A stretch of DNA of 64,000 bases from Octopus vulgaris (lineage: Eukaryota), in assembly GCA_951406725.2 (NCBI GenBank), contig OX597816.1:21638001-21702000 (forward strand), in the 5' to 3' direction. A program made the translations under genes and the position numbers. Each line of letters begins with the position of its first letter. Positions within the stretch are counted from its first letter, which is position 1. The notes beneath the pieces are model-generated. The model was not told the DNA's origin. It worked only from the letters and a program-made list of their open reading frames with translations, and made no database searches. This document shows, one piece after another, positions 1 to 64,000 of the stretch.

Positions 1-57
1 AATCGACTGGACCCCTCCCCATAAATTTGGGGCCTTGTGCCTAGAATAGAAAAGAAT
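1..57 (+). mobile_element. SINE family B, 3' tail (tail-2 type), cut by window start
   Basis: AATCGACTGG..CCCTCCCC..AAATTT..GGCCTTGTGCCTAGA matches the tail of the B copy at 12044-12256. Confidence 0.7.
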
Positions 58-250
58 AAAAATAGTGCAGGCCACATGACTAGAGATATATCTCAAACAT
101 ACTCCACGTATATCCTTTTAATAAGGCATTTATAAACACTTTGATATTTCAATCGCTATGGTATTTAGGTCTCTTTATAATTTAGCGAAAAAAATATAAT
201 TGAATGTATTTTCATTTGTGTTTTTCTGCGCTCCTCGAGTACAATAAAAG

Positions 251-570
251 AACGAACTATTTCCGAAAAAGAATGGACGCTATTGATGAAAGAATAGACT
301 GTTTTCAACAATCTGACACGAAAAAAAGTCCTGGAGAAAAAGAAATGAACCACTTTTAATCACTCAAATATCCGACCAGTTGAAGTTGCTGCTCTTCATC
401 TGGTGGTAATGAAAGAGTATTGTGTATTAGGAGCTCCTTCGGCAAAATTAGACGATGAATTCGAACGATTATTCTTCCAAATTCGACCGCAAAATCGATG
501 CAAAACGTCCAGAAATTGTTAATTGCAAGAATGTCATCTTCTTTCAGAACAACGCTTGACGTCATGTTTT
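251..570 (+). pseudogene. Decayed mariner-family transposase fragment
   Basis: Manual translation across stops and frameshifts gives KRMDAIDE (cf. KRMVTGDE), LLLFIWW, IVY*ELL and KRPEIVNCKNVIFFQNNA*RHV (cf. KRPEL.NRKGVIFHQDNARPH). Confidence 0.75.
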
Positions 571-1002
571 CTTGCAGTCGTAGCACACCCACCACACTCA
601 CCGATCATACCTGAGCTTACACTTTGACCCCAACCCACACCCCACCCTTGTTTTCCCCACTCTCGCCTCCCCACACCCCAACACCATCACACCACACACA
701 ACCCTACCACACCACACCATCTCACACCACCTCGCACACACTAGCACTGATCAATTCCCAGCACCTTACAGCATCATCCACACACATACGCATGCACACG
801 TCAAGGTCACCAGCCCCCATCCACACGCACATACACGTTCTCACATACACACACACGCACACCATCGTTTTGGGATCACCACTACTTTATTATTTTTCCT
901 TCTTCCTAGCTCTCCTGTGTGATCCCTCTGTTCAGCATTCGCCATGATAGATCGCTAGCCACTATACCTTAATATATTTTCTCTCCCTGTTTATTTCTTT
1001 GT

Positions 1003-1041
1003 TCCATTCTGTTGAAAACCGTTGGCTCGAAACGTAAAAGA
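1003..1041 (+). ncRNA. Degenerate minimal hammerhead-like motif (Penelope type) in a repeat ending at (TA)n
   Basis: CTGTTGA (non-canonical core), short damaged stem II, then GAAACGTA with an ACGT palindrome. Downstream sequence resembles 48140-48235. Confidence 0.35.
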
Positions 1042-1110
1042 CTTTCACACTTCCAGAGCGTTAAACTAATAGATCTGTTTCTTGTTTATTTGCTTCTTTG
1101 TAAATTCTCG

Positions 1111-1147
<37 letters not shown>

Positions 1148-1173
1148 TTCATTACACACTCACAGACACACAC

Positions 1174-1221
<48 letters not shown>

Positions 1222-1230
1222 CATACATGC

Positions 1231-1475
1231 TCTTTTACTCTTTTACTTGTTTCAATCATTTGACTGCAGCGATGCTGGAGCACCGCCTTTAGTCGAAGTG
1301 GCAACCCCAGGACTTATTCTTTGTAAGCCTAGTACTTATTCAACGCCGGTCTCTTTTGCCGAACCGCTAGGTTACGAGGACATAAACACACCAGCAACGG
1401 TTGGCAAGCGATGTTGGGGGACGAACACAGACACACAAACACACACACACACGCACACACACACACATATATACA
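1231..1475 (-). mobile_element. SINE family A, 3' half
   Basis: Reverse complement of the A tail (GGCGGTGCTCCAGCAT..GCAGTCAAATGA.TGAAACAAGTAAAAGAG) up to the internal (CA)n. Confidence 0.85.
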
Positions 1476-1764
1476 CACGCATAGAAGCACACACATATTG
1501 CATATTATACCGCTGCTGCCGCTGCGCATATTTCCAAAGCGGAGTATTTCAACGTAAATTCCAATATATTTTGTAAACGTTGAAGCTGGTGAGAGAGATA
1601 ACCAATTAAATATTGATTTCTTACGTTGACTCTCATTCAGAAATATCTTGGTCTTTCGCCAATGTTAGAAATCATAATTATTATAATTAAAGTAAAATAA
1701 TTAAAGAAACTAATACAAATTGGCACTAATTATACGAATACGATTACCTTAAGAAGAAAAACTA

Positions 1765-1775
1765 TAATAATAATG

Positions 1776-1864
<89 letters not shown>

Positions 1865-1920
1865 CATTAATTTCATTATTATTATTTATCATTATTATTA
1901 TTATTATTTTATTATTATTA

Positions 1921-1974
<54 letters not shown>

Positions 1975-2035
1975 CATTATTATGTTATTATTATTATTAT
2001 TATTACTATTATTATCATTATTATTATTATTACTA

Positions 2036-2104
<69 letters not shown>

Positions 2105-2115
2105 CATTATTATTG
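1765..2115. repeat. (AAT)n switching to (ATT)n microsatellite
   Basis: Direct reading; the strand flip is at about 1821. Confidence 0.95.
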
Positions 2116-2624
2116 CAATTTTGTAAATATGATGATAATGTCATGGTATGTATCTATACACTCCGAAAAATTTTTACCATTTAATAACTTCTAATATAAT
2201 TTCAAACAGTCTTTAATGATCACTATTCCGCTTAAATAATGAACGGATTGCGTGGCTAGTTCAAACACCTACACTGAAGGAATTTAATAAAAAGGAAGAG
2301 AGAATGAGAGAGGGAGAGAGAGAGAGACAGACGGATATATCCTTCGACGGTAAATAAAGTTCTTGAACAGTCAAGCTACACACTTCTGCCTTAAATATTT
2401 GTGAATTTGGACAATACATTTCGTAGTTTTGACTGACTGCGATCGACTTAGCTCTACAGAACAACAAAGAAAGCTTATTAGAAAAATCCGGTGAATGAAG
2501 GGTTCGGCGCACGTAGGACTGCTTAAGGAAAAAAAAATTACTTCAAATCACAAAATAACGATTTACAGCAAAACATGTCAGTATGGAGCATTGAGTCCCA
2601 TGTATAAAATTCCGCCGCTCTTTC

Positions 2625-3052
<428 letters not shown>

Positions 3053-3196
3053 TGCTACCGATTGCTTGTTACACGCTCAGTTTCTTCTTCATTCCATCAT
3101 CTATTCTATGTGGAATATGCACATCCTTCCCTCTTGCAATCGTGACAAACAAATAAAGTTAGTTTCAATCATACACCAAACCACTAACCCTTCAAA

Positions 3197-3426
3197 ACCA
3201 CCACCACCACCACCATCACCACCACTACCACCTACGCCACCACCACCACCACCACCACCACCACCACCACCATCACCACCACCACCACCACCACCACCAC
3301 CACCACACCACCACCATCGCCACCACCACCACCGCCACCATCACCACCACCACCACCACCACCACCACCACTACCACCACCACTACCATCCCCACCACTA
3401 CTACCTACGCCATCACCTCCACCACC
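3197..3426. repeat. (CCA)n microsatellite
   Basis: Direct reading; explains the poly-Pro/His/Gly ORFs. Confidence 0.95.
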
Positions 3427-5049
3427 CTTGGCATCTCTTCCACCAATTCTCTTTACCGTTACGAAGGAAACAGAAATTTGAAGTGGCTGCATCTTTCTAT
3501 TTTAGAAGTAACCCCATGTTTCAGATTTAGTCTCTATCAGTTCTTATACAATTTTTTGCCATGTACCTTTATGTATTTATATAATTATATGCTTGCTTAC
3601 ATCTTGCGAGATGTTGTATGGTTTTTGCTTTTTCGCTTTTTTCTTGTCGATGTTGATCTTGTGTTGCTTTTCCTGTTGTTACCAAAATGTTCTGCACCCA
3701 TTGACGTTGCAATTGTTGTTGATGTTGCCATAAGTTTTATTTATATTTTATTTATATTCTATTCAATTTTTTTTTTTTTTATATATTATGTATAGATTTG
3801 CACTTCTAGTCGTGTACGTTGCTGCTCGCTCGTTTTTTCATTTCTGTCCTGCTTTTCCTCTGCACTCACTTTCTTCTACCACGAAATTGTTGCTTGTCAA
3901 AACTAATGGTTACTAATGTTGTTATATGTAGTTATGTTGATGTTATTTTTGCGAGATGGTGGTACTGTTGTTTATCAATTCATTGTACAACTGGTTGCTG
4001 TTGTTAGTATTTTCCTACTTGTTACTGCACTTTTATTATTTTTTTTTATATTTCATTCACTTAATTTTTTTATGGGGGAAGCAGATTCGCCATCTTTTCT
4101 CTTCTCTTTTTACTTCATTGTGCGGTTCGTACTGTTTATCCTATTATTCTTATTTGTGTTTAGCTCATTCAATATTGTTTGTACTTTATTTATTGTTGAT
4201 GTTTTTATGCAGTTTTCTGACAAATGCTAGTCTCTGCAATAGTTGTTGTTGCCGCTATTTACGACCTTGTTACCAAGTTCTGTTGCTGCACTTATATCTA
4301 CAGCTCTTGGAAATGTTTGCTCCGTTTTTTTTTTAAATTCCGGTTGTTTTTCTGCTATTTCTGTTGGGGGATTATTATGATTTGCTCTTTTTTTCCCCTT
4401 CTTCTGTTGTGGTTACTATTTCCCGTTGTTGCATCGATTTGTCTTTTTTTTTTTTTTTAATGTATTTTTGTTCCATTTACCACCGTTTGTGTTCGTGGTG
4501 TTCTTTCTATCTAACGTCTCTATTTATACTGCTGCTATTTCTATGGATGTCGTTGGTCTTTATATTGCAGATGTTGCTGTTGTTGTTGTTGTTGTTGTTG
4601 TTGTTGACGATAATCCCGGGTGACACCTGAACAAAGACAATACTGCAATAATCATCCCGATATTTCAGGGTATGTCGATATCTTTTTAATAATTAGATGT
4701 GAAATGAGATTGGGATGCTGTTAAGAAAGCAAGTCGAGGGACCAAGATAAAGACACCGATATTTACTATACGCTGATGTCGTTGTTGTTGTTGTTGTTGC
4801 TGTTGCCTGTTTTATTGTGGTATTTAGTTCTAGCTAAGCCCTGATTGAAAAAAAAAACCTGTATAAAAACGAATATTTCGCCTTTTTTCCTATATAATGG
4901 TAACAAAGAAGTATATCACTCTTCTGTTTTGTTTCTTTTCTCTTTTTTTTTAGGATGTTAAGTTGGGAGAAGATGCTGTGGTGTATTTCTAACAAATCGA
5001 GTGACGATATAAAGACACCCAGCTTGGCTCGTGTTGCTGCTGTTTTACT

Positions 5050-5161
5050 GTCATCATCATCATCATTTGTAGTAGTAGTATTACTAACATTACTATGATC
5101 ATCATCACCATCATCATCACCATCATCATCATCATCATTATACTTATTACTGTTATAATTA

Positions 5162-5198
<37 letters not shown>

Positions 5199-5236
5199 AG
5201 TAGTAGTAGTAGCAGCAGCAGCAGCAGCAGCAGTAA

Positions 5237-5272
<36 letters not shown>

Positions 5273-5314
5273 AGTAGCAGCAGCAGCAGCAGTAGCATCC
5301 TCATCATCATCATC

Positions 5315-5354
<40 letters not shown>
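5050..5354. repeat. Compound trinucleotide tract (CAT/ATT/AGT/AGC)
   Basis: Direct reading. Confidence 0.9.
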
Positions 5355-5355
5355 A

Positions 5356-5516
5356 GGCCGTGAGCTGGCAGGATATTTAGCGTATTTCGCCCGTCGCTAC
5401 GTTTTGAGTTCAAATTCCGCGGAGGTAGACTTTACCTTTCATCACTTCGGGGTCGATAAATTAAGTACAAGTCAAGTACTGGGGGGGGGATCAATTGTCC
5501 CCCTCCCCGCAAAAAT
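5356..5516 (+). mobile_element. SINE family B, degenerate
   Basis: GAGCTGGCAG...GAGTTCAAATTCCGC.GAGGT.GACTTT.CCTTTCATC.CTTCGGGGTCGATAAATTAAGTAC. Confidence 0.8.
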
Positions 5517-5599
5517 TCTCTCTCTCTCTCTCTCTTTATTTCTGCACCCTAACGGATGGTAAATAAAAGATAGTTACCTTCTCGAGTAACCTGCTCAAC

Positions 5600-5817
5600 A
5601 CGGCTGGCTTCCCGGGTTCTATGGCATATATATTCTCCGCCTGCACAGGACGTGGGTCCATCGCAGGAATACTCATTTCAACCACCTGAGTGGAGTGCAG
5701 TAGCGTGAAATGAATCGTTTTGCTCAAGAACACAACGCGTCACCCATTCCAGTAATCGAAACCACAATCTTACGATCATGATTCTAACACCCTAACCACT
5801 AAGCCATACATCTCCAC
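5600..5817 (-). mobile_element. SINE with head D and tail Y
   Basis: Reverse complement has A box TGGCTTAGTGG, GACGCGTTGTGTTCTTGAGCAA, then CTGCGATGGAC...GCCATAGAACCCGGGAA. Confidence 0.75.
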
Positions 5818-6194
5818 CAACGGCTGACCGGCTGTCAGCTCTTGTGTGCGTCAGTAAATCATGCCTACCGCTGGGTGGCCTGTTCACCAGCTCGATTACT
5901 CGCTCACAGCTTGCTTGCAATATCAATAAGTTCTAAACATGCTGTGCAGAGTTTCCTTGCATGTTCTGTGTTTTGCATTAATACTTTAATATTTCGCTAC
6001 GCCATCACCCGTGATAGAAGAATGCTGAAGGAGATGGTCTAATGTATTAACTTGTTAACTAGACTCAAAGTATAATTCACACCCAGTTTCTTGTCCAGTC
6101 GGATTTTCTGTATTCGGAACTAGACCCGAAGGGTTCAGCAAACATCTGAAGAGCATAAATCAATCATTAATCAAGCATAAATCAATCATTAATC

Positions 6195-6413
6195 CGTTTC
6201 TTTTATTACCCAAAAGTGACTAAATATAGAGGAGGCAAACAGATTAAGTCGATTACATCGAGCCCAGTGCGTAACTGGTACTAAATTTATCGATCCCGAA
6301 AGGATGAAAGGCAAAGTCGACCTCAACGGAATTTGAACTCAGAACGTAACAGCAGACGAAATACGGCTACGCATTTCGCCGGGTGTGCTAACGGTTCTGC
6401 CAGCTCGCAGCCT
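6195..6413 (-). mobile_element. SINE family B (tail-1) with 20-bp TSD
   Basis: Full B body. GCATAAATCAATCATT(A/G)ATC flanks it at 6175-6194 and 6418-6437, with an extra copy at 6153-6172. Confidence 0.85.
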
Positions 6414-6974
6414 TATCGCATAAATCAATCATTGATCAGGGACGTATGTAGGAGGTATACAATAGATGACCTCCGTCTGCACGTTCGCTTTCATTTCTTC
6501 GTAAAATGGATGTTTAATCTGTCAAATTCACCATCATCTTAATTTAAGCAATGACGAATCTAGATAAACCTATTCATTTCTAATTTAGCTTTAACATAAG
6601 TATATATTTGCGACATTAGTAAAAAAGACAAAACAGACAGTTCTTTCCGTTACGTTGCTATGGTTCTTTTCATAATGTATTCTAGGGCGATAGCAACCAA
6701 TACAACATTTGGTTCACAAAGAGGGAAGGACTGTTTGATGTTCCCGTTTTCATTTGATATATAACATAGTCTAGGTCAGATCGAAACGATAGTCAAGATG
6801 AATTAGTTTCAAAGCTGTATTTTGTGTATCATTTCCGTCATGATTTTTTTTCTTTACCAAACACTAAATTCCAAGCCATTAAGTGCTAGCTTAAGTGTTT
6901 GCTTATGTGTCTCAAGAACACCGAAGCTAAAATAATTTGTAATGCACTGTTAATATTTCTTTACCGTATGAAAG

Positions 6975-7165
6975 CAGGATTGTTAGCACTCCGGTTAAAG
7001 TACTTAGCGGCATTTCTTCCGTTTTTACGTTCTGAGTGGACATGTTTGGTTTTCGTCTTATCGGCGACGATGAAGTAAGTACCAGTTTATCACTGGGGTC
7101 GAATTAAAGGACTTACCCTTGCCCTAGAAATTACTGGCCTTGTGCTAAATTTTGAAACCAATATT
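6975..7165 (+). mobile_element. Old SINE family B copy
   Basis: GTTAGCAC..CTTAGCGGCATTTC..ACGTTCTGAG..AAGTACCAGTT..CACTGGGGTCGA..GGCCTTGTGC. Confidence 0.65.
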
Positions 7166-7439
7166 TCTTCGTCGTATGTGATGCATATCGGTCCTGGTTT
7201 TTCTGGGTTTTTTTCTTTTTAATATTTTCTAGCAATAGATTAGGCCTAATCGAGCAAACCTATGATCAAAGTCATTCAAGCCACGAGTAACCCACCATTT
7301 ATTCAGCACTACATTCACAGAATTATTTACAATGGACGGACAGGTGTTCACATCTTTGTTCTTATCACACGGTTTCAGGTGTTTTGGAGGAATTTATTTG
7401 ACTAATGGGATACACTGTTCGCATTCAAATAAAAGTTTG

Positions 7440-7563
7440 GGTTCGAAATTCCCCCAGAACACCTGATGAAGGCTGGAGAGTACATCAGCCGAAACAAACA
7501 AGGTGGGGGACACATATCGATCCATTGTAAATAATGTATATAATTCCTCATTCCCCCAATATA
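7440..7563 (+). mobile_element. Family E 3' fragment with a hammerhead lacking its cleavage site
   Basis: CTGATGA (7463-7469), GGCTG/CAGCC stem, GAAAC, then a deletion relative to 18070-18090. Confidence 0.75.
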
Positions 7564-8635
7564 GTACATATACAGCATATCTTTTGTTTAAAGACAATAT
7601 GGGAAAATAAATTTGGCTGCTATTTTAGAAGATCGATCAACTACAAAGATAATCCACCATTAGCATAGTGTTAACCTATTTTGTGTGCATGTGCACAGAA
7701 TGTGTGAGTAATTTTATTTAATTTAATTTGGAGTAGAGAAAGACTGGTAAAGACAGCACCCATCTGTCTTTACATCATCACTGTCTCCGGGTGTGATGAG
7801 CGGAAGGGAGGAAATTATTATGAGACTTGCTCCAATGCATTTCACAGAATGAACTCCAATAAAAATACCAAAGGATAACGCAGTGGTGTTAAACAGGGTG
7901 ACAGATTACGACAACTATTAAACAGCTCAGAATGCAAATTGCTGAACCATTTACCCGATTCATTTCAACTGACCTTTTAGTAATTTCACGAATCCGTAAT
8001 TCTGCAAGAGTTTATATTTTCTTCTAACAGGAATGATTTGAGAGATATTTTTCTACTTTGTTTAGCAAGTCGGTCGAACGCTTATAAATCTTGGTTTTCG
8101 CCTAAAATTTCCCCTCCTGCTTTGAAGTCTTTTCTTTGCCTCTTTTAATCATGGAGGGGTTATTGATAAAAAAACTAATGTCGCTATTGCTTCAGATACA
8201 TTACCAAACGATAATCATTGTGTTCATCTGTGTGCTGAGATCAATTCTCTCCAAGGTCGTCTTTACCTTTCATCTTTAGGAGGCGACAACTCAACCTCTT
8301 TCTTTCTCCCATTCTCTCCTACTCTCAAACGCTTCATCCGTCTGTCGGTCTCTCTGTCTCGCACCCCACTCTCTTCCCTCTCTACGTCTATCTATTCATT
8401 CTTCTGCTTATCTCACTCCCTCTCTTTCTCTCATTCTTTTTCTGCCTCAGTCTATCTGTTTCCATTTGTCTGTCTACCTACCTGTCTGTCTGTCTATCTC
8501 TCTCCCTCCTCTCTCTCCCCCTGTTTGTATCTGTAACTCGAAGGCTTTCGACCGGGATCGACATCAGATTTTGTTGTTAAAATTTATGAGTAAATTGCGT
8601 GTACTTCTATAATACACAAAATATTTCAACAATTT

Positions 8636-9035
8636 CAGGAGTGGCTGTATGGTAAGTAGCCTTCTCACCAACCACATGGTTGTGGGTTCAGTCCCACTGC
8701 GTGGCATCTTGGGCAAGTGTCTTCTGTTATAGCTTCGGACCGACCAAAGCCTTGTGAGTGGATTTGGTAGATGGAAACTGAAAGAATCCTGTTGTATATG
8801 TGTATATGTATATATATGTGTTTGTGAGTGTGTTTGTGTGTCTGTTTTTGTCCCTCCAACATCGCTTGACAACCGATTCTGGTGTGTTTACGTCCCCGTA
8901 ATCTAACGGTTCGGCAAAAGCGAACGACAGAATAAGTACTAGGCTTACAAAGAATAAGTTCAGGCCAGGGGTCGATTTCTTCGACTAAAGTTGGTACTCC
9001 AACATAGCCGCAGTCAAATGACTGAAAAAAATAAA
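8636..9035 (+). mobile_element. SINE family A, full length
   Basis: tRNA-like head (GTGGCTGTATGGTAAG; GGTTCAGTCCC), CTTGGGCAAGTG core-like motif, internal (TA)/(TG) tract and the A tail. Confidence 0.9.
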
Positions 9036-9576
9036 ACAATATAAGAAAAATAAAACACAGCTGATCAAGCGACTCTATTGAAAAGCTCATCGTCGAGAAC
9101 GACGAAGGACCAGACATATATTTACTAAACTCATTGCTGTTGTTAAAATTTCATGTTCTCTTTTTTTCTCGCCTATCCAAGTCTTCTTACTCTTGTTGTC
9201 TTTTAATATTTACGTTTCTTTCGCGCTTCGTCTTTCATGTTTGTGGAAGTTATTTTTGCAAATTCTCATCTACAACTGACGTTGCTTTCTGCCGTTTCCT
9301 CTTTCTTTTACAATAACGGTTTTTGTTCTTGTTTAGGCTGTTGTTTGTTTGTTTGTTGATGTTGTTGATGTTGTTGTTGTTGTTGTTTTTGTTGTTGTTG
9401 CTGGTGTTGGTTGTTTCTTCCGATACTGCTGCACCTGGTATTATTGATCATGCAGGCTTTTATTTATTTTATTTTAATTTTTTTCTTTTTTGCTTTTTTT
9501 GCTTTTTTGCTTTTTTGTTGTTAATGTCACAATTTTATTTATTTTCATTTATTTATTTATAGTCTTGCGGTTTATG

Positions 9577-9741
9577 TTGATGATGATGACGATGATGATG
9601 ATGGATGTTGCTGCTACTGCTGCTGCTGCTGCTGATGGTGATGGTGATGATGACGAGGATGATGATGATGACGAAGATGATGATAATGACGATGACGACG
9701 ATGATGACGATGACGATGATGATGATGATGATGATGATGAC

Positions 9742-9774
<33 letters not shown>

Positions 9775-9786
9775 AATGACGATGAC

Positions 9787-9830
<44 letters not shown>

Positions 9831-9873
9831 CGATGATGATGATGACGATGATGATGATGATGATGATGATGAC

Positions 9874-9905
<32 letters not shown>

Positions 9906-9906
9906 C

Positions 9907-9972
<66 letters not shown>

Positions 9973-9984
9973 AATGACGATGAC

Positions 9985-10034
<50 letters not shown>

Positions 10035-10129
10035 CGATGATGATGATGATGATGATGGATGTTGCTGCTACTGCTGCTGCTGCTGCTGATGGTGATGGTG
10101 ATGATGACGAGGATGATGATGATGACGAA

Positions 10130-10164
<35 letters not shown>

Positions 10165-10207
10165 CGATGATGATGATGATGCTCATGATGATGATGATGA
10201 TGATGAC

Positions 10208-10282
<75 letters not shown>

Positions 10283-10294
10283 AATGACGATGAC

Positions 10295-10356
<62 letters not shown>

Positions 10357-10436
10357 CGATGATGATGATGACGATGAGGATGGTAAAGATGATGACGACG
10401 ACGACGACGTGGCTGCTAGTGCTACTGATGCTGCCA

Positions 10437-10472
<36 letters not shown>

Positions 10473-10500
10473 ATGAAGATGAAGATGATTATGATGATAA
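9577..10500. repeat. Long (GAT)n/(GAC) microsatellite with an internal duplication
   Basis: Direct reading. The block GGATGTTGCTGCTACTGCTGC...GACGAAGAT occurs at about 9603 and 10056. Confidence 0.95.
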
Positions 10501-10669
10501 CATTTCTTGGTTGTTTTTTTTTTTTTACTTTTGTTATATGAAACGCAATAGTTTTATTTTATTTTATTTTATTTTGTATTTTGTTTATTCAATAGTAATG
10601 TTTCTTTTTTTTTCGTCACTGCTCTCCTGTTGATGTTAGCAATAAAGCTCATGCTGTTACTGTTGACGC

Positions 10670-11572
10670 TGAATGGTGGCGGCGGAGGCGGCGGAGGCGG
10701 TGGTAGTGGTAGTGGTGGGGAATGTTGATGATGATGATGATGGCCGTGGTGGTTGTGGTTTTAGTAGTGCGGCTGTAGTGTTGATGATGATGAGGATGGT
10801 AGTGCTGCTGGTGATGGTTTTAGTGGTGGTGGTGATGGGGCTGTAGTGTTGCTGATGAGGAGGATGGTAGTGGTGGTGGTGATGGTTTTAGTGGTGGTGG
10901 TGATGGGGCTGTAGTGTTGCTGATGAGGAGGATGGTAGTGGTGGTGGTAGTTGTGGTGGTGATGATTTTAGTGGTGGTGGTAAATAAGAATGGTGGTGGT
11001 TTTAGTGGTGGTAGTGGGGCTGTAGTGTTGCTGATGAGGAGGATGGTAGTGGTGGTGGTGATTGTTTTAGTGGTGTTGGTGGTGGGGCTGGAGTGTTGCT
11101 GATGAGGAGGATGGTAGTGGTGGTGGTAGTTGTGGTGGTGATGATTTTAGTGGTGGTGGTAAATAAGAATGGTGGTGGTTTTAGTGGTGGTAGTGGGGCT
11201 GTAGTGTTGATGAAGAGGAGGATGGTAGTGGTGGTGGTAGTTGTGGTGGTGCTGGCTTTAGTGGTGGTGGTGGTGGTGGTGGTGGTTGTGAAGTAGGTGG
11301 TAGTTGTTGTAGTGGTGATGGTGGGGTTGTAGTTTTGATGATGAGGATGATTGTAGTGCAGGTGGTGGATGTGAAGGTTGTGGGGGTGTCGGTGGGGATG
11401 TAGTTTCGATGATGAGTATGATGGTAGTGGTGGTGTTGGTGGTGGTGATGGTGGTGGTGATGATGGTTTTAGTGGTGTTAGCGGCGGAAGTGTACGACGT
11501 TGGTTAAGTTAGTAGTGGGTGTGGAGGGGCTTGATGTGGGTGATGATATTGCTTTGGTGGTAGTGATGTTGA

Positions 11573-11609
<37 letters not shown>

Positions 11610-11930
11610 GGTGTTGCCGGACCTTGCAGTTGTGATGTTGTTATTGCTGCTGATGGTATCGTTGTTAGGGGTTGCGTTGTTGGTGTTTCTAGTGGCCATG
11701 ATGTTATTTGTGTTTGTGATAGTATTGGTGATGTGGTGGCGCTAGTAGTATTAGTCCTCCTAGTGGAATAACGCTTTTATTATTGTTCTTGGTGTTCATG
11801 GCAATGGTGGTGATGATGGCGGTGGTGTTGCCATTGATTTTAATATTGGAAATATTGATGATGCGGTGGTAGAAGATATTCATAATAGTGATGGGTTTAT
11901 CTTTCTTCATGTTGATAATGTTGGTTGTGT
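10670..11930. repeat. Degenerate GGT/GAT/GTT low-complexity region with a ~179-bp higher-order duplication
   Basis: 10914-11092 is repeated at about 11093-11270 (marker GTAAATAAGAATGG). Confidence 0.85.
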
Positions 11931-11932
11931 TG

Positions 11933-12256
11933 GCGAGCTGGCGAAATCGTTAGCACGTCGGGAAAATGTTTAGTAGCATTTGATCCGTCTTTGCAGTCTG
12001 AGTTCAAATTCCGCCGAGGTTGAATTTGCCTTTAAGAAGAAAAAGGCGGCGAACTGGCAGAAACGTTACCACGCCGGGCGAAATGCTTAGCGGTATTTTT
12101 CCATCTTTACGTTCTGAGTTCAAATTCCGCCGAGGTCGACTTGCCTTTCGTCTTTTCCGGGATCGATAAATTAAGTACCAGTTGCGTACTGGGGTCGATC
12201 TAATCGACTGGTTCCCTCCTGAAAAATTTCGGACCTTGTGCCTAGATTAGAAAAGC
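11933..12256 (+). mobile_element. Two adjacent SINE family B copies (partial, then full tail-2)
   Basis: GGCGAGCTGGC.. at 11933 and GGCGGCGAACTGGCAGAAACGTT at 12044, ending GGACCTTGTGCCTAGATTAGAAAAG. Confidence 0.85.
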
Positions 12257-12259
12257 ATG

Positions 12260-12781
12260 TTGATTGTGATGATGGTCGTTTTGCCACTAGTGGTGGTGGT
12301 GGTGTTTATGGTACTGGAGGTTGTGGTGGTGGTAGTGTTGGTGGTTGTGGTTTAGGCTAGGCTCCTTGTGAGGGTCATCGTGCTATTATTTCTGGTATTC
12401 ATGGTCACACTGGCAATGGTGTTGGCAGTGCTGATGGTGGCAATGGTTATAGTGATAGTGGTGGTTGTGGTGATAGATTTGGTTAGGATAATGGTGATGG
12501 GACTGTTAGATATGATTGTGGCGTTGGTGATGAGGATGGTGGTGATTGTAACGATGATGATGATGATGATGATGGTGGGAGTGGGGAACCATGATGACAG
12601 TGGCAGTAAAATGGATATAGGTGTTGTTATTATGGTGGTGTTGGTAGCAGTGGTAAACATGAAGCTGGTGGTGACGACGTCAGTGGTTGTATTGGTGGTG
12701 GTCGTAGTCATGATGGCGATGGTGATGATGGTGATGATGATGATAATGAGTATGATGATGATGACGATGATGATGGTGAGA

Positions 12782-12818
<37 letters not shown>

Positions 12819-12930
12819 CGAAGACGATGATGATGATGAAGGTGATGAAGATGAAGATGGTGATGATGATGATGACGATGATGATTATAATGAAAATGAT
12901 GATGATGATGACGATGGTGATGATGATGAA

Positions 12931-12963
<33 letters not shown>

Positions 12964-13440
12964 GATGATGACAATGACGATGATGTTGATGATGACTATG
13001 ATGACGATGTTGATGACGATGATGATGACGGTGATGATGATGACGAGAATGACGATGATGATGACGGTGATGATGATGACGACGATGACGATAATGATGA
13101 TGATGATGATGACGATGATGATAATAATGAGAATGATGATGTGATGATGATGACGACGACGATGATGACGATGATGATGATGAAGATGATGATGATGATG
13201 ATGACGATGACTATGATGATGATGATGATGATGACTATGATAACGATGATGTTGAAGATGACGACGATTAAGATGATAACAATGATGATGATTGTGATGA
13301 TAGTTACAAAAATGCTGGTGATGATAACAATGACAGCGATGGCATTTGTTTCTGTTCGCTGGTTCTGTACGTCTTGGTGCTAGTGACTGTGGTCGTGGTC
13401 GTGGTCGTGATAATGATGCTGGTGATGATGATGATGCTGT
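12260..13440. repeat. Degenerate GGT grading into (GAT)n microsatellite
   Basis: Direct reading; explains the poly-Met ORFs. Confidence 0.9.
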
Positions 13441-13706
13441 TCACTCCTGGTCTTTATCCTGCCGTGTGTTGCTCGGCATCTTTCTTCTCCATGTTTTTTT
13501 TTTGTTTACATCTTTTTGTTATCCTACACGCTGAAATATTTGTTAGCAACTTTTCATACTTGTGTCATTGTAGACAACTCTTAGCTGCTACCGATGCAGC
13601 AGCAGCTGCTGCTGCTACTGCGACCGCTGCTACTGTTTATTTTTTGCAACTTTTATTTTTTATTCACATTTTATAGTTGTTATTGCCATTGTTACGACAC
13701 AGAGAA

Positions 13707-13754
<48 letters not shown>

Positions 13755-14268
13755 CACATATTTACTAGTATATATTTATAAATATACATACGCACATACA
13801 TACAAACATATATATATATACATATATACATATATATATATATCTACTTATAATATCATATATACCTATATATTTTGTGTGTTTTTATATATATACACAA
13901 CTATATATATACATATATATATATACACATACCTATATAAGTTTGTGAGTGTATAAATATATATACACAAATATTTATACATACACGCACGCACACACAT
14001 ATATATAAACATATATTATATATATATACATAACTACATGTTTATTATATATATATATATATATGTATTCTTGTGTGTATATGTATACACATATATACAC
14101 ACATATATTTATACATATATACACATATATACAGACACACACACACACATATATATATATACATACAAATATACATATATGATATATATGTATATATTAT
14201 ATATATCTGTATATTTTATATATATATATTATATATATATATGTATATATATATATTTATATATACGA

Positions 14269-14324
<56 letters not shown>

Positions 14325-14362
14325 AAATATATATATATATGTGTATGTGTGTGTGTGTACAC
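13707..14362. repeat. Degenerate (TA)n/(CA)n tract
   Basis: Direct reading. Confidence 0.9.
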
Positions 14363-14644
14363 ACGCCACATGCCACACTGCTGCGATTCCTTCTCCTTGT
14401 CGATGTCATATGCTAATCTTCAGTATGGTGCTTTTTTATTCTCCTCCATTTTTATGTAATGCTGTTCTCGTTATTTTCTCTCTCTGTATGTTTGCGCGCA
14501 GTATATACATATATATTTATTTATTTATTTAATCTGAACATATTCTATATCACATTTTATGTATTTGTATACACTTTATATCTCTATAATCTAAATACAT
14601 ATATGCAATACGTATTTTATGTGGTTCGTGGTATTGCAACAAAG

Positions 14645-14655
14645 CAATAATAATA

Positions 14656-14712
<57 letters not shown>

Positions 14713-14832
14713 CTAGAGAGAGTGTATTTCATAGCAATCCTTATGTTTGTGAGTTGGCCATGTTACCTATAAAGGATTTATTATTGCTGCTGTTGTTGCT
14801 GTCACCAGGTTTTGCTATTCGTATTATTATTA

Positions 14833-14929
<97 letters not shown>

Positions 14930-15046
14930 CATTATATGCCCTGATGTAGCATTATCATTGTTATTATTTTTATTATCATCATCATTATCATTTTTATCAA
15001 TAGTAATAGTAGTAGTGGCACTAATAGTCGTAAGTAGCAGCATAAA

Positions 15047-15119
<73 letters not shown>

Positions 15120-15198
15120 TTTATTTTTATTATTATTATTATTATTATTATCATCATCATCATCATCATCATCTTTATTATTATCATCATTATTATTA

Positions 15199-15248
<50 letters not shown>

Positions 15249-15266
15249 GTTATTATCATTATTATT
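14645..15266. repeat. (AAT)n and (ATT)n microsatellites
   Basis: Direct reading; a second AAT-to-ATT flip is at about 15080. Confidence 0.9.
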
Positions 15267-15778
15267 GCTATGGGTTTCAGTAATGTTGCATTAAGAGATT
15301 CCCATATCAAACCAGGTATTAGGTACATCTTATGGAGAACATGCATAAAAGACACGAAGATTAACAGTGATTTTAAGGTTAATGAAAATAGTGAAAGGTA
15401 ACGAAAATGTTCGCTTTTTTGTTTTCTGTTGCTTTTTCCTTTTGCAAATGTTCAAGGATAGCGAATGCTACGTGTGAAAATGCTCTCACAATATATACTG
15501 AAACTTGTTTGATATTCTGATATTCTCTGGATCATGCCAATGTCTATTTGTGCTGGTAATCTGTCTTTATAGAATATGTTTTGCACCACTCTGGTTGCAC
15601 CTAGTACAAAATGGATTATATACACACATACGTACATATATATATATATATATATAAAAAAAAAAAAAAAAACACAACCATGCATACATTAGTACATACA
15701 TACAGAAACATACGTACGTACAGACATGCAAATGCATTTATGTAAAGAAGTAAAAAGTTTATTAGAGTGTGGACAAGG

Positions 15779-15832
<54 letters not shown>

Positions 15833-15833
<1 letters not shown>

Positions 15834-16203
15834 AAAGGGCTTAGTAAAATAAATTACTTCGCCGCATACTGAACTCATTAGAAATAGCAGCTAAAAAACT
15901 TTTTAAAGCTATTTCTAATACTTAAAGAAAATCTCTCTCATATATAGCGTTTGCCTAATTCAACTCACAAAAGTTTGGGGGTAAGGACATTAAAAAAATC
16001 AAATGCTAAGGTTATTTGAGTACGTACGTTTCAAGATTAGTCAAAACAACACTTCTGTCTTCAGCTCAGAAATTCCTTGGTTTGGATTTGGAAACACTGA
16101 AAGTAAGAACATACCCTTTCGAAGATTCGCTCGTTACTAACAGTAACAAACCCAAAATAAGCAAGTGAAGAATTTCTGTCCTCCCCTTTCCACCAGCGTG
16201 GGT
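15833..16203 (-). mobile_element. Putative Penelope-like element fragment inserted in (TA)n
   Basis: About 370 bp of unique sequence bounded on both sides by (TA)n. It contains a minus-strand hammerhead motif and a 12-bp hairpin (15877-15888/15908-15919). Confidence 0.55.
16017..16068 (-). ncRNA. Minimal type-I hammerhead ribozyme motif
   Basis: Minus strand reads UGAG-CUGAAGA-[imperfect stem II]-GAAA-CGUACG-UA-CUCA. Stem I is UGAG/CUCA, stem III is the palindrome ACGUACGU, and the triplet is GUA. Confidence 0.6.
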
Positions 16204-16422
<219 letters not shown>

Positions 16423-16839
16423 GCGATTAGGAGAGATATCACAATGTTATGTGCCGTTTCTTAAGTGTGAAGCAAGGATGTTATATAATGTAAGATATAA
16501 GTTGCGATATCGAATTTTACGAGAAGAAACGAAAGCAGTTTCATGTCCCGTATGGTAGAAACACGATGTGGAAATACATGCACGGGAAGACATTTGATGA
16601 AATTGATGAAATAGAATGGGTGCTTACTACACGAATCCAAATAGATTTCTGCATCTCCGGTTTTAATTTATTCGACTGCTTACTGCTAATGATAAATGAG
16701 AATGGCTGTAGATATTCGAGCATACCTTGATAGGCTGAAGCTGTTCTGAGCAGGAGATGTTGAGGGTTAAGGAAAGCCTATAAGTAACTGAGATAAGACT
16801 GTCCGTAGCTTCTGCTAATTAAAAGGATAATAACATAGT

Positions 16840-17000
16840 CGCAGGAGTGGCTGTGTGGTTAGAAGCTTGATTCCCAACCACATGGTTCTGGGTTCAGTCC
16901 CACTGCGTGGTACCTTGGGCAAGTGTCTTTTACTATAGACCCGGGCCGACCAAAGCATTGTGAGTGAATCTGGTAGACGGAAACTGAAAGAAGCCCGTCC

Positions 17001-17039
<39 letters not shown>

Positions 17040-17252
17040 ATTTTTGTGTGTCTGTGTTTGTCCCCCAACATCGCTTAACAACCGATGCTGGTGTGTTTAC
17101 ATCTCCGTAACTTAGCGGTTCGACAAAAGAGATCTATGGAATAAGTATTAAGCTTACAATGAATAAGTCTTGGGGTCGATTTTCTCGACTAAAGGCGGTG
17201 CTCCAGCATGGCCGCAGTCAAATGACTGAAAAGAGAAAAAGATTAAAAGAGT
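16840..17252 (+). mobile_element. SINE family A, full length
   Basis: Head, internal microsatellite and tail all present. Confidence 0.9.
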
Positions 17253-17640
17253 GAACAAGAACGATATCGTTTATTTAGCACACGATCTTCAGATGAAGAA
17301 GACATTACAAGGAGAATTTACAAATCGTATACGAGATTACGATAAAGATGAAGTGAAACGAAGGTGGACTGTGATAAAATATATATAGTATACAAAATAT
17401 GTGAGCACGAGAATGATGCAGTCCTTTCAACTAAAGCCAGTCAAGGACTCCACAAATCCAATCCAGGCTTACCCTGGCAACCAAAGTCACACACGCACAC
17501 CTATACACATTCACCTTCCATTGCATTTGTTGTCTTATGGCATGTCCCTTTGTAGTGTTATATTTAAGAGATGAGGAATTATGCACATTATTTACATTAT
17601 TTATATTTGTCGGATATGTGTCCTCATCTTATTTGTTGTT

Positions 17641-17686
17641 AACACAACGTTTCGGTTGATATACCGTCCAGCCTTCATCAGGTGTC
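17641..17686 (-). ncRNA. Minimal type-I hammerhead ribozyme
   Basis: GACAC-CUGAUGA-A-GGCUG..CAACC-GAAA-CGUU-GUGUU, with one mismatch in stem II. Confidence 0.75.
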
Positions 17687-17734
17687 TTGGGGAGATTTCG
17701 GAACCTGGATTCTCATTCCTAAGGTACTTTTCGA

Positions 17735-17780
<46 letters not shown>

Positions 17781-17919
17781 GTTGTTGTTTTTGTTGTTGT
17801 TATTCAGGCCCTGCTTGGAATCGAACTCGGAATCTTCGAGTTTGTAGCTCGCTCTCTTAACCACTACGCCATGTGCCCAAGTTCGAGTCCAGACAGTGAC
17901 CTGAATAATAATAAAAATA

Positions 17920-17984
<65 letters not shown>

Positions 17985-18036
17985 CAACACCAAAAAACAC
18001 CTCAGGAATGAGAACCCAGGTTCGAAATTTCCCCAA

Positions 18037-18082
18037 GACACCTGAGGAAGGCTGGAGGGAATATCAGCCGAAACGTTGTGTT
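18037..18082 (+). ncRNA. Minimal type-I hammerhead ribozyme
   Basis: GACAC-CUGAGGA-A-GGCUG(10 nt)CAGCC-GAAA-CGUU-GUGUU. CUGANGA and GAAA cores are intact, stems I and II are 5 bp, and stem III is the ACGU palindrome. Confidence 0.8.
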
Positions 18083-18985
18083 AACAACAAACAAGATGAG
18101 GACATATATCCGTCAAATGTATATAATGTATATCTCTTTGTGTCTGGTAATTTAGGTTATTGACTTATTAGAAATCTATAAATTAAGACAACCTGTAATA
18201 CAAAATATGATCGACTCTTGTTTATCCCTGATCGTGTATGATCGTCATGACCTATGATCAAACGCTTAGTAGAATCATGTAAACCATGTTGTTTCCGGGA
18301 AGAATTTATCTAGGACTGAAATATTCAGTCTTTTATTGTTTCTCCTATCTTTCTCTCTTTATCTCTTTCTCTCTCGCTCTCTCTCCCTCCTTTCTCTTTA
18401 AGAAGATTTATCTTCGATATTTTTAGCACGTCGAGCAACAGCATTGAAGCTCCTAAATTGGTTTCTAGACGTAAATGTTACTTTTGTTGACGGTAATGCA
18501 ATTGTTGAGTTAGTTCATTGCAGTTAGAACTAAATGCTATTTGTAATTTCATTGCTTGTATTTCCACCAATAAACGACACCATTACTATTGTTGCTACTC
18601 CTGCTAGTTCCACTAGTTTTGCTTCTGTCGGTGATGTTCTGCTTGCACGTTTTATAGGAAACGCTTTCCTTGTAATTCCTTTATATGCTGAATCACGCAA
18701 ACCTATGCGAAGAATATTAACTTTTTACTTTTGCTAGTAAGAATGTTGCTGATAATGATCATTATCAGATCTCAAATGTTGCCCTCACTTTAATATGCAG
18801 AGTAACAAGGCCTTAATATTTATACATTCTATATGCAAAAGATTGTAGAAACTTCTGTCTGATTAATATCAAAATTTTTGCGTGTTTTTCATTTCGGCGT
18901 AGGAAGAATGATTCTATCAGAATTTAAAGCTAGAGGGAATAAGAAATTATATATGAGAGGAGCGTACATGCGTACTTATACACAT

Positions 18986-18996
18986 ACGTGTGTGTG

Positions 18997-19050
<54 letters not shown>

Positions 19051-19391
19051 TATACATATATACATATATACATATATATGTATATATACATATATGTATG
19101 TATGTATATATATGCATATATATATGTATATATGTATATATATGTATATATATATGCATGTATCTATGTATATATGTATATATATATATGTATATATATG
19201 TGTATATATATGTATGCATTTATATGTGTATGTATATATATATGTATGTATATATATGTATATATATATATGTATGTATATATATATATGCATGTATCTA
19301 TCTATATGTGTGTATGTATTTATATATGTGTATGTATATATGTGTATGTATATATATATATGTATGCATGCTTACACATGCACGTATATGT

Positions 19392-19426
<35 letters not shown>

Positions 19427-19480
19427 GATGGATGGATGGATGGATGTATGTGTGTATGTATGTATGTATGTATACACACG
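18986..19480. repeat. Degenerate (TA)/(TG)/(TATG) tract
   Basis: Direct reading. Confidence 0.9.
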
Positions 19481-20140
19481 CACATATTTTCACTTGTAAA
19501 GAAAGTTGTAGTAATGCTAGATAATGCAGCAGAAATTGTAATATTTTCCTTTTGTCAGAATCAAATTGATCAAAAAATCACTTTCCATTTATATCACCTG
19601 TTGCATTAATGAATATCATACTACACCCATCATTCTTCCGGTGATGTCTAAATACTTTAATAGATTAGCAACTTCTTTTCCGTAAGCATTGGCCCATTTC
19701 CATTAATTTGAATTTTCAATTCCGTCTTCATCGTACTTTAGTTTACAAAGATATTCAATACATCAGGAACCATGTTTGCTCATTTTCTCATCTCTGCATG
19801 TTGTAATGTAGACGATTTTCATATGTTTGCTAGCTCAAGTTATCTTTGCAAATATAATTATTGTTAGAAAGTCTTTTATAAATCATTCTAAGTGGTTTCA
19901 TTCCGTCTTATTTTCATACTATTAATATAATCATTGTGATTTTAACATTTTCATGCGTCTTTCGCACCGACAGGCACACCACCCTCTTTCTGAGATGTAT
20001 GCGGCAGTATTGTGTTTTAATGTGAAGAACTGCGTGTATATTTTACTTTGATTTTGATTTATTAAGGATGTTGTTTCGGTGTAATTTTAGTGTATTTTAT
20101 TATTTTGGAAGGTATGCATTGTGTTATACAGAGAGTCGAG

Positions 20141-21005
20141 TGAAGGCGCAATGGCCCAGTGGTTAGGGCAGCGGTTTCGTGGTCGTAGGATCGCTATTTC
20201 GAATTCCCAAACCGGGCATTATGAGTGTTTACTGAGCGAAAGCATCTAAAGCTCCACGAGGCTCCGTCAGGGGGTGGTGGCAAACCCTGTTGTACAGTGG
20301 TTAGGGAAGTGGACGCGCGGTGATAGGATCGTGGTTTCGATTCCCAGACTGGGCATTGTGAGTGTTTATTGAGCGAGAATACCTAAAGCTCCACGAGGCT
20401 CCGGCAGGGATTGGTGGCGAACCCTGTTGTACTTTTTCACCACAACTTTCTCTCACTCTTTCTTCGTGATTCTATTGTACCTGTATTTCAAAGGGCCAGC
20501 GTTGTCACATTCTGTGTTACGGTGAATCTCTCCGAGATCTACGTTAAGGGTACACTTGTCTGTGGAGTGCTCAGCCACTTGCACGTTAATTTCACCAGCT
20601 GTGGGGGCACGTGGCTTAGTGGTTAGGGCATTCGGCTCATGATCGTAAGGTTGTGAGTTCGATTCCCGGCGACGCGTTGTGTCCTTGAGCAAGACACTTT
20701 ATTTCACGTTGCTCCAGTCCACTCAGCTGGCAAAAATGAGTTGTACTTGTACTTCAAAGGGTCAGCCTTGTCACTCTCTGTGTCACGCTGATTATCCCCG
20801 AGAACTACGGTAAGGGTACACGTGTCTGTGGAATGCTCAGCCATTTGCACCTTAATTTCACGAGCAAGCTGTTCCGTTGATCGTATCAGCTGGGACCCTC
20901 GTCGTCGTAACCGGCGGAGTCTTTTTTTTTTTTTTAATTTCACCAGCAGGCTGTTCCGTTGATCAGATTAACTGAAACATTCGTCTTCATAACCGACGGA
21001 GTGCC
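20141..21005 (+). mobile_element. SINE cluster: C head fragment, then a C+X copy interrupted by a nested D+X copy
   Basis: The nested copy at about 20600-20933 is flanked by the TSD TTAATTTCACCAGC (20586-20599, 20934-20947). Confidence 0.85.
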
Positions 21006-21224
21006 ACACACCAAAAAAAAAAAAAAAAAAAATAGAGTGATAGTGTTGGTTGAATATGAGTTGTGTAGGATGTCTGCTGCTGCTCCTAGTAAGCCTAATT
21101 TTGTGCCATGTCTTGACTTGTGGTATTATTGGTATTATTTTCTATTGTTTGTCTTCAAGACTCTGTTTATGAAGCGTCGTAAATTACGGTGCTAGTTCTG
21201 AATTCTGTAGAAAATCGATTCTTT

Positions 21225-21421
21225 TCTTCTATTCTCTGTTTCAGTCACTTGACTGTGGTCATACTAGAGCACTGCCTACAGTCGTACAAATCGACCGCAG
21301 GACTTGGTCTTTGTGAGCCTAGTACTTACTTTATCGGTCTCTTTTGCAAAACCGTTAACTTACGGGGACGTAAACATACCAACTTCGGTTGTCAAGCGAT
21401 GGGGGGACAAACACACACACG

Positions 21422-21480
<59 letters not shown>

Positions 21481-21648
21481 GACTGGCTTCTTTAAGTTTC
21501 CGTCTACCAAATCCACTCAGAAGGCTTTTAGTCAACCTGAAGCTATAGTAGAAGACACTTACCGAAGGTGCCACGCAGTGGGACTGAACCCGGAACCATG
21601 TGGCTGGTAAGCAAGCCACATGGTTACCACACAACCACACCTGCCCCT
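21225..21648 (-). mobile_element. SINE family A
   Basis: Reverse complement of the full A structure. Confidence 0.85.
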
Positions 21649-21807
21649 ATATAGATATCCTTGAAATATAATGAATGTTCTATTAACACACGGTAGGGCA
21701 CAATATTGACTTAATACACTTATAACGTATTTTGTAGAGTATTAATGAAACAAAAGCCTTGCCAGCAGTTAAATTCATTTTACTTTTATGCTTACGCTTA
21801 TGTCTAA

Positions 21808-21950
21808 CTCCTTAGCATTCAAATTACTCAATTAAATCATGTGATTATTTATTTTTATAATGACATTGTCGGTTAGGTGTGAGAAGTTGGTGTAGACATA
21901 AAGGAGGTAGAATATTTAGGCCAATCATGGTCAATTTCAATGCTTAAGGG
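21808..21950. mobile_element. Small MITE with piggyBac-like ends
   Basis: Imperfect terminal inverted repeats (TIRs) CTCCTTAGCATT and AATGCTTAAGGG, flanked by CTAA and TTAA. Confidence 0.5.
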
Positions 21951-22544
21951 TTAATTTTATCATGACACGTATTATAATTATTACCTGTGCAATTTACAAT
22001 TGCACACACCATATCTGCATATTCACGTCTCGATCCTTGTAATTTAATAATTTATTTGACGTGCATCTGGATACTATTTCTTCAAGAGGATTTGATTTTT
22101 ATATCAGGGTACAGAAATTTTCATTTATGTCACTGATTTATAAATCCGGGGCGGACTGCCTTGATTATCGTATCATTGATTGGTTGAAATTACCGAAATA
22201 CGACAAATTTAACGTGAAATTATTTCGTGAATATAAGCTTTTCTCAAAAATGCTAAGATTAAAAGATATATTATAGGGCACATTCTACCAGTGTCCGAAG
22301 TTTGAAAGTGTTTAGCTACAAAAAATTATTTTTAAGTCTGTCGGTCAAAAGGTAAAGATCCGATTAAATAAGTACCAGTTACACATTGGGGTCGATGCAA
22401 TCGTCTTAATCCCTTCCCCCAAATCTGAGGCCTTGTGCTTTCAATAAAAAGGAATGTATGGGTTAATACAGTGGTACAACTATTGAGATTTGTCAAAAAA
22501 AATCACATGCATACATGAATAAACACACGCGCACATACGCGCGC

Positions 22545-22750
22545 GTTTGCGGATGTTTAACCTCCCACCGCTTGACCTGTAACATTGGCTTGTTTATATG
22601 TCCCTAACCCAGCGCTACAGCAAAAAGTAAGCTATCGAATAAATAATTCACTGAAAAATAAGCGCTGGGTCTGATTTGGTCGACTACAACCCTTCGAGGC
22701 GGTGCTCCAGCATGGCCACAGTCCAATGAGTGAAGCCAGTAAAAGAAAAG
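22545..22750 (+). mobile_element. Old SINE family A, 3' half
   Basis: Ends GGCGGTGCTCCAGCATGGCCACAGTCCAATGAGTGAAGCCAGTAAAAG. Confidence 0.7.
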
Positions 22751-22938
22751 CGATACTAAAGAATGAAAATTTATATTACACAGCAGACGTCATCTAGAAG
22801 CAATCAGTGAGATAACCGAATCACTATTACACAGAATATGTGACAGGAAAGGACAAACAGCGATAGATTTGAATCATGTCTCCGATGATATATGTAAAAC
22901 TATTTGCATTGGTTAGAATCTCTGTGGGTTCGTTCTGA

Positions 22939-23091
22939 CAGATTGGCAAAATAATCAGGCACGATGACGGTTTGGTTTAATCAAAGTTTCATGAGAATTT
23001 ATCTGAAATGCATTTGTGTGTTTTCGGCCGAATTCTCATGTAACTTTGATTAAAGCTAATCGCCATCGTACCTGATTATTTTGCCATCCTG
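22939..23091. mobile_element. Palindromic Tc1/mariner-type MITE (153 bp)
   Basis: CAGATTGGCAAAATAATCAGG...CCTGATTATTTTGCCATCCTG followed by TA. The arms pair over about 60 bp. Confidence 0.8.
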
Positions 23092-23340
23092 TAATGTTAT
23101 TATCATACTTATAAGGTATCTTCTTTAAAAGAACATCGAAGTAGATAGATTATTTGTATTCTAAGAACAGTCTCTCAAGTTAAATTATATTTCTCTCTGT
23201 CTAACCTGAGTTTGTAAAATCCTCTGTTTTGCCAACTTTTAGACAAGTGAGTTTAAATACGGATAGCTACCTCGGCCACTGGATTAGTAATTAATTGTAG
23301 ATTTATACTTTCATATGAATTTAATTAAATAATTTGTTGT

Positions 23341-23635
23341 GGAGGCGCAGTGGCCTAGTGGTTAGGTTAGCAGACTCGCAGTCGGAGGATCGCGGTTTCG
23401 ATTATGTGTGTTTATTGAACGAAAACACTTAAAAGCTCCACGATGCTCTGGCAGGGGGTGGTGGCGACTCCTGTTGTACTCATTCGCTCCAGCTTTCTCT
23501 CACTTTTCTTCCTGTTTCTTGAGTAACGCTGCTATGGACTGGCGTCCCGTCTAACTGGGGGGAACACATGCGTCACAGAAACCGGGAAACCGGGCCCATG
23601 AGCGTGGCTAGGCTTGAAAAGAGCGAATAAAAAAA
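23341..23635 (+). mobile_element. SINE with head C and tail Y
   Basis: GGAGGCGCAGTGGCCTAGTGGTTAG head, AAAGCTCCACG body, GAGTAACGCTGCTATGGACTGGCGTCCC...GGCTAGGCTT tail. Confidence 0.85.
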
Positions 23636-23684
23636 TAAATAATTCGTTATAGAGATTGTATGATCAGAAAGAGGCACACGGGCT

Positions 23685-23893
23685 TCAAATTTTGGCGCAA
23701 GGCCAGCAATTTCAGGGGAAGGGTAAATCCACTACATCGACCCCCAGAACTCAACTGGTACTTATTTTATCGACCCCGAAAGGATTAAAGGCGAAGTCGA
23801 CTTCAACGGGATTTACACTCAGAACCTAAAGTCGGACGAAATACCGCCAAGCATTTTCTCAGGTTAGCTAACAATTCTGACAGCACGCCACCT
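23685..23893 (-). mobile_element. SINE family B, degenerate
   Basis: Reverse complement of the B body. Confidence 0.75.
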
Positions 23894-24004
23894 TATGGAA
23901 AGGAAATATCATTGTTCATGCTCGTCCCTGGTTGTACAAGCTTTATAACAAAAGACGACGTTCTATCAGTAAACATTACGATTTTTTCTTGCTTTTGTCG
24001 TATA

Positions 24005-24317
24005 TCTTTCCTACTCAAGGCACAAGGCTAGGAATTTTTTGGGGAAAGGGACAAGTCAATTAGATCGATCCCCAGTACGCAACTGGTACTTAACTGATCG
24101 ACCTCGAAAGGATGAAAGAAAAAGTCGACCTCGGCGGAATTTGAACTCAGAACGTAGCGGCAGACGAAATACCTATTTCTTTACTACCCACAAGGGGCTA
24201 AACACAAAGAGGACAAACAAGGACAGACAAACAGATTAAGTCGATTATATCGACCCCAGTGCGTAACTGGTACTTACTTAATCGACCCCGAAAGGATGAA
24301 AGGCAAAGTCGACCTCA
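24005..24317 (-). mobile_element. SINE family B dimer (tail-1 unit joined to a tail-2 unit)
   Basis: Junction on the minus strand reads AAAGAAATA|GGTATTTCGTCTG at about 24174. Confidence 0.85.
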
Positions 24318-25669
24318 CCATTACTTGCTGCCGGAGCCTCGTGGAGTTTTAGGTGTTTTCGCTCAACAAACACTCACAACGCCGGGTCTGGACCATTGCG
24401 CCTCCACAGTCACTGGTCACTAAATCAGTGAACCTGAAAGCTGTAATCAAGATGCTAACTTTCAGAATGTGTGATACAAAATCAAAAAGAATAAAGAAAA
24501 GCTAATAATATCGAAAGAAATGTGTAGAAAGAGCTTTGTTAAAGAATTTTCCAGTCGTGATATACTTAACATTTTATAAATATTGGAGTGATTGGACTTT
24601 GACGCGATCTCGTTTCACCATGGTTTGCTTCACGAGTAAGCTGGTACTCATTGACAGGAATCAATAACCGGTTCGTAATGGCAGATGTACCTGATGAACC
24701 TTTTGTTCATTCCGCTCGGTTTTGAAAAAGTCTTGGTAACGCCACATAAAAACACAGAAATGGAGTTATACTTACATATATACACATACACATATCCGTG
24801 TAAATATAAACATACGTACATGCATACGTATGTATGTGTGTGTATTTCATATATATATACAGCACAATCTTTTCTCTATATTTCCTAATTTGTCTTACTT
24901 CTATCACACCTAAAGTGTGATCCAACTCATATACAAGTCCTTTGTCAAAGCTGAGTTTTGCTAACCTCAAGTGATGAAACACTGATACTTATTTACCCAG
25001 CATGCTTTATCCATTTATGTTAGTTCGCCAACAACAATTAATTCTGAACCAATTCTTAATTGGTTAGACATACACCAATTCAAACTGCATTCATTTTAAC
25101 TAAATACAATCTTTGAGACATTGTATGACTTCCAAAGAATTTTGTCAGATTATGTTTCAAATGTAATAAATAATTCAGCATTTGCCAGAAGCGATGAAAT
25201 TATTGAAATAAATTTCAATGCACAAATAACATTTAACCCGGCAAGCAAAGCGGGGTGCAACGAGATCGCGTGGCACTTAAGCCGCTGTAATATTTATAAC
25301 ACTTTAAAGCTGAAGCAAGTCGTGAAATGTCGAAATATGTCCCTCTTGTAATTGATTTTGAAATTTGTTAAACGTTTATAGTCATTGGGATTTGAAGATC
25401 TAAATAAATGAACGATAGTAGAGAACCAATTGTTATTGTAGACGCCAATAATTTAATTAAACTGGAATTCTATTGAGTTAAGTCAAAAGTTTTACAATAT
25501 TCTGGTAATTTATTTGATTTATTCGTCAAGTTACAACCAAAGGCAGCTTAGCGATCAAAGTAGAGGCCATGGTGTTGCTGATTTTGAAACCCCCTTTCTC
25601 TCTGTTATTTGAACCCTCTCTGTTACCAGTTCCTGTTCTTCGAGGCGAAGAATTCCTTCACTGAAGTTT

Positions 25670-25887
25670 CCCCCTTTGAAATACAGGTACAACAGAAACA
25701 GGAGGAAAGAGTGAGAGAAGGTTGTGGTGAAAGAATACAGCAGGGTTCGCCACAATCCCCTGCGGAGCTTCTTGGAGCTTTAGGCGTTTTCGTTCAATAA
25801 ACACTTACGACGCCGGGTCTGGGAATCGAAACCGCGATCCTATCGCCGCGAGTCCACTGCCCTAACCACTTGGTCATTGCGCCTCCG
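25670..25887 (-). mobile_element. SINE with head C and partial tail X
   Basis: Reverse complement of GGAGGCGCAATGACCAAGTGGTTAGGGCAG...TGTACCTGTATTTCAAAGGG. Confidence 0.85.
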
Positions 25888-26189
25888 CAGTCACCGGTCA
25901 CTAAATCAGTGAACATGAAAGCTGTAATCAAGATGCTAACTTCCAGAAAGTTAGTGAACGATAGGAGCCATGGATCTGAAGGAGTAATAATCTGAAAAAG
26001 ATATTTTTCCACATAAGCAGTAGTTATGCAAGGGACATCCTCCGGACTCTGACGCCAAACATAAGAGTTTCGAACACCAGGTGATGCTCTGCGTCTAACA
26101 GAATTACGAAGGTATAATTAACTACAAGTTCGTTCTGAACGGTCGAACCATCGATGCCTACCTGTTCTCCGACGTTTACTCATTGCTCT

Positions 26190-26677
26190 CCCTTTTAATC
26201 TTTTACTTGTTTCAGTCATTTGACTGCGGCCATGCTGGAGCACCGCCTTTAGTCTAGCAAATCGACATGGACTTATTCTTTGTAAATTTAGTACTTATTC
26301 TATCAATCTCTTTTACCGAACTGCTAAGTTACGGGGACGTAAATATACCAGCGTCAGTTGTCAAGCGATGTTGGGGGGACAAACACACACACATACATAC
26401 ATATACATATATACGACGGGCTTCTTTCAGTTTCTGTCTGCCATCTTGGGAGACAAACACAGACACAAACACACACACACACACACACACATATACATGC
26501 ATATACATATATACGACGGGCTTTTTTCAGTTTCCGTCTACCAAATCCACTCACAAGGCTTTGGTCGGCCCGAGGCTCTAGTAGAAGACACTGGCCCAAA
26601 GTGCCACGTAGTGGGAGTGAACCCTGAACCATGTGGTAGGTAAGCAAGCTACTTACCACTCAGCCACTCCTGCGCCT
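26190..26677 (-). mobile_element. SINE family A with an internal duplication of the microsatellite block
   Basis: GACAAACAC..ATACGACGGGCTT.TTTCAGTTTC occurs twice (about 26378 and 26452). Confidence 0.85.
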
Positions 26678-27284
26678 CCAGTGAAGGAGTTCTTCACCTC
26701 GAAGGATAGGAACTAGTATTATCGTGGGATCAGAGAACTGGCAGAAAGGTGGTTTCAGACAGTGCATCACAATGCTTCGAATGCTAGGATGCTTTCGTTG
26801 AAGCTTGACAAATTAAGCAAATAACTTTAACAAATTATTGCAAACCTTTCTACACACCACAATAATTAATTAATTAAATACAATTCTTTGTTACAGTTTA
26901 TATTTACTGCATTACACCTACATTCTTAAGGCCGGTGTGATATCACGAAAACTGTAAAAGATTTTTCCTCATCTATCTCCTAAGACATAGAGTACTTATT
27001 CCGAGGGTAGCAATTCATTGTATTGTGAATGCATTAATATTTCGTTGTATATATGTACCCGGTAACAAATTATAAATCAACTTTTTGAATTTGAAGGATG
27101 AGATCGATACAATGGTATGACTAAAACAAAGTAACTGGAAATGTAATATTAACAAAATTTCAATGATATTCCTTTAAAAGTCAGAAACAATAGAAACTGA
27201 AATTAGCTCTAAAAAATCACTTGTCTTTTTCCTTCTTTCATGATACTATACAATTAATATTACTGCACAGTAATAAAATATATA

Positions 27285-27494
27285 CTCTTTACTTGTATCA
27301 GTTATTTGGCTGTGGCCATGCTAGAGCACCGCTTTTAATCGAACAAATCGACCCTAGGACTTATTCTTTGGAAGCCTAGTACTTATTCTGCCTGCCTCTT
27401 TTGCCGAACTGCTAAGTTACAGGGACGTAAACACACCACCATCGGTTGTCATGCGATATTGGATACACACACACTCAAATATACACACAAACAT

Positions 27495-27565
<71 letters not shown>

Positions 27566-27739
27566 CATATATATACGATGGGCTTCTTTCAGTTTCCGTC
27601 TACCAAATCCACTCACAAGGCTTTGGTCGGCCCGAGGCTATAGTAGAAGACACTTGACCAAGCTGCCACCCAGTGGGGCTGAACCCGGAACTATGTGGTT
27701 AGTAAGCAAGGTACTTACCACACAGCCGCTCCTACGCCT
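27285..27739 (-). mobile_element. SINE family A
   Basis: Reverse complement of the full A structure. Confidence 0.85.
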
Positions 27740-28312
27740 ACGTGTTAATACAATTATTAAGTTTAAGGTATGCGCAAAGTTTTTCCTCTCTGAATCCTTG
27801 GCTTCGGCGACTGCAATGTTCAACTTTTCTCTTGACAACTCGCACCCTGATACATCAATAAGACACTGAGTAGCTTGTTATTCCGAAGTTTCTGCCTCAG
27901 TTGGACAAAGTGACCGCTTCATTGATCCTCCAAATACGTTTGGTTATTTCGCCTTTCAAAACAAAATGTATCAAACGATCAACATTTTTGTCTCCTTTGA
28001 ATTATCTGAGCCGCTTATATCAAAGAAAATACACATGAAATACAGTGAACATACAGTAATGTTTACTTCCACCAGCATTGGTCACAGCATATTTTGATTT
28101 TGATTCAGTCATCTCCATGAATCCTGTAGTTTAATTTTAAGGATAGTAATTCCAAGAACGGCTATGAGTATTTCTTGGGCCAAGTAAACGTCCACGTCCT
28201 ACGTTCGGATGCATTGTAGGAAAGTGTTAATATATTTGGTGTTATTTATCAAGAACCTATCTAAATATTTATAATTTTGTATTCTGATCCCATCACTTAA
28301 CCAATCTCTATA

Positions 28313-28556
28313 CTCTCTCTTTTACTATTTTACTTGTTTCAGTCATTTGACAATAGCCATGCTGGAGCACCGCCTTTAGTCGAGCAAATCGAACCCAGGA
28401 GTTATTTTTCGTAAGCCTAGTACTTATTCTATCGGTCTTATTTGCCGAACCACTGAGTTACGAAGGACATAATCACGCCAGCATCGGTTGTCAAGCGATG
28501 TTGGAGGGGGAGCAAACACAGACACACAAACATATACAATCACACACACACACACA

Positions 28557-28615
<59 letters not shown>

Positions 28616-28895
28616 CAAATTAGAGACAAAACCACTATTATGCAAATCAAACAAAGAAAGACTTAAGCCAATACAAAATAATTTATATAAATTAAAATTT
28701 AACATTTGTGGTTATTCATATGTTAAATTTTAATTTATATAAATTATTTTATGTATTGGCTTAAGTCTTTCTTTGTTTGATTTGCATAATAGTGGTTTTG
28801 TCTCTAATTTGATATAATATAATATTTTACTATAAAATTGGATTCAATCTTAAATCTGATTTTTCCTTGTAAATTTGGATTTATTCCCTAATATT

Positions 28896-28942
<47 letters not shown>

Positions 28943-29058
28943 AGCTTCTTTCAGTTTCCATCTACCAAATCCACTCTCAAGGCTTTGGTCGGACTGAGGC
29001 TATAGTAGAAGACACATGCCCAAGATTCCACGCAGTGGGAATGAACCCGGAATCATGT
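28313..29058 (-). mobile_element. SINE family A split by an insertion in its (TA)n
   Basis: The tail half ends at about 28610 and the head half resumes at about 28940. Confidence 0.85.
28612..28900. mobile_element. Foldback insertion in (TA)n: ~95-bp inverted repeat plus ~85-bp unpaired extension
   Basis: 28612-28705 pairs with 28720-28815 with only a 2-nt indel. Confidence 0.8.
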
Positions 29059-29245
29059 GGTTTAGTAAGCAAGCTACTGAATAAAATGAAAATGAAAATA
29101 TACAATAATTTGCGATGTTTACCTAAAAGGAAAACTATGATTGTTATTACATGCGACTAGCGCATTCTAGCTCTTAGTTGTCGCAATGTAGGGGTTTCTA
29201 ACACCCTAATCTTATACATATATATACGTATACATATAAACATAC

Positions 29246-29560
29246 TTATTTCCTTATTGGCTTTAGGGGGCTAAATATAGAGGCGACAAACAAGAACAGT
29301 CAAAGGGATTAAGTCGATCACATCGAGCGCAGTGCGTAACTGGTACTTAATTTATCGACTCAGAAAGGATGAAAGGCAAAGTCGACCTCGGCGGAATTTG
29401 AACTCAGAGCATAACTGCAGATGAAATACCTATTTTTTACTACCCACAAGGGGCTAAACACAGATGGATTAAGTCGATTATATCGACCCCAGTGCGTAAC
29501 TGGTCCTTAATTTATCGACACCGAAAGGATGAAAGGCAAAGTCGACATAAGCGGATTCTG
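29246..29560 (-). mobile_element. SINE family B dimer
   Basis: Two B bodies joined by the same tail-1/GGTATTTC junction at about 29430. Confidence 0.8.
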
Positions 29561-29573
29561 AGGTAAGTAGCTA

Positions 29574-29960
29574 GGCGCAGGAGTGGCTGTGTGGTAAGTA
29601 ACTTGCTTACTAACCACATGGTTCCGGGTTAATTCTCACAGCATGGCACCTTCGGGCCGACCAAACCTTGTGAGTGGATATGGTAGACGGAAATTGAAAG
29701 ATACCGTCGCACATATATATGTATAGATATATATCTGTGTGTGTATGTTTGTGTGTCTGTGTTTGTCCCCACACCATCGCTTGACAACCGATGTTGGTGT
29801 GTTCACCTCCCCGTAACTTAGCGGTTAGGCAAAAGAGATCGATAGAATAAGTACTAGGTTTACAAATAATAAGTCCTAGGGTCGATTTGTTCGACTAAAG
29901 GCGATGCTCCAGCTTAGCCGCAGTCAAATGGCTGAAACAAATAAAAGAATAATAAAATAA
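29574..29960 (+). mobile_element. SINE family A
   Basis: Runs from the GGCGCAGGAGTGGCTGTGTGGTAAG head to the tail. Confidence 0.85.
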
Positions 29961-30749
29961 TAAAATGCATATAGGACATTAAGGACACCAATTTAACTTT
30001 CAAGCTGGAATGGTCCATATTGTCTGTATCCTTTCCGTTTGATAAGGGCAGAAAATTTTGCGTCGTCTGTAATTCCGAACTTTTCCATATATTGTTCACC
30101 AAATTCCCTTTAGTAAATACAATGGTTGAAAAATCCTATAGGTGCATGCACTGGCAGAAACATACCTTTCACTCATATGAATGATGATTAATATAGATAA
30201 CCTCCTTGAATTTTAATAATTTTGTTCCATTTATACATCACCCCCATAGACAAATTTTTATACTCATAAAGGACTACTACCGAATTCGTTGAGGTATGTT
30301 TTACCTTTGTCTCTCTACCTCGCCCTCCTCTCTCTCCCTCTCCCTCTCTCTATCGTAAGCACAATCAAACACACAGACACAAACCTGTGACTTCACCACT
30401 GTTTGTTTTCGGCATCTACCCAACCACACACACAATCACGCACACACATACACACACATAGACACGAATGCAGTTATATACATACACACACATAGGCACT
30501 AAATCACAAAAGCAAACAACACATCACCATTCATATGACTTGCACCCTATCACCTTCCTATTCTTTAGATCTCTCCCCTCCAATCTTGTTTGAACCCTTG
30601 AACTTTCGAGAATCTTCTACATTCAACCATTTTGACGTCACTGCTTATAACAGAATATTTTAGAGAAACACGCATTATCGCTATGGACTCCATGTGGGCA
30701 GTCATCTAAGAATTTTTGTTCATCTTGATGCTGACATAAGTTCCTTGTT

Positions 30750-30835
30750 TTTCCTGATGAGAAGGCGGCATAATGCACCCCTTATTCCTTCGAAATTAGG
30801 AATATGCAGCCTTCGAAACAGATGTCAAGAATAAA
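30750..30835 (+). ncRNA. Hammerhead-like motif with a long stem II, followed by AATAAA
   Basis: CTGATGA (30754-30760), GAAGGCGGCATA/TATGCAGCCTTC (11 of 12 pairs), GAAA, CAGATGTC. Stem I is poor. Confidence 0.55.
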
Positions 30836-31026
30836 GAAATTTTGTTAAATCGTCGTTCAACTCCATTCTTTCATTTATTTGTATTAAAAAAAACACACAA
30901 ATTTCCACACGAAAGCACGTGATCTCTGCCCCTGGCATGTAGCTTCAACCGTGTTTTTCTGACATGAATTTGCTACCCAGGTATCGGTTAACCGAATTAT
31001 CCATACTAAGATCATTCATTCAACTA

Positions 31027-31086
<60 letters not shown>

Positions 31087-31104
31087 GTATTAGTTTAAGG
31101 ATTT

Positions 31105-31405
31105 TAATCGAACAGATCGACCCCAAAACTTATTTTTGAAGCCTAGCACTTATTCTGTCGGTTTCTTTTGCCGATCCGCTAGCTTACGGGATCGTAAACA
31201 CACTAACACCGGTTGTCAAGCGGTGATAGATGAACAATTGCAGACACATAGACACACATGCAAAAATATATGCACACATATAAAAATCCACTCGCAAAAC
31301 TTTGGTCGGCCTGAGGCTATAATAGAAGACACTTGCCCAGGGTGCCATGCAGTGGAACTGAACCTGAAACCATGTGGTCAGGAAGCAAGCTTCTTACCAC
31401 ACAAC
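31105..31405 (-). mobile_element. SINE family A, partial
   Basis: Reverse complement of the A body with deletions. Confidence 0.75.
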
Positions 31406-31719
31406 CCCCCCACACACACATAGATATGTATGCATGCCGAGATGCGCACACTCACAATGGTATATTATACCTTGGTTACTGCGTAGACTGAAGTCGCCCT
31501 TAACTCATCACTTGTATGTTATCGTAGTTATTTAATCAAAGTCTGCTAATCTTGGCGGTCAAAGATATTAAATCGCCTAAGGCTAAATGTTATCGCAGTT
31601 ATACGGTTTACAACAGAAGCAGACACAATTGTTTCTGACTTCAGCTTTGTTAGATACATATGTATAAATACGTCTGTTATTTAGACACGCGCATTAGAAT
31701 CTACTTGTATTTATCTCAA

Positions 31720-32103
31720 GGAGGTGCAATGGCCCAGTGGTTAGGGCAGCGGACTCGCGGTCGTAGGATCGCGATTTCGATTCCCAGACCGGGCGTTGTG
31801 AGTGTTTATTGAGCGAAAACACCTAAAGCTCCACGAGGCTCCGCAGGGGGTGGTGGTGATCCCTGCTGTACTCTTTCACCACAACTTTCTCTCACTCTTA
31901 CTTTCTGTTTCTGTTGTACCTGTATTTCAAAGGGCCGGCCATGTCACACTCTGTGTCACGCTGAATATCCCCGAGAACTATGTTAAGGGTACACGTGTCT
32001 GTGGAGTGCTCAGCCACTTACACGTTAGTTTCACGAGCAGGCTGTTCCGTTGATCGGATCAACCGGAACCCTCATCGTCGTAACCGACGGAGTGCTTCCA
32101 TCC
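31720..32103 (+). mobile_element. SINE with head C and tail X, full length, 11-bp TSD
   Basis: A and B boxes present. TSD ATTTATCTCAA at 31709-31719 and 32104-32114. Confidence 0.92.
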
Positions 32104-32725
32104 ATTTATCTCAAATCGTAGCAACAACACAATATCATAATCCTTCTCTTCACACTTTTTTTTAAACAATCGTCTCCACACCTTCTTCATCATCGTGATT
32201 GCCATGATCGTAATCATTGTTATCAGCTTTCCATCCTCGTCAGCATATCGATGACATCAAAATCATGAACATCTTCATAAGCATACACATTATCGTCACC
32301 TGGATATGATTTACCATATCATCATTAAATTAGCAACATCCTCTCCATCCTTCTCATAGACATCATTTACATACCTTCATCTCCTCAATATTTCTTCATC
32401 ATCATAGTGCAGTCATCGTACCCAGAATCATCACCATCATCATCATACACATCATCATCATCGTCGTCGTCGTCGTCGTCGTCGTCAGTACAGTGTTATC
32501 CAGACTTCCTTCGAAACCTAATTATATTGAAATTAATTTAAACTCACCTTATTTGATAAAATTCAAGTCAGATGAAATGTGATTATTAACTTCAGTTCTA
32601 GTAGATGGTACGTTTGGTTATATGATTAGTCACTTAGTTAGCTGGTTACTTAATTAGTTTCATTCTATTTTATTATTTCTGTTTTCTTCTCTCTCATTCT
32701 CTCTCTTCCTTTCTCACTCTCCTTT

Positions 32726-33246
<521 letters not shown>

Positions 33247-33912
33247 TCCACTCGTCTATCACTCTTTGAAATAGCTGCAGACTTTGGTTCTAAAGAAACG
33301 CTACCATGAGTAAAGATAAACTTTTAAAATATATTTTTAAAATAATTCCTTTGTGACTGCACTTATTCGGTAAGTGCAAGTCGATTCGCAGGAAATTGCG
33401 TCATCGTATGTCGTATGAGCAACTATAACCACACACACATAATGTCAAACAATATTTATTTACTGTTAGATTTTCAAAATGGATTCTTTATTTTTTATTA
33501 TTTTTCATTTATTTATTTTAGTTTTACACTGAAACGCTGTATCATCGAAAACATTTTGTTATATATATTACCAGACAAGCTCACAAAAACATTACGGATA
33601 TAAATGTATGTGAATATGTATATCTTGAAATGTTTATACGTTTTACAACAGATCTTGTTCATGAATCCCACAGGTGGTATTATAGTATTTATTATCTTTT
33701 CCTTATATATATATGTATGTGTGTGTGTGTGTGTGTGCGTGTGTGTGTGTATGTATGTATGTATGTATATATATGTATGTATGTACATATATAGATAGTT
33801 ATGTGTGTGCACGTATCAGAGTGTTTGTATTAATGTATGTATGTATGTATGTATGTTTGTATGTATGTATGTATGTATATATGTATGTATGAATTAACGC
33901 ACTCCTTGAAGC

Positions 33913-33943
<31 letters not shown>

Positions 33944-34573
33944 GTCGACCGATAAAGATATTAAATTCATTCGTCATCTATATAAAGAAAAGAACAACAC
34001 TGTACATTTCACAATATTATTCCGAACATCAATTTTAGGATACCATATAAACGCAAATTGTTTGATTTTTAAAGAAAGCTTGTGAATCAAGCAACCAAAA
34101 GTAGTTTGTTTCAATAAAAGGCTGTAAAGTAATGATAATTTCAATACATTTTCCTTGTTCGGTATTTTTGTTTTAAGTTCAACTTAAAAAGAAAATGCTA
34201 GTCCTGTCTACCAAGGGTGAAATTTACTGAATATGACTTGTATTTCATTTAAAATATATCTTGGTTTTAGTTCGTTTAAAACCGACCCTAATTTGTATTC
34301 GAGGAAGCTCTTGGGGTTACGTCTACTAGGTTGAAATGCAGCATAGATTCGTCCTCTGATTTAAAAAATTAAGAAATTGTTAAGCATTATGTCCATTCTG
34401 ACTTCTGTAATCTGCAATGAAAAGCATGACGTCTGGTGTACGAAGATCTAGTAACGTTTTTAATCAAGAATGGATGAGGCAAGAAAATTGTGTTAGGGCA
34501 GTCATAAGAGCATTGATTAGAATGTCTCATGCTGTTTTTTCCGGCATTCTGCGATCAAATAACACAGGGGTCA

Positions 34574-35123
34574 ATTTGGTCTTTTACCATTTCGATACCG
34601 AGAAATAAAATACCAGTCAAATATTAGATCTAAATAATTTTATTTTTACTATTTTCACTCTCACGCACTCAAAACTGTCCGTACTTCTTAAGTTTGAGTT
34701 TTCTAAAAGAAACAGAATAAAACTATTTCAAGGAAGGCAAATTGAAACTACTTCTATTTGGCCTTTTACCATTTCGATACCGAGAAATAAAATACCAGTC
34801 AAATATTAGATCTAAATAATTTTATTTTTACAATTTTCACTCTCACGCACTCAAAACTGTCTGTACTTCATAAGTTTGAGTTTTCTAAAAGAAACAGAAT
34901 AAAACTATTTCAAGGAAGGCAAATTGAAACTACTTCTATTTGGCCTTTTACCATTTCGATACCGAAAAATAAAATACCAGTCAAATATTAGATCTAAATA
35001 ATTTTATTTTTACTATTTTCACCCTCACGCACTCAGAACTGTCTGTACTTCATAAGTCTGAGCTTTCTAAAAGAAACAGAATAAAACTACTTCAAGGAAG
35101 GCAAATTGAAACTACTTCTATTT
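34574..35123. repeat. Tandem repeat, 3 x 182 bp
   Basis: CTTTTACCATTTCGATACC begins at 34581, 34763 and 34945. Confidence 0.95.
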
Positions 35124-35319
35124 TCTACAACAGAAATTCTGACAAATATATAGTAACTGTTAAGAAAGTCATCATAATATTTTGTAATTGTCAAGAAAGT
35201 CACCATAACTGTGCAAAAAATATTTTAAAAAGTGAAGTGAGACTTCAGATCTAATGTGTATATGACGGACATATAACTGATTCAGACATAGGCGGATTGG
35301 GTACGCAACTAGTTCAGAA

Positions 35320-35733
35320 AGGAGTGGCTGTGTGGTAAGTAGCTTGCTAACCAACCACATGGTTTCGGGTTCCGTCCCACTGCGTGGCATCTTGGGCAAG
35401 TGTCTTCTGCTATAGCCCCGGGCCGACCAATGCCTTGTGAGTGGATTTGGTAGACGGAAACTGAAAGAAGCCCGTAATCTATATGTATATATATATATGT
35501 GTGTGTGTATGTATGTGTTGTGTGTCTGTGTTTGTCCCCCTGTTGTGTGTCTGTGTTTGTCCCCCGATGCTGGTGTGTTTACGTCCCCGTCATTTAGCGG
35601 TTTGGCAAAAGAGACCGATAGAATAAGTACTGGGCTTACAAAGAATAAGTCCCGGGGTCGATTTGCTCGACTAAAGGCGGTGCTCCAGCATGGCCGCAGT
35701 CAAATGACTGAAACAAGTAAAAGAGTAAAAGAG
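35320..35733 (+). mobile_element. SINE family A, young subfamily
   Basis: Full structure with the diagnostic substitutions shared with the copies at 48694 and 62435. Confidence 0.92.
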
Positions 35734-36443
35734 TATAGTTATTGTAAAATAGACATACAGAAGAGAGAGTGTAACTATGGTTTTAGCCAATTTAGCAATC
35801 TGGTCATTTTGTCATGGGACGTTTCATAAAATGTCTGCGTATGTATAATAGAATCATGCTAGATATGTGAGTAACATTCTTCTGCAATTCTTAGTCGAGG
35901 TTTGCCAGGGTCAATAATTGATTAATGGTTGAAATATTTTATCATCCTCATTAAGCTGCTTAAGACTTTGGAAAGCAGTTTTCGTAATGTTGTTTGTAAT
36001 TGCCTGTAAACATTAATTAGTTCATTTAAAAAGCAAGCAATTATTTTGTTTGTTTGTTTGTTTGTTTTTTTTCTTCTGGTGTTTAACCCCCAAGAACCCA
36101 GACCGAGCAGAGAATGATAAAAAATATTCTAAATGTGACCATAACGTATTTTATTTCCAAACATAAAGTATTGAGGAAAACATTATCTAATTAAGCATCT
36201 TAATATTTGAGTTCATTTGTTAATAATACACGTTTTCAGGCTATTAACCTCGTCTAATTTCATTCGTATCCGGTGCGATAATACGTATATATCCTAGTGA
36301 AGGCAGCAGATGAAACGGATTGAAACGCGGCGTAGGTGTAAATAGTAAAAAAAAAAGTCCATCACAAAAGAATGGGTTAATAGCATAAGAAATCATAACC
36401 GTACATTATCCAAAGAATTGATCATTTCTTTCTAAAGCTATTA

Positions 36444-36499
<56 letters not shown>

Positions 36500-37093
36500 G
36501 CACACAAGCGAACACATTCATTCATCACATGGTGATTAAATAACAAAAAGCAAATATACATACAGGCAAAAACGTTTGGGGTATAAATAGTTATGCAAGG
36601 TAATTTTCTAGAATAACAGAAGAGTGAGGTGAACTATGAGAGCGCAAAACGCACGGTTTGACCAGTTTATATACGTGTGTTTGCTGTTAAATTTGTGGAA
36701 GAGATAGGGCAATTTTGCTTCTGCTCTGAACTCGCAAACTCGCTGCTATGCCAATGAGACTACATATACACATGGGGGAAACTCAATTACAGTAGTCAAT
36801 AATGCATTATGTAAGTCGTTTTGCTTCTAACAAGACTGTTTGAAGGTGTCAAGGGAAAATTAAATCCACAGTCAAGACACTGTGTATATATGTATACGTG
36901 CTTACAAGGAAAAATGGCTCCAGATTCAGTGCCACACATCCGGCAAGTGTCTTCAACTATAGCCTCGGCCGAATGAAGTCTTATAAGAGATGTGGTAGGC
37001 GGAAACTCAAATAAGCCCATCCTATACATACATACATACATACATACATACATACATACATACATACATACATACATGCATGCATGCATGCAT

Positions 37094-37130
<37 letters not shown>

Positions 37131-37145
37131 GCGGTTGTCAAACTG

Positions 37146-37265
37146 TGGAGGCCCAGTGGTTAAGATCGTAAGATCGCGGTTTCGATTCCCAGGGCGGGTG
37201 TAGTGAGAGTTTATTGAACGAAAACACCTAAAGCTCCACGAGGCTCCGGCAGGGATCGTTGGTGA
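37146..37265 (+). mobile_element. SINE head C fragment
   Basis: GGAGGCCCAGTGGTTAAG..GTTTCGATTCCCAG..AAAGCTCCACGAGGCTCCGGCAGGG. Confidence 0.8.
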
Positions 37266-37269
37266 AATC

Positions 37270-37590
<321 letters not shown>

Positions 37591-39452
37591 GGTGGCACAA
37601 GACGTCACGGAACGTAAACAAGATAAAATACGAAAACATGAACGAAATACGAATACATGGAATATTAACCTTTCTTGCGAACAACGAAAGAAACAAATGG
37701 AAAACAAGACAAGCAACACAAAGAACGACTCTTCATCAGTTGTCGGCTGGTTTTCTAATCCGTATTTTGAGCCATTGAAGACAAGATACGCCTTGGATAA
37801 AACAGTTGCTTCCGCAAAGCAAATTAGATAACATTTGGGTTTTTGCGGAGTGTCAAAACTGGTAACAAAAACAGGATAGTGAAAACAAACAGGAGGGGGT
37901 GCTAAGCCTAAAGGAGGTCGTGGTGGCGAACGCGTAAGTGTAAGCTTGGACAGGAGACAGACAAAAATGCGTCTGATCCCCCCAGCTGAATCAGAAAGAA
38001 AGAAAGTTAGGAAAAGAAAGATAGACGACCGATGGTCAAGTGGAAGCATCGAGAAACCAAAGGAAGAAGTGTGACTGAGAGAGAGTGACAGTCAGATAAC
38101 GGCAAAGGGGAGAGGAAAAGATTGAGAGACAGGATAAAAGAGAAAAATCGAGAGGGGTAGAAATGGAGACAAATGTATTAGAGAAAGGAAAGGAGTAAAC
38201 GAAAGTGTAATAGAATAGAATAAAATTATCGCATCAGAATTACTAAGATAAAACTTACTTGGAAATGGGTGCATGACGTTTAATCATATAATATAAATAA
38301 TATATATATATCTATATATACATACCTATATGTAAAAACTGACATATATACACATATACATATGCAGATATATACATACATACATACATATATACGTATA
38401 TATATATATATGTGTGTGTGTGTGTATGTATATATATATATATATATAAGTGCGTACGTATGTATGTATGCATGTATGTATGTTTGTGTGTGAGTGTATG
38501 TACCTATCTGCTTGATTTGTTTTTTGGGGGGCATTTAGATGTACGTCGTAAATTCCTTGTATTTATTTCGTTAGTGGATGCAACTCGCTCAAAAGAGTCG
38601 TAATTGAAAGTATGCTCAGCTCTTCAAAAGAATTGGTAACGCTCTATGCACTAGTTAAGATATAATTGACAAAATACACAGAATGGAATCCAGCAAAAAG
38701 AAACCAATCAAAGAACTAAAAGACATAAGAATACTTGATCCACAGTTTTATCTTTGGATAAGGTATTTGCGCACATGAATTACTGACTTAACAAGTAATT
38801 TATCATCATCAATTCTATCGCCATTATCATCACGTTCATAACGTTTGTCATTAGCTCGTCATCATCGTCACTACCCTCACCACGACAACCGTCTTCGCCT
38901 TCGTTATCATCGACATTGTTGTCATCAACGTGATCACTGTTAACATCATCGTATATTGATTATGATTTAAGTTCTCTTTTGTTATGTACAGAATTATATT
39001 ATGTGTCTCTGTTCAGTGTTATGTGTAATAAATCAAAGGTCCAGAGTATTAGTCATCATTTATTTTAATACAATCGTGTAACTGTTTCTTATGAAGCATG
39101 TAATTACAAGAGGACAGCTGTTCTGAATATCAAACTGTATTTATGTGTGTTAGTGTACCTCCTGTGTATGTGGTATTTCATACAATCAAGCATATATTCT
39201 CTCTACATATACATGTACTTTTGTAAGCATGGAGTGTGTATGCGTATATGGAGTGTGTATGTGTACATGGAGTGTGTATGTGTATTTGAATGTCTGTGTT
39301 TGTGAATATGAGTGTTGAGTGAGAGTGATAGATGTTAACACAGCGATTCTAAAACGTTTTCACACCACTGTCATTCTGTCCGTGCACCCTGTGCCGCATT
39401 TTCTTTAATATCATCTAAGCGTTCTCTAGCGTATATAATAATTGCTCAGAAG

Positions 39453-39681
39453 GGCGGCGAGCTGGCAGAAACGTTAGCACGCCGGGCGAAATGCTTAGTG
39501 GTATTTCGTCTGCCGCTACGTTCTGAGTTCAAATTCCGCCGAGGTCGACTTTGCCTTTCATCCTTTCGGGGTCGATAAATAAAGTACCAGTTTCGCACTG
39601 GGGTCGATGTAATCGACTTAATCCCTTTGTCTGTCCTTGTTTGTCCCCTCTATGTTTAGCCCCTTGTGGGTAGCAAAGAAA
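39453..39681 (+). mobile_element. SINE family B (tail-1), full length, 18-bp TSD
   Basis: TATATAATAATTGC(T/C)CAG at 39432-39449 and 39682-39699. Confidence 0.92.
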
Positions 39682-39939
39682 TATATAATAATTGCCCAGG
39701 CCAATGGGTTGCAAATCGCAATAGAATATAACAAAACTTGACGTCATTACCATATCGGAAAAGACCCTTTCAACTGTACTTCACAGGGCATAATCTTAAT
39801 ATTCTAAAATCATGTTAACATTCGAAAACCAAATTAAAACTAACTCAAACAAGTATAATTCTACACGGAAGTCAAAGCTCGCAGAAATGGAGCAGAGAAA
39901 ACTGAAACATGCTGTATCAAAAAACAAAAAACTTACCGA

Positions 39940-40360
39940 GGCGCAGGAGTGGATGTGTAGTAAGTAGCTTGCTTACCAACCACATGGTTCTGGGTTCAGT
40001 CCCACTGCGTGACACCTTGGGCAAGTGTCTTCTACTATTGCCTCAGGCCGACCCAAGCCTTGAGAGTGGATTTGGTAGACGAAAACTGAAAGAGGCCCGT
40101 CGTATATATGTATATATATGTATGTGTGTATATGTATGTGTGTGTATATGTTTGTGTCTGTGTTTGTTCCCGCAACATCGCTTGACAACCGATGCTGATG
40201 TGTTTACGTCCCCGTAGCTTTGCGGTTCGGCAAAAGAGACCGATAGAATAAGTACTAAGCTTACAAAGAATAAGTCCTGGGGTTGATTTGCTTTACTAAA
40301 GGTGGTGCTCCAGCATGGCCACAGTCACATGACTGAAACAAGTAAAAGAGTAAAAGAGTA
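39940..40360 (+). mobile_element. SINE family A, full length
   Basis: Runs from the head to the (GTAAAAGA)n tail. Confidence 0.92.
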
Positions 40361-40399
40361 ACCATGCTAGCAAAAAAGACGGCATAGTCATTCGACCAT

Positions 40400-41195
40400 C
40401 ACCACCTTACTAGCTTTGTGTCAACTAAAACTGCTCATCGTCAGCTCTACAAAGCTGCATACCACGAGAGGATTGCAATTGCTAAACTTCTGTCCCTTGC
40501 CAAGAATACTAAACTGGAAAATGTCTTGTCTAGACAATTGGAAACACATAATACTCAATGTCATCCCTAATGAAACCTATACACCCTTTTACCAACTTAG
40601 GGACGAGTTTATGCCTGGATATCGCTCAAAGTAGCTTTCATCTCTGACCGTTTGACTCCTACTCGGAAGCGTAGCAGTGTCTCTGATTATTTGAGCAACC
40701 ACAACACGGAATTCTCCTTGCCTCTTAGTTGTTCTTCATAACAGTTTACGTCAAAGATTATCTGAGTATTTTAGCGGCTTGTGTCTATCCAATGGGACAG
40801 ACACGTTTCCGTGGCTGAAGGGTAATCTTCCAGAACGGTAATGCGAGAATTCACACGGAAAAAGTTATTAAAAATTAGTGCAAATAGTACATAAATGAAG
40901 AAGAACACTTAGATGGATTCCCAAACTCATCGGTTCTTAATATAATCGAACATTTGCGGTACCCTTTCAAGGAGTCAGTAAGAAGCTGTTTTCTGTCGCC
41001 GTGGTCGCCGAGAGAGCTGAAGCAGATTTTACTAAAACATAGGCTAAAATTATAGTAACAACCATTCAAAGCCTGTACGAATCACTTCCTCGACTTAGTA
41101 AATCTGTGATTGATTCCAAAAGTAGACGGATGCCATAACAAATAAGAAAACTTCAATTTAACAAATTGTTTCCATTATTTTGTACTTCTATTGTA
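40400..41195 (+). pseudogene. Decayed Tc1-family (DD34E-type) transposase
   Basis: Manual translation gives VSTKTAHRQLYKAAYHERIA, GRVYAW, KDYLSIL..VYPMGQT, IFQNGNARIHT, PNSSVLNIIEHL (cf. SPDLNIIEHLW) and IQSLYESLPR, with many stops. Confidence 0.8.
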
Positions 41196-41204
41196 TTAAT
41201 ATTT

Positions 41205-41277
41205 ATCAATCAATCAATCAATCAATCAATTAATCACTCAATCAGTCAATCAATTAATCACTCAATCAGTCAATCAG

Positions 41278-41322
<45 letters not shown>

Positions 41323-41340
41323 AATATCTATCTATCTGTA
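41205..41340. repeat. (TCAA)n/(TCTA)n tetranucleotide tract
   Basis: Direct reading. Confidence 0.9.
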
Positions 41341-42314
41341 ATCTCTCTCGGAATATATATAAATAAATAAATATATATATATATATACAAATATGTATAT
41401 TAATATGTATACATAAATTTACCAAGCAAATATGCGCTCGTCCTCACACACACAAGTATATATATACACACACACACAGACATACATACACGCATAAATT
41501 TCCGACTACTTTGCTCAATGTTTCCTCACCACGTATCAGCAACTAGTTACTGACAAATGTGAATTTACGATTTTTAAGACGGTTGTCCAAAGTGCCACGC
41601 ATATAAATTGAAACCGTGACCTCGTGGTGATCATATAGTGGCGAAGTTCGTAGCTATACATCTGTTCACACACCTATATTATATAAAATGGTAATTGTAA
41701 ACAATCAACGTTGCTAAACAAAGAACAGTCAAGAGGTCGTTATAAATTGCAACTGAATATGTGATTAAAGAAAAAGAAGTGATTGATTCTGAAGGTTATA
41801 GAATAAATGTCAGCGAATGAGAAATGTTGGCTAAGATATTTGAATACATCACTCAAGCTAGACAGTCAGAGATCAACTAGAAAGAGCATTGCAATTTCTC
41901 AAGGTGTAAGAAGAGAAGACGATGTCACCATATCTGTTATTGGAAAACGATGCAATGTAAAGAGTTAGCACATATGACTTTCTTTTTTGTGTAAGTGTTC
42001 GTGTGAGAGTGAGAGTGTTCTTGTGTATGTGTGAGAGAGTTCTTTTGTGTGTGAGCGTGCATATGTGTGTTCGTGTGATTGTGTGACTCTCTATATGTGT
42101 GTGTTTGTGTTTGTGTAATGAGAAGCAGCTTAGAAATAGTAACAGAAAGCAATGGCACAATGACATGTAAAAATCTTTTGTTGGGTTTCGATGTTATCGT
42201 GTGATCTCAATATTAAGCTACTAAAATGTTCACATATCAGTTCTCTGAAACTATCATGTTATTTAATATAGAACAGATTAAAATACTCCTGCGTAGAATA
42301 TTTATAGTGTGTAT

Positions 42315-42565
42315 GGCGTAGGTATGTGGTTAAGAAGCTTGCTTCGAAACCATATGCCTACGGGTTCAGTCCCACTGCGCAGCACCTTCAACATAATTTT
42401 TTCTGTTACAACACCGATCTGATTGATATTTTGTGAGTGAATTTGGTAGAAACGGTGCGGAAGCATGTCGGTTTCAGAGATATGTACGTATGTGTGTGTG
42501 TGTATTTGTGGTTGTGTCACGCCGCTTGACAAATGCTGTTAGCTTGTGTACGTGGCCGCAACTTG
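42315..42565 (+). mobile_element. Old SINE family A
   Basis: GGCGTAGG..TGTGGTTAAGAAGCTTGCTT..GGGTTCAGTCCCACTGCG..GTGAGTGAATTTGGTAGA. Confidence 0.7.
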
Positions 42566-42674
42566 AAGAAGACTGAGAGGAGGCTAAATATTGTTACATG
42601 TTAGTTTTAGCTAACAATCTATACTTGTAAACCAACCATATTCATGTTAATCTGGTATAGTTAGAGATATCATG

Positions 42675-42935
42675 TGGAGACGAGTGGCTTAGTGGTTAGG
42701 GTGTTTGTATCATGATCGTAAGATTGTGGTTTCGATTCCTGGACCGGGTGACGCGTTGTGTTCTTGAGCAAAGCACTTCTTTTCACTTTGCTCCAGTCCA
42801 CTCAGCTGGCAAAAATAAGTAACGCTGCGATGGACTGGCGTCCCCTCCAACTGGGGAACAAATACGCCATAGAAACCGAGAAACCAGACCCATGAGCCTG
42901 GCTAGGCTTTAAAAGGGCGCATTTATTATTTATTT
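42675..42935 (+). mobile_element. SINE with head D and tail Y
   Basis: GTGGCTTAGTGGTTAGGG..GACGCGTTGTGTTCTTGAGCAA..CTCCAGTCCACTCAGCTGGC then AGTAACGCTGCGATGGACTGGCGTCCC. Confidence 0.88.
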
Positions 42936-43332
42936 TAGATATATCATACCGCTGTTGCTGTATTCTGTGCAGGGTATCTTAATCTGAATTCGGTAAATTA
43001 CGATAACTAATGCTGGGTTTTCATAAAACAGTCATTACTGAATCATTTGTGTTAAACTCACATATTATCAACGTGAGAAAAATAACTTTTGTCAGCATAA
43101 CTAATAAGAGAAAGTGAGATACATTCATCTAAAACTAACACTTAATTTTTCACGATGCATAACTCAGTAGCGTTTTGTATTAATTAACAAATCTTGTCAG
43201 TAGATTTGAATGTTGTAACATGATTCAACAAAATATGTTTATAAGACTGCCATATAAGTATGGCGATAACTATTAATTTCCAGTAACGCTGCCGTAATCT
43301 CCTTTAGAGAGACTTAGTAATTTTAATATTTC

Positions 43333-43369
<37 letters not shown>

Positions 43370-43371
43370 TA

Positions 43372-43755
43372 CTAGCAGTATCGCCTGGCGTAGCTCGGGT
43401 TTGTTTCGACCCTTTAGAATTGGAATTTTTGTAAAGTAAATAGTTTGCATTATGTAGCTTGTTATTGTCTTTAAGTGAACTTTTTTCTGGTTGAAATACA
43501 CCGAAAATAGCGACACAGCAGTCAAATAATCGTAAAAAATAGGGATTTTCATAGAAAAAAAAGCACCTTTTTGATGTAAATAATTTTGGGCGTTAACATG
43601 GTCCGATTTGAATTGTTTCTGCTACAAAAAGAAGAACAAGCCTCTTCTATCATACGTTCAATTTTGGTCAACTTGCGCCGCAGGGTCTCGGATGAGATAG
43701 TGTTAGTTGAAGGCTACCAAACCTGTCATACACAGACAACTTCAGCTTTATATAT
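43372..43755 (-). mobile_element. Non-autonomous Helitron
   Basis: The minus strand starts ATATATAAAGCTGAAGTTGTCTGTGT and ends in a GC-rich hairpin followed by CTAG then T. Confidence 0.75.
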
Positions 43756-44028
43756 TTGCGTATGGGTTTAAAGAATATTAGCGTATGTGTACATTGGGAA
43801 TATTTCACTGGAAGTGCAATTGTGAGTTTAGATATTTGTAAGTGTATCAAGCGTATGTTTAATATTACATTAATATTTATTGTTATTAACATGCATGCAT
43901 GTATATTTATGTTAATGTACAAAAGACTTGGGTGCTTGCGCTTCTGTTATTAGATACAAGTGTAGAAGCATCAACGTTGCGTTTGTTGTTTCATTTATAT
44001 TTCATAAGTTATACATATTAACGTGTTT

Positions 44029-44330
44029 TATTTCTTTATTACCCACTAGGGGCGACACAGAGGGGACACCACAATACATGGGACATAGAACATTATAATT
44101 AAATTTATGAAGAATGAATTATTACATGAAAATAATGATAATATGAAAGCAATGCTAAAGGCCCCATCCGTTAGCATCACTTACCTCTCCTTTGGTTTTC
44201 ACCGTCACTTGAATGTTCATTCCCAATACGAATACCTTCCATATCCATTCTTACTCCGAAATACTCCTCCATATTTTCCACGAATTCATCGCTCATTCTT
44301 GTGTCTTTCACCTCCCAATTCTCCCTTTCA
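44029..44330 (-). mobile_element. 5'-truncated copy of the ORF1-only non-LTR element, 18-bp TSD
   Basis: Matches about 54207-54510. TSD ATACATATTAACGTGTTT at 44011-44028 and 44331-44348. Confidence 0.9.
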
Positions 44331-44992
44331 ATACATATTAACGTGTTTGAGAATATATGTGTGCGTGTGCCTGCTTGTTAAAAGTGAGATTGCCATCACG
44401 TGCTCGAGTCTATTCATGTTGGTTATATTACAGCGTTAATCTCAACGAATTCAAAGCAAGATGCCACATTTCCTATACGAACAATTTAGAAACTAATACG
44501 AATTTCAGACAGAAGGTAAGTGTGAAGAAGATAATGACAGAGGGGTTTAGAAAGAAGAGAGAATGAATTAACTAGGTGAAATGATAATAGGTGGAAATAA
44601 TTAGAGTAAGTGATAATTTAGAGTAAGAAATATAAGAGATGAAAGGAATGTTTAATAATTGCTGAAGAAGAGAAAGATATGGACATCAATATTAGTAAAC
44701 AAAGATAGACGTTATTAGAAGTATGGGAATAAAAACACTACGGTTATGAATGCAGGCTGTTGATTTGGTATTGAAAGGAAGAAAGCCCTTTCAGTATTCG
44801 ATATTTAACAAGAAAAAGGAAGTTAATTATGAATTAAAAGGACATCAATTTACTTTGAAGTAAATTTATATGTGTTCAGTGATTCTGTAGAAAATACTGC
44901 ATCTTTCATCTTTCGGTCACATTTTTCATCACAAAGCCTCCTCACTTATACAATAATTAAAATACATGTGACTGACTATGATGTCACCGCAA

Positions 44993-45843
44993 CTTCATTT
45001 GGTAATTTAGGAATAAGTATGACAGCAAAAAAAAAAAATTAAAAGAAAACAGTAGCATCATGTCTTTGTTCCAAAGTAGATTGTATGGTTTAGTATTCCT
45101 TAACAGTGTGAAGAGCTTGATCCCAGAGTAGACATCAGCTTATTTGCTTACCTGGTAGAGTTTCGTTTTCATATACCCTTTCACCTGTTCAAGAGTGAGA
45201 GGTTGTATAATTCACCATCTCTTGAATAACTCGGCTGCAAGATTTAAGAAACTCATCTCCATCAAATAATAAACTACCCCAGAGAAAAGGAAGGAAACCG
45301 TTTAATAATGCATTCTTACAGATACAATACTCGAGGAAGGATGTGTATAGGGCTAAGGACCTTACAAATATTTCATTTCAATGCGAGCTGAAGTAGGGCT
45401 CAGTAACAATAAAAGCTTCATTTGGTAATTTAGGAAAAAGTATGACAGCAAAAAAAAATAATAAATTTAAAGAAAACAGTAGCATCATGTCTTTGTTCCA
45501 AAGTAGGTTTTATGGCTTAGTATTCCTTAACAGTGTAGAGCTTGATCCCAGAGTAGACATCAGCTTATTTGCTTACCTGGTAGAGTTTCTTCGTCATATA
45601 CCCTTTCACCTGTTCAAGAGTGAGAGGTTGTATAATTCACCATCTCTTGAATAACTCGGCTGCAAGATTTAGGAAATTCATCTCCATCAAATAATAAACT
45701 ACCCTAGAGAAAAGGAAGGAAACCGTTTAATAATGCATTCTTACATATACAATACTCGAGGAAGGATGTGTATAGGGCTAAGGACTTTACAAACATTTCA
45801 TTTCAATGCGAGCTGAAGTAGGGCTCAGTAACAATAAAAGCTT
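44993..45843. repeat. Tandem duplication, 2 x ~425 bp
   Basis: CTTCATTTGGTAATTTAGGAA begins at 44993 and 45416; the copies are highly similar. Confidence 0.95.
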
Positions 45844-46114
45844 TAACAACAGCAACCACAATAACAAAAACAACAACACGCTATAATAACTAAAGGCGAT
45901 ATAATATGAAATGAAATTTAATCTTTCCTACATATTCGCCAATTTCATTTTCGAGATATATAAGCTGGATACTTCCTGATTATCGATTCGTTATTTCTAT
46001 GAAAAATGATACACCTCTCATCATTTTCTGTTGTTGTTTTTTTTAAATTTGCTCTGAAAGCATTCTGATGTTCTGAGATGTATATAGAACTTATACCATT
46101 AATCATTTAATATA

Positions 46115-46440
46115 GGAGCACTCCGTCGGTTACGACGACGAGGTTCCCAGCTGATACGATCAACGGAAGAGCTTGCTCATGAAATTAACGTGCAAGTGAC
46201 AGAGCAATCCACAGACACGCGTACCCCTAACGTAGTTCTCAGGGAGATTCAGCGCGACACAAAGTGTGAAAAGGTTGGCCCTTTGAAATACAGGTACAAC
46301 TCATTTTTGCCATCTGAGTCAACTGGAGCAACGTGAAATAAAGGGTCTTGCTCAAGGAAACAACGCGTCGCCGGGAATCGAACTCACGACCTTACAATCG
46401 TGAGCCGAATGCCCCAACCACTAAGCCACGCGCCTTCGCT
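46115..46440 (-). mobile_element. SINE with head D and tail X, 12-bp TSD
   Basis: TSD TCATTTAATATA at 46103-46114 and 46442-46453. Confidence 0.9.
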
Positions 46441-46627
46441 TTCATTTAATATACACAGTATTTAAATACCATCTACTTATAGTGTCATGCTGCGGAAGCA
46501 CGGTAATTCGACTAATTTACATATCGTGCCTTGTGTTTCCAAGCAACCCATCAGGCTCCAATACACAGGGTTGTATTCAAACCTTTTGCATCGCTTGAAG
46601 ACACAAAGCACGATACATAAATATACC

Positions 46628-46840
46628 TATTTCTTTATTACCCACAACGGGCTAAACACAGAGGGGACAAACAAGGACAGATATAGGTATTAAGTCGATT
46701 ACATCGACCCCAGTGCGCAACTGGTACTTAATTTATCGACCCCGAAAGGATAAAAGGCAAAGTCGACCTCGGCGGAATTTGAACTCAGAGCGTAGCGACA
46801 GACGAAATACCGGCGTGCTAACGTTTCTGCCAGCTCGCCG
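46628..46840 (-). mobile_element. SINE family B (tail-1), 17-bp TSD
   Basis: CGATACATAAATATACC at 46611-46627 and 46841-46857. Confidence 0.92.
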
Positions 46841-47089
46841 CGATACATAAATATACCGAATGATTGTATACCTAGGGCATGAAATTATTTAGATATTATA
46901 TATATCAAAAATGATATTTATCTCTGACTTGAAAGAGCACTTTCATGTTGAAATTACCTATATCGAAACAGTAGACTATTGAACTTGTACTATATTTATA
47001 TACACAGCTTATATTTTAAATAAAGTGTTTTCTAAAAGTAATTGACTGAAATATATATTAGAACTGGCATTTAGAAAATACTGTTCTAC

Positions 47090-47253
47090 ATTTAAGAGAT
47101 AAGGAATTATGTATATAATTTACATTATCTACATTTGACAGATTTTTGAAGTTACTAAACCATATGCCCACGGGCATATGGCGTAGTGGTTAAGAGCGTA
47201 GGCTACTAAAGCCAAGATTCCGAGTTCGATTCCAGGCAGTGACCTGACTAATA

Positions 47254-47315
<62 letters not shown>

Positions 47316-47440
47316 CACCATCGAGAAATACCAGGTTCGAAATTTCCCCAAGACACCTGATGAAGGCTGGGGGTATATCAGCCAAAACAACAAACAAGAC
47401 GAGGACAAATATCCGTCAAATGTAAATAATGTAAATAATG
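47090..47440 (+). mobile_element. Family E copy with inverted remnants of its own tail and head upstream
   Basis: Inverted tail at 47090-47147, hairpin CCATATGCCC-AC-GGGCATATGG at 47160-47181, tRNA head, (AAT)n, and a hammerhead relic at 47352-47388. Confidence 0.85.
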
Positions 47441-47540
47441 CATTTTAGAAGTTGTGTTATTCATTTTTTTTTTTTTTTACATAATGTGTAACATATAAAA
47501 CAATACGTGGTTGTATTCTGTTAATATGTAAATAAAACTT

Positions 47541-47728
47541 AAGGTGGCGAGTTGCAATTTGGTACGTCTTTACGTTCTAAATTCAAATTCCGTTGGAGCT
47601 CGACATTAATTTTCATCCTTTCGAGGTCGATAAAATAAGTACTAACCAGTTGAGTATTGCGGTTGATGTAATCGATATATCCTACCTCGCCTGAAATTGA
47701 TGGCCTTGCGCCAAAATTTGAAACCAAT
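47541..47728 (+). mobile_element. Old SINE family B
   Basis: Degenerate B body and tail-2. Confidence 0.7.
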
Positions 47729-47838
47729 TAATAAATCACTTTACTGTTTATAATTACTGGATTGCGATTCTTTTGGAACTTCGATTCGCGGATTAGATAC
47801 TGAGCAAACATTTATTTATTAATATGCGCTTGCGCTAA

Positions 47839-48130
47839 AGGCGGCGAGCTGGCACTAACGTTAGCATGCCGGGCGGTATTTCGTCTGTCATTACGTTCTG
47901 AGTTCAAATTCCGCCGAGGTCGACTTTGCTTTTCATCCTTTCGGGGTCGATAAATTAAGAACCAGTTACGCACTAGGGTTGATGTAATCGATTTAATCCG
48001 TTTGTTTGTCTCCTCTGTATTTAGCCCCTTGTGTGTAGTAAAGAAATAGGTATTTCGTCTGCTGTTACGTTCTGAGTTCAAATTCCGTCGAGTTGGACTT
48101 TGCCTTTCATCCTTTCGAGGGTCGATTAAG
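47839..48130 (+). mobile_element. SINE family B dimer
   Basis: Junction AAAGAAATA|GGTATTTCGTCTG at 48048/48049. Confidence 0.88.
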
Positions 48131-48693
48131 TGAGTAGAAGACGTTCTTACTTTCCCGAGCGTCAAACTAATATATCTGCTTGATGTTCATACACCTACCT
48201 TCGTCTTTTGTTTTTCTGTAAATTCCAACTATATATCTATAAATATATACAAGAGGAAATTCCAAAAGAAGGGAAGACGGAGGAAGAAAATCGTAGACGA
48301 TTCACATGTGATAACATGAGTGTGTATGTGTTAGACAGACTGAGAGAGATATTTTGAAACGAATCAACATCAATACAGCGCCGGATTAAAAACCAAAAAC
48401 ACAAAGAGAGAAACATAGTCGAAGTGACTTGGTTTTTCGTCTGTGTAAGAGTGCGCGTACAATAATTGACAAATTCAGACCTTGAAATCAGTATATTAAC
48501 AAATTTAAATCAATTAACGACTATTAATAGTTTTCGGAGTGTGAATAGATGTAAATTTATATCAGGAAATCTGTATGCCATTAAATTTAATTAACAGTCA
48601 TCTTCTCGAAGCATTTTCCTTTAAGAAAATCAGTGGATTCGTTTATGAATTACTGTATTCTCTACGCTTTAGCTTTTACTTGTTGGATGTATC

Positions 48694-49100
48694 CTCTTTA
48701 CTCTTTTACTTGTTTCAGTCATTTGACTGCGGCCATGCTGGAGCACCGCCTTTAGTCGAGCAAATCGACCCCGGGACTTATTCTTTGTAAGCCCAGTACT
48801 TATTCTATCGGTCTCTTTTGCCGAACCGCTAAGTGACGGGGACGTAGACACACCAGCATCGGTTGCCAAGCAATGCTAGGGGGACAAACACACACACACA
48901 AACACACATACACACATATATATATATACATATATACGACAGGCTTCTTTCAGTTTCCGTCTACCAAATCCACTCACAAGGCATTGGTCGGCCCGGGGCT
49001 ATAGCAGAAGACACTTGCCCAAGATGCCACGCAGTGGGACTGAACCCGGAACCATGTGGTTGGTTAGCAAGCTACTTACCACACAGCCACTCCTGCGCCT
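48694..49100 (-). mobile_element. SINE family A, young subfamily
   Basis: Full structure with the diagnostic substitutions. Confidence 0.92.
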
Positions 49101-49577
49101 ATATCTGTATATCTCGTTTCTGATTTTCAGAACCTATCTTGCATGAATATTAAGTTTTCTGTAATATAATAACGTACGATATATAAAATGGCATAATTTC
49201 TCCTTATTGTAGATCATGTACTTCGCTTATGATTTATCTACTGTTAAATATTTTTTCCGCAAACAGGATCACTTATATGTTTCTACTGAGATTTATATTC
49301 CTTTGCAATGGTTACAACATCTGCTGCAGAATACAGTGTTTGGTGTAAAATCACTATGAATTCTTCATGCATTTCATCTTTAGAAATTTCTAAACCAATA
49401 TCGATTAGTTTGATTATGACTCTGGGACTCTAGAGTTTATGCTGTAAAATGTTACTTCTTTAATATATATTTCTTCTAAAATTTCTTCATTCATTTTTTT
49501 AAAAATTGAATTCATGAATTCATTTAAGACGATTCCAATAATTCTTTCCTATAACTATTATTAATAATGGCGGCTAA

Positions 49578-50112
49578 GGCGCCGTGCTGGCAGAAACGTT
49601 AGCACGTCGGGCGAAATGCGTAGCCGTATTTCGTCTGCCGTTACGGTCTGAGTTCAAATTCCGCCGGGGTCGACTTTGCCTTTCATCCTTTCGGGGTCGA
49701 TTAAATAAATACAAGTTACGCACTGGGGTCGATAAAATCGACTTAATCCGTTTGTCTGTCCTCTCTGTGTTTAGCCCCTTGTGGGCAGTAAAGAAATAGG
49801 TATTTCGTCTGTCGTTACGTTCTGAGTTTCAATTCCGCCGAGGTTGACTTTAGCTGTCATCCTTTTGGGGATCGTTAAATAAAGTACCAGTTGCGTACTG
49901 GAGTCGATCTAATCAACTGGCCCCCTCCTCAAAAATTTACGCACTGGGATTGATGTAATCAACTTCATCTTTTCCCCCAAATTTGAGGCCTTGTGCTTCC
50001 AGTGGAAAGAATTTTTGCTAAAGGCGGAGAACCTGGAGACACATTAGCACACCGAGCACAAGGCTTAGGAGTATTTTGTCCCTCTTTGCATTCTGTGTTC
50101 AAATTTCGCCGA
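49578..50112 (+). mobile_element. SINE family B multimer
   Basis: Full tail-1 unit, junction at 49798/49799, tail-2 unit, an extra tail, and a further head fragment. Confidence 0.85.
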
Positions 50113-50964
50113 TATTCTGTTGGTTATTTTAAAATATACAACCATACATTTGATGTTTTTATAGATCATTCATTTGTAGACAGATTTTGGAATTACTTCT
50201 TGAATAAGTTGGTATTATATGTGATATTACCTGAAGAGATTAGTATGGCAATAAAGCGAGGTTTTGAAACCTTAAAATATTCAGGCCTTGTAAATAAATT
50301 TGACAAACACATTTGTTCTTATGTACTTATTTTCACGTTTGTGAACATACTGATATTCACTCTCATTGTGTTCCGTCTCATTGACAAATTGTTTGCGTGT
50401 TAGCTTTTCGATTCTTAGTAGCTGGTTATTGCGCTTCCAATATAACTATTCTGATGATAGATTCAAAATCGAGTTAATGCTGCATATTTATTAGACAGAT
50501 TAAAGCCTTTCTATGTAATGGGTTACTGCGTTTGGCAATAGCTAAGAAGTTTGCCACTGGTGAATTTCGAGTCAATACAAGAAGGAGCAGGTCATTACTA
50601 GCAGGATTATAGCGCCGCAGGAAAAGCCATTGCACTGGGACCTGTAGCATGTGGAAAATATTCCATCAATATTGCACAAATGATGTTGGCATCAATTTTA
50701 AAATTCACCTAAGCTATAAATAATAATGCAAAACCAACGGCCCTATATTCAGCATTGAAACTAGAAACTAACTCTGACTCCCCCTCAGCAAAATAAAATG
50801 GGCTCGATGAGTCTCTGCAATTATAGATACTACTCATATTATAAATATTAAAAAATTAACGAAAGAAATAAACATATATACTGATATTTTAACAAATTAG
50901 CTAAATTAATACTTCCCACCACCAATAAATAATTCATTAAAATCAATGACATTCTAACCTCATA

Positions 50965-51324
50965 AGAAATACTCTGAGCAACCGCCCACTACAAAAATCG
51001 AACTCAAAACAAATAACAACATTACGACACATCTTTACCTCAACCGGCCCAGCTCTCTTTAATGTTATACCAAAATACACCAAAACAGAAACTGATCCCA
51101 TAAAATTCAAAAATTCTCTGGACCAATTCCTCCAAAAATCCCGGGCCAACCTCCAACCCCCGGATATGTCTCCAACAATAATAACTCTTTCCTAGAGTGG
51201 GTCATGGTGTCCCATATATGACCGAGGTATAAATCACGATCTAAAAGAGTTCACCAGGTGGTGCTATTAAGTTAGACATGGCCTGGGCCTATACTGGCCG
51301 AAACCTATTTAAGTTATCTAAGTA
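50965..51324 (+). mobile_element. 3' end of a CR1-group LINE (ORF2 C-terminus and 3' UTR)
   Basis: Translation TSTGPALFNVIPKYTKTETDPIKFKNSLDQFLQK..PPTPGY..NNSFLEW. Homologous to 58471-58809. Confidence 0.7.
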
Positions 51325-52314
51325 TTAACATATTCACAGCAAATCACAGAAAATCACAGCATGCACAGATCAGAATTAAGCTCTTTCTCCCACCCATGAG
51401 AACCCCGGACAACTGACCAGTGTAGCCTTACTTTTAGTTGGCATTAAGCACAAGATAAAAATCTTACAATGAACATTAATTCTTTGATGTGAGGATCGAT
51501 GCAATTGACAATATTTGTAAGTTAATATTCAACCTAATAAAATGTTATAATTTACTAAAAATTTACATATATTCGCAAGCAATATTGCTATCACGAGAGG
51601 AGTTTTGGAAACTAAAATATTATTCTTAATACATGATTTTTCGTTGCAAGTAATTCCGTGTCAATTACTACCGCAATTTTCTCTTCCCTTTAGTTTGTAT
51701 TATCTTACAGATATTTGCTCGGTTTTGCAGTGAATCGATTTTATTGATTTTTCTATCGAACTCTCTAGGCACAACAGCGATGAGCATAGGTACTTTCTAC
51801 TACAGTGATATGTACTTCAAATATAAACATAACAATTACTGTCTTGATTCTACTACAACGAACGTACCTGTATAACAATGTCTGACTATTTACACACAAA
51901 TAGTATAGAAGGGTTGTGCTCATACGCCTGTTATCATGTTGATATATTAACCAATCACTCACATACGCCCTATTGACAAACAGACATTTCAATTTTCTGT
52001 TGTAGAAATGTTAATATGACCAAAGGAAAATAAAAGTCCTCGCTTGTTTATTTAAGCAAATTATTTTCTCTTCAGGAAATATTTTTTAAGCGCCAGAGTC
52101 TATAAGGATTATAATTTCTTTTATAATGCTATTTCTTCTTTGTAACCTTACCGACCTCACTAATTGCGTCTCATTCTGCCCGTCACGCTAGTTCTTACGC
52201 GTTTTCTCTCGCCGCATGGACACACAGACATATTTGTATATGCACATTGTTTATCAATATAAGTGAATAAAGAAGCACGTATAGACATCCATAATCAAAT
52301 AAAAGGGTTTTTGT

Positions 52315-52398
<84 letters not shown>

Positions 52399-52554
52399 AC
52401 ACTATATAAAAAAACTGTACAAATATGATAAAAAGTGGTGAATATATTTCCCAGATATTTTACGTGTGTGTGTTGTGCGTGTGTGTGTGTAAGAGAGAGA
52501 AAGATAGAGATAGAGATTGTGTACACTATAAAGTAAACACACACACATACACAT

Positions 52555-52600
<46 letters not shown>

Positions 52601-52966
52601 GTAAAATAGTGATGTATAAGACGCAGATGTTCGATATAACTGTCCCTCCGGTCTATACTTTCCAGCCCTCTACAGCTTTCTGGACAAAGTGTACTTTCCA
52701 CTTCCGCTAGATAAAGCAAAAATACAGCTACTTTAGACTGCCATTTTAAGCTTCTTTTGTCTGAATACAATAGCAAAGAAAACACTTTATGTGTAGCAGC
52801 CTTTAAGTACAGTACCATTACGTGTTTGCTATTGTTATATATGACCCAGCAAGTACAAGGAAGAAAGAAACTGCACAAAGAGTGGCGAAAGAAAATTGTT
52901 CTTAATCTATACTGAAAAAAATTGCTAAAAGGATGGGCATTATGTCAAAAAGGGGAACGAAATTGA

Positions 52967-53518
52967 TTGGGTTGTCCGGAAAGTTCATGCCGATTTTTAA
53001 AGTAAAGAAAAAGGTCATTACATTTTTAATCAACCAAATATGAACCATTTTGTTGCACAATGCGTCTCCATCTTTCCTTTAACTTGAAAATACCCTTTTC
53101 CTAGAATTGAGGTGGTTTCCTGGCAAAGAAATCATCAAGGTATCTTTTTACGTCATTCAAGGATTTGAAATTTTTGCCCTTATGTCTATTCTACAGAGAC
53201 CTGAATAAGTGGAAATCCGAAGGAGCAATATCTGGTGAATATGGAGGGTGGGGTAACACATCCAAGCCAAGCTGCAGCAATTTTTGTCTGGTTCTCAAAG
53301 CATCAAGTGCCAAAAATTAACTTTCTTATCTTACATTTTAAAGGGTTACAGAATTAACACAGGTCATAGGAACACAAATCTTCTTCCACGAAAAGATAGC
53401 TTAAACTGTGCTCTAAATGAAGGTGTAGACAAATCCTATTTTATGGATTCAACCATTTTCTAATATAAGTCGAAAGATAAGCTACTATAAATTGGCACGA
53501 ACCTTTCGGACAACCCAA
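52967..53518 (-). mobile_element. Internally deleted mariner element with both TIRs
   Basis: TIRs TTGGGTTGTCCGGAAAGTTCATGCC and GGCACGAACCTTTCGGACAACCCAA plus TA. Minus strand 53028-53300 reads LGLDVLPHPPYSPDIAPSDFHLFRSL...GIFKLKERWRRIVQQNGSY. Confidence 0.92.
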
Positions 53519-53609
53519 TAGAAGACGCGAATGTCGAAAGTCGAATAACCAGTGTCATAAACCAATTAGAATGAATATTAAATGTATACACCAAAGAATA
53601 TTATTTAGC

Positions 53610-54510
53610 AGGGCTGGAGAGGCGTAACAGTGGAGCTGAACGTACAGGCAGAGACCGAGGTACTGGTGGACCTGGCGGAAAGCATCAGATTGGGAGACGT
53701 GATCATGAGAGTGTGGGTGGAGGGCAGGGCTCCACGTTGTTACAAGTGTAGCCTGAGGGGTCACATAAGAGCCTTCTGCCCTCCCCCAGGGAAAGAAATG
53801 GATTCCGAAACACAGAGAGAGAAGCAGAAACCAGAGGAGAAGGAGACAGTAGAAGAGGAAGAGAATACACAGAAATGGAAGGAAGCTGGAAATAAGAGGA
53901 AGAGAAGAATGCGTGGAAAAGAAAATAATATGGAACACCAATCTACCCCAAAACCACCCACACCCTCTGAGTCCCACCCTATCCATGCAGACAGTGAACC
54001 CCCAGCTCCCCCCCAACAAGAAAACAAAAGAAAAAAAATAATGCACACAGACAAGAGATTGAATTCGATATCAGGCCGTACATTTGTACTATGACTGAAC
54101 AGAAAGAAGTTAAAAGTCTAATGGAAGAGTATAAATGGTATGAAGTTGGTGAGACTAGGTATGCTGTGATTGAAAAGAAGAACATAGGTGAGTTTATGGT
54201 GAGGTGTGAAAGGGAGAATTGGGAGGTGAAAGATATAAGAATGAGCGATGAATTCGTGGAAAATATGGATGAGTATTTCGGAGTAAGAATGGATATGGAA
54301 TTTATTCGTATTGGCAAAGAACATTCAAGGGACGATGAAAAACAAAGGACAGGTAAGTGATGCTGACGGATGGGGCCGTTGGTATCGCTTTCATTTTATC
54401 ATTTTTTCGTTTAACAATTCATTTTTCATAAATTTTAATTATAAATGTTCTATGTCCCCATGTCTTTTGGTGTCCACTTCTGTGTCGCCCCTAGTGGGTA
54501 ATAAAGAAAT
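53610..54510 (+). mobile_element. 5'-truncated ORF1-only non-LTR retroelement, 20-bp TSD
   Basis: TSD ACCAAAGAATATTATTTAGC at 53590-53609 and 54511-54530. A gag-like ORF runs into a ~150-nt 3' UTR ending AATAAAGAAAT. Confidence 0.88.
53630..54360 (+). pseudogene. Gag-like ORF1 fragment with a CCHC zinc knuckle, probably one frameshift
   Basis: RVWVEGRAPRCYKCSLRGHIRAFCP fits CX2CX4HX4C. ORFs 53630-54094 and 54091-54360 can be joined by a frameshift in the A-run near 54031-54038. Confidence 0.75.
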
Positions 54511-55029
54511 ACCAAAGAATATTATTTAGCCTCAGCGGTAATAAATTCAGGACAAGTCGCAAACACAAGACATACACCATTTATGTACTGATGTGCGTCC
54601 TCTTGGTACATTATCCCGTGAAAAGCATTTAACATAGAAAGAGTACAAGTTGCCTCTAGTTGCTTCAAAACTGTGGTGTCAGTCACCGAGTTTGCATAGA
54701 TCACAACGTATGGCAGCGTATGAAAATTAACCCCTCAAACCGCCGGACGTAAGATGAAAAAGGTATGCAGATATATAGATATATACATTATTTGTAATCT
54801 ATATTATAAGATAAGCCAAGTTTCTCTCGACATCCGACTGTACTTTTGCTCCTCACACGCTATCTTCAGATCAAGATGAATTTCAATTTTACATATATCG
54901 ATAAAATAGGAAAAGAATTAAATTATACAATTATCCCTGCCAGTTGTGGTTAGACTTTATGATTTGAAATATACATCATCGCCTTTAAATAAAAATAAAA
55001 GGTTTTAAACAGTTTTTATCTGATATCTT

Positions 55030-55435
55030 GCATTTGATTTACTCATTGGGCTGCGGTCGTGCTGGAGCACTAAATTCAAGAATATTTGTTGAACAGATCA
55101 TATCAATACTTATTTTTTTAAAGTCTGGTTCGTATTCTATTGGTCTCTTTTACATAACCGCTCAACTGCTTAATAAATAATACAACACTAGTTGTCATGT
55201 CGGGGTGATAGGTGTGGTGGCGGTGATGCGTTAAACACAGTCACAAACACACAAACACACACATACACACATATGCACACATACATACAACATGTTTTCT
55301 ATGAAATACAACCACAGGGTATTATTGGCCTAGGGCTATAGTGAAAGACGCTTGCCTAAGATGCCGTGCAGAAGGACTAAGCCAAAAACACGTGATTAAA
55401 AAACCAGCTACTTATGCAGACAGCCATGTCTGCGA
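55030..55435 (-). mobile_element. Old SINE family A
   Basis: Degenerate reverse complement of the A structure. Confidence 0.7.
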
Positions 55436-56283
55436 TTCTATTGTATATGATTGTTTCGTTGCAAGTACAATTTTAGTTCCAACATGAATATGTGTTACAA
55501 AACAAAGCAACAAAGCAAACACAGAAGTGTCGACGTAAGGAGACACTGGAGCTGCTCGAAATAGAAGCCAACTATCATTGAAATCAGCCGGAAGATACTT
55601 CTTAATGAAGCCATTAATTTTCCTGTCTTTTTCTCCCTCTGTGTTTGCACAATAATACTCAGACGCGCAGACAGACACACACATACACACGAACACATAC
55701 ACACATACACATGCACACAGTTCAAGCGAAAAGCGTCTAAGAGAAAACAACTAAGATCCTATAGAATAAAATTTGTATAACAAAGCCGAGCCAAGTTATT
55801 TCTGTCAGCAATTTTTTTCTTATAATTATGCAAGTCACATTAGACGACGTTTTCAGCCATTTTTTTCGTACAAGGGTTAAACTTGTGTCTTTGATTCGCA
55901 GACGACAAGACAAAGCTACGACGATGACATATACTGACTCTAAGACACGTATTCCTAGGTGTCCTTTGACTTATGAAGTAAAGTCTATCAGTTCTGATTT
56001 CTTAGATATTTGATTTGCTGTGAGATTTTTCTTTTTTTCTTTCCTGTACATTAGTGAAATTTTACCCCATTCTTATTCAGACGCACGACCAAATGGATGG
56101 GATATTTTTCATTAATTTCTCTGTCCACGAAGAAATTATTGCAGTAACTTAGGAATATTTTGTGGACAGCATTTACAATTTTCCGACGCAAAATTATTTA
56201 CAAAATTCATACAATCCAGTTACATACTTTTGCATTCCCGTGCTCTCCATCAGAAATAAACGAACATGGTATAATGGTATTCA

Positions 56284-56519
56284 CAGTTGGCCAAAAGTCA
56301 CCCGACAGTAAATCAAAATTCTATAAATACTTAATATTCAATTTTATTTATTCATTCCAATTAGGAATGTTTAATAATTCAAAGCTATGAGCTAAAAATC
56401 AACGTTTATTTTTTCAACATTTGTCTATTTATTAGCGAAGTTTCATATAAAACATTTTTTTGTTTTAATCTTGGAATTTAATGGGTTTTGTTCTAGTATC
56501 TGGTGACTTTTGGCCAACT
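56284..56519. mobile_element. Tc1-type MITE
   Basis: TIRs CAGTTGGCCAAAAGTCACC and GGTGACTTTTGGCCAACT. The right end abuts a SINE A tail. Confidence 0.75.
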
Positions 56520-56705
56520 CTTTTACTTGTTTCAGTCATTTGACTGTAGCCATGCTGGAGCACCGCCTTTAGTCGAGAAAATGGACACCAGGACATATTC
56601 TTTGTAAGCCTAGTATTCTATAAGTCTCTTTTGCCGAACCGCTAAGTTACGGGGACGTAAACACACAACCATCGGTTGTCAAGCACACATACATATATAA
56701 TATAT

Positions 56706-56776
<71 letters not shown>

Positions 56777-56944
56777 CATATATATAACGGGCGTCTTTCA
56801 GATTCCGTCTACCAAATCCACTCACAAGGCTTTAGTTGGGCCCGAGGTTATAGTAGAAGACACTTGCACAAGATGCCACGCAATGGGAATGAACTCAGAA
56901 CCATGTGGTTGGTAACCAAGCTACTTACCACGCAGCCACTCCTA
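56519..56944 (-). mobile_element. SINE family A
   Basis: Reverse complement of the full A structure. Confidence 0.88.
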
Positions 56945-57640
56945 CTTGGTGAACAGGAGCAACATAAAATAAAGAGTTTTGTCCAAAAAACGTGACGCAC
57001 AGCCCGGTCCAGGTATCGTTCTCACTACCTCGCGATTGTAAACCCGACGCTGTAACGAATGAGCCAAGTGCTTTCACATACATACATGCCATACATACAT
57101 ACATACACGTATCTACGTATGTATGTATGCATGTATGTATATATGTATGAATGTATGTATGTATGTAAGTATGTATATTATAAACTTGTATGAATGTATG
57201 AATGTATGTATGTATGTATGTATGTATGTATTATAATGATATGAATGGATATATTACAGTCACATACATTCTTATTTTCTGTGCGTCAATATATCGACAG
57301 ACCGATGCACAAAAATATCTGTGCGAATATAAAAGTGTATATGCACACGTAACACTTTTCATCTATAACACACAAGTAAAAACCTATTCTTATGGAGCCG
57401 GATGCATTAACATAGCTATACATATGTATACTAAGTTGTCATTTCAAATCTGTTTACAAATTAAACGTGTCAAGTTTGTTTCCACCTATTTCTGACAGTA
57501 ATTTGGATAAATTTAGAATAATCTGCGCTTCGTGCGTTTTTCTGACGCTATACATTATTTTTTTCTTGACTAATACGTGTATTCATATGTTTCCCTTTGT
57601 AAAAATTTCTCCTACTCTAACTTAATCACAGTTTTGACTT

Positions 57641-57950
<310 letters not shown>

Positions 57951-58025
57951 ATCTCTCTCTCTCTAAATATATGTATAAATATTATACATATATTTGTGTG
58001 TGTATATATATATATATATATATCA

Positions 58026-58056
<31 letters not shown>

Positions 58057-58393
58057 TGTATATATATATATACATATATATCAATATATCAGTCTGTCTA
58101 TTTATCGATCTGCATACAAACACACATACAACACACTACACACCAAAGCAACATATACGTGTGCGTGATTATGTGTATATATATTTATATTATATATATA
58201 TATATAAACAAGGGAAAAGGCATGCTTTACCCACGAGTACATATATGACAAAAACAAAGGTTGAAATGACCCCGAGGTCTTCAAAATGATTTACGTATAT
58301 TGATTGTTTCCACCACATTATAAATTTTCAGAATTGCATGATGTTAAAGGATTCTGGAGATATATCTTGTAGATAACAAAGTCATACACATGC

Positions 58394-58470
<77 letters not shown>

Positions 58471-58471
<1 letters not shown>

Positions 58472-58804
58472 GTCCTCTGCCCAATTCAAGATCACAGCAT
58501 ACATGTACACTGCAACATAATTTCTTTTCATCAACAGGCCCTGCCCTATTTAACATTGTCCCGAGGGAGATCAAAGAGGAAAAGGATCCCATCAACTTTA
58601 AACGGAGTCTGGATAGATTCCTTCAAAGAATACCAGATAAGCCACCCATAATTAGATACAACTCACCCAAAAAGAACTCACTACTTGAATGGACCATAAA
58701 CAAAACTTGACTTATATAGGATTCGAATAATCCTATCACGTGGTGCTATTAAGTTAGACATGGTCTGGACCAATGTTTGGTCGAAACATATCTAAGTTTA
58801 TCTA

Positions 58805-58809
<5 letters not shown>
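58471..58809 (+). mobile_element. 3' end of a CR1-group LINE between (TA)n tracts
   Basis: Open frame STGPALFNIVPREIKEEKDPINFKRSLDRFLQRIPDKPP...NSLLEW, then a 3' UTR and an (ATCTAAGTTT)2 tail. Confidence 0.75.
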
Positions 58810-58858
<49 letters not shown>

Positions 58859-58889
58859 ATATATACACATATATACATATATATATATG

Positions 58890-58940
<51 letters not shown>

Positions 58941-58987
58941 CACATATATACATATATATATATGTAAATATATATATATATATGTAC

Positions 58988-59022
<35 letters not shown>

Positions 59023-59100
59023 GACATACGTACATATATACTTACATACATACATACATACATATATATATACATATATATATATATATACATATATATA

Positions 59101-59267
59101 TGTAAGGTAAATAAAATCAAAGTAAGCAACATAATCTCAAGTAGTAATGCGCAGTACGACCGTTGCAAGAAGTTCCATTTCACTGAATTTAATGGAGTCG
59201 CTTGAAACGTCCGTACTGCATTACAACTTGAAATCCTCTTACTTATTTTGATCTTATTCAACTTACA
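59101..59267. mobile_element. Old ~167-bp foldback within TA/TACA repeats
   Basis: About 59101-59179 pairs imperfectly with about 59190-59267. Confidence 0.65.
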
Positions 59268-59521
59268 TACATACATACATACGTATATATATATATATAT
59301 AAAATATAAATATATATATATATATATATTTATGAATGCATGTATGTATATATATATATAAATATATATATCTGCTGAACCTGTTTCCTCTAATAGCCAT
59401 TCTTTATCACCCGCGAAAATGATACCCGTAAAGACATCGGTGTCTTAGTTTGAATCATCTGAGTACTACAAAGTGCCATCTATACTGAGAATCTCAGGAT
59501 CTCATTTGTTCACTATATATA

Positions 59522-59621
<100 letters not shown>

Positions 59622-59984
59622 TGCATATATTAAACATATATATATATGAAGTGTAATTATTTCCCTATTTAAGTTGCACTTCATACGAAGCTCCGATGAA
59701 GCTACAAAATTTTTTCTCCGGCACACAATTATAATAACGTGGTGTAGAACTCAATATAGTCATGCTTCAGAACGATGAGCATTAGGCGAGTATAGAGCGA
59801 TAATAAGAAAATGATACCGAAAACGGAATAAACGACTGTCGCTTGAACTCGATTAACTTACAGCTTTCTTCTGCTATAAGATGCAGTGGACTCATAGCTG
59901 AATGCCTATACATACGTAAGTTTACACAAACATACACACGCACACATATTTATATATATGTATGTATGTATGGTATGTATGTGT

Positions 59985-60260
59985 GGAGGCACATGCCCTA
60001 GCGGTCGAGGGATCGCAGGTTTGAGTCTCAGACCGGGTGACGTGTGTGTTTATGAGCGAAACACCTAAGCTTCACGCGGCTCCGGCAGAAGGTAATGGTG
60101 AACTTCTGCTGACTCTTTCGCCACAACTTTCTCTCTCTCTTTCCTCCTGCATCTCCAGCAGCTTACCTGCGACGGACAGCGTCCCATCCAGGTGGGGAGC
60201 CTATACGCCAAGGAAACCGAGAAATCGACCCCATGGACCAGGCATGGCTCGAGAAGGCAC
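59985..60260 (+). mobile_element. SINE with head C and tail Y
   Basis: GGAGGCACATGCCCTAG..AAGCTTCACGCGGCTCCGGCAG..CTGCGACGGACAGCGTCCCATCCAGG..GGAAACCGAGAAA. Confidence 0.8.
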
Positions 60261-60714
60261 AAACATGTATGTATGTATGAATGTATACGTACGTACAAAA
60301 GCGTATTATCACCAATGGGAATCGAAGCTTATAACTGATCTATAATGTGCGTATAGGACACATTTCTTCAATAAAAGAAACACACAACTTTTCCGTGTTT
60401 CCTCCATTCAACCAACACAACAACTCCTCACTATAACAGTTCCATCCCTCTGGCTTTTTTAGCATTATTTTCTTTTTCTTCTCTTTTCATTTTTCGCTGT
60501 GCTTCAACATGCTTATTGATATACCTTTGGCTATAATTACCCTCTTTCTTTACTTGATACATTTGGGAAAACGGTAAAAAGACACAGCAAAAAAAAGTGA
60601 CGTTGAAAAAACGACACATTAGATTGTTGCATGCGTAGAAATAAATTTGAATATAAATATGTGATTGTGCACAAAAAAGCCGAGATATATAGATTTTTTT
60701 TTCTTTTCAAAGTC

Positions 60715-60894
<180 letters not shown>

Positions 60895-60984
60895 GTATAT
60901 ACTGGTACATTATGAGTCCCTTCACAAATGCATTCAGACCCAATATTGCAATGCTAAATAGAAGGGGGAAAAAAAAGAAAGGCT

Positions 60985-61141
60985 ATGTGTGTATATGAGC
61001 GTGTTTGTTTGTGTGTTTGTGTGTGTGTGTATGTGTGTGTGCGTGCGTGTGTGTGTGTGTGTGAACGTGCGTGTGAGTGTGTGTGTGTGAACGTGCGTGC
61101 CTGAGTGTGACGAAAGAAATAGAGTAATAGATTGATAGGCT

Positions 61142-61204
<63 letters not shown>

Positions 61205-61220
61205 TACTAGATGGATAGAT
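60985..61220. repeat. (TG)n and (TAGA)n microsatellites
   Basis: Direct reading. Confidence 0.9.
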
Positions 61221-62352
61221 GAAAATACACGTGTATCGAGTGTAATACTAAAAAAATTTAAGCTGAATAAGTTCATGCAAGAACGTTTTTGGAATTCGGA
61301 TTTTCATTCATAAAATATATAAATATACGTGCCTTTGATTCTTTCAGCAATTGTACGAGGCTGTACATTAAAGACATAAATTGCCACATATTATACAAAC
61401 ACTACGTATAAGAGACGTACGTTAGTAGACCAATCTGTACTACAATACAAAACAAATTCAAAATCGCTCATATACTACAGGTACGAATAAACGTATCGGA
61501 ATTACACATAGTATGATATAGTGTGTACCTCATTAAAAATGTAATAAACAATACGCAGACAATATATATTTCACCTAGCCACAAGCTCGGTAAGTATATA
61601 TTGCTAAAGCACCAGGATCAAAAACTTCCTCATCAATACAGAAGCATAAACCTGCAAGGCAATGAACATACTTCAGTCAACCGCTTTATATAGAAATTTC
61701 AGTGTAAACATGAAAGGTATAAACTTCATAATTGAAACTGTTATATCGGACAAAAGTATAAGATTTTCTCGTCGGTTGATCATGCATTTCTAACAAGAAC
61801 CTAATACTGCGCAGCTCTGTAAAAGAGAACGCGAAACAAAATTCGATAGTAGCAATGATTCGTTGAAAATATAATCAATCTATAGAGAATTCGATAACAA
61901 AAACAAAAAATCTAGATTTACCATGGAAAGTTTACTAGTAGTAAAATATAAACCAAAATCAATGAATACAGACAGAGACTAAGCAATAAATTATGAACGT
62001 AATGTAGAGATAACAGCTAAACAAATTTTTAAATCAGACGATGTTGATTTTTATCAGTTCCAACATAAAACCCATGGTGCGTGCTGTCTGCTTCAAAAAA
62101 TACGGCTATAATTGTGAAAACCCCGCCACACCATTCAGAAGATGAGAGCAAGAAATTTTCGTAAACGTTAATGGCTCAAGTACTGTAATTAATTCAGACG
62201 ATGTGTAAAATTCTAATAGGTTAATATGAAGAAACTTAAAAGGAAAAGACAGAAGTGTAACATCTGATAGAATCGTTGTTTAATATGGTAAATTTTGAAG
62301 CAGAAAATGACCACCAAACGCTGTTCCCAAAAGAGATAAATGCTTGATTATA

Positions 62353-63257
62353 CAGGGTGGACCAAAATGATCTGACACATTTGGAGGCTTAATAAAAGCA
62401 CAAAATAAGAATTAATGAAAAGAAAAATTGTATAGGAGTGGCTGTCTGGTAAGTAGCTTGCTAACCAACCACATGGTTCCGGGTTCAGTCCCACTGCGTG
62501 GCATCTTGGGCAAGTGTCTTCTGCTATAGCCCCGGGCCGACCAATGCCTTGTGAGTGGATTTGGTAGACGGAAACTGAAAGAAGCCTGTCGTATATATCT
62601 ATCTATATATATGTGTGTGTGTTTGTGTGTCTATCTTTGTCCCCCTAACATTGCTCGACAACCGATGCTGGTGTGTTTACGTCCCCGTCACTTAGCGGTT
62701 CGGCAAAAGAGACCGATAGAATAAGTACTGGGCTTACAAAGAATAAGTCCCGGAGTCGATTTGCTCGACTAAAGGCGGTGCTCCAGCATGGCCGCAGTCA
62801 AATGACTGAAACAAGTAAAAGAGTAAAAGAGTAAAAGAGAGTAAATGCTTCCCATCATTGTCAACACACTGTTGGAGACGTTCATGAAAGTTATCGATAA
62901 ATCTATGCATCATTTCTCCTGGAATGTTTTCTATTTCTACACAATTTTTACGTTTTAATTCATCCATAGATCGAGGGTGATGACTGAATACTTTTGATTT
63001 CAAATATCCCCACAAGAAGAAATCCCATTTCACCATTCCAGAAGAAATGATCCATAGAGTTATCGATAACCTTCATGAATGTCTCCAACAATGTGTTGAC
63101 AATGATGGGAAGCATTTAGCTGATTTAATTTTTAAAACTTAATGGCATAAAATGGCATTATATGTACATTCAGAAAATAAAATTTTTCTTTTCATTATTT
63201 CTTATTTTGTGCTTTTATTAAGCCTCCTAAAGGGTCAGATCATTTTGGTCCGCCTTG
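62353..63257. mobile_element. Foldback Tc1/mariner derivative made of two inverted 3' ends, TA TSD
   Basis: TIR CAGGGTGGACCAAAATGATCTGAC and its imperfect complement at the right end. Transposase C-terminus DFFLWGYLKSKV...RLQQCVDNDGKHL is on minus (62842-63030) and partly repeated on plus (63035-63142). Confidence 0.88.
62435..62842 (+). mobile_element. SINE family A, young subfamily, inserted in the foldback element
   Basis: Full structure with a (GTAAAAGA)3 tail. Confidence 0.92.
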
Positions 63258-63309
63258 TATATGCCACGGTGTAAAGCTTGTACGCGTAATCGTGTTATAA
63301 ATACGAATG

Positions 63310-63675
63310 GAAGCACTCCGTCGGTAACGACGACGAGGATTCCGGTTGATCCGATCAACGGAACAGCCTGCTCGTGAAATTAACGTGTAAGTGGCTGAGC
63401 ACTCCACAGACACGTGTACCCTTAACGTAGTTCTCGGGGATATTCAGCGTGACGCAGAGAGTGACAAGGCCGGCCCTTTGAAATACAGGTACAACAGAAA
63501 CAGGAAGTAAGAGTGAGAGAAAGTTGTGGTGAAAGAGTACAGCAGGGATCACCACCATCCCTGCCGGAGCCTCGTGGAGCTTTAGGTGTTTTCGCTCAAT
63601 AAACACTCACAACGCCCGGTCTGGGAATCGAAACCGCGAGTCCGCTGCCCTAACCACTGGGCCATTGCGCCTCCA
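63310..63675 (-). mobile_element. SINE with head C and tail X, 12-bp TSD
   Basis: TSD TAAATACGAATG at 63298-63309 and 63677-63688. Confidence 0.92.
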
Positions 63676-63915
63676 CTAAATACGAATGCTGTATTTTACG
63701 ACATATAAGACGCACTGTTCTCCACTCTAAATGCTTCAAGAAATTCGCTCGCAGTCCTGCATTCAAAGTTGGACCTCACATAAACTATAATACATCGAAA
63801 ATCATTTTTCTTGTGTGTGCGCTTCTGAATTTGGGACACGTTTTGTATGCCCGTGCCTGTTTTATGCCATCAAAAACGATACATATTCACGAATAGTAAT
63901 ACTCATATACTTATA

Positions 63916-64000
63916 CTAGCAGTATCGCCCGGCGTTGCTCGGGTTTGTAAGGGAAATAACTATACAGCATTTTTAGAGAGTTATAGCCAAAAAAAGCAAA
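63916..64000 (-). mobile_element. Helitron 3' end (runs off the window)
   Basis: CTAGCAGTATCGCCCGGCGTTGCTCGGGTTTG, the same terminus as 43372. Confidence 0.7.

Follow-up and report, generated by a model that had tools for sequence, protein, structure and literature searches.

The two inserts at 53610-54510 (+ strand) and 44029-44330 (− strand) of the window, the 64,000-nucleotide stretch of the Octopus vulgaris genome analyzed here, are most probably 5′-truncated copies of a 1.75-kb non-LTR family that encodes ORF1 only and is copied in trans by the enzymes of an L1/Tx1-group LINE; we place the probability of this reading at roughly 0.86. Several of its components were observed directly: the structure of the copies, their target-site duplications (TSDs), an empty site, the lack of an ORF2, selection on the core of ORF1, homology to LINE ORF1s, identity of the 3′ tail with that of an autonomous family, and independent insertion. 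The use of ORF2p in trans is the conditional component, and it is the tail identity between ORF1-only and autonomous families that argues for it.

Structure of the window copies

The larger insert is the 3′ 901 bp of a 1.73- to 1.75-kb unit, as judged by genomic identity, and belongs to the family that we call A. An earlier note on this DNA had described a perfect 20-bp TSD around it, and the repeat is indeed exact (53590-53609 on the 5′ side and 54511-54530 on the 3′ side, + strand). The empty allele of this site is represented by one contig of run X15 (organism B; depth 6.4, one of four runs), which connects 53589 to 54511 and is missing 921 bases; the 20 letters at the joint fit both sides and thus represent a single target copy. 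The second copy, shorter (3′ 302 bp) and more diverged, has its own exact 18-bp TSD, with the 3′ side at 44011-44028 and the 5′ side at 44331-44348 (− strand), and shares its 3′ end with the larger copy at 90.5% identity over 306 columns, again as the note had it. The larger copy is 93-98% identical to 41 other top genomic matches and 1.7% from its nearest unit, and the second copy differs by 6% from the unit nearest to it and by 9.7% from the larger one. Both are ordinary dispersed insertions outside Helitrons.

The knuckle-bearing open frame of the larger copy (53609-54094, + strand) has lost its start codon to the truncation and comprises the end of the second predicted RRM, a CCHC knuckle at 53738-53779 and a charged proline-rich stretch, parts that were assigned from the frame listing, an alignment with autonomous ORF1, and the model and fold search of the family core. 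The note was right about the knuckle and about the lack of room for an ORF2 downstream of either window frame, but not about the distance of some 150 nt that it gave between the knuckle frame and the terminus. The CCHC frame ends 417 nt short of the 3′ terminus, and the frame that finishes about 150 nt short of it is a different, distal one (53998-54360, + strand). The 3′ UTR that follows (54361-54510, + strand) has no poly(A).

A Mariner-like fragment lies upstream of the larger insert (about 53027-53520), and at C5 and C15 a related A subfamily has inserted into the same Mariner-like repeat. The window also contains repeat pairs in opposite orientation, one 96% alike (31769-32101/63307-63639) and one 90% alike (20606-20920/46120-46434).

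Full-length units and genome-wide census

In full units of the family, a leader of about 180 nt is followed by a single ORF and then by a short UTR and the fixed tail. An RT domain upstream in the full-length unit would have spoken against an ORF1-only element; the leader holds none, and none was seen on either side of full-length units as part of the same element. At the loci read, the 5′ neighbors of full units are host DNA, another unit or a Helitron arm. A genome search with the window copy gave 771 candidates, 40 of which were scored in a set that favors long copies. The ORF end runs into the 3′ UTR in 99 of the first 100 listed of 366 matches, the remaining one being a chance match, and among the first 30 of 190 knuckle motifs the tail is reached within 1 kb in all 30 and an ORF2 match within 1.5 kb in none. 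The ORF-to-UTR junction is thus common to hundreds of copies, and the claim of a family, not a one-off deletion, stands. These searches gave best or first matches only, and with 100 of the 366 ORF ends and 30 of the 190 knuckles read, a rare autonomous element with an A-type ORF1 could still exist somewhere in the genome. A single A copy was flagged as carrying ORF2, and this proved to be a false motif match.

TSDs of 11 to 20 bp were scored by script at 6 of 30 loci, and none of 8 bp or more was found at the dispersed full-length units C1x and C3x or at several array ends. The 3′ end is fixed and the 5′ truncation variable across copies. None of 51 window-type ends has a long A run, all of them ending in the short fixed tail, and A runs are present in a few other units. 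The TSDs, the 5′ truncation, the fixed 3′ end and the empty allele together bear out target-primed reverse transcription, to which the insertions had been attributed from the start. Substitution counts revealed a one-strand A-to-G excess in 4 of 85 other units (L181 at G000:C3:135.10 Mb, L042/L043, L047 and L044) and no such excess in the window copies; the strongest unit has 57 A-to-G against 5 T-to-C changes, a count to which subfamily differences contribute. The excess likely reflects RNA editing fixed by reverse transcription, and as the mark of an RNA stage it supports the retroelement reading.

Two other regions deserve mention. Six family ORF ends lie about 3.6 kb apart at G000:C1:216.93-216.95 Mb, a longer repeat unit than elsewhere, and diverged ORF1 frames with 27-68% identity to the studied families are clustered at L176/L177 (G000:C11:75.467-75.487 Mb), which suggests lineages beyond the four studied.

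The ORF1 protein

The distal frame is joined to ORF1, leaving the ORF open to the distal stop (454 to 472 aa), in only 10 of the 64 full-length units; in most others, shifts within C or A runs, a number of them perhaps introduced by the assembly, bring the ORF to a stop at about 365 to 385 aa. A 205-aa core represented by 17 natural copies was modeled with a pLDDT of 89. The best Foldseek matches of the model are tandem-RRM proteins (E 5e-5; low TM-scores), the VIA-align comparison of the first domain with the La RRM gave a Z of 8.5 and an rmsd of 2.6 over 81 residues, and that of the second domain pointed to RRM/ACT-type folds. L1ORF1p is absent from the fold matches listed, which is no evidence against kinship. 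Across the 17 aligned cores only zf-CCHC recurs in Pfam (16 of 17); the two window frames gave no curated Pfam match, and a weak Ephrin match on the distal frame, below the cut-off, was dismissed. ORF1 is predicted from the model to carry two RRM folds along with the one CCHC knuckle and to bind RNA, in agreement with the RNA-binding protein proposed earlier.

The core aligns end to end with LINE ORF1s and is 34% identical to an autonomous LINE ORF1 over 215 aa (E 5e-43); among the autonomous ORF1s seen, the nearest have about 35-41% identity. Since a host-gene match would have pointed to a processed pseudogene, such matches were looked for as well, and no named host gene matching the ORF was found in the database protein search. 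The five database proteins that do match cover 18-28% of the query, the closest of them being labeled Octopus vulgaris hypothetical proteins. A profile search of a 1.84-billion-protein set returned 1,470 unnamed matches without context, which do not show the range of the family.

The comparison of dN/dS among copies that the earlier note had recommended was made on a 184-codon core, in six ORF1-only and two autonomous comparisons; for ORF1 of AUTO1 against that of AUTO2, saturation left no ratio to be had. Two rows of the ORF tree (C1a_14529 and C4y_18931), chimeric or unrelated frames, were disregarded. The dN/dS values range from 0.07 to 0.13 in the ORF1-only lineages (0.13 and 0.08 within A, 0.13 for A-B, 0.12 for B-B2, 0.10 for C-C2 and 0.07 for D-D2), are 0.09 and 0.04 within the autonomous family, and stay near 0.1 even across near-saturated synonymous distances. 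The ORF1 core is therefore under purifying selection in four ORF1-only lineages. The distal frame is without clear protein-level selection: over the last 105 codons, dN/dS is 0.48 for B-B2 (CI 0.21-1.02) and 1.27 for A-B (CI 0.6-3.0), where no purifying selection is seen and the low dS points to a recently exchanged 3′ part. Selection is likewise not seen when the two window copies, which are short, are compared alone.

Autonomous partners and shared tails

AUTO1, a 5.26-kb autonomous element, has an ORF1 and an open 1,132-aa ORF2 in two copies read. Homologues of its ORF2 carry RVT_1 (RT), Exo_endo_phos (APE) and zf-RVT, and among solved structures human L1 ORF2p is the closest to it (E 4e-48, versus 1.6e-26 for R2). 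A search for an RT-encoding element with the same last nucleotides as the larger window copy led to a second autonomous family, AUTO2, whose ORF2 is 73% identical to that of AUTO1 and whose last 32 nt are exactly those of the window copy (54479-54510). In the same way, the ORF1-only family C and AUTO1 have an exact tail match of 30 nt, whereas crosswise matches, including that of AUTO1 with the window tail, extend over 11 nt. On this sequence evidence the window's subfamily likely obtains its RT from AUTO2. The assignment is not certain, as both full-length AUTO2 copies read are broken by frameshifts, and a different family with the same tail may be the one that is active as donor.

The partner belongs to the L1 group by its domains and PDB matches, and it has two ORFs, with APE, RT and a C-terminal zinc finger in ORF2, as in the Tx1 clade. 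No named Tx1 or L1 reference is among the 120 listed ORF2 homologues. The missing poly(A) and the target preference point, tentatively, to a Tx1-like partner.

Abundant SINEs in the window, which we take to be of the octopus tRNA/CORE type, have tails 81-83% like that of family A (39642-39683 and 49757-49798, + strand; 24174-24215 and 46628-46669, − strand). Judging from these tails, they may be mobilized by the same LINE group. These SINEs are also stacked on one another, at an inner position that is fixed.

Chains and their Helitron-like target

Most long copies are arranged head to tail in chains of up to ten or more units, in which families A, B, C, D and AUTO1 are mixed. Most chains lie inside a repeat of about 1 kb with Helitron-type ends, of which at least 307 copies are empty. 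In 18 empty copies parsed from 41 loci, the end is CTAG followed by T in 17 and the start is A followed by TC in 16, and a subterminal hairpin folds; by these ends, the hairpin and the A/T insertion, the repeat is a non-autonomous Helitron-like element. The arrays are located mid-contig, for example at 37.7 of 84.7 Mb on C14 and at 32.3 of 118.9 Mb on C8.

Hand counts of the ends differ by subfamily. Among the first 100 of 153 AUTO1/C-type ends, 53 adjoin the main Helitron site, 9 a second site, 23 the 5′ end of another member and 15 other DNA; the array-type A subfamily has 107 ends, and of the first 100 listed, 12 are at the site and at least 83 more are at a family member. The window's subfamily has 51 ends, at least 4 of which are AUTO2, with none at the main site, 15 stacked and 36 dispersed.

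The first 290 bases of the Helitron right arm (L091, L084 and L100) carry the decayed remains of an inner part of a related ORF1 (E 8e-11), and both preferred insertion sites are near the edges of this piece. An inverted partial unit within a chain (L050:3141-5816) resembles a product of twin priming.

Origin of the copies and the chains

Target-primed reverse transcription of LINEs depends on an APE-RT protein that binds the 3′ end of its RNA. In the mechanism that we propose, the ORF1p of family A would coat its own RNA in cis, and a complete LINE, which for the window's subfamily may be AUTO2, would supply ORF2p with its endonuclease and RT in trans by recognizing the common 3′ tail. Chains likely grow as one target-primed insertion after another lands on the 5′ end of a resident copy or immediately upstream of it, with stacking that would often start from the fixed site in the Helitron-like repeat and could be helped by pairing of the new cDNA with the resident 5′ end. 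DNA-level duplication likely makes a partial contribution.

Serial insertion is favored by the repetition of local flanking sequence at inner junctions. In two chains outside Helitrons, upstream flank recurs at inner junctions beside exact 3′ ends (about 36, 47 and 64 nt in C14x and about 26 nt in C4y), and in L158 two stacked copies have 15 bp of duplicated Helitron site between them. These repeats, and the failure to find a single TSD around the whole chains checked, argue against the formation of a chain in one event, in which the RT would start on the autonomous RNA, finish it and jump to the 3′ end of another. Room for such template jumping is nevertheless left by several 5′-truncated inner units that are joined to the next 3′ end without duplication and by the position of the autonomous copy, which is 3′-most in every one of the 13 Helitron chains read in which autonomous and ORF1-only copies occur together; we consider it unlikely. 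Still less probable is the propagation of the chains as Helitron cargo, whereby one old insertion was copied by rolling circle and expanded as a central tandem repeat. Many chains do have almost identical left junctions, the sequence at some inner junctions is met again on several contigs, and the C8a chain has a repeating junction pattern with neighbors 0.1-0.3% apart; near-identical neighbors of this kind indicate some DNA-level duplication. Yet of 153 locus pairs, 50 combine LINE cargo less than 1% apart with Helitron arms 3.5-8.4% apart, arm and cargo distances are uncorrelated (rho 0.06), filled and empty arms are intermixed on a weakly resolved tree (18 changes versus a shuffled mean of 18.3), and the left junctions of Helitron chains vary widely. 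The mismatch in divergence, the mixed arms and the varying left junctions point to independent insertions into the Helitrons. Moreover, only 26 of 64 units have their nearest neighbor within the same chain, and the window copies are outside any Helitron. As the main route, Helitron cargo is largely refuted.

The window inserts by themselves, being truncated, one without a start codon, and showing no selection in short window-only comparisons, could pass for a one-off deleted or recent fragment of an autonomous LINE whose ORF has no selected function. We regard this as very improbable, given the shared ORF-to-UTR junction, the distance of the nearest autonomous ORF1s seen (about 35-41% identical, with no autonomous family seen whose ORF1 is >90% identical to that of family A) and the low core dN/dS across deep divergences. 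TSDs and 5′ truncation are also typical of retrocopies, and with five database proteins matching the ORF one could think of processed pseudogenes of a host zinc-knuckle gene, the least probable of the readings considered: all five are unnamed hypothetical octopus proteins that match only in part, the core aligns over its whole length with LINE ORF1s, and the copies end in a LINE tail instead of poly(A). Our preferred reading of an ORF1-only family copied in trans can be extended, tentatively and with considerable doubt, to a cooperative community rather than simple parasitism. Ancient ORF1-only lineages would then be satellites of Tx1-like LINEs that adopt the tail of the active partner and build HeT-A-like chains, their ORF1 would aid targeting or packaging, and the 5′ end of each element would serve as the landing site for the next.

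Significance and comparison with known systems

HAL1 elements are mostly old and so give a poor answer to the question of why ORF1 is kept in cis when ORF2p acts in trans. In the octopus, four ORF1-only lineages have copies that are young and nearly identical, candidate partners are intact, and the tails match, which makes the need for ORF1 in cis, the specificity of the tail and the choice of partner accessible to assays. A LINE that prefers a given sequence, lands at a harmless site and has natural non-autonomous cargo is also of relevance to tools for targeted insertion. For annotation, it matters that ORFs of the family have been called as hypothetical host genes.

ORF1-only derivatives of LINEs are a known class that, in the available text of PMC5786205, includes HeT-A, HAL1 and Ag-Sponge. 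Family A has three features of this class: it encodes ORF1 without RT or endonuclease, its ORF is homologous to autonomous ORF1, and it has amplified as a family of its own (at least 366 ORF ends) with the marks of target-primed reverse transcription, namely TSDs, 5′ truncation, a fixed 3′ end and an empty site. Ag-Sponge, of the CR1 clade, falls under the same class definition, that of "ORF1-present bipartite non-autonomous LINEs," but the derivatives listed in that part of the source come from Jockey, L1 and CR1 and, unlike the octopus family, none is Tx1-like or molluscan (PMC5786205). The repeat annotation of O. vulgaris reports 13 recently active L1-Tx1 families, and ORF1-only elements are not mentioned in the portion available (PMC13282606). 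We found no description of the present combination in the published literature, although subscription journals, Repbase and supplementary repeat libraries (e.g., that of PMC13282606) may already list the families.

HAL1 (half-L1) of mammals is an L1-derived element with ORF1 only, whose coding capacity was long kept, according to the accessible parts of the reports (PMC5753468, PMC3627910, PMC13756887). As far as those parts go, HAL1 and the octopus family have in common the presence of ORF1 alone, L1-group descent, retention of ORF1 coding, and the implied use of ORF1p in cis and ORF2p in trans. Mammalian HAL1/L1-type ORF1p has a coiled coil, an RRM and a CTD and no knuckle, and HAL1 ends in poly(A), whereas the octopus ORF1 has two predicted RRMs and a CCHC knuckle, the octopus family ends in a conserved tail, and the octopus has at least four deep lineages side by side, arranged in chains. 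The family had been called HAL1-like in the earlier note; the term holds for the ORF1-only mode of working but membership in HAL1 does not, because ORF1 is of another type, the element has another 3′ end, and its partner seems to be Tx1-like.

HeT-A, a gag-only element, forms head-to-tail arrays with RT-encoding partners at Drosophila telomeres, as outlined in the available part of PMC5537684. On that outline, the octopus family resembles it in encoding only Gag/ORF1 and in its one-direction head-to-tail arrays mixed with RT-encoding partners. It differs in that its arrays are interstitial and on many contigs, its partner is L1/Tx1-like and not Jockey, its 3′ UTR is short, and no host function is known for it. 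Elements of the Tx1 clade that target DNA transposons have been described, in the passages available, as Tx1 in Tx1D, Tx1-Mar and SINEU in Mariner-N4_AMi, and Tx1-9_AMi in Harbinger (PMC4494074). Within the limits of those passages, the octopus elements resemble them in preferring a site within a non-autonomous DNA transposon, in inserting serially and in tandem around a TSD, and in having non-autonomous partners with a weaker site preference. They differ in their Helitron-like target, Helitrons not being mentioned in those passages of PMC4494074, in partners that encode ORF1, and in chains that exceed ten units.
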